This document shows, in pieces, positions 1 through 32,661 of a stretch of 32,661 nt of DNA. The notes beneath the pieces were generated by a model that worked only from the letters and a program-made list of their open reading frames with translations, was not told where the DNA came from and did no database searches. This DNA is from Methanothrix sp. (lineage in GTDB: Archaea > Halobacteriota > Methanosarcinia > Methanotrichales > Methanotrichaceae). Position 1 is the first letter of the stretch. Each line of letters opens with the position of its first letter. The stretch is from positions 1 to 32,661 of the forward strand of contig JAXGJB010000034.1 in assembly GCA_040770465.1 (NCBI GenBank), written 5' to 3'. The position numbers were made by a program, and so were the translations under genes.

Positions 1-41
1 GCAAAATAGATGACAGGCCTGTATTGATCTGTTTTATTCAT
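1..41 (-). CDS. 5' end of a gene running off the left edge (MNKTDQYRPVIYF...)
   Basis: ATG at 41-39 on the minus strand, preceded by an AGGTGA Shine-Dalgarno-like motif (52-47); frame open to the window edge. Only 13 codons are visible. Confidence 0.4.
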   Translation of the reverse strand, partial: MNKTDQYRPVIYF

Positions 42-422
42 CTCTTTCACCTATGCCCTTCGTCCGCGAATGTGAAAGCACCTGGAGGCGTCGGAACGCA
101 TCGGAGAAGCCCTCCTCGGGGTGGATTTCTCGGGGCCGCAGCTGAAGATCCCCGCTCGCCTAAATGCACCTCACACAAATGCAACTCACCCGCAACTCCA
201 ATTTTATCTGTGGCCGTGGTCAATATAATCCTCATCGATTTTACAATACCCGTCACCGCGTAGCCATTGATGTATTTAAATGTTATGATTGACTAGATCG
301 CTTAAACGTTATTGAGCCCAACATGGCCACCTCATTTATAATTATTTCATTCAGGAAAAGATGAAAAGGATAGGGATGAGGGCTCCATGGCCGCCCAGCG
401 CTCCATCCACCTCCTCTTCTGA

Positions 423-827
423 TCAGGCGATTCTGTCACCGGCGGTAGGGCCGGAGTTCGCCTCGTAGATCTCCTCGACCTTGAAGATCACAGCCCGCCT
501 CATGTTGAGGTCCGGCCTTCGGGCCCGGACCGACTCGGCCATCTCCTCGAAGATCGGCCCCTCGTCCGCGAAGGTCACCGACCCCTTGATCTGGTAGGAC
601 CTTCTGGGGTCCTTGTTCCAGCAGACGACCGAGGCCTGGGGGTTCTCAGCCAGGTTCGTCGCGGTCTTGTTGAAGAAGTTGTCCGCAAAGACCAGGGTCT
701 CGTCGTCTCTTATCTTCAAGATCCCCATGAAGACGACGTTCGGCTTTCCGTCGGAGGAGGCGGTCGCGAAGGGAATGGGCCACTGCTTCTCCAGGGTCTC
801 TCTCACCAGAGGGGGCATATTCACCAT
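423..827 (-). CDS. Pyridoxamine 5'-phosphate oxidase-family FMN-binding protein
   Basis: 134 aa with the split-barrel FMN-binding pattern ATASSDGKPNV...FADNFFNKTATNLAENP...SYQIKG. Confidence 0.85.
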   Translation of the reverse strand: MVNMPPLVRETLEKQWPIPFATASSDGKPNVVFMGILKIRDDETLVFADNFFNKTATNLAENPQASVVCWNKDPRRSYQIKGSVTFADEGPIFEEMAESVRARRPDLNMRRAVIFKVEEIYEANSGPTAGDRIA

Positions 828-860
828 ATGATCATCACCACCAGCTTTACTGGCTGCAGT

Positions 861-2264
861 TTATTTATCCCTTGCTCTTTGGGCGCACTTAATGAAGTGA
901 CTGGGAAACTCCCGATAGGAGGCTGCATGAAAGTGGTTGTAGGAGGCGACCAGGTTCCCCTCGACGATCCCGTCCATGCCGTTCTCGATCCCGGTCCCAC
1001 GCCGGAGCCGGATGGCGTACTCGACCTTCGATCCGGCGTCGTCGTCAATGACCAGCTCCGAGTGGTGAAACTCGTGGCCGAGGAAGGTTGCGCCCCGAGG
1101 CCCCATGGAGCATTCGCGAAGAAACTCGCCCTCTGTGTAGCTGACGATCCTGCGGCTTCCCCTTCTGGTCTTTGCCGGGACGAGGCCGACGGCCGGACGG
1201 GACTCGCCATCCCAATCGATCTCCTCGCAGAGGTACATCAGCCCCCCGCACTCGGCGAATATGGGGATGTCGTCCTCGTGGGCTCGCCTTATGGAGGCGA
1301 TCATCGATCGGTTCTCCGATAGCTCCTTCGCGTAAAGTTCGGGGTACCCGCCGCCGATGTAAAGGCCGTCAACCTCCGGGAGGGCGGTATCGTGGATCGG
1401 GCTCACCGGGACCACCTCAGCTCCGGCAAGCTCGATGAGCTCGATGTTCTCCCGATAGTAGAAGTTGAAGGCCTCGTCCAGGGCGACGCCGATCCTGACC
1501 CCATCGCCCTCGCCATTCGGCCTGTAGAGGTCGGGCTCTGGCGGCTCCAGGGGCGCGGCCTCGGCGGCGATCTCCAGGATCCGGTCGATCTCCAGGCCGT
1601 CCTCCACCACCTTTTGGATCTTATCGAGCCTCTCCGCAAACCCTGGGTACCTCCTCTCCCCTTCCAGCATCGGGACCAGCCCCAGGTGGCGCATCGAGAG
1701 GTGCATCGACTCGTCTCTCGGGATCACCCCGACGACCTCGACCCCGGCATGGTCCCGGATCGCCGAGATCGCCTTCTTCGCGTGCCGCTCGCCCCCGACC
1801 TTGTTGAGGATCACTCCTCTTATGTCCACGGCGGGGTCGAAGTCGACGTACCCCTTGACGAGAGCCGCGGCGCTCCGGGTGATGGACCGCGCGTCCACCA
1901 CCAGGATGACGGGCGCCTTCAACATCTTGGCGATCTGGGCTGTGCTGCCGCGGTCGCCGTCGTACCCCTCGTAGAGACCCCGGACCCCCTCGATGACGGC
2001 GACGTCCGCCCCCTCGGCGGCGTGGGCGTAGACCTCCCGGATCGTCTTCTCGGGCATCAGGTGGCCGTCGAGGTTTCTGCACCATCGGCCGGTGATCCCC
2101 GTATGGTAGCTGGGGTCGATGTAGTCGAGGGCGACCTTGTAGGACTGGACCGATAGGCCCCTTCCCCGGAGGGCCGAGAGGAGCCCCGCCACGATCGTCG
2201 TCTTGCCGCTGGAGCTTCGATCCCCGGCGAGGAGGACTCTGGGCAGGTCGGCGATCGCGCTCAT
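861..2264 (-). CDS. cfbB: Ni-sirohydrochlorin a,c-diamide synthase (CbiA/CobB-like amidotransferase, F430 biosynthesis)
   Basis: The likely start is [10 protein letters not shown] (ATG at 2264, ATGA overlap with the cfbC stop). Motifs [22 protein letters not shown] and glutaminase motifs GGGYPE, AECGG, HEFH; adjacent to a NifH-like gene. Confidence 0.85.
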
Positions 2265-3055
2265 ATGAGGGACAGCTCCCGGAGCCTCTCGTCGTCGATG
2301 GGCACGGGGTGCTTCGGCATCGAGTCCCCGGCGACGTGCTCCGCCAGCTTTCGGTAGACCGAGGCGATATCCGAGTCGGGCGCCCCCTCGATCACCGAGA
2401 TCCCTCTCCTCTCGCACATCTGGACGATGGGGTCTTTCGGGATGAAGGCGACCATCTCGCTTCCGATCTCCCGAGCGAACTTCTCGACGATCTCCCTCTC
2501 GCCAGAGGCCTCTCTGGAGTTGCATATGACCCCTGCCAGCGGCGTTTTCAGCCTCTTCAACCCCCGGCAGATGTTGTTTGCGGCGTAGATCGGCATGTAC
2601 TCTCCCGAGGTTATGATGTAGGCCTCGGTGACAAGCCCCTTTCTTATGGGGGCGGAGAAGCCGCCGCAGACGATGTCGCCCGGCACGTCGTAGAGGGTGA
2701 GGTCGATCTCGTCGAGGACCTTTGAGACCTTCCTCAGAAACTCGATGGCGACGATGATCCCCCGTCCTGCGCAGCCTACGCCCGGCTCGGGACCCCCGAC
2801 CTCGATGCACTTGACGCCGCCGTACCCCTCGAAGACGACGTCCTCCTCGGCGATCTCCCCCCCGGCCCGTATCAGGTCCATCATCGTCGGGATCCTCCGT
2901 CCGACGAGGGTTATCGTCGAGTCGCTCTTGGGATCGCAGCCCACCATCAGCACCCGAAGCCCTTTCTCGGCGCAGGCCGCCGCGACGTTTGAGGCGGTGC
3001 AGGACTTTCCTATCCCCCCTTTGCCGTATATCGCAACATGCTTAACCTGGGACAT
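2261..3055 (-). CDS. cfbC: NifH-like reductase subunit of Ni-sirohydrochlorin a,c-diamide reductive cyclase
   Basis: [10 protein letters not shown]-loop, GCDPKSDS, and Fe-S ligand motifs [13 protein letters not shown] and DIVCGGF. Coupled to cfbB, with no nifDK nearby. Confidence 0.88.
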
Positions 3056-3164
3056 GTTCTATCTCCAGAACGCCCAGAGCTTCGCCATGGGATATACAGG
3101 TTATCCAAGTTGGTGTTACTGAACCTTGGGAAGTCCGGAGAAGATGAGATCGAATTTCGCGGGT

Positions 3165-6149
3165 ATGAAGTCGGGAGTAGCGGCTGAGAGATCCGTAGCA
3201 GAGGGGGTGGTGAGAAGGGCCGTCGGCATTCTGGCGATCCTGGCGATCCTTGTCCTTCTGGCCAATGCCATGGGGGCCAGGGGCCAGGTGCCGGAGGCTC
3301 TGGTCCGGGGCTCCTTCTCCGATGGGAACGGGAGCTGGAACGCCGAGACCTTCGGCTGGTTCTACTACGACCTGGACGAGGGGACCGGCGGCGAGAGGCT
3401 CACCATCGAGGCGGAAGATAGAGAGGTGAAAGAGGGTCACCTCGTCTATTCGAGCGAGGTCTGGACCGAGGAGTTCGACTTCGACGAGTGGGGCCGCTAT
3501 GAGGCTGTGGCCTTCCTGGGGAAGAGGTACCTTGCAGGCTACCCCGATAGCAACTTCACCGACGCCGTCTCCGCCCTGGAGGACGGCGAGCTCTGGGAGG
3601 TTCTCATCGACTCCGATGCCGCCCTGACCGCCACCACCGAGGAGCCGTTGTTCTTGCTTGCTGGATACTCGATCGAGGTGGGTGGAGTCTCTTCCGACGG
3701 AAATGAGGCCTATCTGATCCTGAAGAAATTCGGAATCGAGGTGGACCGGGCCGTGGTGAGGGCCGGCGACACCTACGTCTACGAGGCGGAAGGCGGCGAA
3801 GACGGAGATGACGACTTTCCCTTAATCCTGGTCCACGTCAGCGCGGCGATGGAGGGCTCAAATAGGGACATCGTCGACTTCAACGGGATCTTCCAGGTTC
3901 AGGACTTACCCACCTACAGGCTCGAGGCGGGCGACATCTTCGGCCTGATGGAGGTGGCGACGCTATCCGAGAGAAAGATCGAGCTTGAGAACGCTGAGGA
4001 TCTGGTCCTTCGGAGGGACAGCACCATCGTTCTTCTCGGCAATCTGATGCTGAGGGTGAGAGATACTTCATCGCTGGTCTATTATCCGCAGGGAGCCATC
4101 ACCGAGTACGGCGTCTACGAGATAAGGGGAACAGTGTACAGTGAGAACTCGAACGTTCCGATCAGCACGGCAACCGGAGAATTTGTCGGATATGCCCAGG
4201 CTCGATGGAACTATGAGAACTTCACTGGTTTTTATTTCGACGATGATAAAAAATTAGGTTTTGAGCCGCTAATAATTCACAGAACCGATGGCAGGTTTAT
4301 AAGAACAGCCCGTAGTGACGGTGGGAGATTAGTTGAGGGCGCAGAGTACGCGGGCTATGTCCAATACGTGGATTTTGAGTTTGATCCTTGGGGAAGCTAC
4401 CAGGCGTTGTGTTTCCTCGGACAACCATGGTTTGTTGGTTACGGACCGGGCGCCAAGTTGGATGTAGAAGAGAAGAGTATGCTGGAGCAGAACCAGATCG
4501 GCCTCGTTCTCATAGATACAGATCAGAGAGACAGAGCTGTGGCGGGAGAGGTCTATTTTCTGGGGGAGGGATATACCCTCTACATCCGCGACGTAGTAAA
4601 AGACGACGTCGAAAAAGATGAGATCTTCATCGAGTTGAGTAAGAACAATCAATTGGTGGACTCCGCTGTAGTCGAATCGAACTCCACATATATCTACAAG
4701 AGGGACGTGGGTGATGTCAAAGATCTGCCCATAATCGCTCTCCATGTAGAAAGCGTCTACAGTGACAGGGATGATCAGTTCGCCATAATTGATGGGCTAT
4801 TTCAGATATCAGACAGCCAGTATCTAACAATCGAGTATGGAGATGAACTTGGTGAATTGACAATCTATAATATCAATCCAGACTTAGGAGTTTTTTTGGC
4901 CAATTATGGGGAGATTTCCCTGAGGCGCGATTCCACAGTTGCCATCCTGCCGGGCATGAGCATAAAAGTAGCCGACAACGACACACTGAGATATTACATC
5001 TACGTGAACGAGTATGTTCTGCCCACTCCTGAAATAATCGATGTTTACCTCCCCGGAGAGCCAGTCCCGTCGGTCGGGAAGGCCAACTTCTCGGTCTTCG
5101 TTCTCGGAGGGAATATTGTCAGCATCACCGCAGAGACCGTCGACTCTCAGGGCAGAAGAATGGTACTTGGAGACCTGACGGCTTCAGGGGTAGGGAAAGA
5201 AAACCAGTGGCTTTATTCATGGCAGTGGAATGCCACTGTCCCGGCCCTCAGCGATGACAGGACCATCCTCCCTGTGTTGGATCTCCAGGGAGGTGTTCTA
5301 CAAGTCAACAACACCACGGAACCGGTCCAGGTGTTGGTGGGCTTCGATGGAGCCGGACGGATCGATCTCATCCAGGGCACTGCAGGTGAGATTTACTACA
5401 TATCCCCCGACGAATATGAAACGCTGGGGGCTTCCTTGAGTTACGTGGAGATGGCCTCCAATGAGACGCTGCGAAAAAGGTACATTAAGGTCGAGCCCGG
5501 AGTTAGCGAAATCGAGTTCTTCCAAATTGTTGATGGCACCGCCATCCTTGACAATACGAGCCATAAGCTCTGGTACTCCTCCCAGGGGATCGAGCCTCAC
5601 CTGATCAGTGTCGGAGCCCCACCGGGAAGGTACGAAATCAGGCTTCAAGTAGAAAACCCAACGGGTAGCGTTTCGAGGAACGGTCTTTACTTCTACGTCT
5701 CGGGGCCGGATCTGCGGTCTGTCGCCGTCGGGTCGGCGACGGTTGCCGTCGACGAGAGGTTCACCCTCCCCCTGAAGATCCCGGCGTCCGAGAACGAGAC
5801 GATGGTGACCCTCGTCTTCGATCCCGACCGCCTCAGCTTTGAGGGGATCGATAGCGTCGAGTGCGATATCGAGCAGGATCTTTCAGAAAAGGGAGAGATC
5901 GCCCTCGCCATCCCAGCAAACTGCACGGCAATCAACCTCACCTTCCTGGCCGATGGAGATGAGGGACCGTCCGATGTGGAGATCGTGGAGCTTGTGGGGA
6001 TCGAGGTCGACGAGGTCGTGAACGGGACCGTAAACGTCACCGTGACCCAGCGGTCGGAGGGTCGGGCCCCCGCCCCTGGGGCGGCATTCGCCCTGCTGGT
6101 GGTGGGGCTAGCCTTCTTCCTCGCGGGGCGGCGGAGGATGTGTGGCTGA
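3165..6149 (+). CDS. S-layer-domain (DUF1608-type duplication) cell-surface protein with C-terminal membrane anchor
   Basis: Signal peptide; two homologous modules (WNAETFGWFYYDLD / WNYENFTGFYFDDD; WGRYEAVAFLG / WGSYQALCFLG; GDTYVYE / NSTYIYK); C-terminal APAPG + hydrophobic helix + RRR. Start uncertain (3126-3208). Confidence 0.8.
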   Translation: MKSGVAAERSVAEGVVRRAVGILAILAILVLLANAMGARGQVPEALVRGSFSDGNGSWNAETFGWFYYDLDEGTGGERLTIEAEDREVKEGHLVYSSEVWTEEFDFDEWGRYEAVAFLGKRYLAGYPDSNFTDAVSALEDGELWEVLIDSDAALTATTEEPLFLLAGYSIEVGGVSSDGNEAYLILKKFGIEVDRAVVRAGDTYVYEAEGGEDGDDDFPLILVHVSAAMEGSNRDIVDFNGIFQVQDLPTYRLEAGDIFGLMEVATLSERKIELENAEDLVLRRDSTIVLLGNLMLRVRDTSSLVYYPQGAITEYGVYEIRGTVYSENSNVPISTATGEFVGYAQARWNYENFTGFYFDDDKKLGFEPLIIHRTDGRFIRTARSDGGRLVEGAEYAGYVQYVDFEFDPWGSYQALCFLGQPWFVGYGPGAKLDVEEKSMLEQNQIGLVLIDTDQRDRAVAGEVYFLGEGYTLYIRDVVKDDVEKDEIFIELSKNNQLVDSAVVESNSTYIYKRDVGDVKDLPIIALHVESVYSDRDDQFAIIDGLFQISDSQYLTIEYGDELGELTIYNINPDLGVFLANYGEISLRRDSTVAILPGMSIKVADNDTLRYYIYVNEYVLPTPEIIDVYLPGEPVPSVGKANFSVFVLGGNIVSITAETVDSQGRRMVLGDLTASGVGKENQWLYSWQWNATVPALSDDRTILPVLDLQGGVLQVNNTTEPVQVLVGFDGAGRIDLIQGTAGEIYYISPDEYETLGASLSYVEMASNETLRKRYIKVEPGVSEIEFFQIVDGTAILDNTSHKLWYSSQGIEPHLISVGAPPGRYEIRLQVENPTGSVSRNGLYFYVSGPDLRSVAVGSATVAVDERFTLPLKIPASENETMVTLVFDPDRLSFEGIDSVECDIEQDLSEKGEIALAIPANCTAINLTFLADGDEGPSDVEIVELVGIEVDEVVNGTVNVTVTQRSEGRAPAPGAAFALLVVGLAFFLAGRRRMCG

Positions 6150-6378
6150 GCTTCTCCGCCAGAGATCCGCTCTTTTCGTCTCTGCCGCGAAGCCGTTGCC
6201 AACTCGTCTATCCTTTAGGTTGGGGATGAAGTGGACACTCGCCCGTTTTTCGTTCTCCTTTAAATCGATAACACATTAGTGACTGTTCATGGAATCTGGG
6301 CAACAAAGACTTGACTATTTCTGAATTCCGGAAAGCTGCGCGCTGTTTGATATTATCTGCATGGGGTGTATTCATAAT

Positions 6379-7794
6379 TCATTTTTTGCATTCATATTTG
6401 CATCTGCCATTTTTATCGAATTCGCACGCCACTTTTTTCATGTTTTCCATATGATATATCTTTATCTTATCTTCATTTAGCACATCTGGATCGATTATTA
6501 TGAATGAATTGGTACATGACTCCCCTGCTTCGTCCTTTACCCATGAACCACAATTATATACATCTAATTGAGATGCAGAATCTGTTATTCTCCCAGCTTT
6601 ATGGGTATGACCAAATATATAAGACTGAATTTTATCGCCACAATTCCCTTGGTCTACCATCAAGTTCAGATATGTGTAGCCTTTCATCTCAATGCAGACA
6701 TCGTTTGCAACGATTTCAGGCAGAACATTATCAACGGTCTTATTGCGCATGCTGCTAATTGTACCGGTGAGGATTCCTGGGAGGATTATGCTTATCATCT
6801 TGGGCAATAGAAGAGCTACAATCCCAGAAAATAAGGCGAATAGACCTACAGGGCTTAGACTATCGGCCGGATTTAAATCACCCAAATTATTATCTGGTAG
6901 TATTAAATACAATCCTGCCTGAGCAAGGAATACTATTATAGCGATAATTGCATGCCATCTTTTATTGTATGTCCTCCAAATAAAATCTCTCGCCGTTCTT
7001 ACTACGTCATCAAGCTTAGAATAATACAATAAAGAATATACTGAAGAAAGGTTCGCTTCGAGATCCTGATAAATCTCCTCTGAGGATATACATTTTGATA
7101 ATAATCTCTCATGTATCTTCGATTTTGATAAAAACTTTGAGAGAAGTTTGATAATTCGAGCTAGTAATTTCTTTGATTGGCGTTGTTCTTTTGTGTTGTA
7201 ATGGCCGTGATCAAAGTACACCATGCCTATATTTTCAAATTTCTTTTTATAATGTGGGTAGAAAAATTTTACATCATCCAGTCCGATGTCGATATCTATC
7301 TCTTCAGTCATTATATAAGATTTATTGTCCTCTCCACATTTTTGTTTGTCGCCGTCACCTTCTTCATTCTGGATGCCCTCGTCCTCATTTTCATCGCTAT
7401 TCTTTCCTTCAATAATCTTATTATATCGCTCCTTTGTATTTATTGCCCAGCGGATCTCTTGCAAGAAATGATCGTGGTTTCCTAATACATATATAAGTTC
7501 TGCACCTTCATCTTGATGTTCTCTTACATAATTTGTCAATCTTTCAAAGAATTTTATATCATCTGCGTTATCCCAGGCGTATTTGAATTCCACTCTCCAC
7601 AAATCAAAAATATCACCTAGCAAGATGATTGTCTTTGGCTTGATTTCATCTTTAATCAGGTCCAATAGATTGATCAAATCCGCTAAATTCGTCTCTTCTT
7701 TTTCTGTAGGATCATGGACGACTCCAAAATGGGTATCTGATAAAACCACAGCTCGATTTGTACAGGTTCCGTCGCCCATCTTCCATCTCACCAA
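6379..7794 (-). CDS. Calcineurin-like metallophosphoesterase (LpxH-like motif set) with two internal transmembrane helices
   Basis: Motifs SDTHFG, LGDIFD, GNHD, DHGH, FGHTH, NCGSW; hydrophobic segments WHAIIAIIVFLAQAGLYLIL and VGLFALFSGIVALLLPKMISIILPGIL. Very AT-rich (15/60 GC at 7081-7140). Confidence 0.85.
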   Translation of the reverse strand: MVRWKMGDGTCTNRAVVLSDTHFGVVHDPTEKEETNLADLINLLDLIKDEIKPKTIILLGDIFDLWRVEFKYAWDNADDIKFFERLTNYVREHQDEGAELIYVLGNHDHFLQEIRWAINTKERYNKIIEGKNSDENEDEGIQNEEGDGDKQKCGEDNKSYIMTEEIDIDIGLDDVKFFYPHYKKKFENIGMVYFDHGHYNTKEQRQSKKLLARIIKLLSKFLSKSKIHERLLSKCISSEEIYQDLEANLSSVYSLLYYSKLDDVVRTARDFIWRTYNKRWHAIIAIIVFLAQAGLYLILPDNNLGDLNPADSLSPVGLFALFSGIVALLLPKMISIILPGILTGTISSMRNKTVDNVLPEIVANDVCIEMKGYTYLNLMVDQGNCGDKIQSYIFGHTHKAGRITDSASQLDVYNCGSWVKDEAGESCTNSFIIIDPDVLNEDKIKIYHMENMKKVACEFDKNGRCKYECKK

Positions 7795-8037
7795 TATATA
7801 GTAGTTTTTTTTACTAATTAAACTTTTCGTCTCATAGAATTTTCATCATTATGTTTAGATGGAATAGATTCCAACAAACGGATTACTGCAGGATATTTTC
7901 GGGAGAAAAACACTATAGAACTAGCTGAAGCAATCGTGGTTAGAAATCCCAAATTCAAAGTCTTCCCTCTCAATAAAAATAAGCTATATGGATGAAGAGA
8001 ACCGGGAGACAACCCGCCAAAAGACGGGATCTGCCCC

Positions 8038-8082
8038 TCAGATCCTCAGACCCCTGCCCAGCCCCGCCGGTCGGGCGAGGTT
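8038..8082 (-). repeat. Diverged copy of the last 15 codons of the radical SAM gene (att-like direct repeat)
   Basis: 37/45 nt identical, ungapped, to 13788-13832; encodes NLARPAGLGRGLRI* versus NLARAAGLDRGLGI*. Confidence 0.85.
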
Positions 8083-8156
8083 ACGGAAATACCGGATTGA
8101 GGTTGAGCAGGAGGGTCGAACCGGAAGATGGAACCGGCTGAACTCTCGATTAACAT

Positions 8157-11100
8157 TCACTCCAGGGGCCACTCGCCGACGGCCGAGTCGACCTCCTCCA
8201 TCAGCCGGATCGTCTCTTTGAGGGCGACGATCATCTTCTGGTAGGCGGTGAGGTCGTCGTAGGAGAGCTGCCTTCCCCGCCGATCTTTCAGCCACTTGTC
8301 GCAGACCTGATAGCCGCCGACCTGAAACTCCCAGACCTCGGGAGGTACGCCCTCGAAGTGCTGGCTTTTGTTGATGTAGACCCGCCCGGCCTCAAGAACC
8401 GCGCCGTCGCCAGCTTTCGATCCCGGCTCGACCTCCCCCGGCGCGAAATACTTTGGATACCCCTTCTCCACCCGATTGTCTCCGACGACGGGATAGCGGG
8501 TGATGGTCTTTGCCAGGAGCGGCGATTCGAGGAGGTGGAGCCCCACCAGCTCGCCGCCGAGCTTCACCAGCTTTCGGAACTTCTCACGATCCGACGTCAG
8601 AGGCACCCTTGGGAAGTCGATCTTCAGAAACTCGGCGTACCTCTCCCGATAGCTCGGCGAGTGGAAGACGGCGTAGATGTAGTCGAAGACGTCCTCCGGC
8701 CCGAAGGTCGCCTCCAGGTCTCCCCTTCCGTCGGGGACGAATTCGAGGCCGAGCTTTTCGGCGAAGTCGGCGACGAACTCGGGGCTGAGGTTCGGGACGC
8801 GACCATCTTTTCCCGGTGTCCAGTCGGTGCTGGTGAGGGATTTTTGGCGGGAGGAATTTTCGGCGGGGGTGGGGTAGAGGTAGAGTGGACGAAGCGTATC
8901 TATCGTCTTTAAGGATACTGCCACATGGTCTATAATTTCTCTGGACGCGATGACATGTTGCCAAGGTTGTTTAGTCTCAACTCTCCGTGGCAAAATAAGC
9001 CCTAAGTTCTCACCTACCAACATGTGGCGCATAACTCGCTGTTGTGGTTGCCCGATATATCCACGAGATTTGCCCGTGTAATATGTAAAACGCGTATCAA
9101 AAGGGCGATATAATATTGGTACAATATTATATCGATCAGGCCCACTCGTCTGAAGATCTTCTTGTGCACGATGTACTTTCCAGTCTCTTGCGTCTTGTCT
9201 CAAATCATATTTCCTTCTCGCGTCTTCTGTAGGAAGTGATGCAAAATCTTGTACAGTTCTCCAAACATCTTCTTGCGACCATCTTACGGTCAAACTATCT
9301 CTAGCAGTTACAATACCCACAGATTTTTCTAGGAATATATCGATGATCTTGGGTATATTTTGATATTCATCATCCAAACTGCCGTCTCGTGGTGTGAAAA
9401 AATAGAAGGGAGTTTGAGGGGTCGCCAGTTTCCATGTTGTGCTATCGATATCAATGTTAAATAGAGTTTCGTATTTCTTATCTCTTGTACCCCATAGCTC
9501 TGCATGATAAACTTTAGCTAGACCAGATTTTTCTAATTGTTTAACAAAAATTCCGATAGCTACGCCCTGCTGAATGTCGAAAACATTCTCATCTTTAGAG
9601 CCATCGGGAGCGCGCTCTTTCTTCTTTGCGTTCCCATGAAGATCCAAGATATAAATCTCGCTGAAAGCTTCCATCAACTGTTGGCGCATACCTCTAAAGG
9701 TTGGATTATCCAAGTAGCCGTGATTCGTAATGAATCCGATTACACCGGCGCCCGTCTCCTGAATACGCCATTGTGCCCAGCGAACGAACTTAACATAGTC
9801 ATCATGTAGCCATTTTTGCTGAATTTCTTGCAGACGTTTGCCATCCGCCATCTGATAGCTTGAGATAAGTTCTCTGACCCATTTTCCTTTATTTGCCGAA
9901 TGACCGGAGTAAGGCGGATTTCCCAGCACCACCATAATCGGCTTGTCTCGCTTCACAACCGAGGCCGACTGGGCTTCTTGGCCGATCGCCTCGTACCCCC
10001 AGAGGTTCTTCCAGGGGTTCTCGGCCTCTTCGAGGGTGTTGGTGAGGTAGACCCCGAGCCTCTCGTCGCTTTTGAAGTCGTAGACCCAAGTATCTCTCTC
10101 GGCCTCGGGGAGGTCCTGGCCCGCCAGCTCCATCCCCAGCTTGAAGTGGGCGACGGCGTAAGGCGCCATCAGAAGCTCAAAGCCGAAGATCCTGGGGAGG
10201 AGGTGGTCTCTCACGTAGGCCGACCAGAACCCGGCGTTCCCGTGTTCCATGAAATCCCGCCGGATGTGGTCGATGACCGCGTAGAGGAAGGTCCCGGTCC
10301 CGCAGGCGGGGTCGAGGATCAGGACTTTGGGGCTCGTCTTCTTCTTCCTCTCGGGAAGCTTTGATGGGTCCGGTCTCCCGTAACGGTCCAGAACCGGCGC
10401 CTCCTCCTCGTACTCGACGACCGAGGAGTCCATAAGCCCTCCGCCGAGGCCGAAGTGAGTCTTGAGGATCGAGTCGACGGACCGGACGATGTAAGAGACG
10501 ACAGGCTCGGGGGTGTAATAGACGCCCCGCCTCTCCCGGAGGGCGGGGTCGTAGGCGGCGAGGAAGGTCTCGTAGAAGTGGACGACGGGATCCTCCTGCT
10601 TCGTCCTCTTCCCGAAGTCTGCGAGGACTGAGTCGAGGTCGGTGTGGTCGAGGATACCGACGACGTCGTCGACGTAGCCGACGTAAGGCTCGTCGTCGAG
10701 GGCGGTCCCGGTGATCGTCTCGAAGAGCTGGCGGAGGAAGGGGTTCGTCCTCGGGATCTCCCGCGCCGCCCCGAGGCGGCGGAAGGGCTCGGGGCCGGCG
10801 TGGTTACACCTGGCGGCGAAGAGGCCGTAGACGATCGTCTGAGAGTACATGTCCGCGAACTCGGCGGTCTTCTCCGGCAGGTCCAGGTCGGGGATCAGAA
10901 CCTCGGCGAAGGCCCGCCGGAGGTTGCCGAGGTGGTCTGAGGCCAGCTCCTCCTCGAAGGCCCTGACCACAGCGTCCCGGATCAGGTGGGCGAGCCTCGC
11001 CAGCCGCTCGGATAATTCCCGCGAGGAGGTGATGGGGGCAGGGGTCTGGTCGAGGAAATTCTCGAATAGCCGGGCGAGATCCGCCTCGCCCTTCTTCTCC

Positions 11101-11486
11101 GAGACGATCTTGCCGTCCCTCGTGAGCCGCGCCAGGCGGGCGCTCTCCCGAAGCTCGCCCCGGCGGTACCAGCGAAACTCCAGGTAGTCGGTGAGGACCA
11201 GGTTCTCCAGGGATCGCAGGTAGCGATCCAGCTGCTCGGACCTCTCGGCCTCGTCCAGGGACTTTCCGACATCCTTCGCCTCGATGTACCCGACCGATAG
11301 GTCGCTCCGCTTGACGACGTAGTCGGGGGCTCCGCAGTCGACGTGCTTCGGCTCGTTGATGGCGGTGATGTCGGGGGCGAAGGACTCCACCAGACCCTTC
11401 AGCGCCGCCCGGTGGGTATGCTCGGTCGCCTCTCCGGTCCCAAACTCCCGCTTGACCAGTGCCAGGTACGTCTTCAGGTCGCCCAT
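8157..11486 (-). CDS. Single-chain restriction-modification enzyme (Type IIG / Type ISP-like N6-adenine methyltransferase with N-terminal PD-(D/E)xK nuclease, no helicase)
   Basis: N-terminal APDY...YIEAKD; RGVYYTP; motif I LDPACGTGTF; motif IV GNPPY; C-terminal YRPFD, YIYAVFHSPSYRERY, IDFPRVP and GGYQVCDKWLKDR typical of the Type ISP C-terminal specificity region. Confidence 0.88.
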   Translation of the reverse strand: MGDLKTYLALVKREFGTGEATEHTHRAALKGLVESFAPDITAINEPKHVDCGAPDYVVKRSDLSVGYIEAKDVGKSLDEAERSEQLDRYLRSLENLVLTDYLEFRWYRRGELRESARLARLTRDGKIVSEKKGEADLARLFENFLDQTPAPITSSRELSERLARLAHLIRDAVVRAFEEELASDHLGNLRRAFAEVLIPDLDLPEKTAEFADMYSQTIVYGLFAARCNHAGPEPFRRLGAAREIPRTNPFLRQLFETITGTALDDEPYVGYVDDVVGILDHTDLDSVLADFGKRTKQEDPVVHFYETFLAAYDPALRERRGVYYTPEPVVSYIVRSVDSILKTHFGLGGGLMDSSVVEYEEEAPVLDRYGRPDPSKLPERKKKTSPKVLILDPACGTGTFLYAVIDHIRRDFMEHGNAGFWSAYVRDHLLPRIFGFELLMAPYAVAHFKLGMELAGQDLPEAERDTWVYDFKSDERLGVYLTNTLEEAENPWKNLWGYEAIGQEAQSASVVKRDKPIMVVLGNPPYSGHSANKGKWVRELISSYQMADGKRLQEIQQKWLHDDYVKFVRWAQWRIQETGAGVIGFITNHGYLDNPTFRGMRQQLMEAFSEIYILDLHGNAKKKERAPDGSKDENVFDIQQGVAIGIFVKQLEKSGLAKVYHAELWGTRDKKYETLFNIDIDSTTWKLATPQTPFYFFTPRDGSLDDEYQNIPKIIDIFLEKSVGIVTARDSLTVRWSQEDVWRTVQDFASLPTEDARRKYDLRQDARDWKVHRAQEDLQTSGPDRYNIVPILYRPFDTRFTYYTGKSRGYIGQPQQRVMRHMLVGENLGLILPRRVETKQPWQHVIASREIIDHVAVSLKTIDTLRPLYLYPTPAENSSRQKSLTSTDWTPGKDGRVPNLSPEFVADFAEKLGLEFVPDGRGDLEATFGPEDVFDYIYAVFHSPSYRERYAEFLKIDFPRVPLTSDREKFRKLVKLGGELVGLHLLESPLLAKTITRYPVVGDNRVEKGYPKYFAPGEVEPGSKAGDGAVLEAGRVYINKSQHFEGVPPEVWEFQVGGYQVCDKWLKDRRGRQLSYDDLTAYQKMIVALKETIRLMEEVDSAVGEWPLE

Positions 11487-11620
11487 GTATTCATCGCCGC
11501 CGGACTTCGCCCCAAATCAAAAATCATAAAATCCGACGAGATATAAGTGGCTTTGCTCGCCTCCCCGAATGCACCATTTCAGGATAATTATATACCTCTT
11601 AAGAGCCAAAGTTGGAGCTG

Positions 11621-11824
11621 ATGTAGAGCATAGAAGAGCTGATGGAAAAGCTCCCCCCAGACCTCCAACAGGAGGTGAGGGATTTCGCCCGGTTCCTGGT
11701 GGAGAAGAAGGCGAAGCCGAAACGGAGAAAGCTCCGTCTTATCTGGGCGGGGGCTCAGAGAGTTCCCGATCAGTATTCATCACTCGACATTCAAAAGAAA
11801 TCCCTCGAATGCTGGGGCGACTGA
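11621..11824 (+). pseudogene. DUF2281-like putative antitoxin, apparently degraded
   Basis: LPPDLQQEVRDFARFL...KLRLIWAGA...SLDIQKKSLECWGD resembles DUF2281 proteins. The ATG at 11621, after a GGAG motif, is followed at once by an in-frame TAG; a second ATG at 11642 would give 60 aa. Confidence 0.65.
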
Positions 11825-11867
11825 CCCAACCCATCCAGACCTCGCTTTTGACGATTTAGTCCTCTCT

Positions 11868-11901
11868 TCAATCCCCAGACCTCGATCCAGCCTCGACACC
11901 C
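11868..11901 (-). repeat. Second diverged copy of the radical SAM gene 3' end
   Basis: 29/35 aligned positions identical to 13788-13822 (1 gap, 5 mismatches); reads ...LDRGLG-AT-TGA on the minus strand. Confidence 0.7.
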
Positions 11902-12241
11902 CCAACCCGAGGCCGACGGGATCCATCCCAGACCTGGGGAGGGACGCCCTCGGAGGTCTGAGTTTCTGCTCAGGCTACATTTTAGCTTTATTGATGTATA
12001 TATCAATTGAATAAGTCATATATTTCAGCTTATAATATCATTAAACTAAAACATATTAATTTAAAAATATTATATATGGCAGATTTACAGAATGCCAAGG
12101 ATCAGTCGCAATATAAAAAATTTTTTTATTTATACTATAATTTATAGGTTATATTTAGGATTTTTAGATATTTTCCGCCCATAATCTATAAATATGAATA
12201 ATATCAAAATGGAAGTTTACCGTCAACGGAGGCGTAGGTTT

Positions 12242-13726
12242 ATGGCATTAATGGACCAGATATTTCAAGCGTTTGGACCCTTTGGTCCAAATCTCGTTGG
12301 AGCGGTCGTCGTTCTGATAGCGGGATGGCTCATCGCTCTGATCGTCTCCCGCATAGTCGGGAAGGCGCTCCAGAAGACCGGCCTGGATAAAAAGATAGCA
12401 GCTAAAGTTCTCGGAGATGAAAAGGCCCAGTCGATCGAACCGCACCGCTGGATCTCGAAGATAATCTACTATGTGCTCTTATTCTTCGTATTGATCGCCT
12501 TCTTCCAGATCCTGGGGCTGACACTGGTAGCCCAGCCGCTGAACCAGCTCTTGAACATCGTCTTCGCATACATACCCAAGCTCTTTGCTGCCCTGGTGCT
12601 GGCGATAGTGGCATGGGTCGTTGCTACGGTGCTGAAGAAGCTGGTCCTCCGGGTCCTCACGGCCGCAAAGGTCGACCAGAGCCTGGGCGCCAGAGCGGGC
12701 CTGGAGAAGGCGGAGATGCCCTTGAGCCAGACGGCGGCGGAGATCGTCTTCTTCCTGGTGCTCCTGCTGTTTTTGCCCCTGATCCTGAACGCTCTTGATC
12801 TGGCTGGACTTCTGGTGCCCCTGGAGCTCATGATCGGCAAGATCCTCGGGTATATACCCCACCTCTTTGCCGCCGCGATCATCCTCCTCATCGGATGGTT
12901 CATAGCCAGAATTATTCAAAAGATAGTTACAAGCCTCCTCCTCGCCGTGGGGACCGAGCGGCTCAGCGAAAGGATCGGCCTGTCCAGGGTCCTCGGCAAG
13001 GTGGGCCTATCAGGTCTGATCGGCCTGGTGGTGTACATCCTCATCCTCATCCCGGTCCTGATCGCCGCCCTCGATGCCCTGGCCATAGACGCCATCACCG
13101 TCCCCGTCTCCAACATGCTGAACCAGATTCTGGGGATACTGCCGGCCTTATTCGGGGCGGCTCTGGTCCTGGCCGTCGCATATGTCCTGGGGAGGGTGAT
13201 CGCCGAGCTGGTGGTCAAGCTCCTGGAGGGGATGGGATTCGACTCCATGCCCAAGTGGTTGGGGTGCTCCTGGGAGCCTGCTGAAGGGGCAAAGACGCCC
13301 TCGCAGATCGTGGGCTACTTCGTCCTGGCATCGATAATGCTCTTCGCCCTGATCGAGGCCTCCCAGATCCTCAAGTTCGCGCTCCTGGCCGAGATCATCT
13401 ACGAGTTCACCGTCTTCGCCGGCCACGTCATGATGGGGCTGATCATCTTCGCCATCGGGGTCTATCTCGCAAACCTCGCCTACAAGGCGGTGATTGGGAG
13501 CGGCATGACCTCGGCAAAGCTGGCCGCCAACGCCGCAAGATTGTCGATCCTGGTCTTCGCCGGCGCCATGGCCCTGAGGCAGATGGGGCTCGCCAACGAG
13601 ATCATCAACCTGGCCTTCGGCCTGTTGCTGGGAGCGATAGCTGTGGCCGTAGCCTTGGCCTTCGGCCTCGGCGGAAGGGAGATCGCCGCAGAAGAGATCA
13701 GGAAGTGGTTGGAGTCGATGAGGTAG
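12242..13726 (+). CDS. Conserved TM-helix repeat protein (CmpX / mechanosensitive-channel-associated family)
   Basis: Four repeats of P-x-L-x-x-A-x-x-x-L-x-x-G/A-W/Y (PNLVGAVVVLIAGW, PKLFAALVLAIVAW, PHLFAAAIILLIGW, PALFGAALVLAVAY); C-terminal ALAFGLGGRE. GGAGG precedes ATG 12242. Confidence 0.85.
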   Translation: MALMDQIFQAFGPFGPNLVGAVVVLIAGWLIALIVSRIVGKALQKTGLDKKIAAKVLGDEKAQSIEPHRWISKIIYYVLLFFVLIAFFQILGLTLVAQPLNQLLNIVFAYIPKLFAALVLAIVAWVVATVLKKLVLRVLTAAKVDQSLGARAGLEKAEMPLSQTAAEIVFFLVLLLFLPLILNALDLAGLLVPLELMIGKILGYIPHLFAAAIILLIGWFIARIIQKIVTSLLLAVGTERLSERIGLSRVLGKVGLSGLIGLVVYILILIPVLIAALDALAIDAITVPVSNMLNQILGILPALFGAALVLAVAYVLGRVIAELVVKLLEGMGFDSMPKWLGCSWEPAEGAKTPSQIVGYFVLASIMLFALIEASQILKFALLAEIIYEFTVFAGHVMMGLIIFAIGVYLANLAYKAVIGSGMTSAKLAANAARLSILVFAGAMALRQMGLANEIINLAFGLLLGAIAVAVALAFGLGGREIAAEEIRKWLESMR

Positions 13727-13740
13727 TCGGACTCCACCAA

Positions 13741-13770
13741 ATCATTTTCTTTTATTATTTATTTTGCCAT
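13741..13770 (+). terminator. T-rich putative archaeal terminator
   Basis: ATTTTCTTTTTATTATTTATTTTG directly after the stop at 13726, between convergent genes. Confidence 0.45.
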
Positions 13771-13787
13771 CATGAGGGTTTTTTATG

Positions 13788-14690
13788 TCAGATCCCCAGC
13801 CCTCGGTCCAGCCCCGCCGCCCGCGCGAGGTTGACAGCCTCGGCGTACTCCCGAAGGGTGATGGGCCTTGAGAGTTCCGGATAATTTCGGGCCTTGTAGC
13901 ATGGGCGGTACTGGGCCATGACGTTCAGGTACGTCTCCGGCGAGACCTCCTCAGCGAGGAACCGCATCACCTCAGCCGTCCCCGCCAGCCCCTCGGGGAG
14001 GACAAGGTGGCGGACGAGAAGCCCCCGGACGGCGACCCCTCCATCGTCGATCTCAAGAGGCCCCACCTGCCGGTGCATCTCTCGGATCGCAGCCTTCATC
14101 ACCCTCGTGTAGTCGGGGGCGTCCGAGTACTTCATCGCTGCATCGTCGCTCCCGTACTTGGCGTCGGGCATGTAGATATCGCAGATCCCGTCCAAGAGCC
14201 GGAGGGTCTCGACGGAGTCGTACCCGCCGGAGTTGTAGACCAGGGGGACTGAGAGGCCCATCTCCGCCGCCTCGACGAGAGCCTCCAGGATCTGGGGCGC
14301 GAAGTGGGTGGGGGTGACGAAGTTGATGTTGTGGCAGCCGGCGTCCTCCTGGAGGCTGATCATCATCTCGGCGAGCTTCGCGGGTCTGACCTCCTTTCCC
14401 TCGCCTAGCTGGCTGATCTCGTAGTTCTGGCAGAAGACGCAGGCGAGGTTACAGCCGGTCATGAAGATGGTCCCCGATCCGTGGGCGCCCACCAGGGGCG
14501 GCTCCTCGCCGAAGTGGGGGGTGAAGCTCGAAACCCGAGCGAGCCAGCCGCTCCGGCAGTATCCCTCCTCGCCAGCCAGTCTATTGACGCCGCAAGCTCG
14601 GGGGCATAAGTCGCAGCTTTCAAGCCTGTCGAGGGCGATCTCAGCCCTCTCCCGCAGCGTCTCCGGGGGCATCTGGTTGTAGCTCGCCAA
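13788..14690 (-). CDS. Radical SAM protein, PflX-like
   Basis: CNLACVFC (CxxxCxxC), N-terminal CDLCPRACGVNR, PHFGEEP, GCHNINFVTPTH, DIYMPDAKY, GLLVRHLVLP, MAQYRP. TTG start with a GAGGTGA SD motif. Confidence 0.9.
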   Translation of the reverse strand: MASYNQMPPETLRERAEIALDRLESCDLCPRACGVNRLAGEEGYCRSGWLARVSSFTPHFGEEPPLVGAHGSGTIFMTGCNLACVFCQNYEISQLGEGKEVRPAKLAEMMISLQEDAGCHNINFVTPTHFAPQILEALVEAAEMGLSVPLVYNSGGYDSVETLRLLDGICDIYMPDAKYGSDDAAMKYSDAPDYTRVMKAAIREMHRQVGPLEIDDGGVAVRGLLVRHLVLPEGLAGTAEVMRFLAEEVSPETYLNVMAQYRPCYKARNYPELSRPITLREYAEAVNLARAAGLDRGLGI

Positions 14691-14869
14691 GGGACATCAC
14701 CTCAAAAATGGGATCGTGAAACTACTTCATCTCTGATGGTAAATACTTTTGGCGGTGGCCCTTCGTCGGCTCCAAAGATCTCGACCCTGATGTTGAATCC
14801 GAGAGAGACAGGCACCGCCCTCCGACCGAAACCTAAGACGACTGAAAAGAGGGGAACAAGGTATAGGGA

Positions 14870-16129
14870 TCAGATCCCCATCCCCTCTTTCATCAGATAA
14901 AATATCTCGGTGTTGTCGATCCGTCCTCTGCTGAACTTCTCGGCTCCGGGGCCGCTGGCCATGAGGGGGACGTCGACGGCCGTATGAGTCGACATCCCCG
15001 TCGGCGTGAGGTTATATCCCTCTCCGGGAACGAAGGCGAGGCCGCTGGCGAAGACGGGATCTCCCGCGGAATAGTCGTCGAAATCCACGGACCCGAGGAC
15101 CAGCCCGCCCGCCTCATGGTCCGCGGTCACCACCACCAAGGTGTCGCCGGACCGGTCGGCGTAGTCGAGGGCCACCTTCACCGCCTCGTCGAAGGCCAGG
15201 GTCTCTGCGGTGGTGTTCTCGTAGGACCTTATGTGGCAGGCGTGGTCGATCGTCCCGCCCTCCACCATGAGGAAGAAGCCGTCGTCGTCCCGAGAGAGGA
15301 CCTCGATGGCCTTCTCGGTCATCTCCGAGAGGCTGGGCTGGGGATCTATCTCGTTTTTCCTCCTCTGCTCGAAATAGAGATGAGAGGTGCCGAATAGCCC
15401 CAGAAGCTTCTCCGTCTCTTCAGGATCGATCTCCATAAGCTCGGTCCGGTTGTAGACGAAGACGTACCCGAGATCCTGGGCCTCTCGCAGTAGGTTCTGG
15501 TCGTCGTCCCGAGAGCCCGCCCCTCCGAGGGGGTCGGTCTCGTTCATGCCGACGAAGTAGCTGAGGCCGCCGCCCAGGGCTACATCGGCGCCGCTGGCCA
15601 GAAGCTGCTCTGCGATGCGGTTCTCATTGTCCCTGTGGTTGACGTGAGCGTAGAACGATGCGGGGGTGGCGTGGGTTATCCTCATGTTGGTGACGATCCC
15701 CGTCGCCTTCCCGTCGGCCTCGGCCAGCTCCAGGATGGTGGTGAGGTTCTCGCCATCCTGCACCCCGAAGATGGCGGTTTCATCCTGGCCGATTATCCCG
15801 TTGTTCGTCTTGTGGCCGGTGGCAAGGACGGTCCCGGCGGCAGCAGAGTCGGTTACAAAGCTGTCGGCAGAGGTGGTGGAGGAGTATCCCGCATACTCCA
15901 TCCCGTCCATGTAAAGCTCCGCGTCCATGTAGTTGGAGAGGTTCTCGTCCGCCTTAGCCCACCGGGCAGCGGTCATCTGCGCGAATCCCATCCCATCTCC
16001 TATCAGAAGGATCACGCTTCTGGCCTCATCTGGCGCTGAACCGTTTTCGGTCTCCGAGGCGATCCCGTACAGAGAGAACGAAACTAAGAGAAGGATCAAG
16101 ACTCCGGCGACCTTATGCAGCCTATCCAT
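14870..16129 (-). CDS. phoA: Alkaline phosphatase (PhoA family), secreted
   Basis: Signal peptide; IGDGMG, DSAAAGT (catalytic Ser), THATPA, EGGTIDHACH, TADHE, HT. GAGGTG precedes ATG 16129. Confidence 0.92.
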   Translation of the reverse strand: MDRLHKVAGVLILLLVSFSLYGIASETENGSAPDEARSVILLIGDGMGFAQMTAARWAKADENLSNYMDAELYMDGMEYAGYSSTTSADSFVTDSAAAGTVLATGHKTNNGIIGQDETAIFGVQDGENLTTILELAEADGKATGIVTNMRITHATPASFYAHVNHRDNENRIAEQLLASGADVALGGGLSYFVGMNETDPLGGAGSRDDDQNLLREAQDLGYVFVYNRTELMEIDPEETEKLLGLFGTSHLYFEQRRKNEIDPQPSLSEMTEKAIEVLSRDDDGFFLMVEGGTIDHACHIRSYENTTAETLAFDEAVKVALDYADRSGDTLVVVTADHEAGGLVLGSVDFDDYSAGDPVFASGLAFVPGEGYNLTPTGMSTHTAVDVPLMASGPGAEKFSRGRIDNTEIFYLMKEGMGI

Positions 16130-16474
16130 ATTTTTCACCTCAATGTATTTAGTGAATAGTTAGTTAATCATGGGTTAAAATACTTTGTATTGGTTGCTGA
16201 AGGTCGCATGGGGAGGTGCCCAAGATGCAGGAGGCCAATCAGGTCCGATACTCGTCGAAATTGGAAGTGAGACTCGATGCTAGCGATACGACCTCTTCTT
16301 CAGCATCATAATTTCACTCCGACCTGCTAGTCTCGAAACTTCAGGGATATAAGGCAGCAGCTCGCTCGGGAAACCCCATCAAAGGCGGTATACAAGAATG
16401 ATTAGAAATTCTGATCCGTCATATGTGATAACTCAGAACACTTGTACCACAGTAATCCAGATCGAGAGATGATC

Positions 16475-17227
16475 ATGAAGATGAGACCGCTTAAAAGAGA
16501 GGAGTTCGAAGGCCTCTTCGAAGAGAAGATCCTGGAGAGAGGACGAAGGTACTTCGAAGAGGGTCGGGTGGACGACCCCATCATCGTCGACGGCGTCGTC
16601 CTGGCGAAGGTTCACGGCACCGCCACCTACAGCATCGAGGTCGACCCTGAAAGGATGATCTTTCGCTGCACCTGCCCCTACTTCGACAGCTACGACAACT
16701 GCAAACACCAGGCGGCCCTCCTCTATCGGCTCGCCGAAGATCCCGAGGTTGAGTCCCTCGACGAGACGTTCAGAATCCTCGAAAAGAAGTCCAAGAAGGG
16801 ACTCGTCGCCCTTCTGAAGAGCATCATGCGAGCCGAGCCGAAGTTCAGATCCCTCCTGACCGGAGACCTCGGGGATCTCAATAGAGAGGTTCTAGGGCTG
16901 AAAGACGGGTTCCTCGATACAGACCCCGACCTGTTCGTGGAGAAGGTAGCCTCCATGAGACGGCTGATCATGCTCTTCAAAAAGCCGGAATCCCTGAAGC
17001 TCCTGAAGGACCTCTTCGTCGAGCTATACCACATGTACTATGACTTCGGGGGCGTCGAGTTTCTGGAAGACGAGATGTGCCTGATTCTGGAGACGATAGC
17101 GCCCGAGCTGGAGGAGATGGACGAGGGGACTCGCGATGAAGTTATGAGAGAGATCCGGGCGATTTACGGAAAGGACGATTCGGTCCTGAAGAGCTTCATG
17201 TACGAGCCGGTGGAGGAGTATCTGTAG
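16475..17227 (+). CDS. SWIM zinc-finger domain protein
   Basis: ILERGRRYF...AKVHGTATY...CTCP-x6-CKH SWIM signature. Start could be 16469, 16475 or 16481. Confidence 0.85.
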   Translation: MKMRPLKREEFEGLFEEKILERGRRYFEEGRVDDPIIVDGVVLAKVHGTATYSIEVDPERMIFRCTCPYFDSYDNCKHQAALLYRLAEDPEVESLDETFRILEKKSKKGLVALLKSIMRAEPKFRSLLTGDLGDLNREVLGLKDGFLDTDPDLFVEKVASMRRLIMLFKKPESLKLLKDLFVELYHMYYDFGGVEFLEDEMCLILETIAPELEEMDEGTRDEVMREIRAIYGKDDSVLKSFMYEPVEEYL

Positions 17228-17376
17228 CTGAAGAGAGCTAAAGGAGGGCTGTCGATCTGATGCCCTTGTGGGCTGGCCGCTCCTGAATCACCCCTGCTAT
17301 CCTTATGCTGGAGCACAATCCACAATTTTATGCAATTGTGACGTTGAAACGGATTGTAACAAGGATAATAAAATCG

Positions 17377-17405
17377 GAGGAGGGCATCACCGTGATGCCC
17401 TCTTC
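17377..17405. terminator. Strong inverted repeat between convergent genes (putative terminator)
   Basis: GAGGAGGGCATCAC-C-GTGATGCCCTCTTC: 14-nt arms with one G-T pair. Confidence 0.5.
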
Positions 17406-17432
17406 GTCTGGCCCAATTGTCCAGATATCCTC

Positions 17433-18908
17433 CTAGTCGAACTTTATGGCTCTATCGTAGACGATCTCCGAGTAAGATGGCCCGGTCTTTGTAGCCTCTT
17501 CCAGGTAGCTTCTCCAGGCTACAAAGAGCGGCTGATCGAGCTCTATACCGTAAGCTCCAACTCCGTAGGGGACCTCATAGCAGAATGGATCGCCATCGCA
17601 GTTCCTGGCAAACTTGTAGACGTATAGGTACTTCGCATCGGGATTGTCGGGTAGGTATTCATCGGCGCTTCCATTGAAATCCTCATCTGTAATCGCTTTG
17701 ACGCCATTGAATATATCCGCTCCGTAGAGGGCGAAGTTCGAGTACATGGCCTTCCCCGTAGCCACATGGTTGACCCCATAAACGATTATGAATTCATTGG
17801 TATCGTTGCCCAAAGTAATTGCAGGGTCGCGCAAGAAATCATAGTATTGCGACGTGTCAGGGAAAGGAGGTGTCGGCGAAGAGACCGTTTGATTCGCTGA
17901 CCATAGATAGCAGCAGTCGTTGTCAGGGCCCAGAGCATCGATTCCTCTCAGAATAGCATCGCACCCCGATTGAGTGGCTATACTGGTTGGAAGCTCTGTG
18001 GCATTCAGTCCGCTGTATTTGTCGAGGATCGCAATCCTCAGCTCTTCTAGGTCGTCCAGAAGATCAAACTCGGTCGTCCCCGTCCCACGGACTCTTAGCT
18101 CTGGATAATCGTATGGATCCGGTTCCGCGGATTCGTTGGGAGTAATCCTGAGAAGAACTGCCGGTATGTTACTGCGGTAGTCGTCGCCCGCTTGCACATC
18201 CTTGTATAGGGCGGGACGAATCAGCATGAGAAACATATCTGAGCTCTCCTCTGAGCCCAGATTCAGCATGGAAGAGGGCAACACCTGAGTGTTAAATATA
18301 TCGGCCGAATACCCCGCTGATTGGGCAGCAGCCAGGATTCGTTGATAGATTCCTCTGTCGGCCGTAGCCACTATTACAGTAGTTTGATTGAACGGATCTC
18401 CAGCCGACCCATTGGGCGTTCCAACAGTGTTGATAACCAGATTGTTTACCGTATCTCCAAGGGGGGCAAAGATCCATCGAGCCTCATTTCCGTACGTCCT
18501 GGACAACAAATAATGATCGAAACTATAGTATCTACACTCAGGTGGCGTTCTTCCTACGAAAACAACGGCTTCATCTGGACCAATATCCCAAAAAGCGGAT
18601 GTATCTTGAGGCATTCCAAGCGCCTGAGTTATTCTAGAGAATAGTTCAGGTACCTCATGGCCGGGAGCCGCCGGAACAAAATACGTCAAGTATTTCGTGC
18701 TGGGATTGTTTCCATATGCAGATGGCAGCACGCCTAAATCGCATAATTTGATCAGATCCAGATATCCTATCCTGCCTTCTTGCACAGTGAACCCATCTTG
18801 TGACAAGGCTTGCTTAAACGCCTCCACGTCTCCAATATCTACATTATCTGCAAAGCTGGTTCCTATCAACACGGCGAATCCGACTACGAGCAGCATATAA
18901 CCTCGCAT
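17433..18908 (-). CDS. Secreted hypothetical protein
   Basis: Long ORF; GGAGG precedes ATG 18908; signal peptide MRGYMLLVVGFAVLIGTSFA; lower GC than its neighbours; no recognised motif. Confidence 0.75.
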   Translation of the reverse strand: MRGYMLLVVGFAVLIGTSFADNVDIGDVEAFKQALSQDGFTVQEGRIGYLDLIKLCDLGVLPSAYGNNPSTKYLTYFVPAAPGHEVPELFSRITQALGMPQDTSAFWDIGPDEAVVFVGRTPPECRYYSFDHYLLSRTYGNEARWIFAPLGDTVNNLVINTVGTPNGSAGDPFNQTTVIVATADRGIYQRILAAAQSAGYSADIFNTQVLPSSMLNLGSEESSDMFLMLIRPALYKDVQAGDDYRSNIPAVLLRITPNESAEPDPYDYPELRVRGTGTTEFDLLDDLEELRIAILDKYSGLNATELPTSIATQSGCDAILRGIDALGPDNDCCYLWSANQTVSSPTPPFPDTSQYYDFLRDPAITLGNDTNEFIIVYGVNHVATGKAMYSNFALYGADIFNGVKAITDEDFNGSADEYLPDNPDAKYLYVYKFARNCDGDPFCYEVPYGVGAYGIELDQPLFVAWRSYLEEATKTGPSYSEIVYDRAIKFD

Positions 18909-19311
18909 ATACAAAATCCTCCGCCCCATATCTTTCCGACCCAATCTATTAAAAACTTTCTGAGTATTGAAGAAACCTCACCGAAGAATCAAGTCCTGGC
19001 GGGCTATTATCGCTGGTTGAAAATGAGTTTAAATATCTGATGTATTTATTATAAAAACGAACTTTGATTGAATCGAGCCAGAGTTTTTAAAAGATGGCTT
19101 ATTCGGCGCCCAACAACCAGTATCATCAAACTCAATTGACGAGATGTCACGGGACCAGTTCCAGAAAGCTAACTGCAAGTCACTTCAACAGCTGACTCCT
19201 TTTTATGATCCTGTTAAGAGCCGTTGGCCCCCATGCTTGTTAGTGCTAAAAATCGGCATCTTGAGGGGGCATTCAGTACAGCTGATGAATCACAAAAAAA
19301 CGGCTAAGGGA

Positions 19312-20799
19312 TCAGAGGAACCTGATCCCCTTCGGCATCTCGCCGAACCGCTTCCGGAACGCCTCGGGCCAGTTCTCGGGGTCGAGCCCCTTCTGGCCGA
19401 GGAATGCCGACGCCCACCGCTCCAGGCCTACGCCGGAACAGCCGCTCCAGAGCTGCTCGCCGGACTGGGCCTTGACGTTGAAGCCCCGGGGGTACTTGTC
19501 GCCGTTGATGGAGAGGTTCTGAAACTCGATCCAGGCGCCGCTGTAGGGAAGCAGGGCCTCGTAGTCGACGGTCCCGGCTCCTGTCATCTCGGAGAGGCCG
19601 GTCTTCCCCTCCTGGGCCATGAACCAGGGGGTCACCCACGCCATCCGCCACCGCAGCTCCAGGATCTCCTCGAAGATCCTCTTGTAGCAGTCCTTCAGCC
19701 TTTCTGCCTCCTCCTTCACCTGATCCTGGGTCCCCATCCAGACGATCTCGATCCGATGGAACTCGTCGACCCTCTCGATCCCGTGGATCCCGCCGCTCTC
19801 GTACCGGTGGCTCGTCCCGGACCGGTCGAAGATCCTTATCGGCAGATCCTCGTTGGGGAGGGTCCTCCCCTGGAAGAAGACCCAGGATGGGGGACACTGG
19901 GCGTAGCACATCCCGCCGATGGGGTTGTCGATCTTCTCTTTGACAAGCTCCACGGGAACCTCGCGGGTCACCTTGTAGTGGTCCATCACCTCTTCCCAGA
20001 ACTCGGGGTCCCGGGTCTTGGGTGGACAGACGTAGTAGATCTCAGGGTAGACGCCGAGGGCGTGGCCGCTCTTCTTCCAGACGTCCCAGGTGACGAGCTT
20101 CGGAAAGATCATCTCCCGGTATCCCAGTGCCTCGATAATCTCCTCGAGGACGATCCTCTCGAAGGCCCGGAATAGGTGGGTCCCCTCGGGACCGTAGATC
20201 CACTGGCCGCGGCTCGCGCCGTGCTTGATCCAGCCCCGACCGACCATCTCCTCGGTGGGGTCGCCCTCGAACTTCGGCGGCCGTTCGGGGCTCTGCCAGA
20301 GAACCTCCCAGTGCTCGGCCTTCCCGCCGTACTCCTCGGCCGCCAGCTTCTCGTCCAGGAGGCTGACGATCCTGTCGGGGACCTGGTTTTTGATGTCCGA
20401 CTCGTCGACGTCAAGGGAGAGGGTCAGGACACCGTCCTCGAAGGTCATCTCCCGGACGTGGGGGATCTTGTGGTCGATGGCTCGCTTCGACTCCACCTCG
20501 ATCTCGTACTTCGAGATCTCGATCCCTCTGACCCCGACCCTGTACTTCTTGCCGAGGAGCTCGCCCAGCGGCCTTCGGAGCCTCAAAACCGCGTCGTGAG
20601 CCCTAACAAATCGGTCGCTCTCGATGACGACGGATATGTCTGTATTGCCAAGCTTCCAGTCCTTGATCTCGGCGCCCTTCCCGCCGGCAGCCCCCTTCGT
20701 GAGAAGGTCGGCGGCACCGGCGAAGAACTCATCGAGCTCCTTTTCGGCGGCGCCCGCATTGGCGCTCAGCCTGAAGCTCGCCTCCAAATGAAACTTCAC
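19312..20799 (-). CDS. serS: Serine--tRNA ligase, methanogen type
   Basis: Methanogen-type N-terminal domain (RAHDAVLR), [43 protein letters not shown]. Confidence 0.96.
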
Positions 20800-21017
20800 T
20801 TCCCCACCTCTTTGGTCAGCAGATCTAAAGCGATCTTCACGTTCATGATCAGGTCGTCGGCGGTCGCGAGGATCGTCCCCGCCTTCTCGGCGGAGAACTC
20901 GACCTCAAACTCACCCTCCGCGACCGAGACCCTCATCCCCGGCAGGTTGTCGGGGTCCAGGGACCGGGCCACCACCCCAGCGGCCTCGCCCTCGAACTTC
21001 AGCCTTGCCCGGATCAT
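20796..21017 (-). CDS. pcc1: KEOPS complex subunit Pcc1
   Basis: 73 aa starting MIRARLKF, with SLDPDN and [16 protein letters not shown]; ATGA overlaps on both sides; conserved position after the DHH gene. Confidence 0.85.
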
Positions 21018-22306
21018 CTCTCCCTGCCGGCGGAGAGCTGGCGGCCCACCACCTCGTCGACGATGCTTACGAACTCCTCTTCGGCCCCAATAGGGATCGA
21101 GGCGCCGCTGGCGACGCTGTGGCCGCCGCCGTTTCCGCCCACCTTCTCCGCCGCCTCCTTGAGGGCGATCGAGAGGTCGAGGCCGCAGAATACGAGGAGC
21201 CTGTTGCCCCGGGCCGAGATCTTGACGATCCCCTCCGACCTGTTCAGGACGATCATAGGCTTGTCGGTGTAAAGGTACCTGACGCAGAGGCCCGAGACGA
21301 CCCCCGCGGCATCCATATCGTCGAGGACGACGTACCTGAGGTTCTCGGTCTCCTGGAGCTTCTCCTCTGAGAGCCGGACCTCCGAGAGGATCTTCGCCTT
21401 GTAATCCCGGTCGATCGTTCTGCACTCTGATAGAAACGTCACATCCCTCATGCAGAGGGTGAGGGCCCGACCCGTCTCCTCCATCTTGCCGCAGGAGTTG
21501 AGGATCCACATAAGCTCGAAGGCGTTCTCGACGACCTCCTTCTTCAACCGGATCGTCTCCCCGACGACCGAGTCGGCGGCAAAGCTCCCCTGCAAGAGAA
21601 GCTTCAGGACGAGGGCAGTCGAGAGGCGAGACAGATCCTTTCTCCCCAGCCTCGGCAGCTCCCCCGAGACGCCCACCTCTTCGAGGAAGGCTCTCGTCTT
21701 GGCGGGATCGCCCGTGGATTCCAGGAGGGGGTCGAGGGCTCCGGCGAGGACCGACTCCAGGGGTCCGTCGTCCATCTTGAGGCCGGGGCTGATCTCCACA
21801 ACCCCGAAGTTTGCGGCCTCTTCGAGGATCGTCCGGTTGGCACCGATCATCATCTGTCTGTCCCCAAGGGCCCCCACCAGGGCTAGCCCCGCCAGATCCA
21901 CATTGTTTCCCATCTCCCGGACGACGGTGTAGACAGTCCCCGAGCCTGACAGCTCGAAGGCGCCGTCGACCCCCGCCAGGTGAGGGTTGACGTGAAAGCA
22001 GTCGAGGGTCCCCACGGGCGTATGGTGGTCGAAGACGAAGACGTCGCCATCGATCTGGGATACGAGATCGGGCTTTCCGCTCCCCATGTCGCAGAAGACC
22101 ACCGGCGGCTCGATCGAGTCGATGAGGGACTGGTCGAGCCTGCCGACGAGGGTGGCGTGAAAGGGTATATTCGCCCTCTTGAGGGCGGTGCAGATGAGGC
22201 CCGCAGAGGTTATGCCGTCGGCATCGTTGTGGGATATGACCCTCGCGTTCTCACACTGCAAGAGGGAGCTGGCAGCGGGCTTTGCCAGCTTCTCCAGCCG
22301 TTTCAT
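21014..22306 (-). CDS. DHH/DHHA1 family phosphoesterase (RecJ-like)
   Basis: SHNDADG, DMG, DHH and C-terminal SARG...GGGH motifs; conserved position downstream of rps15. Confidence 0.92.
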
Positions 22307-22758
22307 GTGATGAGCATCTCAGCGGTCTCTGGCCTGTACTGCCAATTCTGTGGCAGCCGTCCAGTACCGCGGTAGTACTTTGCAAGACGTCTGATCTTGT
22401 TCTCGGTGAGCTGGAGCCACCTTTTGTTGTGAATATCCTTCTTGTTGCTATTCAGGTGCTTTCTCATCCCGATCGCCTTACGCATCAGGTTTGCGAGATC
22501 CTCGGGGATATCGGGCACCTCGGTGTTCTCCCTCAGATAGCTCGTCAGTTTCGTCCCCAGGATCGGCTTGACGCTCGGAACCCCGTACTGGTCTCGGAGG
22601 GTCATTCCGATCATGGTGGGGGATACCCCGTTTCCGTAGAGCCTGAGAACGTGCTTTCCCAGCTCATCTTTGCTTATGTCGCACCACTCGGGCGGCGTTG
22701 ATCGAAAAGGCGGCCTCGATCTCGAGGCACCCTTTCTTCTGGTGTGCATTCTGGCCAT
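22303..22758 (-). CDS. rps15: 30S ribosomal protein S15 (archaeal uS15)
   Basis: [40 protein letters not shown]. Confidence 0.97.
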
Positions 22759-22855
22759 ATCGAATCCTCATTATAATCCAAAGTCAGATAAGGGCGAAGG
22801 TAAGCATCCCAGCGTACCATGCGATAAAAAGCTTGCGGCCTTTGGGATCAGTTCT
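22759..22855 (-). promoter_or_regulatory. Structured 5' leader of rps15 (candidate S15 ribosomal leader RNA)
   Basis: About 95 nt between a promoter-like GGAAGGTTTGTAGA and the ATG; ATCCCAAAG can pair with either TGGGAT or CTTTGGAT. An S15-Methanomicrobia RNA motif is described, but the match was not computed. Confidence 0.45.
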
Positions 22856-22937
22856 ATTCGGTAGGGATCTCTACAAACCTTCCTGCAAGTTTTCATCTCG
22901 GCCTCTCTTTATATATACATCGTCCCCATCTTGAATC

Positions 22938-23660
22938 ATGCTCCCGCCCCTCTTGGACCCCTTCTTCTACCTCCTGGGAAAGGCGGTCTTCGCCCTCGCC
23001 GCGGCCGTTTTCGCCTCCGCGGTCCTCGGCGCCGCCCTCATCGCCTACTCCTTCAAGACCGGCCACTTCTTCATGGCCAGGATCATGCTGATCTTCGTCT
23101 GTTTCCTTGAGAGCCTGATCAAGAGCATCTTTCGGGCCTTTCGGGCTGACGACTCGATCGTCGACGAGGTGGGGATAAGGCTTCGAAACTACATCAACGC
23201 CGAGAAGTTCGAGGCGGTCCCCATGGACGAGCGGGCGATCTTCCTCCCCCAGTGCCTCCGGAGCGTCGACTGTCCCGCAAAGCTCACCCCGGAGGGACTC
23301 CGCTGCGTCAACTGCGGCAGGTGCGAGATCGGCTCGGCCAAGATCTTCGCCGAGAGCCTAGGCTATCGGTTCTTTGTGGCGCCGGGGTCTTCCGTCATAA
23401 AGAGGATGATCAAAAAGTACCATCCCCGGGCCATCGTCGGCGTAGGCTGCGACATGGAGATCAAGGAGGGGGTCGACCTCTGCCACGGCCACGACATCCC
23501 GGCGATAGGTGTCCCCCTCCTCACCAACGGCTGCGTCTCGACGACCCTCGACTGGGACCGCTTCTACGAGGTCATCTCAGACCATCAGGGCTGCACCCTG
23601 GTGGATGAGGACGAAGATCTCACCATCAAAATCTACGAGGGCGGCCCCGGCAGAACCTGA
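22938..23660 (+). CDS. DUF116 domain protein
   Basis: FLPQCLR...C...CVNCGRC...PGSS...VGVGC...GC pattern with an N-terminal TM helix. TTTATATA about 25 nt upstream suggests a leaderless transcript. Confidence 0.88.
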   Translation: MLPPLLDPFFYLLGKAVFALAAAVFASAVLGAALIAYSFKTGHFFMARIMLIFVCFLESLIKSIFRAFRADDSIVDEVGIRLRNYINAEKFEAVPMDERAIFLPQCLRSVDCPAKLTPEGLRCVNCGRCEIGSAKIFAESLGYRFFVAPGSSVIKRMIKKYHPRAIVGVGCDMEIKEGVDLCHGHDIPAIGVPLLTNGCVSTTLDWDRFYEVISDHQGCTLVDEDEDLTIKIYEGGPGRT

Positions 23661-23690
23661 GATATGGTTCCCGGAGGGGGGATGAGGAGG

Positions 23691-26357
23691 TCAGGCCCCC
23701 GCCCTCTCCTCCAGGGCACTAATGACCTCGCCGAGGCGGTCGATCTCCTCGCCGTAGCCAGACCAGTTCCCGGCCCGGAGTTCCTCCTGCGCCGACCTGA
23801 AGAGCGCTCCCGCCTCGCCGATCAGCTCCCCGGTGCTCAGATCCTCTTTCATCCCGGCGGCATCTCCCGCGACGGCCCCTCTGGGGGCGGCCTCGGGTTC
23901 AAACCCGAATATCCGCGCCAGAGCCCCCTCTAGGGTCTCCTCCATCACCACCTGGCTGCCGTAGGCGACGATCACCCGTTTCAGTTCGGGAAGCTCGCTG
24001 TTCTCAGCCCTTAGGAAGAGGGGCTCGACGTAGAGGAGGTTCTTCTCGACGGGGATGACGAGAAGGTTGCCCCGAATGACGCTGGACCCCTTCTGGCTCC
24101 AGAGGGTGAGCTGCTCGGAGATCTCGGTGTCCTGGTCGATCCTCGCCTCGATCTGCAAGGGCCCATAGATCAGCTGGTCTTTGGGGAACTTGAATACGAC
24201 TATGTCACCGTAATCGGGCTCGTCGGACTTGGCACACATCCAGGCGATCATGTTGTTCTTGGACCTGGGTGTGAAGGGCAAAATCGACATGAACTCCTCG
24301 CCGCCGTCACCATCTTCGCTACCTTCACCACCCGGCGTCTTCATGATGACGAAGTAGGGCTCGACGGTCTGTCTATCCCCTTCGTAGACCTCCGTCGATA
24401 TCTCCCAGGCGTCCTCCCGGTTGTAGAAGACCTGGGGGTCGGTCATGTGGTAGTCCAAGTAGATCCCCGCCTGGATGCTGAAGAGGTCAACGGGGTAGCG
24501 CAGATGGGACCGGATCTCTTCTGGCATCGAGTCGATGGAATCGAAGAGTTCCGGGAAGATCGATTGGTAGGCCCGGACCATCGGCTCATCCTCGATGACG
24601 TAATACTTGACTGTCCCGTTGTAGGCGTCGATGACCACCTTCACCGAGTTTCTGATGTAGTTGAACCCTCCCGAGGGTTCAGAGTAGGGATAACGGTCGG
24701 TGAGGGCGTAGGCGTCGACGATCCAGTAGAGCCTCCCGTCTGCAAAGACGATGTAGGGGTCCCGATCGTAGGCGAGGAAGGGGGCAAGGGTCCGAGCCCG
24801 ATCGAGGATGTTCCTGTGAATCATAATCCGGCTCTCGCCTGTGACGTCGTCGCTGAGGAGGATCTTGAGGCTGGCGAGCCTGTAGGTCAAAAGAAGCCTC
24901 ATCATGGGATCAAGCTCGATGCCGCCAGTCCCGTTATAGCTGGAGTAGACGTTCTCGTCTCCCAGGGGGTAGTCGAACTCGGGGAGCCCCGTCTTCACGA
25001 TGACGTAATCTTTCCGCCCCTCGCCGTAGTAAATCTCGGGCCTTGCCATCTCCCCCAGGACCGAGTCAGGTGGGAGGTTTTTGACGTAGAACTCGGGGAG
25101 ACCCTCGGGGGTGACGGCGTTTGCCGGGCTCATGCAGATCCCGTAGCCGTGGGTGTAGAATAGGTGAAGGTTCTGCCAGGTCCTGGCCTGATCGGGAAGC
25201 TCCTCCTGAGAGAGCTCTCTTGCCGAGAGCATCACCTGCCTCTTTTCGCCGTCGATCTCGTACCGATCCACGTCGACGTCGAAGAACTCGTAGTAGAGCC
25301 GGATCTCCTGGAGCTGCTTGTAAGTGCTGAGGAGGGGCCGCCAGTCCCAGAGCCTGACGTTCTCTACGGTCCCGCTGTTGGCCAGGAGGTCTTTGCCTGT
25401 GAGGTTGTAGTCGACGGAGAAGGGGCGCTCGTCCACCTCCTCCAGGCCGTAGGCTTGGAGGGTGTAGTTGACGTTGTGGGCGATGAAGGGCGACTCCATC
25501 ACGATCTCGTTGGGGGCGACGCTGTACTGCTGGACCAGGGCCGGGTATACCACCCCAAGCCCCGCCGTCGCGACCACTATGACCCCGATAACGGGGACAA
25601 AACGGCGGGGGCTCTTTCCGGCTGCGAAGGCGAAGAGGAGGAGGGCCGCCAAAAGCGCGACGCCAGCATAAATGTAAAAGAAGGGAAGGCGGGCGTTGAC
25701 GTCGGCGTAGCCCGCGCCGTAGACGACCCCCGTCGACGAGTACAAAAGCTCATACCTGTCCAATAAATATCGGAACGAGAAGAGGAGGGTGGCGATCCCC
25801 AAAAGGCCGCAGAGATGGGCGAGGGCCCTTTTTGGGATCGACCTTGCGATCTCGGCGTAATCCCTCTCCTCGGGACCGAAGATGAGCCGGTCGGCCTGGA
25901 GGAATAGGTAAGCTCCGGCGGTGACGGCCAGGTTGATGAGGACGGCGAAGAAGATCGCATACCACAGCCCCCATAAGATGGGAAGGGTGAAGACGAAAAA
26001 ACCGATGTCCATCCCAAACAACGGATCGCTGGCCCCGAAGGTCGTGGCGTTCAGGGCCAACAGGACCCGCTCCCAGCCAGACTGCGCCACAAGGCCGAAG
26101 AGGACCGATGCCGAGAGGACGATCCAGGAGAGGTACCTGGGCCTCTCGCCGATCAGCCTAAGATTCGCGAGGCTCGCCGCCCCGAATATGACGGCTGAAA
26201 CCAGGAAGATGGAGATCTTCGCTTTTATAATAGTCTCGTATATGCTGGAGTACCCAAGGGTCTCGAACCATCGCCATTCCGTCAGAATGTAGGCCATCTG
26301 CCCAGAAGATATCAGGAGAAGTACCAGGGCAACGGCAATCCCCCTCTCAATCCTCAT
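23691..26357 (-). CDS. UPF0182 family membrane protein
   Basis: DPLFGMDIGFFVFTLP, GAGYADV, NVRLWD, YTHGYG, PEIYYGE, NYIRNSVKVVIDAYNG, IRGNLLVIP, PELKRVIV. Start probably 26357 (GGGGAG upstream). Confidence 0.93.
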   Translation of the reverse strand: MRIERGIAVALVLLLISSGQMAYILTEWRWFETLGYSSIYETIIKAKISIFLVSAVIFGAASLANLRLIGERPRYLSWIVLSASVLFGLVAQSGWERVLLALNATTFGASDPLFGMDIGFFVFTLPILWGLWYAIFFAVLINLAVTAGAYLFLQADRLIFGPEERDYAEIARSIPKRALAHLCGLLGIATLLFSFRYLLDRYELLYSSTGVVYGAGYADVNARLPFFYIYAGVALLAALLLFAFAAGKSPRRFVPVIGVIVVATAGLGVVYPALVQQYSVAPNEIVMESPFIAHNVNYTLQAYGLEEVDERPFSVDYNLTGKDLLANSGTVENVRLWDWRPLLSTYKQLQEIRLYYEFFDVDVDRYEIDGEKRQVMLSARELSQEELPDQARTWQNLHLFYTHGYGICMSPANAVTPEGLPEFYVKNLPPDSVLGEMARPEIYYGEGRKDYVIVKTGLPEFDYPLGDENVYSSYNGTGGIELDPMMRLLLTYRLASLKILLSDDVTGESRIMIHRNILDRARTLAPFLAYDRDPYIVFADGRLYWIVDAYALTDRYPYSEPSGGFNYIRNSVKVVIDAYNGTVKYYVIEDEPMVRAYQSIFPELFDSIDSMPEEIRSHLRYPVDLFSIQAGIYLDYHMTDPQVFYNREDAWEISTEVYEGDRQTVEPYFVIMKTPGGEGSEDGDGGEEFMSILPFTPRSKNNMIAWMCAKSDEPDYGDIVVFKFPKDQLIYGPLQIEARIDQDTEISEQLTLWSQKGSSVIRGNLLVIPVEKNLLYVEPLFLRAENSELPELKRVIVAYGSQVVMEETLEGALARIFGFEPEAAPRGAVAGDAAGMKEDLSTGELIGEAGALFRSAQEELRAGNWSGYGEEIDRLGEVISALEERAGA

Positions 26358-26624
26358 ATTACTCCCCTGAGATTGAACCATCTTAGACTCATCCCTTCGG
26401 CAACATCCATCCAAACCGGCATATATAATAGACCGAAAGGTTCTGATATATATCTTTCGCGAACTAGACCCGCTGGCATGAGGCGAAAAGAGGGCGAAGC
26501 ATGGGGGATCAGCTCTGGGAGATCTGCCTTTTGAGTGTGTGTAAACAAACCGGCTAAAGGATGGGATCGACGATTATACCCAAGCAGGATAAATCCATTT
26601 AAAAAATTTTAAGAGAAGGCGCGC

Positions 26625-26801
26625 TCACTCGACGGTGATGGCCTCAGAGGGGCAGGCCTCGACGCAGGTGCCGCACTCGGTGCACTTGTCGGCGTTCACC
26701 ACTGCTATTTCTTCGTCGTCCAGGGAGATTGCGTCTTCAGGGCACTCCTCGACACAGGTTCCGCAACTTACACATTCTTCTCTGTTGACTACTGCCGGCA
26801 T
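26625..26801 (-). CDS. 2[4Fe-4S] ferredoxin
   Basis: 58 aa starting MPAVVN, with two CxxCxxCxxxCP motifs; GGAGG SD motif. Confidence 0.95.
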
Positions 26802-26854
26802 TACAAATTCCTCCAAAGTTGCCAAAGTTGGCAAATTTACAGTCCGGGATATAC

Positions 26855-26869
26855 GATATATAACTTTCG
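26855..26869 (-). promoter_or_regulatory. BRE/TATA promoter of the ferredoxin gene
   Basis: CGAAAG-TTATATA on the minus strand, about 55 nt upstream of the ATG. Confidence 0.6.
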
Positions 26870-26926
26870 TTAGGTGGCCGCAGGTGTATAGTCCCGAAAC
26901 CTTTGACTTTATATGCTCGACAATCC

Positions 26927-27575
26927 CGCGTGGGAAAACGAAATCACAAGAGCTGGATGAAGAATCCGTTGAGTTGATACTTGAAATCCACAAAAAGCAA
27001 AGATTGGGCGCAAGACGGCTCGAAAAGATCATCGAATTCGAGCATGGTATCCATAGCCTGGATCAGATACGAACGCGAACAGAGTTTGACGGCAGTGCAT
27101 CTCGATTGGCATAGCTGCAAGATCAACGGCAAAGAGCTGTATGTGATCCTTTATGACAGCTCCAGATGTATCCTCGCGGGAGACGAATTCGACGCGGCGA
27201 CCGCAGAAAACAGCATCATTTTTGGATCAAGATTTTGTTCAATAAGTACCGGATAGCCTTCGGAGAAATAAGAAGAATAGAACAAGTCATAACCGATTGC
27301 GAAAGCCAATTTTACGCTAACAAGGCCGACAAGAATTGTGAGAGCAACGTAAACTCTAGTTATTTCTAGAAGAAAATAATATCAAATACATCAAAGGTCG
27401 CTTCAAGCTCCCGCAGACGACTGGTATAATCAAAAATGGAGCGATACGTACGACAAATATCGATTCCAATTCGGGAATAACGACTCCATAGGGGGCGTTC
27501 TGGACGAGATTGACGGAAGAATGCAAGCTGAACATGTTCCCGGATAGAATGGTGTGTGAATTAAATATCGATAAA
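26927..27575 (+). mobile_element. Degraded IS481-family transposase remnant
   Basis: Fragments in shifting frames: [57 protein letters not shown]. Multiple frameshifts and stops; termini not recognised. Confidence 0.8.
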
Positions 27576-27641
27576 TATATTTGGAACCATCCGGGCGGTA
27601 TATAAAGTCAAAGCATCCGGGACTATACAAAGTACATAGCG

Positions 27642-28409
27642 ACCTACACCATAACAATCGAGAACGACGGGAACGCTGCTCTCGGCCCGATCGAGGTGAA
27701 GGACCTCTTCCCGCCGGGAGCGGTCTTCGATGAGCCGTCGTCGCTCCGACCGACTGAATTGACGGAGACGAGCGCCAACTGGACTCTGATGCACCTTGCG
27801 ATAGGCGACGTGGCGACGATCACTCTGAAGCTTGACGTGGCGAAGTACTACCCGTCTGAGCTCGTCAACAGGGTCGAGGTCTGCGGCCAGTATAACGGAG
27901 CAGAGTGGATCTGCGCCTCGAACTTCAGCGCGCTCGAGCTGAACTGGCTCAGCTGCTGTCTCGACGAGCCGGTCTCGGTGACGAAGACGGCTCGGCTGGA
28001 GGACGGCAACTCGAGCCTGGTCTGGTACACCGTCGAGATCAGGAACAACGACAACGTCATCCGGGCGGCGACGGTCACCGATCGGCTCCCGGTGGGGATG
28101 GATTTGGTCGAATCGTCGGTTCCGTTCGCCTCCTATGAAGACGGCGTCGTCGTCTGGAACCTGGTCGAGATAGGGCCCTTTGATACGGCGACGATCGAGT
28201 TCTCGGCCCTCGCCCCCGGCGACGGCAGGTTTACGAACACCGTCGAGGACGAGTGCGGCTCCGTGAGCTGCGACGGATGGCAGCCGCCGAACTGGGACTT
28301 GGAGCATGCTGGGTACCAGCCGGACGAGCTGACATGCGAGGATCTGACATTCACCGGCTGCGACGGAACGGCCTCCTGCGACGAGACTGGCTCGTGCACC
28401 GCGCCCTGA
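27642..28409 (+). pseudogene. 5'-truncated C-terminal part of a DUF11-repeat surface protein
   Basis: The frame begins mid-domain (TYTITIENDGNAALGPIEVKDLFPPG), with a second repeat (VTKT...YTVEIRN...VTDRLPVG) and a Cys-rich tail. No signal peptide; in-frame TAA at 27603 next to the IS remnant. Confidence 0.7.
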
Positions 28410-28546
28410 ACGGGCGCAGGCGAATAAATTTAGAATCATTCTGGAGGTATGTAACGTCAAAATATTTGGGCCTACACAAAAGGAAAAACAGGGAATGATT
28501 TTTTATACTGGAACCTTCGATACCTACTTCGCGGAGGAGTGTAATA

Positions 28547-29227
28547 ATGTATAAATACCTCTTAATGGTTTCGGTGGCGCTCCTACTCTTCGTGGGTATT
28601 GGTCTTGCAGAAGATGGAAGCGAAGAGGACACCGTCGCTGTCGTAGAGTTCACTGGGGTTGCGATTGAACTCTTCGTGAACGAAACGCCCGACTCGCCCA
28701 TAATTTGGGCAGTTGGTGTGATCGACGTTAAAGAAGGATCCATTTGTGCAGACGTAGTAAACGTTACCATCTCTCAGCCAACACCAGGGCCGTGGGGTGA
28801 CTACGATGAGGACATCAACGTAGGTGACACAGTAGACGTTTATGGTGCTCACATCGATGACAGCTGCAACGTAACCCTCCAGGGTTCTGAGGAATACTAC
28901 TTTGTTGCGGCAGAGGAGATCGAGTTAGATCCCATTGACGTCGTTGAGGTCAAGTTCACTGGAGTGGCGACGGAACTTAACACAGAAGAGACGCCCGACG
29001 CGTCGACGATCTGGACTGTTGAGGTAGTCGAAGATCAGTTGGGCAACCTTTGTAGCGACGTCATCAAAGTCATCGTCTCCCAGCCGACCTCCGGACCATG
29101 GGGCGAATGTGGGGAGGGCATCGACGTCGGTGACTCGGTAGAGGTTTATGGCCGTTATGTCCCAGATACCTGCAACAAAGTGACCCTCCAGGGGTACGAA
29201 AAATATTACATTGTTGCAATCGAGTAG
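28547..29227 (+). CDS. Secreted acidic protein made of two tandem ~95-aa repeats
   Basis: GGAGGAG SD motif, signal peptide, and two copies of FTGVA-EL...ETPD...IW...C-DV...SQPT-GPWG...I-VGD-V-VYG...C..VTLQG-E-YY. Confidence 0.85.
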   Translation: MYKYLLMVSVALLLFVGIGLAEDGSEEDTVAVVEFTGVAIELFVNETPDSPIIWAVGVIDVKEGSICADVVNVTISQPTPGPWGDYDEDINVGDTVDVYGAHIDDSCNVTLQGSEEYYFVAAEEIELDPIDVVEVKFTGVATELNTEETPDASTIWTVEVVEDQLGNLCSDVIKVIVSQPTSGPWGECGEGIDVGDSVEVYGRYVPDTCNKVTLQGYEKYYIVAIE

Positions 29228-29363
29228 GGTCCCTGCAAAGTAAATCTTTGAAGGAAGGCCATTTACCGTCTTTTTAAGGCGATTATTTGGCCTAACTTTT
29301 TCCTCAAATATAAAATGTTCTCATCACAATCAATATTGCTTATATCAAGCAATATTCTGCGAT

Positions 29364-29380
29364 AGGAAAAAGGTTAAATA
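29364..29380 (+). promoter_or_regulatory. BRE/TATA promoter flanked by palindromes
   Basis: AGGAAAAAGG-TTAAATA; inverted repeats at 29332-29356 and 29390-29422. Confidence 0.5.
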
Positions 29381-29753
29381 CGGGATTTTATAAGGTAGAT
29401 TGTTGATCAACTAATACCTTATTAGCTAGCATAGAACGCTCTGGCCAGATGGGGCGCGGCTATATCAGCTCGATAAGTTTGGTACTGTTGAAGAGTTGGA
29501 CATAAGTTTAGGTTGTATTGCTGAACGCTAAGTAGTAGCGCAGAAAAATCGGGTACTTTGGAGGGGATTATAGGGCAGATCTTATATCAGGTGTTGGGGC
29601 TAGAGCGGCATCAGTCATTGGTATGGTGCAGGATATGAACCACGGTGAGAATTGCCTCAATATAATAAATGTATCGAAATTCATATTGAAGTACTACGAT
29701 TAAACTATTTGTAAAGAGAAGCAATAACTCAAGCTGTATTCGCGGGAGGGAGC

Positions 29754-30116
29754 ATGTACAGCCATATATCGTTGATCAAGTCAGGGCGCGCGAAATTTGC
29801 AGGCAATGACCTTGTCCGTAGGATGGTGAGGCTCAGAGCCGTGCGAGCCGTGGCAATATCGGCCTGTTCGCGAGAGTTGGGCGATCTGGAAGAGTTCGCT
29901 GCTCATTATGTTGATTCTATAAGATCCGGATCTCGTCTGAAATTGGGCTGGTCTGTCGATAGCGGACCATCCCCAGCCTCAGCGATGGCCAGCAACGAGA
30001 TCCATCGTGGGATTATAATCGAGATGGCGGTCGACGCGAACCAGATTAAGGCGGGCGTCGAAGAAGCTCTTTTTGGCATAAAACTGCTTTCTTATGTAGG
30101 AGGTCTCAGCTTATGA
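29754..30116 (+). CDS. Hypothetical protein (120 aa)
   Basis: GGGAGG precedes the ATG, and the stop overlaps the next gene start (ATGA 30113-30116). No recognised motif. Confidence 0.45.
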   Translation: MYSHISLIKSGRAKFAGNDLVRRMVRLRAVRAVAISACSRELGDLEEFAAHYVDSIRSGSRLKLGWSVDSGPSPASAMASNEIHRGIIIEMAVDANQIKAGVEEALFGIKLLSYVGGLSL

Positions 30117-32661
30117 AAGTCGGAGATAGATTGAAACGGAATAGCTTTGGTACTGGCGAATCGGAATTCTGCCCATCCTTAAAGGTGTTGCTACTATTTG
30201 CCTTATTCTCGACTCTGATCTTCATATCTCCGTCTCTAGGAGTTTTGGACCTGAATGTGACCAAAACGGTGGTACCCGAAGACCTCCTCGCCTGCGAAGA
30301 TGCGACGATCTGGATCAACATCTCCGCGACGGGCGAACCGACTGAGACTCTCAAACCGATATGTGGGATGCTCGTCATCGACGTATCGGGGAGCATGGGC
30401 AACGATCCCGACGGTCCTGGTGGCTATACCTCAGTCCTCCAAGCTATTAAGGAAGCAACAACCGGATTCGTGGGCAAAATCAATACATCCAAGGATTGTT
30501 GGGGAGTCGGCACTTATAGTACCAGCGCCTCTGTGCCATGCCCGCTGACCGATGTAAAAGATTGTTCGTGGCCGCAAACTTGTCTAAACCGTACAATTAA
30601 CAACTTAAATGCTAATGGGTGGACCAACATAGATGACGGCATATATCGATCCTGGCAGGAGCTCGGAAATTGCGGTAGTGATCCCGACTGCGAATGCAGA
30701 CTCGAAAATCCGCCTTGTGATACTCGCGTTATGATCGTTTTCACAGACGGCGTGCCGAACCGAGACAGGGCCGGAGATTCTTGCCCTCAATGTCCTACGA
30801 GTTGGACCTCCGCTTGTGTCCAAGCAGCAAATAATACCGCAACCGCGGCAAAGAACGACGGCATAATTATATTCAGTGTAGCTTATTTGGCCGGCATTAC
30901 AGACAATAATGCCTGTCCCACCGGTTCTATAACTCTCGGTCGCGACCTCATGACCCAGATCGCAAGCAAGCCAGAGTACTATTATGAGGCCTCCGACGTC
31001 TCTGAACTTGCGGGAATTTACGATAACATATCCAAGGAGATCAACAATATGGTCGCGGCCAACCTCCTCGTGGTCGACTACGCCTCCCCGGAGATTATAT
31101 TTACCGGTGGGGAAGGACCGCTCACTTTTGGTTGCGATTCCATCAACATCGGAGAGTGGTGGAACATCTCGATCCCCATAACTTCAAACCAGACAGGCAC
31201 CTTTGCCACCAACGACGCCTGTACCCTAAACTTTACGTATTCTAATGGTTCGGTGCAGAACTGGACCGTCCCAAGCCCCACTATATACGTCGAGCTGCCC
31301 GTAACTCTGGACAAGACGGCGCCTTCAGAGGTCATTGTAGGTGAAAATTTCAATTTCACCATCGAGCTGGAGCATATAGGCAGTTTGGATTTATCCAATC
31401 TGACCATCAACGATACACTCTGTGACGACGTCAATTACGTCTCCCATACCTGCACTTATATCGGTAGCGGAAACCCATCCGATTTCGTAGATACTTATGA
31501 TTTTGGAACCAGGACCCTTTGGGTGAACTCGACCGGCCCTTCGTTGAAAGGCGGCGACCGTATCATCTGCAACATAACGGTTTATGTGAACGAGGACGTC
31601 GAAAACGACACCATCAGCAATAATGTGACGGCTTTCTACGATCGATCGCCCTGCTTCATTGCTCAGGCCACAACCGACACCGTAGAACTGAGAGTCAAAA
31701 AACCGGACTTCACCATAGTAAAGACGGCCGAGAACGACCCAGATCCTGCGACCCCTGGAACCCAGATCAACTTCACGATCTGGATCAACAACACCGGCGA
31801 CGTCAACCTGACCAAGAACAGCGTCGAAGACCATCTTGAGGGTATTCCGTATACATTGCCCACGCCGGTAGAAAACGTTTCGGCGAACGGCATTCTGAAC
31901 GTCTCAGAGAGCTGGAAGTACGAGTTCAACATCACCGCGAATATCTCCGACATCTGTGACGGCTGGATCAACAACACAGTCTTGGCCAACTTCAGCTACA
32001 AAACGAAATCCATAGAGAGGAACGATTCGGCGAACGTCTCAGCCAGCTACACGGCAGCCTTCGAGATAAACAAGACCGCCGAGTACGACGGCCAGCCGAA
32101 TCCAGCGATCGCCGGCACGATGGTCAACTACACGATCTGGATCAACAATACGGGCGACGTCAACCTAACCGAGGTCGACGTCACAGATAGCCTTTTCAAT
32201 AGCTATTTGACGCCAACCAATAAGACCGGCGACGATCAAGATTCTGGCGTCCTAAACGTCTTAGAGGAATGGAAATACGAGTTCAACTTCACGATTTCCT
32301 CAAATGATGGACGATGGTACAACAACACCGTCACCGCCAATTTCACTGACCCCTGCACTAACCTCGTGAGTGGGATCGATTGGGCGAACGTACCGACTGT
32401 CTGCTGCATCGGCGGCAACAAGTCGGTTCCTGAAGGCGACTACTCGGCAGGCGACTTCGTTATCGAGATCACTAACGACGATACGAGCGAAACGGTCACT
32501 ACCACAACCGGTTCCGACGGCAGCTGGTCCTACTGCGACCTCGAAGCAGGCAACTACACCATAACTGAAGCCTACAAGTCCGGCTGGGCCGAGAACACCG
32601 AGTTCTACGAGATCTCGATCCCCGACGACTGCGGCAACAGTTCGCTCGACTTCGAGAACGA
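30113..32661 (+). CDS. Large secreted vWA + DUF11-type repeat + Cna-B/SdrD-like surface protein (partial, runs off the window)
   Basis: Manually translated, open for 849 codons from MKVGDRLK. Signal peptide; MIDAS motif DVSGS, GWTN, FTDG; Ig-like repeats (TIWINNTGDVNLT twice); TTTGSDGSWSYCDLEAGNYTITE. Not in the ORF track. Confidence 0.92.
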   Translation, partial: MKVGDRLKRNSFGTGESEFCPSLKVLLLFALFSTLIFISPSLGVLDLNVTKTVVPEDLLACEDATIWINISATGEPTETLKPICGMLVIDVSGSMGNDPDGPGGYTSVLQAIKEATTGFVGKINTSKDCWGVGTYSTSASVPCPLTDVKDCSWPQTCLNRTINNLNANGWTNIDDGIYRSWQELGNCGSDPDCECRLENPPCDTRVMIVFTDGVPNRDRAGDSCPQCPTSWTSACVQAANNTATAAKNDGIIIFSVAYLAGITDNNACPTGSITLGRDLMTQIASKPEYYYEASDVSELAGIYDNISKEINNMVAANLLVVDYASPEIIFTGGEGPLTFGCDSINIGEWWNISIPITSNQTGTFATNDACTLNFTYSNGSVQNWTVPSPTIYVELPVTLDKTAPSEVIVGENFNFTIELEHIGSLDLSNLTINDTLCDDVNYVSHTCTYIGSGNPSDFVDTYDFGTRTLWVNSTGPSLKGGDRIICNITVYVNEDVENDTISNNVTAFYDRSPCFIAQATTDTVELRVKKPDFTIVKTAENDPDPATPGTQINFTIWINNTGDVNLTKNSVEDHLEGIPYTLPTPVENVSANGILNVSESWKYEFNITANISDICDGWINNTVLANFSYKTKSIERNDSANVSASYTAAFEINKTAEYDGQPNPAIAGTMVNYTIWINNTGDVNLTEVDVTDSLFNSYLTPTNKTGDDQDSGVLNVLEEWKYEFNFTISSNDGRWYNNTVTANFTDPCTNLVSGIDWANVPTVCCIGGNKSVPEGDYSAGDFVIEITNDDTSETVTTTTGSDGSWSYCDLEAGNYTITEAYKSGWAENTEFYEISIPDDCGNSSLDFEN

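Follow-up and report, generated by a model that had tools for sequence, protein, structure and literature searches.

The stretch of DNA analysed here (the window) comprises 32,661 nt of contig JAXGJB010000034.1 from the Methanothrix sp. genome GCA_040770465.1, labelled G000 below. It contains an intact radical SAM gene (13788..14690, minus strand) that encodes an activase-like protein of 300 aa (Pfam Radical_SAM, 2.3e-12; no NCBIfam family reached its cut-off). All 41 related genomes searched (41/41) contain a homologue, and 12 of the 15 congeners have a full-length orthologue; the gene is full length with an intact end in every allele. Its functional last 50 nt, including the stop codon, are referred to as copy A (13788..13837, minus strand). 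The window holds two more copies of this gene end, both on the minus strand: copy B (11868..11919), a displaced ancestral gene end that has decayed and carries indels, and copy C (8038..8086), a displaced gene-end copy located 70 nt past the stop codon of a restriction-modification (RM) gene. Two blocks of cargo are bracketed in this way, block E1 (11920..13787) between A and B, and a block of ∼3.8 kb (8087-11867) between B and C.

The block that ends at C is flanked by a repeat of ∼50 nt and carries no mobility genes. It encodes a fused R-M protein, a Type IIG restriction-modification enzyme of 1109 aa (8157..11486, minus strand; Pfam Type_ISP_C 3.7e-93; PADLOC REase_MTase_IIG 7e-294), the central part of whose gene (8889-9446) has a low GC content and could be aligned to no relative. 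Next to it lies a DUF2281/VapB-like antitoxin gene of 60 aa (11642..11824, plus strand; Pfam DUF2281 6e-13; NCBIfam TA_VapB match below the cut-off) with no toxin partner here; in the congener G001 a PIN gene follows the DUF2281 gene. The cargo of E1 is a mechanosensitive-channel-like protein of 510 aa with four conserved TM-helix repeats (12194..13726, plus strand; Pfam MS_channel_1st_1 1.3e-55 in four stretches; NCBIfam msc NF033912, 337.6 bits against a cut-off of 100). The channel gene is present in 3/26 relatives searched, and its homologues in other Methanotrichaceae (71-75%) match in the coding part alone and stand in other gene contexts. Upstream of the channel gene runs an AT-rich spacer (11966..12193, ∼37% GC) that is conserved in G007 and in the metagenome locus L076 and has no Rfam match. 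The remainder of E1 includes a 40-nt fragment of the 3′ region of a Type IIG RM gene (11926..11965, minus strand; it reads ...EGVPPQVWD), 6 nt from B and 83% identical to the window's own RM gene at 8329-8368. The corresponding fragment in G007 is 41 nt long and 92.7% identical to the window's RM gene, and in L076 an RM 3′ remnant of 214 nt, extending to the RM stop, follows on from this junction. The 40-nt fragment, which a previous sequence-only reading of this DNA had missed, ties E1 and the RM block together historically. The Pfam, PADLOC and NCBIfam matches agree with the cargo as that sequence-only reading had described it, namely an RM enzyme, a DUF2281 protein, a TM-helix repeat protein and a low-GC gene past C.

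Copy C (8038-8082) matches A (13788-13832) at 37/45 positions, ungapped and in the same orientation, exactly as had been proposed. When all 45-mers on both strands of the 2,539,985-base assembly were scored against A, we obtained one score of 45 (A itself), one of 37 (C), one of 30, four of 29 and seven of 28. In addition, a profile built from 11 gene ends of the genus detected C genome-wide at an E-value of 6.5e-6 over profile positions 1-45. BLAST, the 45-mer scan and the profile search found no further copies of the motif in the genome, which is therefore not scattered irrespective of this gene. Copy B agrees with A at 26/31 positions without gaps (the 29/35 originally claimed for 11868-11901 needs one gap), BLAST aligns 20/22 bases, and taken alone B falls short of significance (nhmmer E 0.53 genome-wide). 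The segment 11575-11895, in turn, aligns to the DUF2281 gene of relatives and the alignment continues into their true radical SAM end, at 84.6% in L031 and, in L033, as far as base 14535, the gene there spanning 14507-15406. Since its position matches the true gene end of relatives, these alignments indicate that B is a real copy despite its weak score. Its orthologue in G007 (L058 2856-2901) is 42/45 identical to A (E 2.9e-8). All copies start at the stop codon, and B and C, with one indel each, track the gene to position 50 (...GACGG) and both diverge thereafter. In translation, C reads NLARPAGLGRGLRI, the B copy of G007 GLARAAGLDRGVGI and the true gene end NLARAAGLDRGLGI, each followed by the stop; G007's B still encodes 13/14 residues of the real C-terminus. 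The repeats as observed are thus confirmed, and the description of the copies as displaced gene ends that bracket two cargo blocks is supported.

In 16 genomes of the genus and 80 metagenome loci (80 of the 589 relatives found), displaced copies were detected in three sources only, G000, G007 and L068; among the 16 genomes, G000 (B and C) and G007 (B) are the only ones with extra copies. Copy C was found only in G000 and L068, at a break of synteny with relatives, and the L068 copy is 34/45 identical to that contig's own gene end and matches nhmmer profile positions 1-49. Between G000 and L068 the last 53 nt of the gene are 81% identical and the gene body 92.5%. This diverged end might be the signature of an att-limited exchange; however, L076 and G012 show long mosaic tracts and not a sharp 50-nt edge, and protein C-termini vary anyway.

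Relatives vary widely in the genes that they carry between the radical SAM gene and its neighbours, as the sequence-only reading had anticipated. Block E1 is present in G007, G004, L076 and L151 and absent in the metagenome contig L068, where the DUF2281 gene is followed by ∼40 nt and then directly by a single gene end. A contig of sequencing run X8 likewise lacks E1, with the DUF2281 side joined to a single gene end. Both cases place the E1 indel boundaries at the repeats, as predicted. The absence in L068 lies inside a tract of ∼5 kb that is 81-89% identical to the window, while the flanks are 94-97% identical. Because the absence falls within this divergent tract, the alignment suggests that an allele swap by homologous recombination explains it as well as excision does.

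The RM gene, full or as a remnant, lies at the gene end in 8/10 congener loci, and DUF2281 lies beside it in 7 of them (in G004 as a remnant only); in the two congeners without RM, a YbjQ-like gene and another flank take their place. Alignments and the profile search detected no distal gene-end copy at any of those RM-bearing congener loci. The RM + DUF2281 block is thus not the lineage-specific cassette that it had been taken for. Because RM-bearing loci lack a distal copy, comparison of the loci suggests that either the distal scar was lost repeatedly or copy C is of different origin. Moreover, none of the 10 congener loci compared for gene content, nor of the 8 closest of the 80 metagenome loci, which were aligned to the window, joins the gene end directly to the outer flank of C. 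Candidate empty sites were seen for E1, in the X8 contig and in L068, where the divergent tract allows an allele swap instead; for the RM + DUF2281 block, none with C's outer flank was found.

Two alleles, L076 and G004, can be explained as deletion derivatives, with deletions between the repeats or close to them. The RM gene of G004 was examined as a candidate for E1's own RM copy and dismissed: a remnant of DUF2281 still separates it from the channel gene in G004, which makes it the orthologue of the window's RM gene. The joints 11952->8370 and 13830->8082 in run X8 were not accepted as new structures either; we read them as the RM gene or C copy of other strains mapping to the more similar paralogous place. 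At the edges of insertions in other congeners (POR genes in G013; SNF symporter in G004 and G015) no repeats above chance were found. The loss of displaced gene ends in G004 and L076, and their absence from view in eight RM-bearing congener loci, shows that such ends can vanish quickly. Because they can be erased in this way, missing repeats elsewhere are compatible with a similar history.

Just past copy C lies a low-GC (34-40%) metallophosphoesterase gene (6379..7794, minus strand; Pfam Metallophos 4.3e-10), which is present in 2/41 relatives, G000 itself and G023 (52% identity). It was considered as a known defence gene and had no PADLOC match. Further out, at the junction with the flank of an S-layer gene, there is a multi-copy repeat of ∼140 nt (6212..6351, plus strand) whose left side is truncated. 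The genome is a bin of 66 contigs with 3.44% contamination, and a second region is present in two versions that are 90-93% identical (C48 versus C51+C61), so the copies could in principle be chance similarities or an artefact of bin assembly. The link between S-layer gene and phosphoesterase crosses the multi-copy repeat: contig ends are loose at 6212 and 6334 in all four other sequencing runs used for an independent check (X1, X5, X8 and X12, one of which may be the source sample), no listed contig of these runs bridges the gap 6267-6305, and the adjacency rests on the bin assembly alone. The repeats themselves are on firmer ground. Apart from A itself, nothing in the genome scores close to C. 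Contigs of separate runs and studies, together with L068, L058 and L076, span both E1 junctions as well as B, the RM fragment and C, with the B/RM-fragment junction seen in X1, X5 and X12, the E1/gene junction in X5 and X12, and C in X1, X12 and X5. With the exception of the S-layer adjacency, the artefact explanation is already largely refuted for the repeats, and as a whole we find it hardly credible.

The sequence-only reading had attributed the mobility of the cassettes to a recombinase encoded elsewhere or since lost, and had anticipated alleles with a recombinase beside the repeat and circular-junction products. None of these was found in the 10 congener loci, in the own genome or among the listed contig joints. 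In the 10 congener loci, the Pfam output for 103 ORFs within 12 kb downstream of the gene showed no Phage_integrase match. In the own genome, PF00589 matched only fragments on other contigs (C48 and C51), plus a sub-threshold match on C24. The Pfam output for the window ORFs shows no recombinase; the search of the own genome targeted the integrase family PF00589. An integrase at the synteny break was considered and discarded, because the C48/C51 matches are an 83-aa C-terminal remnant; this remnant is separated from the YdjM junction by ∼1 kb that includes a binding-protein gene, and no gene-end-like sequence was found there. Free forms were equally elusive. The site, written as an IUPAC pattern, had no match in viral contigs, the channel and RM proteins had no relatives in viral contigs, and comparison of the whole island with plasmids returned no more than distant bacterial RM and channel genes. 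No circular E1 junction occurs among the joints listed from contigs, which cannot reveal rare forms. Rfam on 5900-14000 gave one sub-threshold lncRNA match, taken as chance. There is no tRNA or tmRNA in the window, so the site is not of the tRNA type. As regards the integration hotspot accreting cassettes that had been proposed, the displaced ends, the variable content and the E1 boundaries at the repeats speak for it, whereas the RM block is not lineage-specific and no recombinase was found.

The explanation that we prefer, with a probability of roughly 0.45, is that a 50-nt site in the gene end underwent recombination, which left the copies as relics, and that homologous recombination subsequently reshuffled them; we infer the original mechanism to have been site-specific. 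It is consistent with E1 lying exactly between A and B, with the equal 50-nt extent of B and C, and with the RM 3′ sequence that precedes both B and C in the reading direction of the gene. At least two recombination events would have taken place, each at the same 50-nt site, formed by the 3′-terminal 50 bases of the gene with its stop codon, and each would have put DNA between the gene and its former end, so that a new end (A) was rebuilt and the old one displaced downstream. The inserted units would have been circular DNAs of one family, each with a 50-nt mimic of the gene end beside an RM gene, joined to the chromosomal site by a site-specific (att-type) recombinase not encoded here. The RM + DUF2281 unit ending at C would be the older one, and the E1 unit ending at B a younger one stacked in front of it, whose own RM gene was afterwards lost for the most part. 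The locus would then have been remodelled by homologous recombination and by deletions: L076 could derive from recombination of the 40-nt RM fragment with the full RM gene, G004 from a deletion reaching from the middle of DUF2281 into the spacer, and L068 from loss of E1 or allelic replacement.

Two other histories were weighed against this one. In one, the main rival, which we hold possible though on the unlikely side, an RM-linked insertion generated a long target duplication (A and C) without a recombinase, unequal crossover between A and C then duplicated the block with B as the middle repeat, and the gene-proximal copy decayed through deletion of ∼240 nt by B and replacement of DUF2281 and most of RM by the spacer and channel gene. 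With its fused R-M gene, a length of <20 kb, a duplication of >30 bp and no mobility gene, the insert fits the criteria quoted in PMC2853133. The crossover would leave B flanked by DUF2281-side sequence and, opposite, by RM 3′ sequence, which is the arrangement observed, and since it would form B, the identical 50-nt extent would follow by construction. That no integrase was found, and that the locus clearly exchanges homologously (the divergent tract, the mosaic gene ends), also fits. Against this stand the at least three further events that it needs (duplication, deletion and replacement), a duplication that must end at the stop codon by chance, and the lack of a tandem intermediate among the congener and metagenome loci. 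Furthermore, the class in PMC2853133 requires an empty-site genome aligning to both repeats, and none was found for the RM block; according to that paper, no archaeal RM system survived its screen.

The other history invokes two independent illegitimate or homology-facilitated events, in which DNA from the radical SAM locus of another strain paired by homology with the gene body while its other end was joined non-homologously within the recipient gene end, each event displacing an end. E1 does occur in distinct lineages at one locus (G000, G004, G007, L076 and L151), a donor of the L076 type exists (gene, channel gene, spacer, RM remnant), and the 3′ region of the gene is mosaic between lineages. 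This course is nevertheless very unlikely in our view, because both non-homologous joins, at B and at C, would have to fall at position 50 and both would have to involve RM 3′ sequence, and L076 is explained more simply as a derivative of a G000-type allele via the 40-nt direct repeats.

Beyond relics of recombination at the 50-nt site, the locus might, as a speculation that we rate unlikely, represent a family of small, integrase-less cassettes in Methanothrix-type methanogens, each made of a Type IIG RM gene followed by a 50-nt mimic of the radical SAM end, which would home to the gene end, pick up cargo such as a toxin-antitoxin pair or a channel gene, and be moved by a recombinase acting in trans or by host recombination on the 50-nt repeat. 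If it existed, such a family would be an archaeal case of a selfish R-M unit that brings its own landing pad. Among methanogens that consume acetate, Methanothrix-type archaea are major players, for which few mobile elements and no genetic tools are known. A defined 50-nt site at which DNA repeatedly enters and leaves without harm to the adjacent gene would mark strain variation in digesters, would be a candidate landing site for engineering, and would add an archaeal case to the long-standing question of how R-M genes can move when they lack mobility genes. In its present state, the locus is a decayed relic. Literature searches gave no match for a radical SAM gene as target in Methanotrichaceae, which is not proof of its being unpublished.

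Casposon target duplications are much shorter than 50 nt. Here the duplication is 50 nt and, unlike casposons, the blocks have no Cas1 match among their four long ORFs (RM, DUF2281, msc-like and metallophosphoesterase) and no standout terminal inverted repeats, an inverted-repeat scan having found no terminal pair at the block ends. According to work cited in PMC6563490, archaea, methanogens among them, do have casposons that form tandem stacks at the 3′ end of a protein-coding gene. With the systems described by Furuta, Abe and Kobayashi 2010 (PMC2853133), the locus shares an R-M unit without mobility genes flanked by direct target repeats of >30 bp, and the allelic variation of Type IIG recognition domains discussed there may apply to 8889-9446, which aligns to no relative. 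It departs from that class, which was defined with an empty-site genome for each case, in that no such genome was found for the RM block and that two copies share one boundary, whereas the duplications of the class are long and variable.

Archaeal integrated elements use the 3′-distal part of genes as att sites, and re-use of a site forms arrays (PMC6563490); the same source gives 29-69 bp for crenarchaeal att sites and a protein-coding target for 14/68 thaumarchaeal elements with definable sites. The locus resembles the tyrosine-recombinase elements described there in that the repeats copy the 3′ end of the target, the gene is restored, 50 nt falls within the att range, the putatively newer insert is nearest the gene and the target is protein-coding. 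Unlike them, it has no integrase or excisionase in or beside the blocks, no free form was found, and each block holds 1-2 genes. Prochlorococcus tycheposons, of which 910/937 carry a tyrosine recombinase and which mostly target tRNA genes (bioRxiv 10.1101/2020.12.28.424599), differ from this integrase-less locus with its protein-coding target, so the comparison is an analogy only. It nonetheless extends to successive integrations that push older elements deeper, to degenerate remnants and partial target copies, and to adaptive or defensive cargo (same source). The locus is a genuine, though decayed, example of a genomic island of a known type, and it contains no enzyme able to move the blocks.

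The genome assembly that carries the stretch (G000; 66 contigs, 2.54 Mb, 57% GC) has a completeness of 94.85% and a contamination of 3.44%. Its host group consists of acetate-using methanogens, and the sequencing runs in which the stretch was found derive mainly from anaerobic digesters, sludge and sediments. The leftmost genes of the window, named from a reading of their translations only, are cobyrinic-acid-diamide-synthase-like and NifH-like. They are followed by genes for an S-layer protein (3126-6149, plus strand), a low-GC metallophosphoesterase (6379-7794, minus), a Type IIG restriction-modification (RM) enzyme (8157-11486, minus), a DUF2281 protein (11642-11824, plus), a channel-like protein (12194-13726, plus) bearing four conserved TM-helix repeats, the radical SAM protein (13788-14690, minus) and, rightmost of the genes listed, alkaline phosphatase.

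The sequence-only reading had proposed that the 3′ end of the radical SAM gene recurs twice downstream, and our results confirmed both repeats as copies of this end (A, 13788-13837). An ungapped alignment of copy C (8038-8086) with the gene end has 37 identities over 45 bases. When every position of G000 was scanned on both strands with the 45-mer, matches other than the gene end reached 37 identities once, 30 once, 29 four times and 28 seven times. Eleven genus members supplied gene ends for a profile, which recovered copy C over profile positions 1-45 with a genome-wide E value of 6.5e-6. Copy B (11868-11919) is strongly decayed and on its own non-significant under the profile (E 0.53). In congeners, however, the stop codon of the real radical SAM gene lies ∼44 nt after DUF2281, and window 11575-11895 aligns with this DUF2281-to-stop stretch and continues into their gene end. 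Its position, which matches that of the congeners' real gene end, establishes copy B as real despite its decay. Genome G007 is collinear with window 9470-13790 at 86% identity, and its copy B is identical to the window's functional end at 42 of 45 bases; the translations read GLARAAGLDRGVGI for this copy and NLARAAGLDRGLGI for the real end, each closed by a stop. Every copy starts with the stop codon, and both B and C track the gene up to position 50 (...GACGG) and diverge thereafter. BLAST, the 45-mer scan and the profile search found no further copies in G000, and extra copies among 16 genus genomes were restricted to G000 and G007, indicating that the motif is not scattered genome-wide.

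The proximal block (E1, 11920-13787) lies between A and B. Read on the strand of the gene, A is followed by the channel gene, which runs antisense, and then by the AT-rich spacer, 40 nt derived from the RM 3′ region (11926-11965) and six bases before B. This RM piece matches the window's RM gene at 8329-8368 with 83% identity, and its 41-nt counterpart in G007 is 92.7% identical to the window's RM gene. The claim that indel boundaries coincide with the repeats held for this block. Metagenome contig L068, whose radical SAM protein is 92% identical to that of the window and whose DNA flanks are 94-97% identical, shows the order phosphoesterase, C, RM, DUF2281, ∼40 nt and a single gene end; E1 is missing, and the edges of the absence are the repeats. 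Likewise, a contig from another run (X8) joins the end of DUF2281 at 11824 to the gene end at 13788 via 40 other letters; near-identical E1 pieces are present elsewhere in that run. L068 and the window share 96.8% identity at 6884-8888 and 94-97% from 13787 on, but only 88.7% at 9447-11502 and 81% at 11700-11849, with 8889-9446 unalignable. Given this lowered identity around E1, the difference in L068 lies within a tract that was probably transferred between lineages by homologous recombination. The clean boundaries mark the ends of E1 and do not demonstrate its excision.

Two further alleles lack copy B. Metagenome contig L076 carries YdjM, a 214-nt RM 3′ remnant, a spacer, the channel gene and the radical SAM gene, has neither B nor DUF2281, and the terminal base of its RM remnant coincides with that of the 40-nt fragment. 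Recombination acting on this fragment and the complete RM gene as direct repeats would convert an allele of the G000 type into exactly this arrangement. In G004, RM is followed by the initial ∼90 nt of DUF2281, then by the channel gene and the radical SAM gene, an arrangement that represents another deletion, removing B. Of 26 relatives searched, three (G000, G004 and G007) have the channel gene. Because its homologues in other Methanotrichaceae (71-75% identity) match over the coding part only, and neither a radical SAM nor an RM gene occurs in the flanks retrieved, the channel gene must have reached the locus from elsewhere. A 1678-nt contig (L151), filed in a Bacteroidales bin and probably mis-binned, carries a channel gene 94% identical to it, together with the beginning of the radical SAM gene end.

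The distal block between B and C (RM and DUF2281) had been read as an inserted cassette, a picture to be revised after comparison with 10 congener loci having downstream sequence. RM adjoins the gene end in 8 of them, either full-length (G001, G003, G013), internally deleted (G004) or as a remnant of 190 aa (G008, G011, G012) or 61 aa (G015), so that this is the common state in the genus; by tblastn, seven of the 10 loci have DUF2281 beside RM. No second gene-end copy was detected in the congener loci at 29/45 or above, or by profile search. DUF2281 persists only as a remnant in G004, a YbjQ-like gene takes its place in G015, and G002 and G010 have a YbjQ-like gene instead of RM. In G001, G003, G008, G011, G012 and L076, homology to the window ends at the RM stop codon, and a conserved YdjM-like gene comes ∼100 nt after RM.

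Several other features of this region were observed. Within the Type IIG gene, the middle section (8889-9446) has 41-47% GC, compared to ∼60-68% elsewhere in the gene, and aligns to no relative, including a contig 97% identical on one side; it looks like a swapped target-recognition domain. The VapB-like DUF2281 gene stands alone in window 11642-11867, whereas in G001 (L037 17206-17622) a PIN-domain gene of 138 aa follows it and occupies the interval up to the radical SAM stop codon; most genomes thus retain an orphan antitoxin. In the variable region past YdjM in congeners (L031, L036 and L038, several kb past RM), defence-like genes (OLD-like TOPRIM, nSTAND3 and DUF4357) are scattered, and the wider neighbourhood may be a defence island. 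In G015 (L032 4500-4873), a tandem array of 102-nt repeats sits in a gene that is missing from the window and lies between those for alkaline phosphatase and the radical SAM protein, and a similar repetitive stretch lies upstream of the G001 radical SAM gene.

Copy C lies 70 nt beyond the RM stop and is common only to the window and L068. Among 80 metagenome loci, 79 of which had a readable stop codon, a true second copy occurred in L068 only; a 29/45 match in L139 is on the opposite strand and was taken as chance. Past copy C come the phosphoesterase gene, which looks foreign (GC 34-40%, found in 2 of 41 relatives), a shortened multi-copy repeat and the S-layer gene. The distance from the NifH-like to the radical SAM gene is 96 kb on a single contig of G001 versus 11 kb in the window. 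Left-side synteny stops at 6141, and contig C48 of G000 joins the genes located after the S-layer gene in G001 to a binding-protein gene and then YdjM, forming the reciprocal junction; copy C thus lies at a rearrangement breakpoint. No contig among those listed from other runs bridges the repeat link at 6267-6305, and contigs C51 and C61 form a second version of the C48 region (90-93% identical, same bin), which points to a mixture of two related strains there. For both reasons, the S-layer adjacency could be a misjoin.

The multi-copy repeat, ∼140 nt long (window 6212-6351; G000 C18:2507-2650 and C11:21998-22139), has several copies in G000 and many in G014 and G004, and had no match in Rfam. 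Its right end abuts a gene 3′ end in all three full copies examined, and the window's copy is without the left ∼30 nt common to the others. The genes abutted are the phosphoesterase gene in the window, a Schlafen/AlbA_2 gene on C18 and, on C11, a gene of low GC next to an N6_N4 DNA methylase. The repeat may mark the boundary of a cassette, or may represent an RNA gene or a small mobile element.

B and C share the same 50-nt extent, and both are preceded by RM 3′ sequence, which argues for a single recurring junction over a pair of accidents. We favour, with a probability of about 0.45, a reading in which an att-like site of 50 nt underwent site-specific recombination with related circular DNAs that bore this site beside an RM gene; the recombinase would have been supplied from elsewhere or lost. 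Against this reading, no integrase was seen among 103 ORFs from 10 loci, G000 contained integrase fragments only, on other contigs, no free element carrying the 50-nt site was found among viral contigs and plasmids, and no circular junction appeared among the contig joints listed. The tyrosine-recombinase remnants of G000 (C48:5581-5856 and C51:10876-11139) comprise an 83-aa C-terminal catalytic piece that adjoins a periplasmic-binding-protein-like ORF, so read without a family search, and are conserved at the place following the S-layer gene in G001.

In the main rival reading, an RM-linked insertion accompanied by a long duplication of the target, followed by unequal crossover between A and C to yield B and by decay of the proximal copy, would need no recombinase and would produce the shared 50-nt boundary by construction. 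Bacterial RM genes flanked by direct target repeats of >30 bp and without mobility genes are described in PMC2853133. We nevertheless regard this route as rather unlikely, as it needs more steps, leaves the end of the duplication at the stop codon to chance and requires an empty-site genome, none of which was found. Independent illegitimate joins are less likely than either of these readings and seem improbable; an artefact, again less likely than both, is very improbable.

The locus is of an already known kind, a variable island built onto the 3′ end of a gene and retaining residual copies of the target. Its new features are the target and host group, the absence of any recombinase and the RM fragment tying both blocks together. 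A radical SAM target in this host group was not met in the literature searched, whose supplementary tables might list more protein-gene targets. Since PMC2853133 reports no archaeal system passing its screen, the locus may also be the first from archaea to resemble RM-linked long target duplication. Site length, the choice of a gene 3′ end and stacking by re-use of the site all agree with the account of archaeal integrated elements in PMC6563490, and the Tycheposon islands, known from a preprint, provide a bacterial analogue of the locus.
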